Shown here: in pieces, positions 1 to 64,000 of the stretch
Numbering within the stretch: the stretch's first letter is position 1
How the letters are laid out: every line of letters begins with the position of its first letter
DNA from: Pristiophorus japonicus
Taxonomy: Eukaryota
Assembly: GCF_044704955.1 (NCBI RefSeq)
Contig: NC_091999.1
Coordinates: 10,478,001 to 10,542,000, forward strand
DNA: 64,000 bases
Reading direction: 5' to 3'
Program-made: the position numbers and the translations under genes
The notes under the pieces: generated by a model
Seen by the model: the letters and a program-made list of their open reading frames with translations, nothing else
Databases searched by the model: none
What the model was told of the DNA's origin: nothing

Positions 1-890
1 GAGAAAGTGATAGAAGCAATGTCTATGTATTCCAGGGTAAACAACACATTACATAAATGTGCACGGTAAAACGTAACAGAGAAATGTGTTAATCCGAGAA
101 ATGGCTTAAATTATACAGTGGCATTAGGGCAAGTATGTCCAGGTTCAAACGAGTAAAAGGTAACTTTACGACTAAGATGAAAAGATTGGGGGTCACGCAG
201 AGAGAGATCGTCACTTGAAATGGACAACGGGACAAAGTCCAACATCAACGAATTACTTTGAAACAAATAAAGGATATTAGGGGGAGTGGGTTCAGGAAGG
301 ATAAATTATGAGGCGTCGAATGGTGTTCCTCATCCGCAAGTATCATGTGATCGTGTGATTCATCAGCAGCAGTTAACAGGCAAACATGTTGAGGGCGCTC
401 CTTCTGGTGGCGATGTGAAGTTTATATTTAGCTCTGCATGAGAATACTCTGAATTCTCAATTTGCTGATGGATGTTGTTGCGTGATGACGTCATATTCTT
501 GTTTTATTATTATACAATATAATGCAGATATGTATATACACGGTGTGAAATACAACTTCATTGTAAATCTTGGTGATGTCCATTGTTTATTTGCAGTGCC
601 CAAGACATGAGTCATGAATGAAGCTCACTCAAAACAATATGAAAACACACCAATTCCAACTCTGAGTTACCACACCACATATAGTGGATGTACATTTGTC
701 TCATGTTGCACACCTGTTTAATATATTGTGGGATCTCTAAAGTATCTGCGGCCATTTCAAACATGTTCATGAGGTTCGGTTATCATCTATTATCATTTGT
801 AACTGCATCTATTAATTGAGCATTTTGTTGTGTTGAAAAGAGAGATTGAGACAAATAGGTTTTCTACACGCGGCACCTTTATGGAATACG

Positions 891-1020
891 AGAGGGAGAG
901 AGAAGGAGACAGAGCTAACGACAGAGAGAGACAGACAGACAGACAGATAGATACCGAGACAAAGAGAGAGACAGAGACGCAGTGAAAGCCAGAGAGACAG
1001 AAAGGGAACAGGCAGAGAAA
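891..1020. repeat. AG/AGAC-rich microsatellite
   Basis: Runs of gaga/gaca; explains the low-complexity S/L/V-rich ORFs 793-1093 (-). Confidence 0.9.
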
Positions 1021-1224
1021 GTAATTGGTCTCCAACTAGCACTGATTGGTGCACAACTGTCGTCATTTCAGAGAGACCAGCCAATCCTGTCAATGCTAAA
1101 CAACGCTCATTTTCCCAATAAGTGAAGCATGCGCTGATCTGAGTTTACTCTTTAATATCACACTAGAAGTGTCAAGATATTTAAAACAAACCGCTCTTTG
1201 CTGTCAAACTCTAAAATACGCATC

Positions 1225-1659
1225 ATGTGCTCTCCCTGTTCCTTACTAATAATAATGACCGTGCTGCCGGCGAGTCTACCTTTAAACGGCCAGTGCGTGT
1301 TCCATGGGTTATATTCAATCTGGGACTTTTAGCACATTCTGCATTTTGTTACAGGAACGAGTGCAAAAATTCAGTGTTCCAGGATCCACCTCATCCAATG
1401 GTACAGGAAGGGCAGACCATAATAATGAACTGTAGTTACTCGATAACATACAAAGCCCCAACTCTCTTCTGGTGTAACCAGTATCCCAGGGAAGCTCTGA
1501 GATATCGACTGAGGAGATATAGCTCGGGGACGGTAGATCACTCTCCAGATTTAACAGACAGGCACTTTGCTGTTTTGTTCAGTGACAACAAAATGATTCT
1601 CTTAAGTATCGCCGGAGCTCTTAATCCAACACCGCTGTGCATTTCTGTGCCATGGAGCC
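1225..1659 (+). pseudogene. TCR alpha/delta V pseudogene (leader 1225-1269, V exon 1355-1659)
   Basis: Leader MCSPCSLLIIMTVLP. The donor region is damaged (ccg-gcgagt versus cctg-gtgagt in the paralog at 63145). V exon NSVFQDPPHPMVQEGQTIIMNCSYS..LFWCNQYP..; FR3 frameshift before AVHFCAME. Confidence 0.9.
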
Positions 1660-1698
1660 CACACTGCTGAGGAGATTTAGTGTATCCGGAACAAAACT
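1660..1698 (+). other. 23-RSS of V pseudogene
   Basis: CACACTG-23 bp-AACAAAACT. Confidence 0.8.
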
Positions 1699-1929
1699 CA
1701 CAATGCCAGTTCCAGATAGAGTTCACCAGAGGGCACTCTCACACCGATAAACAATAATTCAACCTCCTGACTGACAGCAAAAAATACAACACTCAACAGG
1801 TACAGGTTAGGTCCACTGGTGGAATTTTATTAGTTTGTGATTTAACCTCGCATTTATAATAAAATTAACTTTTGCAATCTTGGCTGTGGAGACTTTACTC
1901 CCCTGTTATAGTTAAAAACATCTAAGAGT

Positions 1930-2240
1930 TGCATTGTATGAACCCATTCACAAACCTAGACGTCCCAAAGCGCTTCACAGCCAATGACATACTGCTTGAA
2001 TCATAGTCACTGTTGTAGTGTGGGAAACACGGCAGCCACTTAGCGCATAGCAAGCTCCCACAAAATGCAACCTTAAAAAGGATAACGTAATCTGCTTTAG
2101 CGATGCTGGTTGAGGTATAAATATTGGTCACGACTCCAGGGATAACTCTCCTGCTCTTCTTCAAATGATGCCTTGGGATATTTTACATCCATCTGAGAGA
2201 GCAGGCGGGGCCTCGGTTGAATATCTCATCCGAAAGACTT
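1930..2240 (-). mobile_element. Deu-domain SINE fragment (SacSINE1-like)
   Basis: Reverse-complement match to the copy at 40975-41420 (ggggcctcggtt..atctcatccgaaagac core; cccaaagcgcttcacagccaatg tail). Confidence 0.7.
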
Positions 2241-2508
2241 TTCCGTGCCTACCTGTAATAGTGTGCATCTGTTTACACATCTCCATTGTCATTTTGACGC
2301 ACCCTTTGATCGCGGCTTGAAGGCAAGATTTATTTCATCAGTCTGTTGCTTGATCAGAGAGTGTTTATACACAATGAACAGAATTAACAAGACAGTGATT
2401 GTGCCCTTTAAACCTTGCCCCAAGCTCAGAGTTACACCAATGTACATTCTATTTCAGGATGTCTCTCCTGTTGCAATATTTTCTGTCACCATTATCAATC
2501 TCGTGTTT

Positions 2509-5500
2509 CATAGATACATAGATACATAGTAAATAGGTGCAGGAGAAGGCCATTCGGCCCTTCGAGCCAGCACCGCCATTCAATGAGTTCATGGCTGAAC
2601 ATGCAACTTCAGTACCCCATTCCTGCTTTCTCGCCATACCCCTTGATCCCCCTATTAGTAAGGACTATATCCAACTTATTTTTGAATATATTTAGTGAAT
2701 AAGCCTCAACAACTTTCGGTTGTAGAGAATTCCACAGGTTAACCACTCTCTGGGTGAAAAGGTTTCTCCTCATCTCGGTTCTAAATTGCTTCCCCCTTAT
2801 CCTTAGACTGTGACGCCTGGTTCTGGACTTCCCCAACATTGGGAATATTCTTCCTGAACCTAATACATCTAAACCCGTCAGAATTTTAAACGTTTCTATG
2901 AGATCCCCTCTCATTCTTTGAACTCCAGTGCATAAAAGCCTGGTTGATGCAGTATTTCTTAATTTATAAGTCCCGCTATCCTGGGAATTAGTCTGGTGAA
3001 CCTTCGCTGCACTCCCTCAATAGCAAGAATGTCCTTCCTCAAGTTAGGGGACGACAACTGTACACAATACTCCAGGTGTGGCCTCACCAAGGCCCTGTAC
3101 TTCTGTAGCAACACCTCCCTGCACCTGTCGTCAAATCACCTCGCAATGAAGGCGAACATGACATTTGCATTCTTAACAGCCTCCTGGACCTGCATGCCAA
3201 CCTTCAATGACCGATGTACCATGACACCCAGATCTCGTTGCACCTCCTCTTTTCCTAATCTGTCACCATTCAGATAATAGTCTGTCTCTCTGTTTTTACC
3301 ACCAAAGTGGATAACCTTAAATCACTTCATACTTCATCAGCCATGCATTTGCCCACTCACCTAATGTATCCAAGTCACTCTGCAGCCTCATAGCATCCTC
3401 CTCGCAGCTCACGCTGCCACCCAACTTAGTGTCATCCGCAAATTTGGAGATACTACATTTAATCCCTTCGTCTAAACCATTAATGCACAATGTAAACAGC
3501 TAGGGCCCCAGCACAGAACCTTGCGGTACCCCACTAGTCACTGACTGCCATTCTGAAAAGTACCCATTTACTGCTACTCTTTGCTTCCTGTCTGCCAACC
3601 AGTTCTCAATCCACGTCAATACACTACCCCCAATCCCATGTGCTTTAACTTTGCACATTAATCTCTTGTGTGGGACCTTGTCGAAAGCCTTCTGAAAGTC
3701 CAATACACCACATCAACTGGTTCTCCCTTGTCCACTCTACTGGAAACATCCTCAAACAATTCCAGAGGATTTGTCAAGCATGATTTCCCTTTCATAATTC
3801 CATGCTGGCTTGGACCTATCATGTCACCGCTTTCCAAATGCGCTGCTATGGCATCCTTAATAAATGATTCCATCATTTTACTCACTACAGATGCCAGTCT
3901 GACCAGTCTATAGTTCCTTGTTTTCTCTCTCCCAACCTTTTTAAAAAGTGGGGTTTCATTGGCTATACTCCACTTCATAGGAACGGATACAGAGTCTATT
4001 GGAAATGACTGTCAATGCATCCTTAATACTCTGGGATGCAGACCATCAGGCCCTGGGGATTTATCGGCCTTCAATCCCATCAATTTTCCCAACTAATAAT
4101 GATTTCTCTCAGTTCCTCCTACTTACTGGATCCTCTGACCCCTTTTCTATCCGGAAGATTGTTTGTGTCCTCCTTAATGAATACCGAACCAAAGTACTTG
4201 TTCAATTGGTCCGCAATTTCATTGTTCCCTGTTATGACTTCCCCTGATTCTGACTGCAGGGGACCTACGTTTGTCTTCACTAACCTTTTTATCTTTACAT
4301 ATCTATAGAATCTTTTGCAGTCGTTCTCAATGTTCCCTGCAAGCTTCCTCTCGTACTCTATTTTCCCTGCCCTAATCAAACCATTTGTCCTCCTCTGCTG
4401 AGTTCTAAATTTCACCCAGTCCCCGGGTTCGCTACTTTCTCTAGCCAATTTTTTATGCCACTTCCTTGGCTTTATCACTGTGCCTGATTTCCCTTGATAG
4501 CCACGGTTGAGTCACCTTCCCTTTTTTATTTTTCCGCCAGACGGGGATGTACAATTGTTGTAGTTCATCCATGCGGTCTCTAAATGTCTGCCATTGCCCA
4601 TCCACAGTCAACCCCTTAAGTATTATTCGCCAATCCATCCCCGCCAAGTCACGCCTCAAACCTTCAAAGGTACCGTTCTTTAAGGTCTGGACCATGGTCT
4701 CTGAATTAACTTTTTCATTCTCCATCCTAATGTAGAATTCCACCATATTATGGTCACTCTTCCCCAAAGGGCGTCGCACAACGAGATATCTAATTAATCC
4801 TCTCATTACGCATCACCCAGTCTAAGATGGCCTCCCCCCTCTTGGTTCCTCGACATATTAGTCTAGAAAACCATCCCTTATGCAGTCCAGGAATTCCTCC
4901 TCCACCGTATTGCTTCCAGTTTGGCTAGTCCAATCTATGTGCTTATTGAAGTCACCCATGATAACTGCTGCACCTTTATTGCATGCACCCCTAATTTCTT
5001 GCTTGATGCCCTCCCCAATATCACTACTACTGTTTAGACATCTGTACACAACTCCCACTAACATATTTTGCCCTTTGGTGTTCTGCAGCTCTACCCATAT
5101 AGAATCCACATCATCCAAGCGAATGTCCTTTCTAACTGTTGCATTAATCTCCTCTTTGACCGGCAATGCTACACCACCACCTTTTCCTTTTATTCTATCC
5201 TTCCCGAATGTTGAATACGCTTGGATGTTGAGTTTCCAACCCTGATCTTGCTGGAGCCACATCTCTGTAATCCCAATCACATCGTCTCTGTTAAAATCTA
5301 TTTGCACATTTAATTCATCCACATTATTACGGATGCTCCTTGCACTAAGACACAGAGCCTTCAGACTTGTCCTTTTAACACACCTTGTCCCATTAAAATG
5401 TTGCTGTAATGTGGCCCTTTTTGTTTTTTGCATTGGGATTCTCTGCCCTCCACTTTTACTATTCTCCTTTCTGTCTTTTGCCTCTGTCTTCCTTTTATTT

Positions 5501-5535
5501 CCCTCTGCCTCCGTGCATCGGTTCCCATCCTGTTG
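2509..5535 (-). mobile_element. CR1 LINE, 5'-truncated: ORF2 endonuclease + RT to 3' tail, disrupted
   Basis: ORF fragments CLSARSIRN, GGGVAL, IMGDFN, SDHNMV, DFQKAFDKVPH, SGVPQGSVLGP, RVVNLWNSL; short simple-repeat tail at about 2509-2530. Confidence 0.95.
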
Positions 5536-5899
5536 CCAGATTTTCCCGGTTACACTAAATAGAACAATGTCATTTCCACCCCGATCTCTAAACGCGAAAC
5601 CATTTCCCAATAAGGACACGGACTGTGACCCAGCTTGGGGTATTTCCATTCATGAGACCCAGCTCACCACCTACCGGTCTCACTGCGCCCTAGGGATACA
5701 AGGGAGTGATGTGATAGAATTATGAGACACGACAGCAGATTATTGAGAATGGGAATTAGAACGGCTGTTTACAAATATCCAACAACGCTTTTAGAGAGTG
5801 GACGGCGCCGATGTTGCTACTGATCATTGTGGTTGTCTCGGGCATTTCTGACCGGTAATTGTGGATCATACGCATTTAATCTGCTTATACATCCAACAG

Positions 5900-6215
5900 G
5901 AGCCCAGCAGCAGTGTGGAGATCCCGGAATGTTGTGAGGCTGGAGGAGATTACATAGATAGGCGAGGCCATGGAGAGATTTGAAAACAAGGTTGAGAATT
6001 ATACAATCTAGGCGTTGTCGGACCAAGAGTTAAGGTAGGTCAGTGATCACAGGTGTGATGGTGAATGTGATCTGGAGGGAGTTAGGACGAGTTTTCAACG
6101 TGCTCAAGATTCCTGAGCGTGCAAGATGAGAAGTTGGTGCGGAGTGAATTGAGATAGTCGAGTCTAGAGGTATCAAAGACATGGACGAGGGTTTCAGCAG
6201 AACGTGAACTGAAGT
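5900..6215 (-). mobile_element. L2-type LINE RT C-terminal fragment
   Basis: ORF 5817-6026 RQRLDCIILNLVFKSLHGLAYLCNLLQP; similar to the longer copy at 53300-54470. Confidence 0.65.
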
Positions 6216-6411
6216 CGGGGAGGATTTAAAACGCTGTTACCCAGTTAAAACATCCGGTTCCTATTATCAGAAAGGGCATCACACTCGATACTTCGTTACG
6301 TTTTGTTGCATCTTCCTATCGAAGAGTTGCTCAATTTATCAGTATTAATTACTGCAAGGAGAAATAGAATTCCTGGTCCAAGGGTTTGTAGGTGAAGGTC
6401 TAATAGAGCAC

Positions 6412-6795
6412 ATGTCATACCGTCACCTCGCTACCTTGTGGCTAGTGTTCGATACATATGGCTAAGCCTTGTCTCTATTTGCACTAATGTAATGTAATAA
6501 TCGTTCTAACTCAGCAATGTATTCAAAGTTAACTTTTATTTCAGGGGAGATTCAGGCAGATTCGGTGCCATAGCCTTAGACCGCGCTCTATGTGACTGAA
6601 GGGGAAGTTGTGAAAATAGACTGCAGCTACACAACAAGGTCCAGTATCCCCGAACTGCATTTGTCAAAAGAGCGCACAAAGCAGGTTGCGTGTTTCATGT
6701 TGTATCGAGACAAGACCGCAAAAATAAGGCGGATTTTTCGAAGGAAAGATAGGAAGCCGGCCATACAATGCAGAACTGCGTTTCCTTCAACTTAT
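6412..6795 (+). pseudogene. TCR alpha/delta V pseudogene, 3'-truncated at a CR1 fragment
   Basis: Leader MSYRHLATLWLVFDTY (6412-6460); acceptor ttcag ends 6544. Exon GEIQADSVP*P*TALYVTEGEVVKIDCSYTT has stops; no YYC or RSS. Paralog of 44232-44530. Confidence 0.85.
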
Positions 6796-6799
6796 AAAA

Positions 6800-7670
6800 A
6801 CAGAGAGGTGTCGTAATATTAAATAAAGCAGCAATTACAACGGTGAGGAGGGGTCATATCTTAAAAGGATCATCAACTGAGGCCATATGGGTTCAACGAA
6901 AAAAACAGGGGGCCAATCACACTGCTGGGTGTGTACTATCGACACGCAAATACAGTCAGAAGGAGTAGAAGAGCAAATATTGAGGCAAATTTCTAAGAAG
7001 TGCAAACATAATAGGGCAGTTAGAGTAGGGAATTTCAACTAGCCTCATATTAACTGGGATAGAATTAGTGTGAGATGTATAGAAGGAACGGAATTCTTAA
7101 AATGTATTCAAGAGAACCTTTTTAGCCGGTATGCAGCAAGCCCAACAAGAGGTGGCATTCTGGATTAGTTTCAGGAAATAAAGCTGGACAGGTGGAAGGG
7201 GTATCAGTGGGAGTGCATTTTGATGGTTGTGATTATAATCAGTTAGATTTAGGGTAGTTATGGAACGGGACAAAAATTGACAAGAAATAAAAGTTTCCAA
7301 TTGGAGAAAAGCCAACATAGCGACGCTGAGATGTGATTTAGTTGAAGTGAAATAGACAAATCTACTTGAAGGTACATCAGTGTCAGAGCGGTGGGAGGCA
7401 TTCAAGTCGGAGATCGTGAAAGTTCAGAACAAGGATTGTCCCTTAAAGAAAAAGCACGGGACAACAAATCTAGGACCCCACGGATGTCAAGGGGCATAGA
7501 GGTTATGAAAAGTAACAAAAAGGAAATTTATGACAGATATAGAGGGCTCAATTCTGCAGAGTCCATGCACGAATATAGAAAGTGCAAGAGTGAAACTAAA
7601 AAAGCAAAGAGAGGGCCTGGAAGGATTTTGTCAAGTAAAGTCAAGGAAAACCTAAAGATGCTTTATAAGC
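6800..7670 (+). mobile_element. CR1 ORF2 endonuclease-region fragment
   Basis: Degenerate GV.YR, VGNFN.PHINWD, LKCIQENLF, AILD motifs. Confidence 0.8.
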
Positions 7671-7919
7671 GATGTAACTATTTGTACTGCAGTTCTTTTG
7701 ACAGACATGCTTCTTCAAGTCGCCCCCACCCCAACGTGCGGCACCTGTCAAGCTCTGCCACGGATCTCGCCCCCGAATCGTTCCCTCCACGTGGTGCGGA
7801 GATGCAGGACCGGAGGCCCGAGATTGCAGATCTGATCTCGGCGGGCGGCCGAGAGCAGCGACGGGAGGCCTAGAACGGCGGCGGCGGGCAGTGAAGTGGT
7901 GCGGAGCTGAATGGGGGTG

Positions 7920-8190
7920 TTAGAGAGAGGCAGACTGGTGGAGGGAGAGGGAGAGAGAGACTGGGGGGAGCGAAAGAGACTGCGAGAGAGAGAGAGAGTG
8001 ATGCTGGGAGAGAGAGATACTGGTGGGTGAAGGAGAGAGAGGCTGAGGGGACATGTGAGAGACACTGAGGAGAGAAAAACTGGGAGAGAGAGAGGCTGGG
8101 GGAGAGAGAAACTGGGGGAGAGAGCGAGAGTGAGATATATTGAAGGAGGGAGAGACACGTGTGCGAGGGGACCGGAGTGGAGAAAGAGAG
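7920..8190. repeat. GA-rich low-complexity tract
   Basis: Purine-rich gagaga/gggga runs. Confidence 0.85.
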
Positions 8191-8344
8191 CTCAGGGAAG
8201 AAGGATCACATTTTTCTAACCACCTACAAGGGACACCGTTGTAGCGGATGAAATCCAGAAGTCAGGACACTGTCACTATTCACTTTTTACCCAATGACCC
8301 CGTTAACAATGCGTACACAATGCCCCATCTATTGTGTGGTCGGG

Positions 8345-8552
8345 GAGGCGGGAGGATGCATTTGCGCTGGGGTAACTCACATTGGCTGGGGGAAGGATGC
8401 ACTTGGACTGAGGTAAGGCACTTAGGCTGGGGAATGCAAGCACTTGGACTGGGCTAACGCACGTCGGCTGGGGAAGACATGCATTTGGACTTGGGAAAAG
8501 TAATTCGCTGGGGAGGCCTGCACTTCGACTTGTGCAAGGCACATTGGCTGGC
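8345..8552. repeat. Degenerate minisatellite (about 39-bp unit of two about 19-bp halves)
   Basis: Recurrent atgcacttggactg...gcac(a/t)ttggctggggaa, about 5 copies. Confidence 0.7.
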
Positions 8553-9552
8553 CCTTGCTGTCATCTGAGGAGCTCTTTCCTCTGTCGCTTCAGGAAGTCA
8601 AATTGGATCGAGAAAACTCATCTGCCACATGTCCACCCATTCCACCAGCCTGTCTATATATTCGTAAAGTCTATCGCTGTCCTCCTCACTGTTCACTTCC
8701 AAATGTTTTGTCAGCTGCATATTTTGAAATTGTGGTTTGTACTCTCAAGTGAATGTTATTAATATACATCAAGAATAGGAGTTGTCTGAGTATAGACCCT
8801 GATGAACATTACTCCAACCCTCCTGCAGTCTGATAGACAGCCGACGACTCTCTGTTTCCTGGCACTAAGTCAATTCTACTGTAATATAATTCATGCAGTC
8901 AGTCCACATTTCTCTCCTCCGTCTGTGTAAAGAATTGTTGTCCTCACCATAAAAATGTATATTTTGCCGTTTCATGTTTCACCCTGGGGGTACGTTTATT
9001 ATGCGTCTGATCCACAGGGACCAGTGGAGTTTTTCTTTGATTTCCTTTGGTTCAATCCGTCTTTGACTGATTTGTTGGATGAGCAGTGTCCACATCTTGG
9101 GATTTCCGGATTCGGTGTCCAAACTACTCAGAGATTCTCTCCACTCTTCAGGATACCCGCACTCAGCAAGGACCAACAACACGGCAGCTCCTGGCAGAAG
9201 GGAGGTTGGATTTGATTCATTGAGTTATTAAGTCGGTCGTGGAGGGCTGAAAGAACAACGCCGCCCCTGTACATCAGACTAATGTGGGAGGGGCTTTCTC
9301 ATCGTGCTCCGAAACTAAATGAAGCGCCAGGAAACTGTGGGTCCCTCGTTAAACCTATTGCTTTTTCACACAGCTCACAGCCAGGATCCGGGACTGTGCG
9401 GCCCATCACTGATAACCCGAATACTGCCCTCTACAAATCACTTCATCATCTAAAGCGTTTCAGTCCCGCTTTGAGGTAGTCTCCAAAAGCAGTCCAGGGC
9501 TACAGTCTACAGCTCCCCATCATATGAACCATCCATTACAGCCAGTAAACCG

Positions 9553-9595
9553 ATGGGAATCCTGTTTGTTTTCACGCTGTGTATCTGTTTCCCAC
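9553..9595 (+). CDS. NAR-TCR V leader exon
   Basis: ATG..MGILFVFTLCICFP + C|GTGAGT phase-1 donor; splices in frame to ttccag|GC at 9742. Confidence 0.92.
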
Positions 9596-9741
9596 GTGAG
9601 TACCGTTCCGACAAATCGACATTGTGTGGATTTAATATAAAGCTGCCGTGTCCATCCGAATTGCAGACTTTATCTGTGTTTTAGCCCCGTTGTGTGTTTC
9701 GGCTGAAATGATCCATTAAACACTCTCCATTTAATTTCCAG

Positions 9742-10029
9742 GCTCTTTCACTAACTCAGTGGTACAGACCCCGCCAGCGGTGACCAGACAGGAGTGTCAG
9801 TCCCTCACCATCACCTGCGTTTTCTATGGTGGATTTTTTGCTCGTCCTTTAACTGGTGGGCAATTCTTCAGACAAACGCAGACCGGGACAGAGTGGGAGC
9901 GGATCTCGAGCGACGAGCGATTTGTTATGAGGACGAATGAGGCTGAAAAGACATTTTGGATGGAAATTAGGGATGTGCGAGTTGAAGACAGTGCCACCTA
10001 TTACTGCAAAGCCCAGTACAAATATACTA
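9742..10029 (+). CDS. NTCRV: NAR-TCR V segment (IgNAR-like V of doubly rearranging TCR delta), open frame
   Basis: RSFTNSVVQTPPAVTRQECQSLTITC..FFRQ..EWERISSDERFV..EIRDVRVEDSATYYCKAQYKYT. Only 62 aa between the canonical Cys (71 in the V at 61.1 kb), consistent with the NAR CDR2 deletion. Ends YCKA, has an extra FR1 Cys, and is followed by its own D and J. Confidence 0.93.
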
Positions 10030-10067
10030 CACAGTGATGGGCCTTGGCTTCCCGCGATACAAAAACT
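10030..10067 (+). other. V RSS (22-bp spacer, 23-type)
   Basis: CACAGTG-22 bp-ACAAAAACT. Confidence 0.95.
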
Positions 10068-10377
10068 TGCACTGAAGATTGTGACAGAAACCAGTGAAAA
10101 GCCGCATTAAACCGGCAGTTCCGCCTAGCACCATCTGCCCCACAGTCTAGATTATAATCAGATTGGATTATTGCAGTTAACAGTTTGAGTTTTGTAAATG
10201 CTGAGTGTGTGCAGGTGGTGATGTCTTCCGGGGATTTGTGTCAATGCATGGCGATTGGGAATGACTGATCGCTGTTGCAAGTCCAGAGCACCAGATTAAT
10301 CCTGTTCTAACAGCTGGTACCGGGAACCGCAGACCCCACCGTGTACGTAATGTCCCAACATCTCACCGAATACCGGG

Positions 10378-10446
10378 AGATTTTATGCTGACGTGAAGCA
10401 GTGTGTTGACTGGAACAACACAGTGGAAGAGACCTGAGCAAAAACC
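10378..10446 (+). other. NAR-TCR D segment (TTGACTGGAACAA, 10406-10418) with 12-RSS on both sides
   Basis: AGATTTTAT-12-CAGTGTG | D | CACAGTG-12-GCAAAAACC. Confidence 0.9.
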
Positions 10447-10760
10447 TGTACACAATTAAATCATAAATTCCCCGGGCCCGGATCCTGAATATTAGCATTG
10501 ATCATATTGTCACCGTAATTTGGTTTAATTTCAGTGTGATTCCTACATTCAGTTATCTTTCTCTGATATTTTCTCCATTTATATGAAGCATCTAGCGCCG
10601 GCCCGTGTTCCTGGGCCATTTTACTACGAGCTCAGAATCTCACAAGGAACAGATTGAACCGACGGGGTATGTGGAAAACAAATTGTGATTATTGATCACT
10701 GGAATAATTGGGCAGCGCCTAATGTCTGGTGTTGTCTGGCCGGCAGATTGAGGTGTCGCT

Positions 10761-10799
10761 GGTTCTTGTGTCGGGGTGACTGAGAGCTGTGTCACTGTG
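10761..10799 (-). other. J 23-RSS
   Basis: On + strand GGTTCTTGT-23 bp-CACTGTG. Confidence 0.93.
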
Positions 10800-10869
10800 C
10801 TGGATACTAATACCAACTGGAAGTATGATTATGTGGATGGATCCGGGACTGTGGTGACTGTCACAGCCG
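10800..10869 (+). CDS. NAR-TCR J segment
   Basis: LDTNTNWKYDYVDGSGTVVTVTA + G|GTAAGT phase-1 donor; GxG-TVVTV motif like IgNAR J. Confidence 0.93.
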
Positions 10870-11759
10870 GTAAGTGATTCCAAACCACGCTGTGTTACAG
10901 ACTTTGCTGGTTAATATTCACCATTAGTTTAGAATTGTGCTCAATATCACCTTAATCTCCTTTGAAGTAAAGCAGTGCTGTTTCCTAATAGAGCCTTTCC
11001 ATTGCAGTTTTCGGGGAGTAGAATATGAACCATCGTGGGGCTCGGGTCCAGGTGTGTGTTCGGAGATTGGAAGGGTAAGACCACCCCACGAAGCAGGCAG
11101 GCTGTAGTGGTCTGACCCCATCTGCATCATCATTGGTGTAACGGGGACCTCAGGATGTCCAACGAATGTTCCAGTTTCTCTCTATCACTGATCTGCAGTT
11201 GCTGTAATTGAGCGCAGATTGTCGACACGCCGGTCTCCGCTCTCGGTGATAACTGTGACTGAGGGAGCTAAGCCTCTCCCTGCGAGCCGTGATGTGGGGC
11301 TGGGTTGGGGGGGAGTGGAGGGGAGGGAGTGGAGGGGAGGGAGTGGAGGGGAGGCGGGGAGAAGTGGGGAGGGCATAGAGCATTTTCATGGGCAGGAGAT
11401 GGCTCTCAGAGTCGGGCAGTGTGAATGAGGTAATGGGAGAGTGAAAGCAATGATTCAGCGACCCATCCAATACCTGCAGCGGCCCGTCAGTTCCATGCAG
11501 CGGCCGGTCCTATATCTACAGCAGCCCATCTGATATGTGCAGCGAAAAGGAGAAAAATATCTTACTTTACCAGCCAGGCGCAGGTGTAGAGACACTAGTC
11601 TCTGGGCCATTCAAAGCACAAGCCGACACCGGGGGATTGAGATGTACAGGAGGGACGGGTTGTGATTGGGCTCCAGTCCTTTTCTCAGCTTTGCATTTCT
11701 TTCAATCCTGAGAGAAGACCGCGGGAGAAATCTGCACATTTCTGGAAAAATTGAAAAGG

Positions 11760-11945
11760 CGGAGGCCTGAAGTAAGTTACTAAATTATGAAGGAGTTCGA
11801 TAGTGCGCACGTGGAGAAAATGTTTCTATTATGAGTGAGCCCAGAGCAATGGGCCACGAATATAAGATAGTCACTAACAGAACAACTAAAGACATTGGTA
11901 ATAATTTATTTACACAGAGAGGAATCAGAATGTGGAACTCACTGC
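11760..11945 (+). mobile_element. CR1 3' ORF2 fragment
   Basis: GHEYKI..NNLFTQRGIRMWNSLP. Confidence 0.75.
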
Positions 11946-11999
11946 CGCATTTCGGACCTGGAGCAGCGGGTGGAGTCAAATACGGTGGAAGCACGAGGC

Positions 12000-14900
12000 T
12001 GGGAGCTACGTAGATAGCACGTTTCAGGAGGTGGTCATCTCGCACATTAAAGGGGTGCAGGTAGTGGGGAAGAGGATGAACAGCAGATGTACTAAGTGTG
12101 CTAGGCAGGTAGCGGACGAATTCCCCCCATGAGTCCATCTCGCTTTCAAACCGATATTCACTTCTGAGTATCGGTAAGGACGATGGTGCCTGTGGGGAGT
12201 ACAGCCAGAGATAATTCCAAGGCACCACGGGTGGCTCAGCTGCACATGGGGGAGGGACGAAGAACAAAGGAACCGAGTGCCAGGGGTTTCTATAGTTACG
12301 GGAACAGAGAGGTGTTTCTGCGGCCGCAGACGTGAATTCAGAATGGTTTTCTACCTCCCTGGTGCCAGGGTCAAGATATCACAGAGCAGAGAAAGGGCAT
12401 CCTGTGACGGGGTGGCGGGGGGGGAGGTGGGTGTTGGATGGTAAACAGCTAGAGTCGTGGTCGATATCAGGGCCAACGACATTGGAAAAATGAGGGATGA
12501 GGACCTACAGGAAGTATTCAGGGAGTTTGGAAGAAAATTAAATGGTAGGACCTCAAAGGTAGTAATCTCCGGGTTACTACCACTGACACGTGCTAATGAG
12601 TATATGAATTGCAGGTTAGAGAGGATGAACACATGGCTGGAAGGTTGGTGTAGGAGGGAGACCTTTTCATTCTTGATGCATTGGGACCGCTTCTGGGGGA
12701 GATAGGACTTGTACAAACTGAACGGTTTGCACCTCAACAGCGCCGGGACGAATATCCTCACGGGGAGTTTTGCTGGTGCTGTTGGGGTGAGTTTAAACTA
12801 GCTTGGCATGGGGATGGGAACCTGTGAACGAATTCAAAAGCGAAGTAGGCAAAGCAGAAATTGGATAGCAAAAAACTAGAAATCGCTTCTGTAAGACAGT
12901 AGAAGCAGTGCTTAGTAGATAGGGAGGAAGGAGATCTTCTGTGCTGAATGGTATATACTTTAATGCAAGAAATATAGCTGTTATGTATTAATGCTTGAGG
13001 GTCACCACACACCACAGGGCACTGCGGTCAGAGGATATCGGTCTGTACGCATGTAGCATGTGTGCTTGGTCACCTGTAGATCAGCTGGGTGTCTTTCTCA
13101 CGCTGCCACTCTTGGGCTGGAATAAATATGGATCAGGTTGCACCTGAGTGGGCTTTCAGCAACCAGACCCTTGAGTCATTACAATAGCGAATAAGGTGGA
13201 TGAGCTAACAGCACAGGTCGACACTTGGGAGTTTGACATTACAGGCATTATAGAAACATGGCTTAAAGAGGGGCAGGTTTGGCCGATCAATATTCCTGGC
13301 TACAGCATTTTTAGACAAGATAGAGACGGAGGTAAAAAGGGGAGGGGGAGGTGGTTGCGGTACTAATTAAAGAAACTACTACAGTGGTGAAGCGGGATGA
13401 TACATTAGAGCGATGATCAAATGAGGCCATATGGGTCGAATTGAAAACTAAAAATGGACGATCGCACTGCTGGCCATTTATTATAAACCCCCAAACAGTG
13501 GGAGGGAGACAGAAGAGCAAATATGTAGACAAATTGCTATGAAGTCCAAAAACCATAGGGTAGTAATAGTCGGGGATTTTTACAATCCAAATATTGATTG
13601 GGATAAATTTAGAGTGAAGGGTATAGAGGGTGTGGAATTCTCGAGATGCATTGAGGAGAATTTTTTTTAGTCAGTATGTAGCAAGCCCAACACGAGAGGG
13701 TGCGGTCTTGAATTTAGTTTTGGGGAATTAAGTTGGGCAGGTTGAAGGGGTATTAGTGGAAGAGCACTTAGGTCCCTGTGATCATAATTCAGAGAGATTC
13801 AAGTTGGTTATGGATAAGGACAAGAGTCGGCCTGGAATAAAAGTTCCGAATTGGAGTAAAGCTAATTTGTTAAGTTAAAGCGTGATTTGGCCATGGTGGA
13901 CTGGAAACAGCTACTCGTGGATAAATCAGTGTCGAACCAATGGGAGGCATTGAAGGAGGAGATCAGGAACGCTCAGTCCAAATATATGCCCTTCAAAAAA
14001 AAGGCTGGGCGATATAATTCTAGAGCCCCCTGGATGTCTAGGGACTTACAGGGTAGGATTAAGAAAAAAAGGATGTGTATGTGATGTACTAACGGCTAAA
14101 TACTGTAAAATCTTTTGAGGAATATACAACGTTAAGAAGAAAAAATAAAATGGATATTAGGAATGCTAAGAGAGAGCAGGAGGAATTATTGACCAGTAAA
14201 ATTAAGGAAAACGTTATATAAATATATTAAGACTAAGAGGATAACTCAGCAAAGGGTAGGGCCTAGTAGAGCTCATGAGGGTAATCTTTGTGTCGAGGCG
14301 GAAGATGTTCGTCAGGTTCTTAACGAATACGTTGCATCTGTTTTTACAAAGGAAAGGGGCAATGCAGACACTGCTATCAAGGAGGAGTGTGATATTCTTG
14401 AAGAAATCAATTTAGTGAGAGAGGAAGTATTAAGTGGTTTAGCAGCTTTGAAAGTAGATAAGTCCCCAGGCCCGAATGAAATGCATCCCAGGTTGTTGAG
14501 CAAAGTAAAAGAGGAAATAACAGAGGCCTTCACCATCTTTTTCCACTCCTCTTTGGATCTGGGCATGGTGCTGTAGGATTGGAGGACTGCTAACGAAGTA
14601 ACCCTTGTTTAAGAATGAAGAAAGGGATAGGTCGAGTAATTACAGGCCTGTCAGCCTAACCTCAGTGGTGGGGAAATTATTGTCAAAAACCTGAAAGACA
14701 AGATGAATCTTCATTTGGAAAGGGAAGGATTAATTACGGGTAGTCTGCACGGATTTGTTAAGAGAAGACCGTGTTTGACTAAGCTGAGTGAATTTTTTGA
14801 GCAGGTTACCAAGTGGGTCGATGAGGGTAGTGTGCACGCTATAGTGTATATGGACTTTAGCAAGGCCTTTGATAAGATCCCATATGGTAGACTGATCATG

Positions 14901-16345
14901 AAGGTTAACGCCATGGGATACAGGGCAAAGTGGCAAGTTGGATACAAAACTGGCTTGGAGGTAGGAATCAAAGGGTAATGGTTGATGGATGTTTTTTGAC
15001 TGGAAGGTTATTTCCAGTGGGGTTCTGCAGGGCTCAGTACTGGTCCCTTGCTTTTGTGGTGCATATCAACGATTTAGATTTGAATATTGGGAGTATGATT
15101 AAGAAGTTTGCAGACAACACTAACAGTGGCTGTGTCGTTGATAATGAAGAGGAAAGTCATGGGCTACAGGAGGATATCAATGTACTGGTCAGGTAGGCAG
15201 AGCAGTGGCAAATCGAATTTAATTCAGAGAATTTGCGAGGCTTAATAAGGAAAGGGTATACATGAGGCAATAGGACACTTATTCTTGTAGATGAACAACG
15301 GGAACTTGGAGGGTTGTCCACAGATCCCTGAATGTAGAAGGCCAGGTGGATCAGGTCGTTAAGAAGGCATACGGAATGCTTGCATTTATTGGCCGAGAAA
15401 TAGAATTAAAGAGCAGGGTGGTTATGCTTACATTGTTTTATACTCTGGTTGGGCCAAAGCTGGAGTACTCCGTGAAGTTCTGTTTGCTGTAATTTAGGAA
15501 GGACGCATTGCACCAGAGAGGGCGAAGAGGATATTTACTAGGATGCTGTGCCTGGAATCGAGAATCTTAGATATGAGGACAGATTAGATAGGCTGGGCTT
15601 GTTCTCATTTGAACAGAGGAGGTTGAGAGGAAACATCATTGAGGTGTACGAACTTTTTAAGGGCCTGGAAATAGTGGATAGTATGGGCCTATTTCCATTG
15701 GTGGAGGGTTCTTGAATGAGGGGGCACAGCTTTAAGGTAGTTGGTGGAAGATTTAGAGGGGATTTGAGGGGTTAGGCTTCGTTACGCAGAGGGTTGTGGG
15801 GATCGTGAACTCGTTGCCTGGAAGAGTGGTGGATGCAGAACCCCCACCACTTTTCAGAGACGATTGGATGGGCACTTAAAGTTCAGTAACCTGCAGCGTT
15901 ACGGACCTAGAGCTGGTAATTGAGATTAGACTGGATGACCTTTTGTTTGACGGTGCAGATATAATGGTAAGTACTGCAGCGAAAAAAATATCATCAGCTT
16001 GATCTCCTGGACTAGTTCCGATCGCCTGAATGGGCCCGAGAGGAATTTTACCCAGATTTTTTCACGCAAAATTGTCCTGGGTTTTATCTGGTGTTTGCCT
16101 CCCCCAGGTGATCACATGGCTCTGGTTGGGGTAGAATGCAGATTGTTTCAACATGAGGTGTGTGGTAGTTGTGCGAGGCGGACTGGTTTGCCTGGGTGCT
16201 CTTTGCATTTCCGCCATTGATCATACGTTTATAAGTAACCTCTGGGCCTGCTGACCAAGGGCCATGCAGCTCTTTGTCGGCCAACGCAGTCACGATGCGC
16301 AGAAATTGCCTTTTTGTGAGCTGTAAATTTCTATGTTCCTTTGTT
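12000..16345 (+). mobile_element. Decayed near-full-length CR1 (ORF1 SGNH-esterase part, ORF2, 3' UTR) inside the NAR-TCR J-to-V-delta intron
   Basis: ORF1 IRANDIGK..SKVVISGLLP..WDRFWGR. ORF2 YRPVSLTSVVGK, DFSKAFDKIP, KFADNT. Many stops; short foreign insert at about 12990-13180. Confidence 0.9.
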
Positions 16346-17532
16346 TCGACATGGATAAGTTGGAGCAGATAGCGTTGATGCAATTAAGCGGATCTTGGAA
16401 AACACATTATAAGAAAGGAATGGATGAACACGGGGTTCAGATTGGGAAGAGGTAATTAGAGTGGGAGGAGCCTCGTATGGAGTATAAACACCAACATAGA
16501 TTCGTTGCGTCGAATGGCCTGTTCCGTTTGTGCAGATTATGTTCAATGTAAAACTCAGTGAAAACTCCGCCTGCATCAAATAGGAGAGAATCATCCAATG
16601 GTCTGAAGGAATTGCAATTGTCAGAGAGTTTGAAGAGCCAGTTCCCGCCGAGTAACAGTAAAACCACTGCGGAAGCTGCACAGACTGAAACCAACCGACA
16701 ACTGATAGACTTTGAGACAAGTTCTCAGGCTGGCAAGAAAACCACAAATAACACAAAGTGAGCGACCCAGATGCAGATATAAAATGAAACTAACTGTAAA
16801 TAATTCAACTTAAATTTAAATGGCGTAATAGTTGCCCCATTGACGGAAGAAAAGTCAAACATAGTTCAAGGCAGGCAGGAGCTCCTGTTAAGAGTAAGGC
16901 TAGATTAAATACTTTGTCTTCGACCCACAACATTTAAGTTTGGCTCAATCGGTGCTGATGAACCACCATGCTTTTTTTTGGATCTTGCTGTGCTCATTGA
17001 CATGATACAGCCGTGTTCCTCTGGGTCAATCATCATTGTAAGATGATTGTCTCAGTGTGGAGGAGAAGGAGAATTACAATGTTACCTCAGGTTTATCTTG
17101 CACCAAGAAAAATCGAAAGATAAATTTAATAGCATTTATATCATCATACAGCACAGAAGGAGGTCATTCGACCCAGTGTGTATATGCCGGTTCGTGAAGG
17201 TGCTATAACTTGGTCCCTGCCCTTTGCTCTTTCCTCATACCCCTTCAAATGTTTTCTTTTCCAGTATTGATCCAATTATACTTTGAAAGCTACAGTTGAA
17301 TATGGTTTCAGCACCTTTTCAGGCAGTGCATTCCTGTTCATAACAACTCGTCGTTTAAAAAACGTTCTCAACTCCCTCTCTTATTCTTTCGACATTGACA
17401 GCGAATACATTTGCAACAGGCTTTAAATGAAAATAGCATTAACGTGAGAGGCAGAACTTTTCCTGTGATTGACCACTTTCCCTGGGTAAAAAGCAGCCAA
17501 ATAAATAACATTCTTCCATTTTTATCCTACAG

Positions 17533-17838
17533 CTTCCATTTCCACAGTGTCCCAGATTCCGCCTCTACAAACTTCTACTCTCGGTGACACCATTACTTTA
17601 AGCTGTGAATATCCAGGTGCCTGTCAGCACACAGTACACTGGTACTGTCAGTCCCCAGGGCAGGGTCCGAAATACCTGCTTCAGAGACACACTTCAGGAG
17701 AGCGAAATAAAGAAAACGCTGCCAGTGGCCGAATTTCTGCTTCGGTCGATCCTGTAGAGAAAATCAGTCGGTTAAACATCGCAAAACTTCAACTAAGTGA
17801 CAGCTCTGTGTATTATTGTGCACTGAGTCGGCGCACAG
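17533..17838 (+). CDS. STCRV: Leaderless supporting TCR-delta V of NAR-TCR, open frame
   Basis: The phase-1 acceptor matches the J donor at 10869. ASISTVSQIPPLQTSTLGDTITLSCEYPGACQHTVHWYCQSPGQGPKYLLQ..LSDSSVYYCALSRRT has a non-canonical CDR1 Cys. No leader exon recognisable upstream. Confidence 0.92.
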
Positions 17839-17877
17839 CACAGTGATACACAGTCCGGAGAGAGCCGTACAAAAACC
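17839..17877 (+). other. Perfect 23-RSS of supporting V-delta
   Basis: CACAGTG-23 bp-ACAAAAACC. Confidence 0.97.
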
Positions 17878-18023
17878 TGATCATGTTCGGGATTACAGAT
17901 ACGCAGTCATACAGAACATGGAAAGAGCAGTATTAAAGCTGAATATGGTGGGTATTACATATACATAGTGACACAAAGCACGGATAGAATTCGCAAGCAA
18001 GAACATAGTGTGGATTACAGACA

Positions 18024-18062
18024 CACAGTGATTCAGAGCAGGGAGAGAGCCGTACAAAAACC
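18024..18062 (+). other. Second perfect 23-RSS with no adjacent coding segment
   Basis: CACAGTG-attcagagcagggagagagccgt(23)-ACAAAAACC. Confidence 0.95.
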
Positions 18063-18301
18063 TGATCATGGTGGGGAATATAGATACACAATCATACACA
18101 GCATGGAGAGAGTCATACTAATATCTGAATATTGTGGGGATTACAGGCACACTATGGCACAGAGCACGATGAAGTACAAAAATCTGGACATGGTCGGGAT
18201 TACAGACACAGAGTGCTGCAGAGCAGAGGGAGATCCGCATTAAAACCTGTTCATGGTGGGTATTACAGTTACGCACTGAATCAGTAAATAGAGGGAAGAT
18301 G

Positions 18302-18610
18302 AGAACATAATAAGTAGGAGCAGGAGTAGGAAATACGACCCCTCGAGCCTTCTCAGACATTTAATACAATCATGGCTGATCCGATCATGGACTCAGGTCC
18401 ACTTCCCTGCCCGGTCCCCACAATCCCTTATTCCCTTATCTGTTAAGAGCAAGGAGTCGGAGGGAGGGAGGGGGAGTGCAATGAGAGGGAGAGAGCAGCG
18501 GAAAGAAAGTGGAGCGGGAGAACACGGGGAGGGGGAGAGCAAAGGGAGGCGGATAGCTGGAGCGGGGACGTGGAGAGCCAGGGGAGGTGAAGAGCAGGGG
18601 GAATGGACAG
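18302..18610 (-). mobile_element. CR1 3'-end fragment plus GA-rich tract inserted in the RSS array
   Basis: gaacataa..taggagcaggagtagg..atcatggctgatc..cccttattccctta matches other CR1 3' ends. Confidence 0.75.
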
Positions 18611-18907
18611 CAGGGAGAGTCGGTACAAAAACCGGAAAATGTTGTGATGACAGACACACATTGATAAAGGGCACCGAGCGAGTTCAAAAACCTACACATA
18701 GTGGGGATTACAGACACACAGTGATACAGTGCACCGAGAGAGTTCACAAAGCTGGACGTGGTGGAGATCACAGGCATAGCGATGCAGAGCACGGAGGTAG
18801 CTGTTGAAAAACCTAATCATGGTGGAAAGAGCGATGAGTTCCTGCATATTTTAGGGATCTCGGAACGAGATTAAGAAATATCACCTCAAAGGTAATTAAC
18901 TCCGGAT

Positions 18908-21900
18908 TTCCCTTTCACAAATCCATGCTAAATTGGACCTATCATGTCACCTCTTTCCAAATGCGCTGCTATGACATCCTTAATTAATGATTTGATCATT
19001 TTACCCACTACCGATGTCAGGCTGACCAGGCTATAATTCCCTGTTTTCTCTCTCCCTCCTTTTTTAAAACGTGGGGTTACATTGGCGACCCTCCACTCCA
19101 TAGGAACTGATCCAGAGTCTATGGAATGTTGGAAAATGACTGTCAATGCATTCGCTATTTCCAAGGCCATCTCCTTAAGTACTCTGGGAAGCTGACCATC
19201 AGGCCCTGGGGATTTATGGGCCTTCAATCCCATCAATTTCCCCAACACAATTTCCTGACGAATAAGGATTTCCCTCAGTTCCTCCTACTTACTAGACGCT
19301 CTGACCCCTTTTATATCCGGAAGGTTGTTTGTGTTCTCCTTAGTGAATACCGAACCATAGTACTTGTTCAATTGGTCTGCCATTTCTTTTTTCCCCGTTA
19401 TGACTTCCCCTGATTCTGACTGCAGGGGCCTACGTTTGTCTTTACTAACCTGTTTCTCTTTACATATCTGTAGAAGCTTTTGCAGTCCGTCTTAATGTTC
19501 CCTGCAAGCTTCCTCTCATAAGCTATTTGCCCTGCCCTAATCAAACCCTTTGTCCTCATCTGATGAGATCTAAATTTCTCGCAGTTCCCGGTTTCGCTGA
19601 TATTTCTGGCCAATTTGTATGCCACTTCCTTGGCTTTAATACTATCCCTGATTTCCCTTGATAGCCACGGTTGAGCCACCTTCCCTTTTTTTATTTTTAC
19701 GACAGAGAGGGGTGTACAATTGTTGTAGTTCATCCATGCGGTCTCTAAATGTCTGCCATTGCTCATTCACTGTCAACTCCTTAAGTATCATTCGCCAATC
19801 TATCCTAGCCAATTCACGCCTCATAACTTCAAAGTTACCCTCCTTTAAGTTCTGGGCCATGGTCTCTGAATTAACTGTTTCATTCTCCTTCCTAATGTAG
19901 AATTCCACCATATTATGGTCACTCTTCCCCAAGGAGCCTTGCACAACGACGTTGCTAATTTATCCTCTCTCATTTCACAACATCCAGTCTAAGATGGCCT
20001 CCTGCCTTGTTGGTTCCTAGACATATTGGTCCAGAAAACCATCCCTTATGGATTCCAGGAAATCCTCCTCCACCGTATTGCTTCATGTTTGGTTAGTCAA
20101 TCTGTATGCATATTAAAGTCACCCATGATAACTGCTGCAACTTTATTGCATGCACCCCTAATTTCCTGTTTGATGCCCTCCCCAACATGACCACTACTAT
20201 TTGGAGGTCTGTACACAACTCCCACTAACGTTTTTTGCCCTTTGGTGTTCCGCAGCTCTACCCATATAGATTCCACATCATCCAAGCTAATGTCCTTCCC
20301 AACTATTGCATTAATCTCCTATTTAACCAGCAATGCTACCCCACCTCCTTTTCCTTTTATTCTATCCTTCCTGAATGTTGAATACCCTTGGCTGTTGAGT
20401 TCCCAGCCCTGATCATCCTGGAGCCATGTCTCTGTCATGCCAATCACATCATAACTGTTACCAACTGTTTGCACAGTTAATTCATCCACCTTATTACGGA
20501 TACTCCTTGCATTAAGACACAAAGCCTTCAGGCTAGATTTTTTAACACCTTTTGTCCTTCTGAATTATGATGTAGTGTGGCCCTTTTTGTTTCTTGCCTT
20601 TGGTTACTCGGCCATCCACTATTGCTTTTTAACTTTCTACCATCTGATTCGGGCTCCATATTATTTTGCCCTGTCTCGCTGCATAGGTTCCCATCTCCCT
20701 GCCATATTAGTTTAAACACTCCCGAACTGCATCAGCAAATGTTACCCCCAGGACATCAGTTCCAGTCCTGCCCAAGTGCAGACCATTACTTTTGTACAGG
20801 TCCCAGTTCCCCCAGAACTGTTTCCAATATCCCAGGAATTTGAATCCTTCCCTCTTGCACCACAGCTCAAGCCACGTATTTATTCTAACTATCCTGCTCC
20901 CTCTACTCTGATTAGCACGTGGCACTGATAGCAATCCAGAAATTACTAATTTTGATATTCTACTTTTTAATTTAACTCAGAGCTCCCTAAATTCAGCTTG
21001 TAGGACCTCTTCCCGCTTCTTACCTATAACGTTGGTACCAACATGTACCACGACAACTGGCTGTTCACCCTCCTCTCCAGAATTATTTGCAGCCGCTCTG
21101 AGACATCCTTGACCCTTGCACCAGGGAGGCAACATAAAATCCTGGAGTCCTGGTTGCGGCTGCAAAAATTCCTCCTATTCCCCTTACAATAGTGTCCCCT
21201 ATTACTTTACCTCTCCCACTCTTTTTCCCGCAGTTCTGTGCAGCAGAGCCACCCATGGTGCCATCAACCTGGCTGTTGGTGCCTTCCCCTGTTAAGTCAT
21301 CTCCCCCAAATTATCCAAAACGGTATATCTGTTTTGGAGGGAGATGACTGCAGGGGACTCCTGCACTATCTTCCTGCTCTTGCCTTGTCTCTTGGTCACC
21401 CATTCACTATCTGTCCTCACCCTTACATGCGGTGTGACCAACTCACTAAATGTGTTATCCACAACATTCTCAGCATTGCGCATGCTCCAGAGTGAGTCCA
21501 TCCGCAGCTCCAATGCCGTCATGCAGTCTGTCAGGAGCAGCAGCTGGACACACTTCCCGCACCCATAGTAGTCAGGGACACTGGAAGTGTACCTGCCTTC
21601 TCACATGGCACAGGAGGTGCATGACATGGGTCCGAGCTCTCCTGCCATGACTTAACCCTTACATTAATTTACTTACTAAAATGTATTTAAACACCAAACA
21701 GCTACTGAGTAGTTCACAGCCAAGTAAATCAATCTAAAAGTCAGTCTAAAAGAGAGTTATACTTACCAGTCGTACAGTCAACCACTTACCAGCTTGGCTG
21801 TGACGTCACCTCTAGATTTCACAGCCTTCTATTTTTGTCTGCAGCTGGTTGGGCTGGTCTCTGGGCCTCCGTCTCCTACTCTTGCACTCCTTATCAGCTG

Positions 21901-22324
21901 CTCTAGTGTCAGCACTGGTAGGAAAACCAAGACAAAACAGCACCGACCACCCCCAGTAGCCCGAAATCACCCACTTACAAAACTCACGAATGCCACTCTT
22001 TGCTGCTGCACTCCGTGCTCTGCACGAGCTGCCTCTTTTTAAACTGTATCTATGTCAGATGACTCGCTACTGGTCAGTTGTTTACAGAACTGGTTTTAAC
22101 TAGCTGCTAATTGCCTCCTACTGGAGAGTTACCTTGTTTCACTATGCCTAAACCTGAAATATTCCCAACTATTTAACTTTTCCCCTATAAACTAAACAGC
22201 TACTTACTTAGAAGCTGCTGGCAATTGCCACTAACAATTTACTCCAGCCTCCAAATGGTTTAATGAGAATAACCCTTAAAACTCACCCACTTACCAAACT
22301 CACGAATGCCACTCTTTGCTGCTG
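18908..22324 (-). mobile_element. CR1 5' half (5' UTR, ORF1, ORF2 up to RT start)
   Basis: ORF1 ELRMDSLWSMR, HVGTNVIGK, NGLHLGRTG. ORF2 CLNARSIRNK, VYRPPNS, KSPGPDG, YSLVSLTS. 38-bp direct repeat at about 21971 and 22287 in the UTR. Confidence 0.9.
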
Positions 22325-25300
22325 ATCCATATCGGCCTGAGGTCACCACCATCACAGAAGCCAGTCTTCATCCAAGTGATCTCAAGAAAAGGCTGAGCTC
22401 TCTGAAAACTGCAAAGGTTAGCGGTCCCGACAACATCCTCGTTGTCGTCCTGAAGATTTGTGATCCAGAACTCGCTGCGCCTCTAGTAAAGCTCCTCTGA
22501 TATACCTACAACATTGTGGAAAAGTGCCGAGGAATGTCTAGTCCACATAAAGCAGGACAAATCCAATCCGTCCAATTCCCAGCCCAGCAGTCCATTCTCA
22601 ATCATCACCAAAATGTTGGAAGGTATTATTAACAATGCTATCAAATGGCAATTACCCACCAATAACCTGCTCAAAGATGCCCAGTTTGCGTTCCACAAGG
22701 ACCACTCGGATCCAGACATCATTACAGCCTTGGTCGAAATATTGACAAAAGAGCTGAATTCCAGAGATGAGGTGAGAATGAAAGCCCCTGATATGAAGGC
22801 AGCATTTCACTTAGTGTGACATGAAGGAGCCGAAGGAAACGAAAATCAATGGAAATCGGAGGGGTGCTCCACCCTGGCTGGAGACATGTTCCGCAAAATA
22901 TAGATGGTTATGGTGGTTGGACGACAATCACCACAGCCCCAGGATATCACTGCAGGGGTTGCTCAGAGCAGCGTCCTAGGCTGAACCTTCTTTAGCTACT
23001 TCATCGAAGATCTTCCCTCCATGATACGTTCAGAATTGTGGAGTGTGGATATTTGCTGATGACTACACAGTGTTGAGTGCCATCGCAACTCCTCAGAAAA
23101 TGAAGCAGTCCTTGCCCAAATGCAGCAAGACCTGGATGACATTCAGGCTTGGGCTGATAAGTGAAAAGCAATAATTGCGCCACATAAGTGCCTTTGAATG
23201 ACTATCTGGAACAAGCGAGGGTATAGCCAGAACCAAATGAACTTCCTGAGGATCAGCATTGACCAGAAATCTATGGACCGACCACATAAATAACGATCAC
23301 AACAAGTGAAGGTCAGTGGCAGAGTATTGTGTGGCGACTGCACCACCTGCTGACTCCCAAAGGCACTTCCACCATCTACAAGGCGCAAATCAGAAGAGTG
23401 ATGGAATACTCCACACATTCCTGAAAGAGTGCAGGTCCAACAACATTCAATAAGTTCGATACCATCCAAGAGAAAACAGCACGTCTGATTGGCAGCCCAT
23501 CCGCCACCTTAAACATTCGGTCCCTGCACAACCGGTGCACCATGGCTGCACTGTGCACCATCTGCAATGTGCACTTCAACAACTCGCCAAGGCATCTCTC
23601 GGCAGCACAACCGAAACCCGTGAATTTACCACCTAGAATTTCAAGGGCAGTCGACAATTCCCCTCCAAGTTACACATCATCCTGATTTGGAAGTATATCG
23701 CCGTTACTTCCTCATTACTGGATCAAAACACTGGAAATCCCTCCTTAATAGTACCGTCACCACACAAGCTGATTTGGTTCACTGAGGAAGACAAAAACAA
23801 CCTTCCGGAAATACTAGGGGACCGAGGGTCTAGCGAGAAAGAGGAATTGAAGGAAATCGTTATTCGTCTGGAAATTGTGTTAGGGAATTTGATGGGATTA
23901 AAGACTGGTAAATCCCCAGCGCCTGATAGTCTGCATCCCAGATGTATTGGTCGTCATTTTCCAACATTCTATAGATTCTGGATCAGTTCCTATGGATTGG
24001 AGGGTAGCTAATTTTACCGCACTTTTTAAAATGGAGGGAGAGAGAAAACAGGGAAATATAGACCAGTTAGCCTGACATCTGTAGTGGGGAAAATGTTGGA
24101 ATCAATTATAAAAGATAAAATAGCAGCGCATTTCGAAAGCAGTGACAAGATCGGTCCAAGTTAGCATGGAATTATGAAGGGGAAATAATGCTTGACAAAT
24201 CTTCTAGAATTTTTTGAAGATGTAACTAGTAGAGTGGACAAGGGAGAACCAGTGGATATGGTCTATGTGTACATTCAAAAGGCTTTGACAAGGTCCCACA
24301 CAAGAGATTAGTGTGCAAAATTAAAGCACATGGCATTGGGAGTAATATATTGACATGGATAGAGAACTGGAAGAAAAGAGTCGGAAAAAACGGGTCATTT
24401 TCAGAATGGCAGTGAGTGACTAGTGGGGTACCGCAAGGTTCAATGCTGGGATCCGAGCTATTTACAATATACATTAATGGTTTAGACGAAGTAATTGAAG
24501 GTAATATCTCCAAGATTGCAGATGAAACTAAACCGGGTGGTAGTGTGAGCTGTGCGTGGGACGCTAAGAGGCTGCAGGCTGAATTGGACAGGTTAGGTGA
24601 GTGTGCAAATGCATGGCAGATGCAGTATAATGTAGATCATTGTGAGGTTAGCCACTTTGGTGGCAAAATCAGGAAGGCAGATTATTATCTGAATGGTGAC
24701 AGATTAGGAAAAGCGTAAATGCAACGAGACCAGAGTGTCGTGGTACATCGGTCATTGAAAGTTGGCATGCATGTACAGCAGGCAGTGAAGAAGGCATGTT
24801 GGCCTTCATAGCGACAGGATTTGAGTATAGGATCAGGGAGGGCTTACTGCAGTTGTTCAGGGCCTTGCTGAGGCCACACCTTGAATATTGTGAACAGTTT
24901 AGGTCTCCTAATCTGAGGAAAGACATTCTTGCTATTGTTGGAGTGCAGCGAAGTTTCACCAGACTGATTCCCGGAATGGCAGGACTGACATATGAAGAAA
25001 GACTGGATCGACTAGGCTTACCTTCACTGGAACTTAGAAGAAAGAGAGGGGATCTCATAGACACATATAAAATTCTGACGGGATTGGACATGTTAGATGC
25101 AGCAAGAATGTTCCCGAATTTGGTGAAGGCAAGAACCAGGGGTTACAGCAAAAGGATAAGGGGCAAGCCAATTAGGACCGAAATGAGGAGAAACTTCTTC
25201 ACTCAGAGAATTGTGAACCTGTGGAAGTCTCTACCACAGAAAGTTGCTGGGGCCAGTTCGTTAGAAACATTCAAAAGGGAGTTAAATTTGGCCCTGACGG

Positions 25301-25550
25301 CTAAAGTGATCAAGGATAATCGAGAGAAAGCAGGAATGGGACAGTAAAGTTGCATGATCAACCATGCTCATATTGCAAGGTGGTGCAAGCTCGAAGAGCC
25401 GAATGGTCTACTCCTGCGCCTAATTTCTATGTTTCTATGTTTCTATGTTTCAAGATGGCGGCTCAGCACCATCTTCTCAAGGGCAATTAGTGATGGGCAA
25501 TAAATGCCGGCATTGCCAGCGACGCCCACATCCCAAGAACGAGTAAATAT
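22325..25550 (+). mobile_element. Older CR1/L2-group LINE (RT to 3' end) split by a younger CR1 at 23781-25451
   Basis: KRLSSLKTAKVSGPDNI, KQDKSNPSN, FADD-like motif. Host sequence ggttc|aagatggcggctc resumes after the insert and ends gggcaataaatgc..cccacatccc. Confidence 0.75.
23781..25451 (+). mobile_element. CR1, 5'-truncated, nested insertion
   Basis: SGVPQGSMLG, RPHLEYC, RRNFFTQRIVNLW; (tttctatg)n tail. Confidence 0.93.
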
Positions 25551-25629
25551 AGTACGTTTCCAGCACCACGAGGAAAGAAGCATTACTGTATCTGGTTCTG
25601 GCGAATTGGTGGGCTAAGTGACCAAAGTC

Positions 25630-27850
25630 TCAGTCGGCGAAAATTTAGGTAACTCTGAACATAGCGTCATAAGTTTCAGATTCTCTCTGGATACGGACAG
25701 GGAGGAATCTAGTCTAAAGTACTTAATTTGAGGAAGGCCAATTTTAGTTGGCTGAGAGCCGATCTGGCCCCAATAAATTTAAATCAAAATTGGCTGCCAA
25801 AACTGCATCCAAACACTAGGCTGGCTTTAAAGTTGAGGTGGTTCGGTACAGTCGAGGAACATTCCCATGAGAGAGAAAGTTAGGACAACTAAAAGCACCA
25901 TTCCCTGGATGATGAAAGCGACAGAGAGTAAGTTCAAGCCGAAAAAGAACGTGTACCAGGTTGAGACTACAAGGGAGAATCAGACTGAATACAGAAAGTT
26001 CAGAGAGGAAGGGAAAAAGAAAATTAGGGGAGGAAAGAGCGAAAATGAGATTGGGTTGGCAGCTAAAATAAACGGGAATTCAAAAGTCTTCAATAGGTGT
26101 ACAAATAGTAAATGGATAGAAAGCAGAGGGGTGGGTCCAATTATCGACCATGGATGCAGAAGCTATGGCTGAGTTACTAAAGGAGTACACTGTATCGATC
26201 TTTATCAAGGAAGTAGCTGCTGCACAAGTTGTAGTGAAAGAGCACGTAGTGGAGATACTGGTTGGGATAACATTTGATCATAAGGAGGTACGAGAAAGAC
26301 GGGTTCTATTAATGTAGATATGTCACCAGGACTGGATGGGATGTATCCTTGGTGGCTGAGGGAAGCAAAAGTGCAATTTGCTGAAGTATTGGCCATAATC
26401 CTCCAATCCTTTTTGGACAGGTGGTGGTGCCAGAGGACTGAAGAACTGCAAACTTTGCACCATTGGTCAAAAAATGTTGTAAGGATAAACCCAGTAACTA
26501 CAGGCCAGTCAGTTTAACTTCGGTAATGGGGAATCGTTGCGAAACGATAATCAGGGAGAATATTAACAGTCACTTGGACAAACGTGGATTAATTAACGAA
26601 AGGCAGCACAGATTTGTTAATGGGATCTCGTGTTTAACTAACTTGGTTACGTTCTTTGATGAGGTAACATTGAGGGTTGATGAAGATAATGCGTTGATGT
26701 TTTGTACATGGAATTCAGAAAATGCGTTTGAGAAAGTGCCATGTCATAGACATGCCAGCAAAATTGAAGCCCATCGAACAAAAGTGAAAGTGGCATCATG
26801 GATACGAAATTCACTTAATGACAGGAAACAGAATAGAGGTGAATAGTTGCGTTTCAGAATGCAGAAAGGTACAGAGTTTTGTTCCCCAGGGATCGGCACT
26901 CAGACCACTGCTATTCTTGATATATATTGGTGAAATAGACTTGGGTGTGCAGGGAACTATTTCAAAACATGTCGATGAAGCAAAACCTAGAAGTGTACCG
27001 AACAGTGAGGAAGAAAGTGATGAACTTCAAGAGGACACAGGCAGGCTGGTGAAATAGGCGGACACGCGCAGTTGAAATTTAATGCAGATAAGTGTGAAGT
27101 GCTGCATTTTGGGAGAAGGAAAGAGCAATGGTGCAATTCTAAAGGGCATGCATGAATAGAGAGACATCGCAATATATCTGCAGAAATCGATGAAGCTGGC
27201 AGGATAGCTTGCGAAAGCATTTAACATAGCATACGTGATCCTCGGCCTCATAAATAGAGGCATAGACTACAGAGCCAAGCAAGCTTTGATGAACGTTTAT
27301 AACACACTGGTCCGTTCAGAATTGGTGCACTGTGTCCACTTCCGGGCTGCAAACATTAGGAAGGATGTGAAAGACTTAGAGAGGGTGCAGACAAGATATA
27401 CAAGAATGATTCCAGGGTTAACGGACTTAAGTTACGTGCATAGAACCGCAGGTTGTTCTCCTTCGAGCAGCAACGTTTGAGAGGAGATTTGATAGAGCTG
27501 TCCAAAATCATGAGGCGTGAAGCTGGAGAGAAATTGTTATCATTGGTGAAAGGTTAGATAACCAGACGACACAGATTAAGGTAATTGGCATCAGAACAAA
27601 AGGTAACATGTGAAAATATATTTTAAAGCGTATGATTAGGATCTGGAATGGTCTGCCTTGTAGGATGGTAGAAGCACATTTAATCGTGGCTTTCAAAATG
27701 GAGTCGGATAAATGCTGAAGCGAAAGTTTTGCAGGGCTGCGGAGAAAAGGCAGGGAAGTGGAACTAGCTGGAGTGCTGTTGCATACAGCCAGCAAGGACT
27801 CGACTTGACGAATGGCCTCCTTCAATGCTGTAACTCTTGTATGATTCAAT
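25630..27850 (+). mobile_element. Decayed CR1 ORF2 to 3' end
   Basis: SPGLDGMYP, NYRPVSLTS, VPQGSALRP; ctatgattc-like tail. Confidence 0.85.
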
Positions 27851-27869
27851 GATTATTGTTATTATTATT

Positions 27870-29005
27870 ATTTAAATGGCGAGAGATCAATGCTGATGTA
27901 CAGTGGGACCTGGTGTCGTTGTGCATGAAACACAAACATTTAGTATGCAGTTACAGCAAATAATCAGGAAGGCAAATGGAATGTTGACCTTTATTGCAAG
28001 AGGAATGGAGTATAAATGCAGTGGAGTCCTGCTTCAACTGTATCGGGTATCGGTGAGACCACACCTCGAGTACTGCGTACAGTTTTGGTCTCATTTAAAG
28101 AGAGATATCATTGCACTGGAGGCACTTCAGGGAAGGTTCACTAGCTTGATTCGTGAGATGAAGAAAGGTTGAGCAGGTTTGGCCTTTACTCATTGGAGTT
28201 TAGAAGACTTTGGTGGCAAAAACCCGAAGGCAGAATATTAGCTGAATAGCAGCAGATTAGGAAAAGGGGAGGTGCAACGAGACCTGGGTGTCATGGCACA
28301 TCAGTCATTGAAAGTTGGCATGCAGGTACAGCAGGCAATTAAGACGGCAAATGGCATGTTGGCTTTCATAGCGAGGGGATTTGAGTACAGCGGCAGGGAA
28401 GTCTTACTGCAATTGTACAGGGCCATGGTGAGGCCTCACCTGGAATATTGTGTTCAGTTTTTGTCTCCGAATCTGATGAAGGTCGTTCTTGCTATTGAGG
28501 GAGTGCAGCGAAGGTTCACCAGAATGATTCTCGGATGGCAGGACTGACATATGAGGAGAGACTGGACAGACTGGGCCTGCATTCATTGGAGTTTAGAAGA
28601 ATGAGAAGGGATCTCATAGAAACATATAAAATACTGACGGGATTGGACAGGCTAGATGCAGGAAGAATGTTCCCGAGGTTGGGGATGTTCTGAACCAGGA
28701 GACACAGTCTAGGGATAAGGGGTAAGCCATTTATAACCGATATGAGGAGAAACGTCTTCACTCAGAGAGTTGCTAACCTGTGGAATCCTCTACCACAGAG
28801 GTTTGTTGATGCCAGTTCGTTGGATATATATGATATATGAGTTAGATATGGAACTTAAGGCGAAAGGGATCAAGGGGTATGGAGAGTAAGCAGGAAAGGG
28901 GTACTGAGGTGTGATCAGCGATCATCTTATCAAATGGTGGTGCAGGCTCAAGGGGCCAAATGGCCTCCTCCTGCTCCAATTTGTTATGTTCTTATTTTGT
29001 TATGA
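27870..29005 (+). mobile_element. Two abutting CR1 3' fragments
   Basis: KANGML.FIARG..RPHLEYCVQF occurs twice (27903-28172 and 28272-28547). Confidence 0.85.
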
Positions 29006-29059
29006 TTTGCGAGAGAAACACAGCAAGTTGACGTGACAATGGACGATGAGATTATAAAT

Positions 29060-30110
29060 GAGTTAAATGCACTGAAAAAAGAAAGAGGGTAACTGTTAAA
29101 TAAACTATTCAAACTCAAATTGAATAAAACTTCTCATTCAGATGGATTACATCCGCGCATTTTAAAATAAACTAGAGAAGAGCTCGCAGAGGCATTACTA
29201 CACATAATAATAATTCGTTAGAACAATGTGTAGTGCCAGAGGACTTTCGTATAGTTGATTGATATGTCTATATTCAGCAGTGAGATAAAACATGTCCAGT
29301 GAACTATAGACCCATCAGCTTAGCATTAATCATCGGAAAAACTTTGGAATTGTTAATAAAGGAGAAAATAGAAGAACATCTATTCTATGATTAATCTATG
29401 ATCTTTGAAACCAAAAATATACTGTGGAATAATCAGCATGGATCCCTAAAAAGCTAAAGTCTTGATTGACCAATATCATTCAATTTTTTGAACAAGGAAC
29501 AGAGAGGAAGGACAAAACTAAAGTAGTATAAGTAATTAATCTAGATTTTCAAAAGGCCTTCGATCAGGTACCACGTAATAAACTAATGAATAAATTCATA
29601 ACATCTGGAATCAGCGACAACTAGCAGAATGGATACCGAACTTAAGTCAAGACTGAAAGCAGAGAATAAGCGTGAATGGAAGCTATCTAGAGTGTCATAT
29701 TATGGTAAGTGGTGGTCCACAATGGTTATGCTGGGACCACTGATGTTCACAGTTTATATTAACAATTTAGAATTTGTAATTATAAAAATAATTGCGACAT
29801 TTGCAGAGGTTATCAAAATGTGAGGAATATTTAGCAATGAGGAGGACTGCAACAACTTAGAAAAAAAGTTAATAAAGTTGAAGGATGGGCATATACTTGT
29901 CAAATGTAAGTCAACACAGATAAATATGCGGCTTTGCATTTTGTTCAGAAAAAAATCTCCGAGCACAAATACACAAATCACTAAAAGTCGTGACAAGGCC
30001 ATAACAAAGCAAACTAAGCAGTCAGGTTTATTTCGAGAGTAATTGAATTGAGAAGTCGGGAAGCTATGCTAACCCTGTATCTCAGCTGTTACACCAGACA
30101 TGTAGTGCTG
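29060..30110 (+). mobile_element. Old AT-rich CR1 RT fragment, resumes at about 33670-33820 after an RTE insertion
   Basis: NYRPISL, LDFQKAFDQVP, LGPLMFTVYINNL motifs. Confidence 0.75.
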
Positions 30111-30114
30111 AGTC

Positions 30115-33100
30115 TTCTTCTAAGGCAGTCCCTCGGATTCGAGGTAGATTCGCTTCCACACTAATATGAGTTCTCAGGTGACTGATGAATCCAATGCGGG
30201 ACCTACAGTTTCTGCCACACGTGGGACAGAAGGTGGTTGGAGGGATCGGTGGGTGCAATGCTTGGCTTGCCGTGCATGACTTCCGCTTTGCACTCGGCTT
30301 CCATGTACTCCCGACGAAGAGATTCGAGATGTTTGGCACCTTCGCGGATTCTTCTTCCTCACTTTGAGCAGTCTTGGGATAATGATTCCGAGGTGTCAGT
30401 GGGGATGTTGCACATTTTCAAGGAGGCTTTGAGGCTGTCCTTGAAGCGTTTCCTCTGCCCTCCTGTGACTCACTTGCCGTTTCGGAGCTCTGAGTAGATT
30501 GCTTGCATTGGGTTCAAGAATCAGGAAAGCTGACGAACTGGCCCGTCCATCAGAGCTGACCGAGTGTGGTCAATGCTTCGATGCTGGGGATGTTGGCCTG
30601 AGTGAGAGCACTGGTGTTGATACGCCTGCAAAGGATTTGCAGGATCCTGCAGAGGAAGCGTTGGTGGTACTTCTCTAGTGTTTTGAGATGCCTGTTGTAC
30701 ATAGTCCATGTATCTGAAGAATATAGGATGGCGGGTCTCACTACTGCTCTGCAGTCCATGAGCTTGCTGCCGTGTTTGAGGTCCTGGTCGTCAAACATTA
30801 TCTTGCTCAGGCGGCTGAAAGCTGCACTGGCACACTTCATTGTCGACGTCTGCCCTTGTTCACAGCAGGCTCCAGATATATGGAAAGTGGTCCACTTTAA
30901 CCACGGCACCGTCATGTATTTTGATAATCCACAGAAATACTTTGTGGTGGGGCAGGCGAGTAGAGGATATTTGTCTTATGAATATTTAGTGCAATGCGCA
31001 TATTCTGTATGCTTCAGTGAAGGTGTTGACGATGGTTTGGAGGTCGACCTCTGAGTGTGCGCAAACGCAAGCATCAATGACATAGGATGGGACGACCTCG
31101 GAGCTAGACTGGAGGTAACGGAGCTTGAATAATTTTCTGTTTGTTCTGTAGATTAGCTCCACTCCAGCGGGGAGCTCATTGAGGTTGAGATGGAACTTTG
31201 CAGCAAGGAAGATCAAGAAGAGCGTTGGTACAATGACACAGCGTTGCTTGATCCTGGTCCGTACGTGAATTGGGTCTGTGGTATATCCATTGGCCAGGAT
31301 GATGGCTTGCATGTCACCCTGGTGCAGATGGAGGAGGTGACAAAGTTTTGAGGCGAACCTGAGGAGGAAAATCCATAATCTCTTTTGGTTGACAGTTCTG
31401 AAGGGCTTTGTGAGGTCAAAAAATGCCATATACAGGGCTTGGTGCTGCTCTCTGCATCCTTCTTGAATTAGAAGAGCTGTGATGATCATGTCCATTTTAC
31501 GCATTAATGGATGGAATCCGCATTGCGACTCTGGGAGGAGTTCTTCAGCTACTTTGAGATGGTGATTGAGGAGGATTATTGCGATGACTTTCCCTGCGGC
31601 AGACAGCCGGGACACTCCTCTGTAATTACTGCAATCGGACTGGTCACCTTTCTTGAAGATGGCCACGATTACGGCATCCCTGAGATCTCCTGGCATGCTC
31701 TCCTCCTTCCAAATATGACAAACGAGTTCTTCGATTCGCACCAATTGTGCTTCTTCACCACGCTTTCGTGCTTTGGTGGGGTTTCCATCTGCTCCTGATG
31801 CCTTGTTGTTCTTCAGATATCGGATGACTTTTGAACCGGATGCCAGGCACGGCTTGTACTGAAGTCGTAGCGCATGGCACGTTGTGGGATGGACTCGAGG
31901 ACAATCACTTCAAAGACAGAATCTCGCTGAAGGAGATCTTTGAAGTGCTCTTTCCAGCGGGCACTGACTGCCTCTCTTTACTTGATGTGCAACTACTCGG
32001 CCTTGCCCTGCATTGGGGTAGAATCTTGGGTACATGGGCCATAGATGGTCTTCACTGCACTAAAGAATCCACGCACGATCTCCTGAAATTTCTACAGCCA
32101 GCACCTGTTCTTTCGGTCACAAGTTTCACGTTGGACCTCGGCCGGCAGACGACTATAGAGCTGTTTTCTTGCACACGAGTTTTATTACTGTTTCCTGTTC
32201 AGGAATGCCTGGTGCAAATTAGCTCCTGGATCTCCTGATCGTTCTCGTCCAACCAGTCTTGATGTTTCCTGGTCGAGTGACCAAGCGTTTCTTCATATGT
32301 GTGAATTATGGAGGCCTTCAGTGCAGACCACACAATGTGGTCACTCTGCGTCTCCGGATCACTGGGAATCGTCATTTTGGATGGGAGGCGCTGGATGAAT
32401 AGAGGTTTCTTCGAAGGGTCTTTGAGTGCTCCAGCGATGATTTTCGAGAGGCATCATTTCTGCTGCCGCCGCCTCTTTGGGGCTAGAGTGAAGGAAATGG
32501 CAGAGTGGATTAGGCAGTGGTCCATCCTGCAGTCATCAGCTCCTGTCATGGTGCAGCAGATGCGGACATCTTATTGATCCCTTGCTCAGATTATTACATA
32601 ACTTAGCAGATGCCAGTGTTTGGAGCGAGCATGTTGCAATGAGGCCTTGTACTTGTTTCTCTCACGGAACAAGGTGTTGGTTAAGACAAGGCCATGTTCT
32701 TAGCATTTGTTCAGCAGGTTTGAGTTGGTTTTCCATAACCCCTCTCTGGCAATTTGAGCTCCACAGAGTTATGTTTCCTTTCCAACTCTGGCGTTGCATT
32801 CGCCAAGGAAGATCAGCTTGTGGCCCGCTGGGATTCTTGTCAGGAATTGTTCAAGGCTGCAGCAGAATTTCTCTATGAACTCGTCTGTAGCTTCCAATGT
32901 TGGGGCATATGCACTGATGAATGTAACGCATTGGTACTGAGCTAGTTTGAGTCGAAGGGTCATGAGGCGTTACTTTATCCTGCAAAGGGAGTATTTAAAG
33001 ACGCCCAACTAGATCATTTTTATGGTAAAGCCTAGCCCATTGGGTATGTAAAAACGTCTGAGTGCCACGGCAGTGATATCAGTACGGCATTCCGGTCTGT

Positions 33101-33270
33101 CACTGTTGGCGTTGTCAATGAGAGACCTGATGTTCCAGGTCCCGAAAATTATTTTAAAGGATGGAAAATGGATGTGAGTGAATTCCTTTTACATTGGGTG
33201 GAAGTTGCGCAACAGCTACCATATGGGCATGACAGCGCATGGTCTTGGTCCAATAGAAAAAGAATCCAAG
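30115..33270 (-). mobile_element. RTE-clade LINE, near full ORF, disrupted
   Basis: GTWNI.SL, ISAYAPTL, DCSNYRGVS.LS, LPESQCGF, FFDLTK; C-terminal CPTCGRNCRSRIGFISHLRTH. Confidence 0.9.
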
Positions 33271-33819
33271 ACGATTGGAGACGGGGCAACGTTGCACAAA
33301 CCTGATTCAAACACACACACACATACTTCTACTCTCTTCATTCCTCCTTGCCAGTAGCCCTCTCTCCCTGGGTTTCATAGGATGCCGTGTTGGTCCGTGC
33401 TGTACATTCCCTGGGCACCGACCCCACTGCAGGTCCAGCGCTCTGCTCGGTTTGACCTCGTTCCTGGGTCAGAATTCGTCCTGGGCCTCGACCTCGCACA
33501 TGGTTCCCGACCACGCTGCACCTGTCCCAGGTTTTGCTCCTTCTGACCTCACTACTGGGTCCCGACATCACTCCATGGTCCCAAACTTGCTGCGCCGTTT
33601 CTTCCCCCTGTCCCTCTGGACCTTGCTCTTGGCCCTCAACCTCGTTCCTCCGGACCTCGCTTGACTCTGTAAAATTCTAGTCACCGCACTATAAAAAGGA
33701 ACTGGAGAGAATGCAAAAAAGATTTACAGGGGCCATACCTGAAATGCAAGGACATTCCAATCAGGAAAGGATGAACTGGCTCTTTCCTCTTGAAAACTGA
33801 AGGGTCTGTGGTGCCCTCA

Positions 33820-35190
33820 TAGAACCGTATTATACCTGAGTTTAGAATGTTCGATGGCACATGATAGATGTGATATATTCTGCATGTGAGCGACCATTAT
33901 GGGACAGAGTAAATGAAGTTGAGTTTTATGTAACTTGTGCAGTAGCTGACATGTAAATGTTTGTTGTAAACTTTCTTTTTTTATCTAATCCATGCTGTAC
34001 CTGCCTTGGAAATGTTCAATAGCACATGTTGAACTGCTTTCTTGTTCTTTTTCATTTAGTTGCTTTAAAAATTAAGTTACCCACAATCAGTTGTAGTAAT
34101 GCAGAATCAGCTCTTTATTCAAACTTCATACTTCACGAAACCAACATGAGAGCTACCGAGATACACGTGCGCGCTAGCTACTTTTGATCTACACATGATC
34201 TGATTCCCGTGTGTGCTGCTAAAATAGTGTTCTCTTCCATTTCTCAGAAAAAGATTGCCTTTGATCACTACAGTCCATGCATTCTATCATTACATCATGG
34301 TACGTCAAAGGTACATACAAATGCTAACAGAAAAAGAATGTAAACTAAGCGGACAGGCACTCAACTCTCCTGAAATTGCTTTATTGCCGCAATCAACTCT
34401 TGCCATCTAATGTATTACTGTAACACAGATGACAAAGTTGACACATTTGAATACGGCTGAATGACTCACGTTTTCTATTATCCCCTTCACCGTTCCTCTA
34501 ATTGATCTACTACCCACGTTACAACCCATGGTCAGCAGGATGCAATTTGAATATTATCCCAGATGATCTCACAGACCAAACAGAGTGCACAGCGAAGTAC
34601 TCGGGTAAAACGGACTTTCTCTCCCATGGCACAGTTTACTTTATCAGACTTTATAACACCTGCCCTCGCAATGTTTGATGGGAATGTGTAGAGGAAGCTT
34701 TACTCTCTAACTAACCCGTGCTGCAACTGCTCTATGAGTGTTTGATGTGAAATTGCATAGGGAACTTTTCTCTGTATTGAACGCATGTTATAACTGTCCC
34801 AGGTGTACTTGATGGGACAGTGCAGAGGGAGCTTTACCTTGTATCAAATGTGTGCTGCCTCTGCCTTAGGAGTGTTTTATGGGACATTATTTGAGGAACG
34901 GTGAAGGGGATAATTGAAAATGTGAGTCATTCAGCCGTATTCAAATGTGTCAACTTTGTCATCTGTGTTACAGTAATACATTAGATGGCAAGAGTTGATT
35001 ACGGCAATAAAGCAAGTTCAGGAGAGTTGAGTGCCTGTCCGTTTAGTTTTCATTGTTTTTCTGTTAGCATTTGTATGTACCTTTGACGTACCATGATGTA
35101 ATGATAGAATGCATGGACTGTAGATGGAGCTTTATTTGTTTCTAACCCCTGCTATACGTGCCCTGGGAGTGTTTGATTGGATAGTGTAGA
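33820..35190 (+). repeat. About 65-bp satellite (gatgggacagtgtagagggagctttactctgtatctaacccgtgctgtacctgccctgggagtgttt), fragmented; continues at 36895-36990
   Basis: Degenerate units at about 33820-34030, 34620-34890 and 35120-35190. Confidence 0.8.
34268..35123. repeat. 231-bp inverted repeat (34268-34498 / 34893-35123)
   Basis: Arms are reverse complements with few mismatches (ctacagtccatgcattc...ccgttcctc / gaggaacgg...gaatgcatggactgtag). Confidence 0.95.
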
Positions 35191-36893
35191 AACATAGAAA
35201 TACAGAAAGATAGAAAATAGGTGCATGAGTCGGACATTCGGCCCTTCGAGCCTGCACCACCATTCAATGATTTCATTGCTGAACATGCAACTTCAGTACC
35301 CCATTCCTGCTTTCTCGCCATAACCCTTGATCGCCTTTGTGGTAAGGACTACATCTAACTCCTTTTTGAATATATTTAGTGAATTGGCCTCAACAACTTT
35401 CTGTGGTAGAGAATTCCACAGATCCACCACTCTCTGGGTGAATAAGTTTCTCCTCATCTCGGTCCTAAATGGCTTACTCCTTATCCTTAGACTGTGACCA
35501 CTGGTTCTGGACTTCCGCAACATTGGGATCATTCTTCCTGCATCCAACCTGTCTAAACCCGTCAGAATTTTAAAAGTTTCGATGAGATCCCGTCTCATTC
35601 TTCTGAACTCCAGTGAATACAAGCCCAGTTGATCCAGTCTTTGTTGATATGTCAGTCCCGCCATCCCGGGAATCAGTCTGCTGAACCTTCGCTGTACTCC
35701 CTCAATAGCAAGAATGTCCCTCCTAGAGTTAGGAGACCAAAACTGTATACAATACTCCAGGTGTGGCCTCACCAAGGTCCTGTACAACTGTAGAAACACC
35801 TCCCTGCCCCTGTACTCAAATCCATTCGCTATGAAGGCCACCATACCATTTGCTTTCTTAATCGCTTGCTGGACCTGCATGCCAAACGACAATGACTGAT
35901 GCACCATGACACCGAGGTCTCGTTGCACCTCCCCTTTTCTTAATCTGTCACCATTCAGGTAATAGTCTGTCTCTCTGTTTTTACCATCAAAGTAGATAAC
36001 CTCACATTTATCCACATTCTACTTCATCTGCCATGCATTTGCCCACTCACCTAACCTATCCAAATCACTCTACTGCCTCATAGCATCCTCCTCGCAGCTA
36101 ACACTGCCCCCCAACTTAGTGTTCTCCGCAAATTTGGAGATACTACATTTAATCCCCTCGTCTAAATCATTAATGTACAAAGTTAACAGCTGGGGCTCCA
36201 GCACAGAACCTTGCGGTACCGCACTAGTCACTGCCTGACATTCTGAAAATTACCCATGTACGCCTACTCTTTGCTTCCTGTCTGCCAACCAGTTCTCAAT
36301 CCACCTCAGCACACTACCCCCCAATCCCATGTGCTTTATCTTTGCACATTAATCTCTTGTGAGGACCTTGTCGAAAGTCTTCTGAAAGTCAAATGCACCA
36401 CATTAACTGGTTCTCCCTTGTCCACTCTAATGGAAACATCCTCAAAAAATTCGACAAGATTTGTCAAGCATGATTTCCCTTTCACAAATCCATGCTGACC
36501 TGGACTTATCATGTCACCTCTTTCCAAATGAGCTGCAATGATATCCTTAATATTTAATTCCATCATTTTAACGACTGCCGATGTCAGGCTGACTGGTCTA
36601 TAATTCCCTGTTTTCTCTCTCCCTACTTTTTTAAAAAGTGGGGTTACATTGGCTACCCTTCATGCCATCGGAACTGATCCAGAATCTATGGAATTTTGGA
36701 AAATGACTGTCAATACATCCGCTATTTCCAAGGCAACCTCCTTAAGCATTCTAGGATGCGGGCCATCAGGTCCCGTGGATTTATCTGCCTTCAATCCCAT
36801 CAATAACCCCAACACAATTTCCCGGCTAATTAGGATTTCCCTCCATTCCTCATTCTTACTAGACCGTCTGACCTATTTTATATCCGGAAGGTA
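35190..36893 (-). mobile_element. CR1, 5'-truncated, inserted in satellite
   Basis: 240-aa open RT C-terminus (35293-36015); (atagaaac)n tail; same subfamily as 2509-5535. Confidence 0.95.
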
Positions 36894-36996
36894 GACAGAT
36901 ATTTACTCTGTATCTAACGCCTGCTTGTCTGCCCTGGGAGTCTTTGATGGGACAGTATAAATGGAGCATTAATCTGTATCTGTGTTAGCTGTAACT

Positions 36997-39900
36997 CATA
37001 AGAACATAAGGACATAACAAATAGGAGCAAGGGTGGGCCATCTGGCCCCCTGAGCCTGCTCCACCATTCAATACGATCATGGCAGATCCGATCTTCTCCT
37101 GAACTACAGTTCCCTGCCCTCTCCGCCTTACCTTTGACTCCGTTAACTTTCAAAAATCTGTCTATCTCTACCTTAAATATATTCCATGACCCAGCCCCCA
37201 CTGCTCTCTGGGGTAGAGAATTCCAATGATTCACGACACTCTGCGAGAAGTAAGTTTTCCTCATTTCCGTTTTAAATGATCGATCACTTACTCTGAGAAT
37301 ATGCGCCTAGATCCAGATTCCCCCCTACGAATCATCTTCTTTGCATTTATCCTTTTAAGACCCCTCAGATTATTGTACGTTTCAATAACATCTGTTATCG
37401 GTCATCTAATCACCAATGAGTATGGGCCTAAAAGTGTACAACTTTTGTTCAAATGAAAACCACTTCATATCAGGAATCAACCTCGTGAACCTTTTCTGAA
37501 CAGCCTCCAATGCAAATACACCCCTCCTAAATAAGGAGTACAATACTGTATAAAGTACTCCAGGTGTGGTCTCGCCATCGTCGTGTACAGTTTCATCTAC
37601 GAGGACACCCAGATACCTCTGGAGCAGAGCAGTTTGTATTCTCTCCGCATTAAAATAATAATTTGCTTTTTTATTTTTCTTAACAAATTGGATAACCTCA
37701 CATTTTCGCACATTATACTCCATCTGCCAATAATTGCACACACTCAAAGCCTATCTATATGCCTTTGCTGACCTTTTGCGTTCTTCTCATAACTTGCTTT
37801 CCTACCTATCATTGTATCATCAGAAAATTTGGTTAACTTATACTCAGTCCCTTCATCTTTCATTAATATAGATTGTAAATAGTTGAGGCGCCAGCACTGA
37901 TGCCTGTGACACCCCACTAGTTTAAATTTGACATCCTAAAAATGACGCATTTATCCCGAATCTCTCTTTTCTGTTCGTTCTCCAATCCTCTATCCGTGCA
38001 AATGTTATTACCCCCAACCCCGTGAATTTTAATCTTGTGCAGTACCCTTTTATGTGGCACCTTAACAAATGCCTTCTGCAATCCAAATACACGACATCAA
38101 CTGGTTCCCATTCATCCACCCTGCTCGTTACCTCCATAAACAACTCCAGCAGCTTTGTAAAACATAAATCCCCTTTCATAAAACCATGCTTTACTGCATT
38201 GTCGTTTTCGAAATGTCCTGTTACTCCTACCTCAGTAATGGACTCCATAATTTTCCCAATGATAGATGTTCGGCTAACTGGTCTATAGCTTGCTGCTTTC
38301 TGTCTTTCTCATTTCTTAAATAGTGGCGTTGCATTTGCGGCTTTCCAATCCGCATGGAACTCTCCAGATTCCAGGGAATTTTGGTCGATTACAATCAATG
38401 CATTTTCTCTCTCTGCAGCTTCTTTTAAGACTCTAGGATATAGGCCATCAGGTCCAGGGCACGTCCACTTTTAGTCCCATTAGTTCACCAAGTCCTTTTT
38501 TCTCTACCAATAGCCCCTTAATTATCAATTATTTTGATGCTTTTAGTGTCTTCTACCTTGACGTCTCTGCCATTCTCTGTTTCCCATTATTACTTTCTCA
38601 CTTTCATCCGGTCGGGGATCAACGATTACTTTCGCTTCCCTCTTCCTTTTTACATACCCGTGGAACTCTTACTGTCAGTTTTGATATTTCTTGCTAGTTT
38701 ACTATCATAAACTATCTACTCTGTCTTTATCGTTTATTTGTCGTCGTTTGCTGTTTTTTTTTAAATCCAAATCCTCTGGCCTTCCACTCTTCTTTGTAAC
38801 GTTGTATGCCTTTGTTTACAATTTGATACCATCCTTTACTTCCTTATTTAGCCACAGATGTTTTGTTCTTCTCTTCGAGTCTATTTCTCTCACTGAAACA
38901 TATCTTGCTGAGAGTTATGTAATATCTCCTTAAATGTTTGCCACTGCCTATCTATCATCTTATAATTTCAGATATTTTCCAAATTACTTTAGCCAACACT
39001 GCCTTTGCACCTTTGTAATTGCCTCAATTTAAGTTCAGGGCACGAGTTCGAGACCTTGCTTTCTCATGCTCAAATTGAATTTGAAATTCCACCACGCTAT
39101 GATCACTCTTCACAAGAGGATCCTTTAATGTGAGATTATTTAATTAATCCATTCTCATTAACATTACCAAATCAAAAATAGTCTGCTGCCTGGTTGGTTC
39201 CGCAAAGTATTGGTCTAAGAAACCATGCACAATCACTCTATGAAATCTTCTTCAAGGCTACCTTTGGCAATTTGATTTGTCCTATCAATATAAAGATTAA
39301 AATCACCAATGATTATTGCCATATCTTTCTTACAAGCCTCCATTATTTCTTGATTTATACTCGTTCCTACAGTGTGGCTACTGTTGTGGGGGGGGGCGGG
39401 GCTGTAGACTACTCCCATCAGTGACATATTTCCCTTATTATTTCTTATCTCCACCCAAACTGATACTACATCTTGATTTTTTGAGCCATATCATTTCCCA
39501 CTACTGCACTGATCACATCATTTGCTATCAGATGTACCTCGCCTCATTTTCCTTCCTGATATCTCTCTGGAATGGAAAATCCCCTGAATATTCAGTTGCT
39601 AGCCTTGGTTATCGTGCAATCACATCTATGTAATTGCTGTCAGATCATAACCATTTATTGCAATTTTTGCCATCAACTCATCTGTCTTGTTAGAATGCTG
39701 CGTGCATTCAGATAACACACTTTTAATTTGGTCTGTTTACCATTTGTTCCTACTCTGACCAAACTTTCTGATGCAGTCTTATTTGCATACGCTCTGTCCC
39801 TTCCTGTCACACTCATGCTATCATTACCTTTATCGCTACTCTGTACTATTGCCTCCTCCTTTTCATTTGGCGTTACTAATTTATGCTCACCGGATGCCCC

Positions 39901-40860
39901 ACCCCCCACTAATTTGTTTAAATTTCTATCTCAAGCAGAAGTTGTCCGATTCGCTAGGACACTGTTCCCAGCGTTGTTCAATAGATTCCGGTCCCGACGG
40001 AACAGCTCACTGTTACCAGTGCCCGATTAGTTGAAACCTATTTCATCCAAACCAGTCTTTGAGCCACGCCTTTAAATCTATGATCTGATTTACCCTATGC
40101 AAGTTTGCTCGTGGCTATGGTAGTAATCCAGCGATATTACATTTGTGGTTCTGATTTTTAATTTTGCTCCTAGCTGCTGATACTCCCTCAGCAGCACCAC
40201 TTTTTTGACATAGCTATGTCATTAGTACCTACATGGACCACGGCAAGTGGATCTTTCCCCTTCCACTCTAAGTTCCTCTCCAGCACAGAGGAGGTGCACT
40301 TAAGCTTGGCACCAAGAAGGCAACACAGCCTTCGGGACGCTTTCCCTCATCTGAAGAGAACAGTATATATCCCCATAACTATACTGCCCGCTACCACTAC
40401 CACCTTTCTCTTTCCATCTACACTTGAACGGTCCCCTGTACCAACGTGCTCTGGTCAGTTTGATCATCCTCCGAGCAGCCCCTGCTCTCGTTCACAAATG
40501 GAGTAATAATGTCGTACCTGTTAGACAATTGCAAGGGCTGAGACTCCTGCATCAAAACATTCTGGGTCTGCATATCTGCCTCACTCGTAGTCGCATTCGA
40601 CTGGTTCTGACCACGGACTAATTCAAATTAAGGGGCGTGATTCTCTGCTGGAACATAGCGTCCAGGTAACTCTCTCCCTCCCTGATATGTCGCACTGTCT
40701 GAAGCTCGGACTGCAGTTCATCAACATGGAGCCGAAGTTACTCGAGCAGTCAACATTTACTGTAGATGTGGTCGCCATGCATCACATTGGTGTCCACCAG
40801 CTCCCATATGCTGCAGCTGCAACACATCGCATCCCCTGCCGTCTCGAACATATTTTGAAC
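36997..40860 (-). mobile_element. Decayed near-full-length CR1 (ORF1+ORF2)
   Basis: ORF1 CCSCSIWELVD..HIYSKC. ORF2 YLNARSI, IIGDFN, HGFMKG..LLELF; (cataaga)n tail. Confidence 0.88.
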
Positions 40861-40972
40861 TCCCGCTGATAGGCTCTCTCGCACTGTTATTTTACTCACT
40901 CTGGTATGCTCTCTCGCACTGTTATTTAACTCCCACTGGTAGGCTCTCTCGCGCCGTTCTTTAACTCCCACT
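40858..40972. repeat. Short tandem repeat (about 35 bp x3)
   Basis: actcccactggtaggctctctcgcactgttattt units. Confidence 0.75.
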
Positions 40973-40974
40973 GC

Positions 40975-41420
40975 TCAATGGGTGGCACACTCACCTCTGA
41001 TTAAGAAGGTTGCTCGTCATGTCCCATTCCAGGGACTTAAGTACAGAAATATAGGCTGAAACTCTACTGTAGTGCTGAGGGTGTGTTGCACTGTCGCAAG
41101 TGCTGTCTTTCAGATGAGATGTTAAATCGAGGTCCCGTCTGCTCTCTCAGGTGGACATGAAAGATCCCATGGCACTATTTACAAGAAGAGCAGGCGAGTT
41201 ATACCCGGTGCCATGGCAATTATATATCCCTCAATCAAAATAACAACAACAGATTTCTGATCATTATCACATTGCTAATTGTTCGAGTTTGCTGTGCGTA
41301 AGTTATCAGCCGTGTTTCCTACATTACAACGGTGATTACACTCCAAAAGTACTTAATTGGCTGTAAAGTGCTTTGAGACGTCCGGTAGCCGTGAACGACG
41401 CTATATAGATGCAATTTGTC
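40975..41420 (+). mobile_element. tRNA-derived Deu-domain SINE (SacSINE1-like)
   Basis: tRNA-like head, gtctttcagatgagatgttaaatcgaggtcccgtctgc core, L2-like tail gacgctatatagatgcaa. Confidence 0.75.
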
Positions 41421-41759
41421 TTTCATTATCTGACATTTACTATACATTCCCGATGAGAGTTATTTGCGAAAGTGTAGAGAAAGATTTCCTGTTTTGCAAC
41501 ATTTTCTGAACTCAATGTTTGAGTGTCTCGTGGAATGCTGTAAATATGAATCTACATTACATTTAGCCCATGCTATATCTGAAATCTGAGATTTTAGTGT
41601 GGCAGCATAAAGGAAGCTTTAACCTGCATCTCACCGCTGTTGTATGGGAACTTGGAATGGTTGGTGGGGTAGTGCAGTTGACGCATTACACTTCACTTTG
41701 GCATGTGGTAACTGATGTATAATCGCTGGCGCGAGAGAAACAGCGTTCGAAAATTGGAA

Positions 41760-41900
41760 AAAGAGACACAGACAAACGCAGAATTTGAGAGAGAGGCACA
41801 CACAGACAAACAGAGAGACAGTGAGTGAGGAGAGACAGAAATAAAGGGAGGGAAAGAGTTGGAGATAGAGAAAGTGACAGAGAGAAAGGAAAAGAAAGCA
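41760..41900. repeat. GA-rich microsatellite
   Basis: gaga/gaca runs. Confidence 0.8.
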
Positions 41901-43739
41901 TGGAAAAATTGAATATTCAGCTATATCTCCCCCAAAAAATCGTCATTATCGCTCCAAACATCTTGGTTTTCCACTTACTCTGATCAAGTTTGTTCCTTAT
42001 CCAGAATAGCAAAGACGGCCACTCAGAAACGGGAATCTCAGGGTGGTACAACCTGCAGAAAACACATTGTTTTAACCTTTATCTGAATGAATCATTTTAA
42101 GTACAGCCGAACAAGTTTGAATTTTCCTCAGTCACTTTTCTGTTAAAAGCTCTTGTTCTTTGCTGTGCCGCGGTATTTGTGAACCGACTGTGAAGTTTGT
42201 CTTTGAATGTAAAGCTTTCTGCTTGAGTTTGTGCACGGAATGCAGAACTGCGAATGACAATCTGCTTCACATCATTTGTACTGAAATTCTTCAGACTTTA
42301 ATCATGTTAAAACGTGATATAAGCTATCTTGGAAATTAATACAGGTTTCAAAGTTAAGCTGAGCTTTTGTTCTGCCACATCCCATTAGATTCTTGATTTT
42401 TCTCTGCATTTTGGTCATCAGCATTTCTACTGAATTTACATGCATTTTGTGGAATTTATCTATTAAGCATTTTGACTACTGCTCTCTACCTAACTTCTCC
42501 GATCGTCACATGTAATGTCCATGCAGATGACTAAAGCCATATCGCATTATCCCGTCTGCCCACGGTGCAAATAGGAACGAAATCTGCACAAATCAGTTTA
42601 GTTCATACATCCGGTACGATTGGGGGAATTTTAGAACCAGGATAAATGGTAACAGTAAATGATGATTCATTGAATCTGTCAGCAAATCTTGACATCGGGG
42701 CACCCCACTTTAATGCAAAGGAAAATGCGCTAAAATTATCAGGGAATTAATGCATGCATAGTAAAACATCATCCCAAATAAAATCTTTCACTTTGAGGTT
42801 GAACGGGAAAACTTGATATTAAATTCTTGAAAATTATTTTATTTACATAAGAGGTTTCACTTCTATTGAACTTGACTATATTGTCCAGAGTCCAAAAATG
42901 GTATAAATACTGAAAATTATTGATTAGAGCAGCACGACAATTGCTGAATCTTAAAAGGTCCTGGCTGCTGAGATCTCCCAGTAAAGCTTTGCGCTGTCCT
43001 TAACTTTTAGAAATAGACTGTCTTGTCTTACATTTCAGTCACTTTCTGATTGTAATATTTCAGGGATTGCTATCCTCTCTGTTTTTTTTCCACTGTTATT
43101 CTGACTTTGCAACTTCCCTTCTCCCACCATAAAAAGCACCGAGCACAGAAATGTTTACAGAAAAATTTAAATAACTGAGAATCGAAGGTAATGCTACCAT
43201 ATTCCACTTGACTTAATAAGCACTGAACAGAAACCGTTGCTCAGGGTTAGCAACCGCAAGAATTTTCATCATGCAATTTATTTATTTTTATAAATATAAC
43301 TGACAATCCTGTGGTTCGCTGTTTTATTCGCACTCAAAAAACTAGGTGATCAAAAGCCGTTTTGCAGGATGTGGGCAAAGAGAAAATGGAACGAAGAATT
43401 TGAGCAATTTCATGAAGCTTACTACTCTTAAACTGACCCTATGTTTCTGAGAAAATATGCCCTGATGGATCTGGGCTCAAGTGCTGTTCGTGGATTGTTG
43501 CAAAGAGCCACGAATCTGATTCCTTGAAATGCGCAATGCGCCATTGGCCAGGCGCCAAGGCTACTAAAATAATAAACATCATCTCGGCCAGACTGGAAGT
43601 GACACCGCTCCAGGAGTTACCATGGATACCATGCTACATATATTGGAACAATGATAAATAGGAAAAGGCGCCCTGGTCAAGACAGACTGCCGCACACGTT
43701 CCAAAATGACAACGAAGTAATTTAAAAATATACTGTGTC

Positions 43740-44070
43740 ATGCAGGCAACACGGTGGCCTATATTTGCATTTCAAGATCCCACAAAGAGCACTGTGAATT
43801 TAGGATAAATTTTGGCCCACGCCACCTGGGTGAGCTCTGCTGCTTTTTTTCCAAATAGTGCCGTGGGATCTTTAACATCCATTTGCAAAGGTAAAGAGGG
43901 TCTTCGTTTAACATCTCACTGAAAGATGGCATACCCTCCGATAGTGCAGCACTCCCTCAGTACCAGCATCAGTAGTGTCGGTCCTGGATTGTGCATCCCG
44001 AGTCGCTGGAGTCAGATTGACATGAAAACTTTCTGACCCAAAGGTGAGAGCTGTAGAGCCACGGCTGACA
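43740..44070 (-). mobile_element. Deu-domain SINE fragment
   Basis: aaatagtgccgtgggatcttt..tttaacatctcactgaaagatggca..gtgcagcactccctcagtac. Confidence 0.7.
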
Positions 44071-44231
44071 CTTGCAGAGAAGGATGGGTTCCATTCAACT
44101 GTCTGTAAGTGTCAGCCGTCGCTCAATCAGTCTCATTCACGTTTCTGAGTCAGAGGGTTGAGGCACCGTCTGCGGCAGTTTTATTTCACTGAGGTTTCCG
44201 TACAGTGAGAGATGAGGTTTATAACACTGTG

Positions 44232-44677
44232 TAGCTCAACCCGCAGAAATATACGACGGAGTCCTGGATTTCCGCTCGAGTGAATGTTAAATGAATTTTC
44301 TGCGTTTGCTTGGCCGGCCTCGAAACTTCCCTTGGCAAAATGCGCGTCGTCTTTGTTGTTGTTATCCCGGTACAAAATAAAACGCGGAGCCTGGTTCGTG
44401 TGCTGTCGGTATCAGTACCGATCTGGGTTTGCACGGCTTGTTGTGTAACTGCAGTCTATTTTCACTCCATCTCCTTCAGCGATAGAGAGCGACGTCTGTG
44501 ATTGTGCCACCGAATCTGCCTGAATCTCCCATGAAATAAAAGTTAACTTTGAATACAGTACTGAGGTAGAAAGTCTGATAACTTAGAATGTTTAGTCACA
44601 TCATATTAGTGCAAGCAGATAAAGGCATGGCCATACTTCGAAACACGAGCACAATATGAAGATGTGACAGTACGACC
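44232..44677 (-). pseudogene. TCR alpha/delta V pseudogene (V exon about 44530-44232) with intact 23-RSS at 44193-44231
   Basis: EIQADSVAQSQTSLSIAEGDGVKIDCSYTT..Y*YRQ..FILYRDN..; frameshift; ..DSVVYFCGLS. Start ATG>AGG and acceptor AG>AT. RSS CACAGTG-23-ACGGAAACC. Confidence 0.92.
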
Positions 44678-44939
44678 TGGGGTCCAATCTATCCTCACCA
44701 ACAATCCCTTGGAATAACAGTTCTGCCTACTGTTGCAAAACGTTATACTGAGTAAAGTGAGAAAATGTTCGACTGGAAGACATAACATAAAGTGAGGAAG
44801 TATCTCATGCATTTCTGTTTCTGGTAAAACTACCGAATGCAATAATTGGGTAAAAGTAATTTCTCTACTTCCTACTATGTCACTCACAACCTCACTCAGC
44901 AGATTAAAGGAGGAGAAGCACAGATGACAGACTATGGTA

Positions 44940-47530
44940 GAGGAGGACAGGTAGCCTTAGTGAATAAGGATGAAATCATGTCAATGATAAGAGGGGATAT
45001 AACGAGATTTAAGCAGGTCGTGGAGACTGAATGGGTAGAAGTAAGAAACAACATGGATTTAAGGTTTTAGTGGGAGTTGTTTATATGCCCCCTGGTAATG
45101 GCTGTGAAGTGGTAGAATGTACAGATGCAGAGATTAGACAATCATGGAGCAAAGGCAGAGTGGTTTTAATGAGTGGTTTCATCTTTCGTGCAGATTGCAA
45201 TAAGCTGACCAACTAATGTTGGAAAGGTAGTGAGTGTCCTGAGTGTATCAGGATAGTTTTCTGCAAAAATATGTCCTAGAACCAACAAGGGGTCTTGCCA
45301 AATTAGATTTAGCAACGAATAATCAGCCAGATTTAGTTAACACCCAAACGGTATATGAATAATTAACTAATAACGAGCTCAGTATGATCAAGTTCATCAT
45401 AGAGTGTGAAATGGTGAAACGCGAAACAGCTACAAACATTGTCGATTTAGGTACGGCTAACTTCAATGGAATGAGACAGAGACTGTGCACAGGAAACTGT
45501 GGAAATCTGTTAATGGGTGAAATAGGATTTGCTCAAAATAGAATTCAACGTGACAAACATTTTTTTTATACCCCTAAGGGGTAAGAGCTGTACTTGCCAA
45601 ACAAAGCTATGGATGACTAAAGAGGTAAGAGACCACATGAAACTAGAAGAAAATGCATACAATAAAGCAACAAATAGCAGAGATCCCGGTGAATGGGAAA
45701 GATGCAAAGAACAGCAAAAGGTGACAAAACAGATGGATGAATTACAAAAAAGGAGAATGTAAGTACACCTTCAAGGCATATAAAAATCAACACAGTTTGT
45801 TTTATAAATATATTAAGAAAAATAGGTTTTCAGGAACAATGTGGGTCCTTTAGAAATTGATTACTGTGAAAGTGTCCACGAAAATAAGGAAATGTTGAGT
45901 ATCACTTTCCATCACTGTTTGGATAGAGCAAGTGCATAGCATTCCGGAAACACAAAGGAAATTGAAGCTGGGTCGGCAGCTCACCAAAATTAACATAAAG
46001 AAAATAATAGTAATGAATAAAAAAATTATTGGAATAAAGTGTGACAAATCCCAAGGACGATATGGTTTTCAAGTCAGGATTTTCAAGAATGTAGGTGTGA
46101 ATATTGCAAATGCCCCAACTATAATCTTCAAGATTTCTCTCGATTCAGGAATTGTTCCTTTAGAGAGCAAAATTGTGCATGTCACTCCGTTATTTGAGAC
46201 AGGTGAGAGAGGAAAACCAGGGAATTATAGGCAAGTAACCTAACATGTGCTAACACAAAATTACTAGAATGTATAAATAAGGATAGAGAGAATCAACATC
46301 TTGAAAATATGCAGCTGCTCAGAGACAGGTAGGTCATGTCAGACGACCCTCGTTGAATGTTTTGAAGAGCTGACGAAAGTAGTAGACAGGGAAATGTCTA
46401 TGGATGTTATTTATGTGGACTTCCAGCAGGAATTTGATGAAGTCTCTCATAAGTAACTGTTAGCTGAAGTTGAAGCTCGTGGAAGTGAAGACAAATTATT
46501 GACCTTGTTCGGAATTTGGCTGAGCGGCAGGAGAAAAAGATTAGGAGTAATAGTATTTTGCAAGATCAGTGGTGGTCTCAAATATTCACCATATTTATTA
46601 ACGACTTAGATGATGGGATAGAACGCAACAAGTTTGCCGATAACACAAAGAATAGCCGCCATTGTAAGCAGGTTCGATGGAAACATAAAATTACAAGGAG
46701 ATATTACCAGATTAAGCGAATGGATAAAACAGTGGAAAATGCATTTCAATATAGGCAAATGTGGGTTCATCCACTTTTGGACCTAAAACCGCGAGAACAC
46801 AGTATGTTCTAAATGGTGAAATGGTAGAAACAATACAGGTACAAAGGTTCTTGGGGGTCCATGTACATAGATCATTAAAATGTCATGGACAGGTACAAAA
46901 TATAAACAACCCGTCTGCTGGAATGCTGGCTTTTATATCTAGAGGGCTCATATTCAAGGGGGTCGTAGTTATGCTACATATTTAAAAGCTCTGGTTAGGC
47001 TATACCTGAAGTACTGTGAGTAGTTCGAGGCAGCAAATCTTTGAAAGGGTATATTGGCTTTGAAATTTGTGCAGCGTGGATTTACCAGAATAAAAACTGG
47101 ACTCCAAGTATTAAATTACGATCAGAGATTGCAGAAACTAGTGCGTAATTGGCTGGAATTTATATGGTCCAGGTGTGATTTGATCGAAGTTTTCACGCTT
47201 CTAATGGTTAGATAGAGATGCACTATTTCTGCTGCGTGGAGTCTCTAGGACTATGGGACAGAACCTAAAAGTTAGAGCCATGCCTTTGTGGAGTGAAGTT
47301 AAGAAGCATTTCGAAATGCAAGGTTTGGCAGAAGTTTGGAACTCTCTCCTGTAAACGGCAATTGTTGGCAGGTCCATTGTTCATTTTCATCTGAGATTGA
47401 TAGGTTTTTGTTAACCAAATTGATTGAGGGATATGGGGCAAAACATATGGAGTTACGTCTAAGCCTTGGTCTCTTTGAATGGCGAAACATGCTGGAGGGG
47501 ATAACTGAACTACTCGTGCTCCTATGTAGT
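44940..47530 (+). mobile_element. Old CR1 ORF2
   Basis: VGVVYMPP, GKPGNYRQV, IFINDLD..KFADNT. Confidence 0.85.
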
Positions 47531-47799
47531 TAACACCGCCCTGAACGTCAATTCTGTTTGTCAATTCACCCCTCCCTCCTCACCTCATTCCTCATGTTCA
47601 AAAAAAATCGAGAAATGCAATATAACTGTTGAATGTTTTTAATATTGCAAAAGAAGAAATTGAAGTAATGATAATGAGTGAACGAGAGAAAGTACGAGAG
47701 ACGAGAGATAGACTGAAATAGAGAAATAAAGAATGTGTGACCGAAACCAAGTAAGATTTCACGTGGTGATTGCCCTACTGAATCGCCTGTTTCTCGTAA

Positions 47800-48440
47800 T
47801 TTTTTGTGTCCATTCCCGAGATATAGGCGGCGATGACAAGGCCGGATTCTATTGGCCATCACTAGCTGCCCTTGGTGAAGGTGCCACTACAGTGATGTGA
47901 GGGAGGGACTTCCAGGATTTTGACGCAGAGACAGTAAAGCAACGACAATTTACGTCAAAGTCAGGCTGGCGAGCGACTTATTGAATTAAAGAACGTACAG
48001 CACAGAAGGAGACCCATCGTGTCTGTACTCGCTCTTCGAATGAGCGATCCAATTCGGCCAACGAACCTGCTCTTTGCCCATAAACCTGAATACTTTTCCA
48101 GTTCAAGTATTTCTCCACTTCCCTTTTGAAAGTTATTATGTAATCTACTTCCAACACCCTTTCCGTCAATGCATTCTAGATTGTAACAATTCTCTGCATA
48201 AAAATATTCTCCTAATTTGCCCCCTGGATTTTGTTGGCGTTTTGTCGTAAATCTGTTTTGTCTGGTTATCGACCCTCATGGCAGTGGAAACAAATCCTCC
48301 CCAGCTACTTTATCAAAACTCTTCATAATTTTGAACACCTTTATTAAAACTCCACTTAACCTTCGCTGCTCCAAGGACAACAATCTCCGTTCTCTCGTCT
48401 CTCCATGGACACGATGTACCTCAACCTTTCTACACTTCTT
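47800..48440 (-). mobile_element. LINE 3'-end fragments (family of 22325-25550, then CR1)
   Basis: Reverse complement of the gggcaa(t)tagggatgg tail, then CR1 3' UTR/ORF2 end. Confidence 0.6.
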
Positions 48441-48997
48441 GTAAAAATGCGAGATCTATTTCATCATTCACTCAATGACAAATAGTTTTTTCTTGAGTCG
48501 CTCGATAACAGATGTCTTTACTTAGCTCTTGGGTTGGACTGTGGTTTGGTTAGGTTTTTGCTCGAGTCGAGCAATTTTGAAGTGCCGTAATCCTTAGTCC
48601 GCAGCAGTAGGCAGGTTTGTCTTCAGTCGCTGCTGCAGAAATTGAAAAAGGGAAACTTGATATCGATTGAAATGACGAGCATCGAATTCTCCTTTCACAA
48701 AACATGCAACCTTTCCCCTGGTGATATCATGATACAAGATAAACTGCAAAGCCTACTTCGGGTACAGCTCGTACCAGTAACAATTCGGATCGTCCGAACT
48801 GCTGTTGTAATCACAGTTCAATTGAGACTTATCTGCTTCATATACATTCATCTCATATTGAGGCTGCATTACTAAACTGCATTGGATTTTATCTGCGCAA
48901 AATGATTTAAATCATTACTTAATATCCTTCTTAATTATGAAAATTCACACCAGCAGAGGGAACATGTAGCACAACATACCTATTACAATTGACATCA

Positions 48998-50871
48998 GGA
49001 CTAAAAACGGATAGTAAAAGCTTTTACAGATATATAAAACGGAAAAGACTGACTAAAGTAAATGTTGGTCCCTTAGAAGATGAGAAGGGGGATTTAATAA
49101 TGGGAAATGTGGAAATGGCTGAGATCTTAAACAATTATTTTGCTTCGGTCTTCTCAGTGGAAGACACAGAAACCATGCCAGAAATTGCTGGTCACAGGAA
49201 TGTGGGAAGGGAGGACCTGGAGACAATCACTATCACTAGGAAGGTAGTGCTGGACAGGCTAATGGGACTCAAGGTAGACAAGTCCCTGGTCCTGATGAAA
49301 TGCATCCCAGGGTATTAAAAGAGATGGCGGAAGATATAGCAGATGCATTCGTTATAATCTATCAAAATTATCTGGATTCTGGGCATGTACCAGCGGATTG
49401 GAAAGCAGCTAATGTAACGCCACTGTTTAAAAAAGGGGGCAGACAAAAGGCAAGTAACTATAAGCCGGTTTGTTTAACATCTGTAGTGGGAAAATTCTTG
49501 AATCTAACATTAAGAAAGAAATAGCGGGACATCTAGATAGCAATAGTGCAATCAAGCAGATGCAGCATGGATTCATGAAGGGGAAATCATGTTTAACTAA
49601 TTTACTGGAATTCTTTGAGGATATAACGAGAATGATGGATAGATGTGTACCGATGGATGTGGTGTATTTAGATTTTCAAAAGGCATTCGATAAGGTGCCA
49701 CACAAAAGGTTACTGCAGAATAGAAAGGTACGCGGGGTCAGTGGAAATGTATTAGCATGGATCGAGAATTGGCTGGCGAACAGAAAGCAGAGAGTCGGGA
49801 TAAATGGGTCATTTTCGGGTTGGAAATCGGTGGTTAGTGGTGTGCCACAGGGATCGGTGCTGGGACCACAACTGTTTGCAATATACATAGATGACCTGGA
49901 AGAGAGGACAGTGTGTAATGTAACAAAATGTGGAGATGACACTAAGGTTAGTGGGAAAGCGGGTTGTGTAGAGGACACAGAGAGGCTGCAAAGAGATTTA
50001 GATAGGTTAAGCAAATAGGCTAAGGTTTGGCAGATGGAATACGATGTCGGAAATTGTGAGGTCATCCACCTTGGGTAAAAAAACACAAAAAGGGAATATT
50101 ATTCGAATGGGGAGAAATTACAACATGCTGCGGCGCAGAGGTACCTGGGGTCCTTGTGCATGAATCCCAAAAAGTTAGTTTTCAGGTGCAGCAGGTAATC
50201 AGGAAGTCGAATGGAATGTTGGCCTTCATTGCGAGAGGGATGGAGTACAAAACCAGGGAGGTCCTTCTGCAACTGTATCGGGTATTGGTGAGGGCGCACC
50301 TTGAGTGCTGCATGCAGTTTTGATCAATGTACTTAAGGAAGGATATACTGGCTTTGGAGCGGGTACAGAGACGATTCACTAGGTTGATTCCGAAGATGAG
50401 GGGGTTACCTGCTGATGATAGATTGAGTAGACTTGGTCTTTACTCGTTGCAGATCAGAAGGATGAGGGGTGATCTACTAGAAACATTTTAAATAATGAAT
50501 GGGATAGACAAGATAGAGGCAGAGAGGTTGTATCCACTGGTAGGGGAGACTAGAACTAGGGTGCACAGCCTCAAAAAACGGAAGAGCCAATTTAAAACCG
50601 AGTTGAGAAGGAATTTCTTCTCCCAGAGGGTTGTGAATCTGTGATATTCTCTGCCCAAGGAAGCAGTTGATGCTAGCTCATTGAATGTATTCAAGTCACA
50701 GATAGATAGATTTTTAACTAATAAGGGAATTAAGGGTTATGGGGAGCGGGCGGCTAAGTGGAGCTGAGTCCTCGGCCAGATCAGCCATGATCTTGTTGAA
50801 TGGCGGAGCAGGCACGAGGGTCTAGATGGCCTACTCCTATTCCTAATTCTTATGATCTTATGTTCTTATGT
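48998..50871 (+). mobile_element. CR1, 5'-truncated, inserted in the V leader intron
   Basis: ORFs 48989-50018 with HGFMKGKSCLTNLLEFF, DFQKAFDKVPH, SGVPQGSVLGP; (ttcttatg)n tail. Confidence 0.95.
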
Positions 50872-51112
50872 AATACACAGCAGCATAGGCAACACATTTT
50901 ACTAATTACCTATTATACAATGGCCATGAGGTGCATTCATACCAGCATAGGGAACACATTGTACTAATTACCTATTACAATGGCCATCCGAAGCTTACAC
51001 CCGAGCATAGAAAACACATTTTACTAATGACCTATTATGCAAATGCGATCAGGAGCATACACACCAGCAGAGGGAACACATTTTACAATTTACCAATTGC
51101 AATAGACATCAG
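50872..51112 (-). repeat. About 60-bp tandem repeat of leader 3' end + splice donor (4 units; a fifth at about 48945-49000)
   Basis: On + strand cacaccagca(g/t)agggaacacattttactaattacctattacaatgg(c/a)catc units. Confidence 0.85.
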
Positions 51113-51845
51113 TAGCTGCTGAACCAGTGTCATCACAAAAATGCTGCCAATATGATCCGGACTTCCGTTCTCACCTGGATAAACAGAATCAATAATTCAA
51201 CCTGAGAGTCGTGGGGAAATTCTTAAACTTGCAACAAAAAAAGCACGCAACCAGAGCAGATGAGGTACTCTGCAGGAATGACGTTAGTTAGTGAGTGCAA
51301 TGCACAATTATCACAAATTCATCTGTGGCACCTTAACTCGTGGCGGTCTGCAATAATGTGCAGCCCATTTCACTACACCGAAGTTATTGTTCCAGACCGT
51401 TTGATCGAAGCCTGTACACAGGGTTTATTTGATCAGAGTATGTTGCTGGGTCAGAGATAGTTCATACACAATGCACAGATTTCACAAGGTAGTGACTGTG
51501 CTGTTCCAAACAAGTCCCAAGCACAGAGCTCCTCCTTTTCCATTGCCCTTCTGATTGTTTCTTTAATTCTTCCACCATTAAACCTCAGCTTCCGGGTTAC
51601 AATAACCAGAAAGGAGTTTAATTTCCAACAAAGGTCTCCAAAGGCGGAACTATTCCCGTATAAGCTCATTGACTGTAGCCCAGTTCTTGTTGATTCCCTT
51701 CACTGGTAGACAGCTCATAGCACCAGTGGGAACAAAAGGAAATGTGGTGAGAGCATCCTGATACATGATGGCAGATTATTGAGGCTGGTGATTCGAACGG
51801 ATGTTTGCAAATATCCAACCACCTTTTACGGAGCATACAGCGAGA

Positions 51846-52295
51846 ATGCGGCTGCTCAGCATCTGGGTTGTATGTTGGACATTTCTGACAGATAATTGTT
51901 GATTGAACACACCTCATCTTTTATCCATTTATGATATGGTTCAAATCTGAATTTCAAACACCGTATCTCTCCTGTTGAACATATTTTTCAGATCTGAATC
52001 ATGGAGATTCTGTCAATCAGCCACTGTCTTCAGGAGTGAGGACAGAGGAGAAGCGAAGACTTTAAGCTGCATCTATGATACTACACAAGCGGCTATTATA
52101 TATACTGGTAACGGCAATTCCTAGACACACAGCACGAGTTTATTCTGATGAAAACCCCGAGCGTTTATGAAGCTCAGGCAACATTTGCAGAAACCCGCTT
52201 CACTGCAAAGCTCCTGAACCATGAATAAATTCATCAATTTAATCATCTCGAGGATGCAGCTGACCGACACAAGCTGATTACTGTGCTCTGAGACT
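51846..52295 (+). pseudogene. TCR alpha/delta V pseudogene
   Basis: Leader MRLLSIWVVCWTFLT (51846-51891) with donor GT>AT. Exon from 51992: DLNHGDSVNQP..LSCIYDTT..YIYW*RQF..EFILMK..RFTAKL..YCALR. Frameshifts; RSS decayed. Confidence 0.88.
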
Positions 52296-52629
52296 CCCGA
52301 TAATGGAAACCCGTTGAACTCTCGTCTAGAACTACTGCCACATTGTAGAGCAGAAGTAAACTGAGTCCCGAGGGAGTAGCGAGAAACATCTGACTATGGC
52401 GCGCTCTGGCGGTTTTCATTGGACTTTTTACACTGTTCACAGACTGAATAAAATCACAGTCAGTGCATCTACGGGGCAGCCTCCAGCGCGCATTTATTTG
52501 GAGATATATTGCTGCGAATATTAATCACAAATGTCGATGAACTTATATGGTGCTAATTCAGTTTAACTCGTGCTGATTCGTTTATTTTGTCACATTTCCA
52601 AAGGAAAGCATTTGATTGAAGCTCATTTC

Positions 52630-52945
52630 TTCATCGTCATCATAGGCAGTTCCTCGGAATCGAGGAAGACATGCTTCCACTCTTAGCATGAGTTCTTAGG
52701 TGGCTGTACAGTCCAATACGAGAACCGCAGTCTCTGTCACAGGTAGGACAGACAGTGGTTGAAGGAAACGGTGGGCGGGAAGTCTGGTTTGCCGCACGCT
52801 CATTCTGCTGCCTGCGCTTGGTCTCTGCATGCTCTCGGCGATGATACTCGAGGAGCACAGTGCCCTGCCTGATGCATTTCCTCAACCTAGGGCCGTCTTT
52901 GGCCAGGGATTCCCAGGTGCCAATGGGGAGGTCGCAGTTTATCAG
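52630..52945 (-). mobile_element. RTE LINE 3' end
   Basis: WESLAKD..CPTCDRDCGSRIGLYSHLRTH. Confidence 0.85.
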
Positions 52946-53299
52946 GTATGGAACCACAGAAATGCCGAATTTAATTACCGCGCCACATGCAGAGGATGCA
53001 GATTTGTCACATCATTCCCACCTATCCAATATACTGTGGGATTGCTTAATGTAACTGCTGCCATTTTTAAGTTGTCACTGAGCTTTCGTTATTATCTTTT
53101 ATTATTAACGTGAATTGAAATCACCAACTAATATAATTTTGCCAGTGGACCTCACCTGGTCTTGTTGAGTCTTGTGATGTGCTGCCTTTCAAGAGGTTCC
53201 TTGTGAAGCACTGCAGAGGATGAATTATTTCTTCTGTTAAATGGCGTGAGAGTGACATCTGCTGAGCACGAATTGGAACTCTCACTGTCGGCGATACCA

Positions 53300-54470
53300 A
53301 CAACAACAACAACTTGTACTTATATAGCACCATGAATGTAGTAAAATATTCTAAGGCGCTTCTTCCTGCTGTTTTAAGACAAACATTTGATTCCGAGCCA
53401 AATAACGAGCAATTCGGGCAGATGACCAAAAGCTTTTTCAAAAACGTACGTTTTAAGGATCGTTTTAAAGGAGGAACAAGAGGTAAAGAGGCTGTTCCGT
53501 TTCGGCAGAGAGTTCCTGAGCTTACGGCCTCGGCAACTGAAGGCCCAGCCATGAATAACTGCAGGAATGCGCAACATGGCAGAATTAGAGATGCACTGAA
53601 ATTTCGAAGGGAAAGTGGGGTCAGAGGAGATTACAGAGATAGGGAGGTGCGATGCCATGGAGGGATTTGAAAACAAGGATGATAATTTTGAAATGCAGGC
53701 GATGCTTAACCGGGAGCTAATGTAGGTTAGCGAGCACAGGGTTGATTGTCGAATGGGACTTGGTGCGAGTTCGGACATGTGCAGCCATGTTGGATGGCTT
53801 CAAGTTTATGTTGGCTAGAATGTGGGTGGGTGGGGGTGGGGATGACAGCTGTCATTGGCCAGGGAACGCAGATTGTGACTGAGACCGAAAACAATGGTTT
53901 TGTGCATCCCAAAATTGAATTGGAGACATTTCTGCACGTCTACTACTGGTTGTCGGACAAGCAGTCTGATAATTTCGAGACCGTGGAGGAGTCGGGAGAA
54001 GTGGCGATGAGATATAGCTGTGCATCGTCAGCATACATGGTGAAAGTGATGCTAAGCTTTTGGGTAATGTCGCTAAGAGGTAGAATGTAGATGAGAAATA
54101 GGAGAGGGCAAGGTTAAATCCTTGGAGGACACCAGAGGTAACGATGCAGGAGTGGGAGTGAAGCCATTGCTGGTGATTCTCTGGGTACAATTTTATAGAT
54201 AAGAATGGAACCAATCGATTGCAGTCCCTCCCAGCTGGACATCCTTGGAGAGGCGTTGGAGAAGCATAGAGTGATCATCCATGTCAAAGATTGCAGACAA
54301 GTCAAGTAGGGCGAGGAGGGTCAGTCACAAAGGATGTAATTTGTGTCTTTGATGAGAGCTATTCTGGCAAGGTGGCAGGTGTGCAAACCTGATTGGATCG
54401 ATTCAAATAAGGAGTAATGGGAAAGATTTTCTCCGATTTGGGAGGCGACACACGTTCAATACTATCCCTC
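53300..54470 (-). mobile_element. L2 LINE 3' portion
   Basis: SGVLQG, AFSCRGRKLRNSLP..SFKTILKTYVF; (caa)n tail at about 53300. Confidence 0.8.
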
Positions 54471-54549
54471 CACGGAGATAAAACAAATATTGTGGAGGCT
54501 GCCGTGGGTACTGAATGTACCAGAACACATACGGCTTAAAGATCTGTTT

Positions 54550-54665
54550 CATCTTGAAATTTTCCAGTTTTGATGAAGGGTCACAGACCGGAGAATTTAA
54601 CTCTGTTTCTCTCCATAAATGCTGCCTGCCCAATGAGATTTCAGGTTCCAGCATCCGCAATATAT
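54550..54665 (+). mobile_element. Probable Penelope-like repeat terminus
   Basis: tgatgaagggtca..ctctgtttctctcc..atgctgcctg..cagcatc(c)gca, recognised from memory only. Confidence 0.4.
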
Positions 54666-55429
54666 TACTGTTGTAAGCTTAGTACCTCTTGTTTTCAAAG
54701 TGCAAATTGGTGTGGCATCACTTTCCTCTTCAACCATCATCGCAGAGATCGGCTGTTCCACTGTGTCTTGGTGGATCCATTCTAACACAAAATAATTATA
54801 ATAGTCACCATCATCAGCGTCATAATTTTACCACAATCAACATCTGGATTACAGCAGTCATGGGGAGAATGGACTTTTGCTAGGAAAGAAAACCTTACTG
54901 AGAAGTGATATTATGATGAGGAGTGGTGCGAGCCGGTCCAGCATGAAGCTCCCTGAGTATATAAAACTGCAGTCCGGGAAATTCTCTGCCGGAGCAGAAG
55001 TACTGATCCCAGCTCCACTGCACTGCACATCCAACAAATGCCAAACAGGGAAGAGCGGCAACAATCTCTCCATTAACACAGGACAGGCAAGGCCGGTCAG
55101 AGCGAGCGCAGAATATGGAAGCTGTGGGCGGGGTTGCCACGGGCAGTGTTGTCACACATAGGATTCAGTTGTTAGGTCAGAATTCAATAATAATGCCCCC
55201 TTTGGAAAATTATATAACTCCGCCTCTCTATAAGGCTCCGTTAGTTTTATAGTTAGTAACAATTCGGTGCAAGCAGGTTCACGACTGTAATTTCAGATTT
55301 ATTAAATTAATCAATACTTGCTGTCATCTCCATCACTTAGGAGGATTAAAACCAATGGTTGAAAGACGTAGAGAAATAGAAAAAATCTGCAACCAATCCT
55401 AAAGTTCTGCAGGCGCACAGATTATTTAC

Positions 55430-56067
55430 ATAAGAACATAAGAACTTGGAGCCTGCTCCACCATTTAATAACATCATGGATGATCTGATCTTGGGCTCAA
55501 ATCGACACCTTGCCCGCTCTCCATAACCGTTCACTCGCTTATCATTCAGAAATCTGTCTATCTCCATCGTAAATATGATTAATGACCCTGCATCCTCAGC
55601 TCTCTGGGGCAGAGTATTCCACAGATGTACAACCATCTGCAATAAAATAATTTCTCATTCTTCTGAACTCTAATGAGTATTGGCAAAAGCAGCTCATGTT
55701 TTCTTCATAATCAACCCCCTAATCGCCAGAATCAACCGAGTGAACCTGCTTTGAACTGCCTCCAATCCAAGCATGTCCTTCCTTAAATAAGGAGACCAAA
55801 ACTGTCCGCAACACGCCAGTGTGGCCTCACCAATACCCTGTACAGTTGTAGCACGACTTCCCTGCTCTGTACTCTATTCCCTTTTCAATAAAGGCCAACA
55901 TTCCATTTGCTTGCCGGATTACTTCCTGTACCTGCAAACTAACTTTTTGTGTTTCATGCACAAGGATTGAAATCAGTACAGCGGGCCCTGGGGAGCCTTG
56001 TGGATGAAACACAAAAAGTTAGTATGCCGGTACAGCAGGGAATCAGGAAGGCAAATGGAATGTTGGC
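55430..56067 (-). mobile_element. CR1 3' fragment ending in a 72-bp fold-back
   Basis: VVHLWNTLPQ; HETQKVS..KANGMLAF present on both strands (55894-55965 / 55996-56067). Confidence 0.85.
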
Positions 56068-57211
56068 TTTTTTTTGCAATTTGAACTGCAAACCACAGAA
56101 GTGGACGGTGCTTCAAACGCTGTTTAAATCACAGGGAGTGTTATTATTAATCAGTGTTAGTTCACTCGCTAACTGACTGTGAGTAAATGGTCACTATTTT
56201 CACAGTTAACAGCGTCCTGCCAGTAAAGGTAACGGAACTAGAGGCAATGAATCGACCCCACAATAAACCAAACTAATAACAATTCTTCAGCTTTCAGGTC
56301 ACAATAACCAGACAATATATTCCTTTCTTCCCTGCTCTATAGATGAAAAATTATCCTACAAGGACACAGACTGCAGTCCAGCTCGGGTGTCAGAAATTCC
56401 TCCCACAGAAGAATAATTATTCTTGTGCTGCCAGCAGGGAGCACAGCTCCCACACAGTAGCCCCATTGTTGCTGTCCGCTCAGTAAAGTGTAGTGGAGTA
56501 TTTAAGATTAACACTCAACACCAGGTCTGGATTCGAAGATTCAAGCAGTCTTTAATGTGCTTGAAAGTGAAGGGCATATCTGCAGTCCACCTGTTGCTGA
56601 GCTGTGCTCACCTGCTCTCCCTGAACAAAGAAAACACAGGGTTTTTATACAGTTCCTCGACCTATAATGGCCGGATATCCAATACATGAGACATACATAG
56701 ATTTGAATGGTCAAAACCCTTGTCGCTGAAAGTAAATTTACAACCCTGACCACGCCTATCTCCAGTACTTTTCCATGAACTTCACTATATCACAAAAATT
56801 AATTTGTACTTTGGAATGTTATCTTATCTCTCTTGCCTTGATAGAGGGAGTTTTTCATTTGTATCACGTTTGACCCCTTGCCTTGTTTAGCTGCCCCTCT
56901 GGGCTTCCTGTGGTTCAACTGTTTGGCCTCCTGAAATTGTCCTCAGGTTACACATTTTGTAACAATTAATCATTCTGACATGTTATTTCCCTTTACACAC
57001 CTTTAGAAAGTTGACCACTACAAAAGCCTATGTCAGCTCGTTTTAGTTCGAAGATCCATTCTTAACCATTTAATTATAACAGAGCTCGATAGTCCCACTT
57101 CAGACGGTAAGGCTGGATATTAGCTGTTACTGCTGTGGGGAGTTGTAAACGGCTGTCTTGCTCTTTTCGCTTCCATTGATTTTAACGTTGTATTACCCGT
57201 GCACACTCAGT

Positions 57212-59330
57212 TGTAGTAAAGGCCGGATCTTTATTTAGGCATTCAAACATTCACAAGCCAACAACTCTGCTTGCAAAGGCAGCTCTTCCAGAAGTTACAC
57301 ACTTTTCAAGATTCCAGTTTCTCTACAGTCCAAGTGTCTCTACAGTCCAAAAGAGTCTCTGCAGTCCATACGAGTCTCAACAGTCCATATGTCTGTGTGA
57401 CAAAAGCCAGTTCCATCTTTTATATCTAAAAAGCCTTTGAACTCTTATTCTTTGCATTTAGACAATCAAGACGAACTACTTTCTGAATCGTTTAAAATAC
57501 ATACTATTATTTCCACCGTAACAAAGTACTCAAACACTTAACAGTGCTTGCTTAACCTACAGATATCATTAAATAGTAACAAATGTACAATAAAATACTG
57601 AACATACAGAATCGTTTCCTCGCATAGTAAAACAGTTACACTCAAATACAACATACAGATATCAACAAATCGTTTAGTCATGAATTTCCATTATTCCCAC
57701 CGTAACAAGGTCCTGAAATATTTAATACCCAGACAATGACCAGTCACTCATCTCAATGGCTGGAAGGCAGCACATTGTCCAGCAGTCTCTTTTCGATTCA
57801 AACTTCCAATCCTCTTGTTTTTTAAACCAAACGTCAGACCGCGTGCTGAAGCAAAGAGTTCCGTAATGCGGGACTGTGCTTGCTCATTCCACCACTTCAT
57901 CTCCTCGCCTCTCTGTAGGTCTTATCTGGGTAACATAGATTTGCATGGTAGCTCGAGCTCGTTCAAAGGCATTGGCCAGTTGGAGTCCTTGTGTTTGAAC
58001 ACGACATCAGCAGTAAATCAAAATGACCAGCACAATCAGTGGAACAGCACAACATAATGACAGGGTGTATCATGGTGTTCATCGCGACTGTTGCCATCGG
58101 GATCATCCAACAATGACTCCCACCAAGTTACATCTCCAATCTGGTCCAAAGTAATGCGAACGTTCTTGATTTCCGCAGTGTGATGGTTAATGTCCACAAC
58201 AATTGATTGATTCAAACTCTGTAGCTGTTGAAATCTTGTACTCCATTTCCACATTTCCTTCTTCCAAATAGCAGCACGATTAGGGTCAAAGTTGAGTTGT
58301 TGTAGATTCACATTCTCAGCATGCCATTTTAAAGTCCGGTGGTCTGTGATCACCATATCCATTTTCACTTAAACGTCAACTTTCAATTTCTGATGTATTC
58401 GACTGAATTCCATGCTGTTTACATTCAGAAATGTAAACTCGCAATCGGTGTCTTCAACCAAGTCTGTTGCCCTCTGCACAGTTTTTAATAATTTCCTCTG
58501 CTTTGTGGGAAATGTATAACAACACAGAGCAAAGGATGACGGAAATACTGAAAATTCAGTCGAGAGTCCCAGTCCTTCTCTCAGTTCACCCTTCGGAACT
58601 ACTGTAATTTCCTCTCTCGACATTTGCAACGCTCCATCTTCTATTTCGCATCCTTTTAGATCATGATTATAACTCCCGCATTTGAGCTTTTCACTTAACA
58701 TCTCATCAGTTCTGAGACAGCTCATTCCTGCAGAAACTTTAAATGCGTCTGAACAAGTTTCTTCCACTGCTTTCATTTCTACAGACTGTTCTCTAACTGC
58801 TCTTTGTGCAACTGACGTTATGGGATACTGTTTCTGAAGAGGGGATTGCCCTTCCTCCAGGAGCACCTCAACGTTCATTTGTCTGGCAGACCCTGTGTCA
58901 ATCACCCGCTGTCCTTCTGCACATACCTGGATAAAGGCATGGCCACCCCTATCCTGAAGTAAAGGTCCAAAAGCAACGACATGTGAAGTTGAGGCGCGGC
59001 ATCCGTATCGGAATCCTCCCTCACCTGCGGAATCTACCCCAACCTCAGCAACTAAACCGAGGTATCATTTCGGACTGTGACTCTAGCTTCTCTTTCCTGA
59101 TTCTTCAATTTTTCTTTTAGCTTTTCCAAATCTTTATCCAGTCTATCCCTGTGCTCTATCAACTGACTGATGGGGATCCAGGCACCACCTAGACATGCTA
59201 CTTTTATGCGATAACTCGCGGGATTTATCCACTCAGGCTCTTCTGCCTTCCATTGCTGTATCCCTGTCTCACTTCCATGATTGGGATACCTGCAGCTTTC
59301 TGATTCAGTTCACGGTCTTCTGAGGCGAGC
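57212..59330 (-). mobile_element. Internally deleted LTR retroelement / endogenous retrovirus remnant (gag-pro-RT start-env-3'LTR)
   Basis: Gag-like coiled coil (WIPISQLIEHRDRLDKDLEKLKEKLK), protease DRGGHAFIQV..VIDTGS, RT N-term P.QKQYPI. Then a Cys-rich segment, heptad, TWWE and TM-like VPLIVLVILIYC. LTR-like end with TATAAAA (about 57420), AATAAA (about 57230) and terminal CA at 57212. Confidence 0.6.
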
Positions 59331-59383
59331 TGTGTGCCGCGTTATTCTTCACACTGTAATCACATGGATGTATTAATCGCTAC

Positions 59384-59782
59384 ATGTGAAGCTATTACTC
59401 GTTATTCTGTTGCACCTAACACTTAGGTACAGGAGCTGAGCGCAATAACCCGCAGTGTTTTTTATTCGCTTGGCTCCAGTTCTTTATTATATGAATATTT
59501 TTACAGGTCGATGTCTCACGAACCAATTGCTGCGATAACATTCCGAAGGGGTGAATCAGTGCTGATAAACTGTAGCTATGACACGTCCAGCATTTACGCC
59601 ATGCACTGGTACACACAGAAATCTAGTCAGCGACTCGACTGGTAAAAATTCGACCATCACATGGCAAAGGGAGCACAGCCCGATTTGAATTCGATCTTTC
59701 CAATGCGGACAAACGCGACCAACTGGTCATTCAAAGCTCGGAGAGCTCGGATATTGCTGTGTATTATTGTGCGATAGAGTCA
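59384..59782 (+). pseudogene. TCR alpha-type V pseudogene (V exon 59507-59782) with 23-RSS at 59783-59821
   Basis: Leader remnant KLLLVILLHLTL. GESVLINCSYDTSSIYAMHWYTQKSSQRLDW*; frameshift; ARFEFDLS..LVIQSSESSDIAVYYCAIE. RSS CACACTG-23-ACAGAAACC. Not represented in the ORF track. Confidence 0.9.
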
Positions 59783-60529
59783 CACACTGAGACGAAATGC
59801 AGTAGTCACTTTACAGAAACCTCCATCCTGTTTACAGTTCCGTAACAGCTGCTGCAATCTCTCCAAAAACACAGGGCTGGCAAGGAGGGTCACAACGAGA
59901 GTAGCAAACGGAAGCTGTAGGCAGGGCTGCTGCAGGCAGTGTTACCGCAATGCATGTCTCTAACTTTTCCAGTTGATAGTAGATTTGATCAGATGTATTG
60001 GCAGTCACAGCCTAAAGAATTGATCTGCGGAGCCAGTCGCTCAGTGAGTGCAGACTTTATTGTGAGGAAAACTTTAGCATTGCTAAATTGTTGGACTATA
60101 TTCACCAGCCCGGAGTCAATCACTTTATTTAGTGTTGGTTTATGTGATGGTTGGTTTATGTGGCCTGTGACGACTCATCGAGAGCATTAAGTTCATTCTC
60201 CTGTAACATTCATCTTTACACTTAAATATCCTCCTGCATTTCCCGATTCCAGTGATTCCTTTCTGTGTGTAGTTGCATTGAGGTAACCCTGATACAAACT
60301 GTTTCCCCTGCTCAGTGACGGAACCGAGGCCCATAGATGCCGTTTTACATCTGCCGGTTAGTTATCAGCCAGGTTCCCTCTATAATGTAATTTCACTCAT
60401 CGATTTGCATTTGTGTGTAAATATATAGATGTATAATATTTATTATTAATAAATATACTGACGTGCGAGGGTTACTAAACAATGTCGAATCTGCAAGTGT
60501 TAGGTGTCAGCTGCACAGGGTTCACAGCT

Positions 60530-60900
60530 CAGTCCAGAGACTTGAGCACATCATCTGGGCTGATACTTCAATGCAGAAGTCGGGGAATACAGAATTATTT
60601 CGCATAAGATGTTAATCCCATTTGCTCTCTCAGGTATTTGTAAAATATCCCAATGCCACTATTCCGAAAAAGAGCTGAGGAGTACTCCCCTGTGTCCTGT
60701 CCAATACTTATCCCTTAATCAACATCACTAAAAACAGACTATCATAAAATTATTGTTCTTTGTGTGATCTTGATATGCGCCGATGAGTTGCCATGGTTCC
60801 TACATTACAACAGTGACTGCACTCTTAAAATGTAGTGGAATCATTGTAAAAGGCATTTCAGAGTCCCGAAGTCATGAAAGATTCTGAATAAATGCAATAT
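60530..60900 (+). mobile_element. Deu-domain SINE, decayed
   Basis: gacttgagcaca..ctctctcaggt..cctacattacaacagtgactgcact shared with 40975-41420. Confidence 0.65.
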
Positions 60901-61086
60901 ATTTCTTCTTGTGTTCTTTCCTTCCCTTTCACTTATGTGCCAGCACTCTGTATTGTTCATGAGTAAAGGTAAATACATATGAGAATTAATAGTAAAATAA
61001 CTGATCAAAAATACAGGGCCAATCTCAGAATTGCTCCTGATCACAATGATACCTGGACGTGCTGATATGTTGCGCGATGCTTTGAC

Positions 61087-61125
61087 AGTTTTTGTACAGC
61101 TCCAGCCCTGCACCGTGCCTCTGTG
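61087..61125 (-). other. 23-RSS
   Basis: CACAGAG-23 bp-ACAAAAACT. Confidence 0.92.
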
Positions 61126-61614
61126 GGGTTCAGAGCGCAGTAATACACCGCGGAGTCTGAGAGTTGTGTTTCAGACACATTCACTGGGACGGTTCGTCTC
61201 AAATCATTGAACTTCGCTGAAAAACGGTCCCCTGGAGGTCTCTCTTTTTGTTCGGTATATTTGTTAATCTGCAGTAGATATTTTATTGATCCGCTGGGAT
61301 ACTGACGGTACCAGAATAGGTAAGGAGTGCTCCCACTTGTAGCTGTGTAATTACAGTGCAACTGAACATCGTCTCCTTCACTTACTGTGGTTTCAGCCGG
61401 TGTCTGTGAAATGGAGTCTCCTCGACAATGTCCTGCAAGAGCCCAGAATTATACTAAATTAAACAGTGACACTTCATTGTGTCTATCACCCATAATGATT
61501 CTGTCATCCCCAACACTTGCCTGAGAAGTAACTCTGGGTAATTAAACAGAAATATATATTCACGCAACTCAAATGCTGCAACGGGAAAGTGCTTGGATCG
61601 ACTGAATAAATCAT
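61126..61614 (-). CDS. TCR alpha/delta V segment, open frame (leader 61614-61521, V exon 61432-61126)
   Basis: GHCRGDSISQTPAETTVSEGDDVQLHCNYTATSGSTPYLFWYRQYP..KYLLQ..DRFSA..LSDSAVYYCALN. Leader MIYSVDPSTFPLQHLSCVNIYFCLITQSYFS with G|GCAAGT donor. Confidence 0.88.
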
Positions 61615-62347
61615 CCTTTAATGAACCTTCAGCGGGATCAGTTCCTCACCTTCATATCTTGTGATGTGAAGGGAAAACTCCAAACGGTCTGCAAATTTAC
61701 GACCCCTGTGTCTGTTAAAGTCCGTCATTGGCCCTGGCTGGCCTGGTGAGTCTGCGTGTCAGTCGCATGTAATATCACCTGAACTGAACTGCTTTCATTC
61801 ACTGGGAGATTATGGCGAGTTTTCCCAAACAGTTCTCAGTGGTGAGTCAAGGTGAATCCTAATGTTCTTCTCCACTTTAGATCAATCTATTGATATTCTT
61901 GTGTTCAGTGTAGTGACCGATTAAGTATAATGTATGATGCAGATGAGCAACACAGTGTTGTGCAACTTGTGAACTTACCAGTTAAGAGAGTTGTAGAAGT
62001 GATGAACAAATAAAAAGTAACATCCACCATGTTTGTTTGCAGATTTCAACAGAATGGTTTGAAGCTGAAATTGTTTTTCATCAAGTGTAGGGAGAGGTTG
62101 ACGAATATCCGGCCTCTTTGCTGATTGGACCGTTCTTGACAGAGACAGCGGGTGATATATAATCAACTCACGTGTCCTGTGTTCTCCAATTCATCCAATT
62201 ATCTTACAGCCCTTTGTTCCCCAAGTCAACCAATCTGATCACTGTGCTTTGTTCTCCAATTCATCCAATCAGCTCACAGCTCATTTATTCTGCAAAGCGT
62301 ACAGCAGGGAAAGGAGTGCAAAAATATTCACAACAGAGAAATGCCTG

Positions 62348-62472
62348 GGGATTAAAGCCAATGTTGGCCCTTTAATAGGCGATTGAGGCCGATGTTGGGC
62401 CTTTAACAAGGGATGAAAGCCAAAGTTGATCCTTTAACAAATAATTAAAGCCAATGTTGCCCCTTTAACGGG
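62348..62472. repeat. About 30-bp minisatellite x4
   Basis: gattaaagccaatgttggccctttaac units. Confidence 0.85.
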
Positions 62473-62754
62473 GTCACTATGGGCGGTGGAGGCAGTGAAG
62501 GGATATATTAACATTGTTCTGGTATCAGTACCGCAGGCTTCATTTAAAAGAACTGCTCACTCACATTGGAACCAGCTCACATAGAATTTTGCAGAGTCTA
62601 CAGCAGAGAAATTCGTCATTTGGCGAAACTAGTCTGCATACTTTGGTTTAGGTTCCATTGTTAGTTCACAATCCCGGTTACAGATCTGATTTATTGACAG
62701 GAGAGTCTATTGCTGTTGTTTTGTACGGGGTTACTGCATCCGTGTAACAGTGTG

Positions 62755-63190
62755 GGGCGCAGCACAGATTTATTTTGGCGGAGTCAGAGACTAAAGCCCC
62801 GGAGACATTAAATGAAACCGATTTCTTGGCTTAGTCCTAATCATCAGAGATCCAGTCTGGGAGATTTCGAGAATGATCCCACTGCCGCTTGCCGTATCTC
62901 TTCAGTAAATATCTCGGAGTTTTCCAGGGATGATGGATATACCAGAAGAGGTAAGTATAGGATTGGGATGTGGACTAGCTGCAGTAGAGTATTATGGTCT
63001 GTCCTTCCTGAACCGTTAATTCTGACGGATCCTGGACACTGAATCTTCGCCATTCGTTCCTGTTACAACATGCAGAATGCGTCCAAAGTCTGGAAGTGAA
63101 TTTAAACCGTGAAAGACACAGTCATCAGTTAATCACAGACTCACCAGGCAGTACGATCATTATTATCAATAACGAACATGGGGAGTACAT
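62755..63190 (-). pseudogene. TCR alpha/delta V pseudogene (leader 63190-63145, V exon 63059-62755), 23-RSS at 62716-62754
   Basis: Leader MYSPCSLLIIMIVLP+G|GTGAGT. GTNGEDSV; frameshift; QDPSELTVQEGQTIILYCS*..YLFWY. RSS CACACTG-23-ACAAAACAA. Paralog of 1225-1659. Confidence 0.9.
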
Positions 63191-63459
63191 CGTGTCTGGT
63201 TTAGATTCCGACAAAAAATAGCAGAATGTTCTAAACATGTGCGATATTAAAGATTAAACCCAAATCAGGGCTGGCTCCACTTATTGACAAACTGAGGGGT
63301 GTTTCCCAGGGAAAGGTTTGGCTGGTCTCTCATAACTGTATTCAGCTTTGCACCAATGAGTGTTAGTTGTGCTCAATTGCTGCATGATCTCCCTCCCCAC
63401 GCGGTTCTCGGTCTCCTTCTCTCTGTCTTTTACATGCGTTATATCTCTGCGGCGCTGTC

Positions 63460-64000
63460 ATTAAGGTGCAAGGGTCAAGGATGTCTCGGAGTGGCTGCAG
63501 CGCATTCTGAAGGGGAGCGTGAACAGTCAGCTGTCGTGGTGCATATAGGTACCAACCAAATAGGTAAAAAACGGGATGAGTTACTACAAGCGGAATTTCG
63601 AGAGCTAGGAGGTAAATTTAAAAGTCGGACCTCAAAGGTAGAAATATCAGGATCGCTGCCCGTGCCATGTGCTAGTCAGAGTAGAAATAGAGGATAGCTC
63701 AGATGAAAACGTGGCTTGAGGATTGGTGCAACGGGGAGGGATTCAAATGACTGGGACATTGGAACCAGTTCTGGGGGAGGTGGAACCAGTACAAACCGTA
63801 CTGTCTGCACCTGGGCAGGACCGGAAACGATGTCCTCGGCGGAATGTTTGCTCGTCCTGTTGGGGTGGGGGCGGGCGGTTAAACCAAAATGGCAGGGGGA
63901 TGGCAATCTATGCAGGGATGCAAAGGGAAGTAAAAAGGGGGCAGAACAAAAGGCAGGAAAGAGAACAATAAGAGTGGAATGCATTGAAATCAAGAGCAAA
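63460..64000 (+). mobile_element. CR1 ORF1 (SGNH esterase) fragment running off the window
   Basis: VVVHIGTNQIGKKRDELLQAEFRELG..SKVEISGSLPVP. Confidence 0.88.

What the first reader, a model, noticed from the sequence alone, without database searches (positions are those of the whole stretch)
17839..18825. The 23-RSS of the NAR-TCR supporting V-delta is amplified into a tandem RSS array with a second perfect RSS
Seen: the genuine RSS (17839-17877) is unit 1 of about 12 head-to-tail units of 58-63 bp, each heptamer + spacer + nonamer + about 24-bp linker. Unit 4 (18024-18062) is a perfect CACAGTG-23-ACAAAAACC with no coding segment. Others keep CAC heptamers or A-tract nonamers (18657 and 18717 with 20-bp spacers; 18775 with 23). 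Known: V segments normally carry a single RSS, RAG1 binds nonamers, and cleavage needs CAC. Inference: the array could be a RAG-loading platform that raises usage of a V with no leader or promoter of its own, or a decoy. It could also be a retry system. Joining at unit 4 is non-productive (in-frame TGA at 17844-17846) but leaves the true RSS intact for a later join if a 12-RSS partner remains. Neutral minisatellite expansion is also possible. I know of no description of such an array but cannot search.
Basis: partly seen in the sequence, partly recalled or inferred. Interest (0 to 1): 0.9.

Follow-up and report, generated by a model that had tools for sequence, protein, structure and literature searches.

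The report
RSS-derived minisatellite behind shark V-delta
The recombination signal behind a shark T-cell-receptor V gene has been copied head to tail about eleven times into a decaying minisatellite. One extra copy is still a perfect signal, but nothing in the sequence shows that the array was selected for a function.

Summary
A real tandem array starts exactly at the heptamer of the 23-RSS (17839) of a leaderless V-delta that lies downstream of a NAR-TCR L-V-D-J. I count 11 units of 59-63 bp. Seven are contiguous (17839-18271). One is split by a 5'-truncated high-copy retroelement fragment and a G-rich 17-bp expansion (18272-18656). Three more run to about 18836. Units fall into three types arranged as an ABC trimer (185 bp). 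Unit 4 (18024-18062) is a second perfect CACAGTG-23-ACAAAAACC.

Heptamer and nonamer columns are no better conserved across units than spacer or linker columns. Only U1 versus U4 hints at constraint (0/16 versus 9/47 differences, P=0.06). The unit is low-copy, absent elsewhere in the window and absent behind four ordinary V segments.

Short-read contigs 5-9% diverged from this locus cover the V end, the RSS and units 1-4, so paralogous copies carry the array. The scan had already found such an array on other DNA of this genome (s1-876490, about 304 kb away).

Best reading: a neutral minisatellite seeded by the RSS and inherited with duplicated NAR-TCR cassettes. Unit 4 is a by-product that should compete with the true RSS and give non-productive joins. 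Platform, decoy and retry functions are unsupported but untested.

The parts
9553..10067 (+). Context: NAR-TCR leader exon (9553-9595), V exon (9742-10029) and its RSS (10030-10067, 22-bp spacer)
   Evidence: Read directly. It has a Cys in the a-b loop and F in place of the WYRK tryptophan. Pfam V-set E=5e-7. RSS found.
10406..10869 (+). Context: NAR-TCR D (~10406-10418) with its 3' 12-RSS (10419-10446), the J 23-RSS (10761-10799) and J coding (10800-10869) ending in a phase-1 splice donor
   Evidence: The J ends ...ACAGCCG|gtaagt.
17533..17838 (+). Leaderless supporting V-delta exon with a phase-1 acceptor after the cag at 17530-17532. It has a CDR1 Cys (CEYPGAC) and a YYC.
   Evidence: Pfam V-set E=6e-14. 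One 65%-identical homologue, P0001, also has a CDR1 Cys.
17839..17877 (+). Genuine 23-RSS (CACAGTG-23-ACAAAAACC), which is unit 1 (type A) of the array
17839..18271 (+). Array part 1: units U1-U7 (63, 62, 60, 63, 63, 59, 63 bp) in the order A B C A B C A, giving a 185-bp trimeric higher-order repeat
   Evidence: TRF, alignment, identity matrix and clustering.
18024..18062 (+). Unit 4: a second perfect CACAGTG-23-ACAAAAACC with no coding segment. It is 85% identical to unit 1.
18272..18295 (+). 5' part of unit 8 (CGCACTG...), broken by an insertion
   Evidence: Read. Compared with the unit consensus.
18295..18446 (-). 5'-truncated 3' end of a high-copy retroelement inserted into unit 8
   Evidence: 75% identical to the reverse complement of the LINE 3' end at 50714-50865, with 6 further copies in the window. 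Read depth is 1e5-5e6, against 5-170 for the array.
18447..18615 (+). G/A-rich stretch with period about 17. It looks like an expansion of the spacer core GAGCAGGGAGAG of the split unit.
   Evidence: TRF rows 18506-18553 and 18560-18600. Read. The derivation from the spacer is my inference.
18597..18836 (+). Array part 2: the 3' part of U8 (nonamer ACAAAAACC), then U9 (CACATTG-20-TCAAAAACC), U10 (CACAGTG-20-TCACAAAGC) and U11 (CATAGCG-23-TGAAAAACC)

Best explanation
This is a minisatellite seeded by the V gene's own 23-RSS. A 63-bp piece (the 39-bp RSS plus the next 24 bp) was duplicated head to tail, starting at the coding/heptamer border. The cause was probably replication slippage or unequal exchange, perhaps at the short ACAG repeats at both ends of the piece. 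The monomers diverged into three types (A, B, C). The ABC trimer (185 bp) was then amplified again, which placed a fresh copy of the true RSS 185 bp downstream (unit 4). Later a retroelement fragment landed in unit 8, the spacer core of that unit expanded into a G-rich 17-bp repeat, and the whole NAR-TCR cassette including the array was duplicated within the locus. Only unit 1 is kept by selection, because it serves the V. The other units drift and lose CAC, spacer length or nonamer. Unit 4 is still perfect because it is the youngest A copy, or was recently converted from unit 1. By sequence, RAG should be able to cut it. Joins there would carry 185 bp of array with an in-frame TGA and be non-productive. 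Shown: the anatomy, the unit types, the lack of RSS-specific conservation, the low copy number and the presence at paralogues. Inferred: the order of events, the slippage mechanism and the consequences at unit 4.
For: The tandem structure and 185-bp period are. Units cluster as A = U1, U4, U7; B = U2, U5; C = U3, U6, U9, U10.

RSS columns are not better conserved than other columns. Pairwise identity is 0.61 for RSS positions and 0.65 for the rest, the linker is the best conserved segment, and the RSS geometry ranks 49th of 63 circular shifts.

For U2-U5, U3-U6, U4-U7, U9-U10 and the others, differences fall on RSS positions as often as elsewhere, or more often (P 0.25-0.99). A-type units U7 (CAGAGTG) and U11 (CATAGCG) have lost CAC.

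The array starts at the heptamer, with no similarity to the V end. It predates the retroelement insertion that splits U8.

Depth over the array is 5-174, like the V exon (27-111). Depth over the inserted element is 1e5-5e6.

Contigs with 9-14 mismatches cover 17738-17906, 17806-17951 and 17889-18044. Paralogous copies therefore carry the V end, the RSS and units 1-4.

Four ordinary V segments and the NAR V in the window have no array. There is no Rfam match, no unusual fold and no CTCF-like motif in the array.
Against: U1 and U4 are identical at all 16 heptamer and nonamer positions but differ at 9 of 47 others (one-sided P=0.058). The array, including a usable extra RSS, is reported at a second supporting V-delta (s1-876490, which I did not read). 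In this window it is found only behind the supporting V. Both facts would also fit a retained function. The left boundary coincides with the RAG cleavage site, which slippage does not specifically predict. No data on rearrangement, expression, other individuals or other species could be obtained.
Confidence: 0.75

Rival explanations
1. The array is a selected cis-element of NAR-TCR supporting V-delta genes. Its repeated nonamers and heptamers would concentrate RAG (a platform). Alternatively, the downstream perfect RSS would act as a decoy or damper, or allow a retry. Either would tune how often a leaderless V rearranges.
For: In this window the array lies only behind the supporting V. Paralogous copies carry it (s1-876490). 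U1 and U4 show 0/16 differences at RSS positions against 9/47 elsewhere (P=0.058). Varied nonamers can support RAG activity (PMC12711392).
Against: RSS positions are no better conserved than the rest across 11 units. Only 2 units are consensus RSSs. Six units have lost CAC or have 19-20-bp spacers. A retroelement and a G-rich expansion sit inside the array. Presence at paralogues is explained by block duplication at 5-9% divergence. A join at unit 4 is non-productive and uses up a partner RSS, so a 'retry' gives nothing that direct use of unit 1 would not.
Confidence: 0.12
2. The array is neutral in origin, but unit 4 is kept identical to unit 1 by recurrent gene conversion or unequal exchange within the array (concerted evolution), not by its youth.
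For: Identity between trimer copies falls along the trimer: A pair 85%, B pair 73%, C pair 65%. Unit 4 matches unit 1 at every RSS position.
Against: At non-RSS positions the three pairs differ by similar amounts (19%, 23%, 30%). There is therefore no clear conversion tract, and nine differences between U1 and U4 remain.
Confidence: 0.08
3. It is a dispersed, transposon-borne satellite whose unit merely resembles an RSS and which landed next to the V. Alternatively, it is an assembly artefact.
For: Transposon fragments lie inside and beside the array. Another 62-bp array follows a LINE 3' end at 50873. No listed read piece spans the whole array.
Against: Depth over the units is like that of the V exon, not like a repeat family. 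There are no unit copies elsewhere in the window, and the 50873 array is unrelated. Unit 1 is the V's own RSS. Units differ by 15-50%, so collapse or false expansion is unlikely. Contigs with 0-2 mismatches tile 17765-17885, 17899-18041, 18100-18329, 18473-18586, 18593-18718 and 18696-18827.
Confidence: 0.04

Closest known systems
Minisatellites with higher-order repeat structure (slippage or unequal-exchange arrays)
   Same: Head-to-tail units of about 60 bp, divergence into unit types, amplification of a multi-unit block (185 bp), interruption by a transposon and by a secondary microsatellite-like expansion, and inheritance with a segmental duplication.
   Different: The seed is a functional recombination signal, and the array begins exactly at the RAG cleavage border. 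The array therefore contains a second consensus RSS.
Non-coding or cryptic RSSs used by RAG (kappa-deleting element/RS, delta-Rec, cryptic RSSs; PMC12711392, PMC11153149)
   Same: Unit 4 is a consensus heptamer-23-nonamer without a coding segment, in the same orientation as a real V RSS inside an antigen-receptor locus. Units 5, 9 and 10 keep CAC and A-rich nonamer-like stretches.
   Different: Known examples are single sites, not tandem copies of a neighbouring V's RSS. No use by RAG is shown here.
RSS-derived minisatellite behind another V-delta of the same genome (scan note s1-876490, about 304 kb beyond this window, beside candidate supporting V-delta s1-876537)
   Same: About eight decayed head-to-tail RSS copies with one extra usable RSS behind a supporting-type V-delta. 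Contigs 5-9% diverged from this locus, laid, fit such a paralogue.
   Different: I could not read that locus, so unit-by-unit correspondence is untested.
CTCF-binding elements just downstream of V RSSs (mouse Igh; scan note s1-876491 for this genome)
   Same: A cis-element directly behind a V RSS that could raise V usage. The V at 1660 has a CTCF-like motif 24 bp past its RSS.
   Different: No CTCF-like motif occurs in the array, even allowing 1 mismatch.

Membership tests
23-bp recombination signal sequence (for unit 4, 18024-18062) | Heptamer begins with CAC and matches CACAGTG | tested here: met
   CACAGTG, 0 mismatches.
23-bp recombination signal sequence (for unit 4, 18024-18062) | Spacer of 23 +/- 1 bp followed by an A-rich nonamer | tested here: met
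   23-bp spacer, ACAAAAACC, 0 mismatches.
23-bp recombination signal sequence (for unit 4, 18024-18062) | Directly flanks a V, D or J coding segment | tested here: not met
   It is preceded by unit 3 of the array. Reading through from the V meets TGA at 17844-17846.
23-bp recombination signal sequence (for unit 4, 18024-18062) | Cut and joined by RAG in lymphocytes | not testable with these tools
   Only contigs of one DNA sample were available, with no RNA or thymus runs.
Functional RSS (other units U2, U3, U5-U11) | CAC heptamer with a correct 12 or 23 spacer and a nonamer | tested here: not met
   U2 CGC, U3 CAT, U7 CAG and U11 CAT have lost CAC. U6, U9 and U10 have 19-20-bp spacers. U8 has no heptamer. 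U5 (CACAATC-23-ACTAATATC) is at best a weak cryptic site.
Minisatellite with higher-order repeat | Head-to-tail units of 10-100 bp beyond chance | tested here: met
   TRF scores of 166 and 475. Junction motif has 3 matches against 0 in shuffles.
Minisatellite with higher-order repeat | Units at a multi-unit distance are more alike than neighbours | tested here: met
   U1-U4 85% against U1-U2 69%. Clusters are A, B and C. TRF period 185 at 77% against period 63 at 67%.
Minisatellite with higher-order repeat | Copy number varies between individuals | not testable with these tools
   All holder runs come from one sample.
NAR-TCR supporting V-delta | V-set exon without a leader peptide, entered through a splice acceptor | tested here: met
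   No leader-like exon in 17357-17532. Acceptor cag|CT is in phase 1. V-set E=6e-14. Criterion from PMC1845163.
NAR-TCR supporting V-delta | Conserved cysteine in CDR1 | tested here: met
   CEYPGACQ. Criterion from PMC1845163.
NAR-TCR supporting V-delta | Lies downstream of a NAR-type L-V-D-J on the same strand, whose J ends in a compatible splice donor | tested here: met
   NAR V at 9742-10029 and J at 10800-10869 with a phase-1 donor.
NAR-TCR supporting V-delta | Found spliced to NAR VDJ in transcripts | not testable with these tools
   No RNA run holds the stretch.
Dispersed or transposon-borne satellite | High copy number across the genome | tested here: not met
   Depth is 5-174 over the units, against 1e5-5e6 over the inserted element. 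No other copies in the window.
CTCF-type element behind a V RSS | CTCF core motif | tested here: not met
   No match in 17839-18836 with up to 1 mismatch.

The most novel reading that the evidence does not exclude
Supporting V-delta genes of NAR-TCR cassettes carry a retained tandem RSS array. Its second consensus RSS and A-rich nonamer repeats, spaced at a near-nucleosomal 185 bp, would tune RAG access to a V that has no promoter of its own. The array could hold RAG near the V. Alternatively, it could divert a fixed share of cuts into non-productive joins that unit 1 can later rescue.
Probability: 0.1. Interest if true: 0.75.

Novelty: new variant of a known kind. Interest (0 to 1): 0.35.

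Why it matters
It is a natural construct with two identical consensus 23-RSSs in the same orientation, 185 bp apart, behind one V. It is followed by graded, decayed copies, and related versions exist at paralogous cassettes. If thymus data become available, it tests directly how RAG chooses between adjacent signals in a basal jawed vertebrate: proximal versus distal, scanning versus diffusion. It would also show how much a competing signal costs a V gene. I found no description of tandem RSS arrays in the searchable literature. As it stands it is a curiosity of repeat evolution in an antigen-receptor locus, not evidence for a new mechanism.

Tried and rejected
1. Dispersed satellite or relation to the 62-bp array at 50873: rejected. 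BLAST within the window finds no similarity, and read depth over the units is low.
2. Array extending into the V coding end: rejected (p=0.62).
3. Known RNA family or unusual single-strand structure: none. Rfam gave 0 hits at E<=1. The fold z-score was -0.13.
4. CTCF-like motif in the units: none.
5. Orthologues or paralogues by protein search. A scan of metagenome contigs with P0001 confirmed nothing. A DNA-pattern scan for the unit junction gave 4 unrelated microbial contigs, which are chance hits.
6. Expression or use: no RNA holders were found, and only contigs of one DNA sample were laid. No joints at 17838/17839 or 18023/18024 appeared, but germline-type contigs cannot show them.
7. Reading the paralogous array at +304 kb: not possible, because place look-ups are limited to the window.
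9. The 2006 paper that first described NAR-TcR (PMC1458790) is not held.

Full report
**Observation**

The region was read directly and scanned with Tandem Repeats Finder. TRF reports an array at 17839-18152 (period 63, 5 copies, 67% matches). It also reports 17839-18272 (period 185, 2.3 copies, 77% matches, score 475). I anchored units on the conserved GGGATTACAGACA motif and aligned them. This gives seven contiguous units, U1-U7 (17839-18271; 63, 62, 60, 63, 63, 59, 63 bp). An eighth unit has its 5' part at 18272-~18295 and its 3' part, with an intact ACAAAAACC, at ~18597-18656. Three more units start at 18657, 18717 and 18777 and end near 18836.

So there are 11 units rather than 'about 12'. 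Roughly 320 bp of the stated span are not RSS units.

- 18295-18446 is a 5'-truncated 3' end of a retroelement on the minus strand. It is 75% identical to the reverse complement of the LINE end at 50714-50865, with six further copies in the window.
- 18447-18615 is a G/A-rich stretch with a period of about 17. It looks like an expansion of the spacer core GAGCAGGGAGAG of the broken unit. That derivation is my inference.

A scan of both strands of the 64 kb finds perfect CACAGTG-23-ACAAAAACC only at 17839 and 18024. The linker-heptamer junction has 3 near matches, against none in 100 shuffles. The 63 bp upstream of 17839 have no similarity to the unit (p=0.62). The array therefore begins at the coding/heptamer border, and the genuine RSS is unit 1. 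The in-frame TGA at 17844-17846 is confirmed.

**Context**

The V at 17533-17838 is a V-set exon (Pfam E=6e-14) with an extra cysteine in CDR1 (CEYPGAC). It has no leader-like exon upstream, and its splice acceptor is in phase 1.

About 6.7 kb upstream on the same strand lies a NAR-type cassette:
- leader 9553-9595
- V exon 9742-10029, with a Cys in the a-b loop and F in place of the WYRK tryptophan
- RSS 10030-10067
- D at about 10406-10418, with a 12-RSS at 10419-10446
- J 23-RSS 10761-10799
- J 10800-10869, ending in a phase-1 donor

These are the features that define NAR-TcR V and its associated TcR-delta V in PMC1845163.

**What the array is**

The units fall into three types (identity matrix, clustering). 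Type A is U1, U4 and U7, with U11 nearest to them. Type B is U2 and U5. Type C is U3, U6, U9 and U10, all with a 3-4-bp shorter spacer. The order A B C A B C A (B, broken) C C A explains the 185-bp period. The second perfect RSS is the A unit of the second trimer, 85% identical to U1.

Across all units, heptamer and nonamer columns are not better conserved than the rest. Mean pairwise identity is 0.57 for the heptamer, 0.62 for the spacer, 0.65 for the nonamer and 0.68 for the linker. The real RSS geometry ranks 49th of 63 circular shifts.

Pair by pair, differences fall on RSS positions as often as elsewhere or more often:
- U2-U5: 6/16 at RSS positions against 11/47 elsewhere
- U3-U6: 9/16 against 13/44
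- U4-U7: 3/16 against 11/47

The one exception is U1-U4, with 0/16 against 9/47 (one-sided P=0.058). U1 is constrained by its own function, so only the U4 lineage is informative. With about 10% change per lineage at the other positions, the chance that 16 positions stay unchanged is roughly 0.15-0.2. This hint is weak.

Apart from U1 and U4, no unit is a good signal. U2, U3, U7 and U11 have lost CAC. U6, U9 and U10 have 19-20-bp spacers. U8 has no heptamer. U5 (CACAATC-23-ACTAATATC) is at best a weak cryptic site. Many non-consensus nonamers can support RAG activity (PMC12711392), so weak use of such units cannot be excluded.

**Copy number and paralogues**

Four runs of one sample hold the stretch. 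Their contigs were laid on 17300-19000. Depth over the units is 5-174, similar to the V exon (27-111). The inserted element and the flanking transposons reach 1e5-5e6. The unit is therefore not a dispersed satellite.

Contigs with 0-2 mismatches tile 17765-17885, 17899-18041, 18100-18329, 18473-18586, 18593-18718 and 18696-18827. These may come from the sample that was assembled, so they are not independent proof. However, units that differ by 15-50% are not prone to assembly artefacts.

Other contigs with 9-14 mismatches (5-9% divergence) cover 17738-17906, 17765-17906, 17806-17951 and 17889-18044. These span the V end, the RSS and units 1-4. Two contigs over the same stretch carry different numbers of mismatches, which suggests more than one such copy. 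Depth drops to single-copy level over U6-U7.

This fits the scan's earlier notes. An 'RSS-derived minisatellite' behind a V-delta lies about 304 kb beyond this window (s1-876490). It sits beside a candidate supporting V-delta (s1-876537). Its follow-up agent also found about eight decayed copies, one extra usable RSS and no evidence of selection. I could not read that locus.

In this window, the four ordinary V segments (RSSs at 1660+, 59783+, 44231- and 61125-) and the NAR V have no array. No unit copies exist elsewhere in the window, and the 62-bp array at 50873 is unrelated.

**How it most likely arose and works**

The most economical history has five steps.
1. A 63-bp piece (RSS plus 24 bp) was duplicated in tandem. 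This possibly happened through the short ACAG repeats at both ends of the piece (inference).
2. The monomers diverged into types A, B and C.
3. The ABC trimer was amplified by unequal exchange.
4. A retroelement inserted into U8 and a spacer-core microsatellite expanded there.
5. The NAR-TCR cassette was duplicated as a block, array included.

Selection maintains only U1. U4 remains perfect either because it is the youngest A copy or because it was converted from U1.

From established knowledge of RAG, a consensus 23-RSS in the same orientation 185 bp downstream should compete with U1. RAG needs CAC, a 12 or 23 spacer and a nonamer. In mouse, it uses convergent cryptic signals that it meets while scanning from a recombination centre (PMC11153149, PMC13190342). 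Under scanning from a downstream D/J centre, U4 would be met first.

Joins at U4 would retain 17839-18023 with the stop codon and be non-productive. U1 could still join later to any remaining 12-RSS. It offers no gain over having no second signal. All of this is inference from mouse data. No data on use could be obtained.

**Other checks**

There is no Rfam family at E<=1. The single-strand fold is not unusual (z=-0.13). There is no CTCF-like motif in the array.

Protein and pattern searches for orthologous loci failed. The metagenome scans gave nothing or chance hits.

Full-text searches for tandem, duplicated or arrayed RSSs found no description. The papers on shark TCR and Ig loci that I opened do not mention one.

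**Verdict**

The feature is real, and I found no description of it in the literature I could search. It is best explained as a neutral, RSS-seeded minisatellite with higher-order structure, inherited by paralogous NAR-TCR cassettes. The functional readings (platform, decoy, retry) are not excluded, and I give them about 10-12%. They have no positive support beyond a P=0.06 hint at one unit pair and the array's presence at paralogues. The scan had already found the same kind of array on other DNA of this genome (s1-876490). This report adds the trimer structure, the conservation test, the copy-number evidence and the link to paralogous copies.

Noticed in passing
window 1660-1736 (+): The V segment with its RSS at 1660-1699 has a CTCF-like motif (TCACCAGAGGGCAC) at 1723-1736, starting 24 bp past the RSS. 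This is the same arrangement as in scan note s1-876491. The distance equals the 24-bp linker of the array unit, which may be coincidence.
   Followed up: partly
window 50847-51117 (+), also 48943-48998: A 62/122-bp tandem array directly follows the (TTCTTATG)n tail of a LINE 3' end. A related stretch lies at 48943-48998. Both carry the CTCF-like CCAGCAGAGGGAAC (48950, 51064). The array is unrelated in sequence to the RSS array.
   Followed up: partly
window 17849-17877 (+): The spacer of the genuine RSS contains a second heptamer-like CACAGTC, 13 bp from the same nonamer. This is a nested 12/13-RSS-like site. Unit 6 has CACAGAG-11-ACAAAAATC at 18158-18184.
   Followed up: no
window 18447-18615 (+): A G/A-rich repeat with a period of about 17 inside the split unit 8. 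It appears to be an expansion of the unit's own spacer core (GAGCAGGGAGAG), a repeat within a repeat.
   Followed up: partly
window 44193-44231 (-) and 61087-61125 (-): Two V segments with 23-RSSs lie on the minus strand, opposite to the V segments at 1660, 17839 and 59783. Some V segments here would have to rearrange by inversion.
   Followed up: no
window 10030-10067 (+) and 10380-10446 (+): The NAR-TCR V RSS has a 22-bp spacer and the nonamer ACAAAAACT. The D at about 10406-10418 has a good 3' 12-RSS, but only a poor nonamer on its 5' side (heptamer CAGTGTG).
   Followed up: no
P0001 (protein from a 1197-bp public contig): This was the only database relative of the supporting V (65% identity). 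It is an open reading frame with the same CDR1 cysteine context (CEYSGICQ) and no leader, cut at the contig end before YYC. It is presumably host DNA of another cartilaginous fish in an environmental data set.
   Followed up: partly
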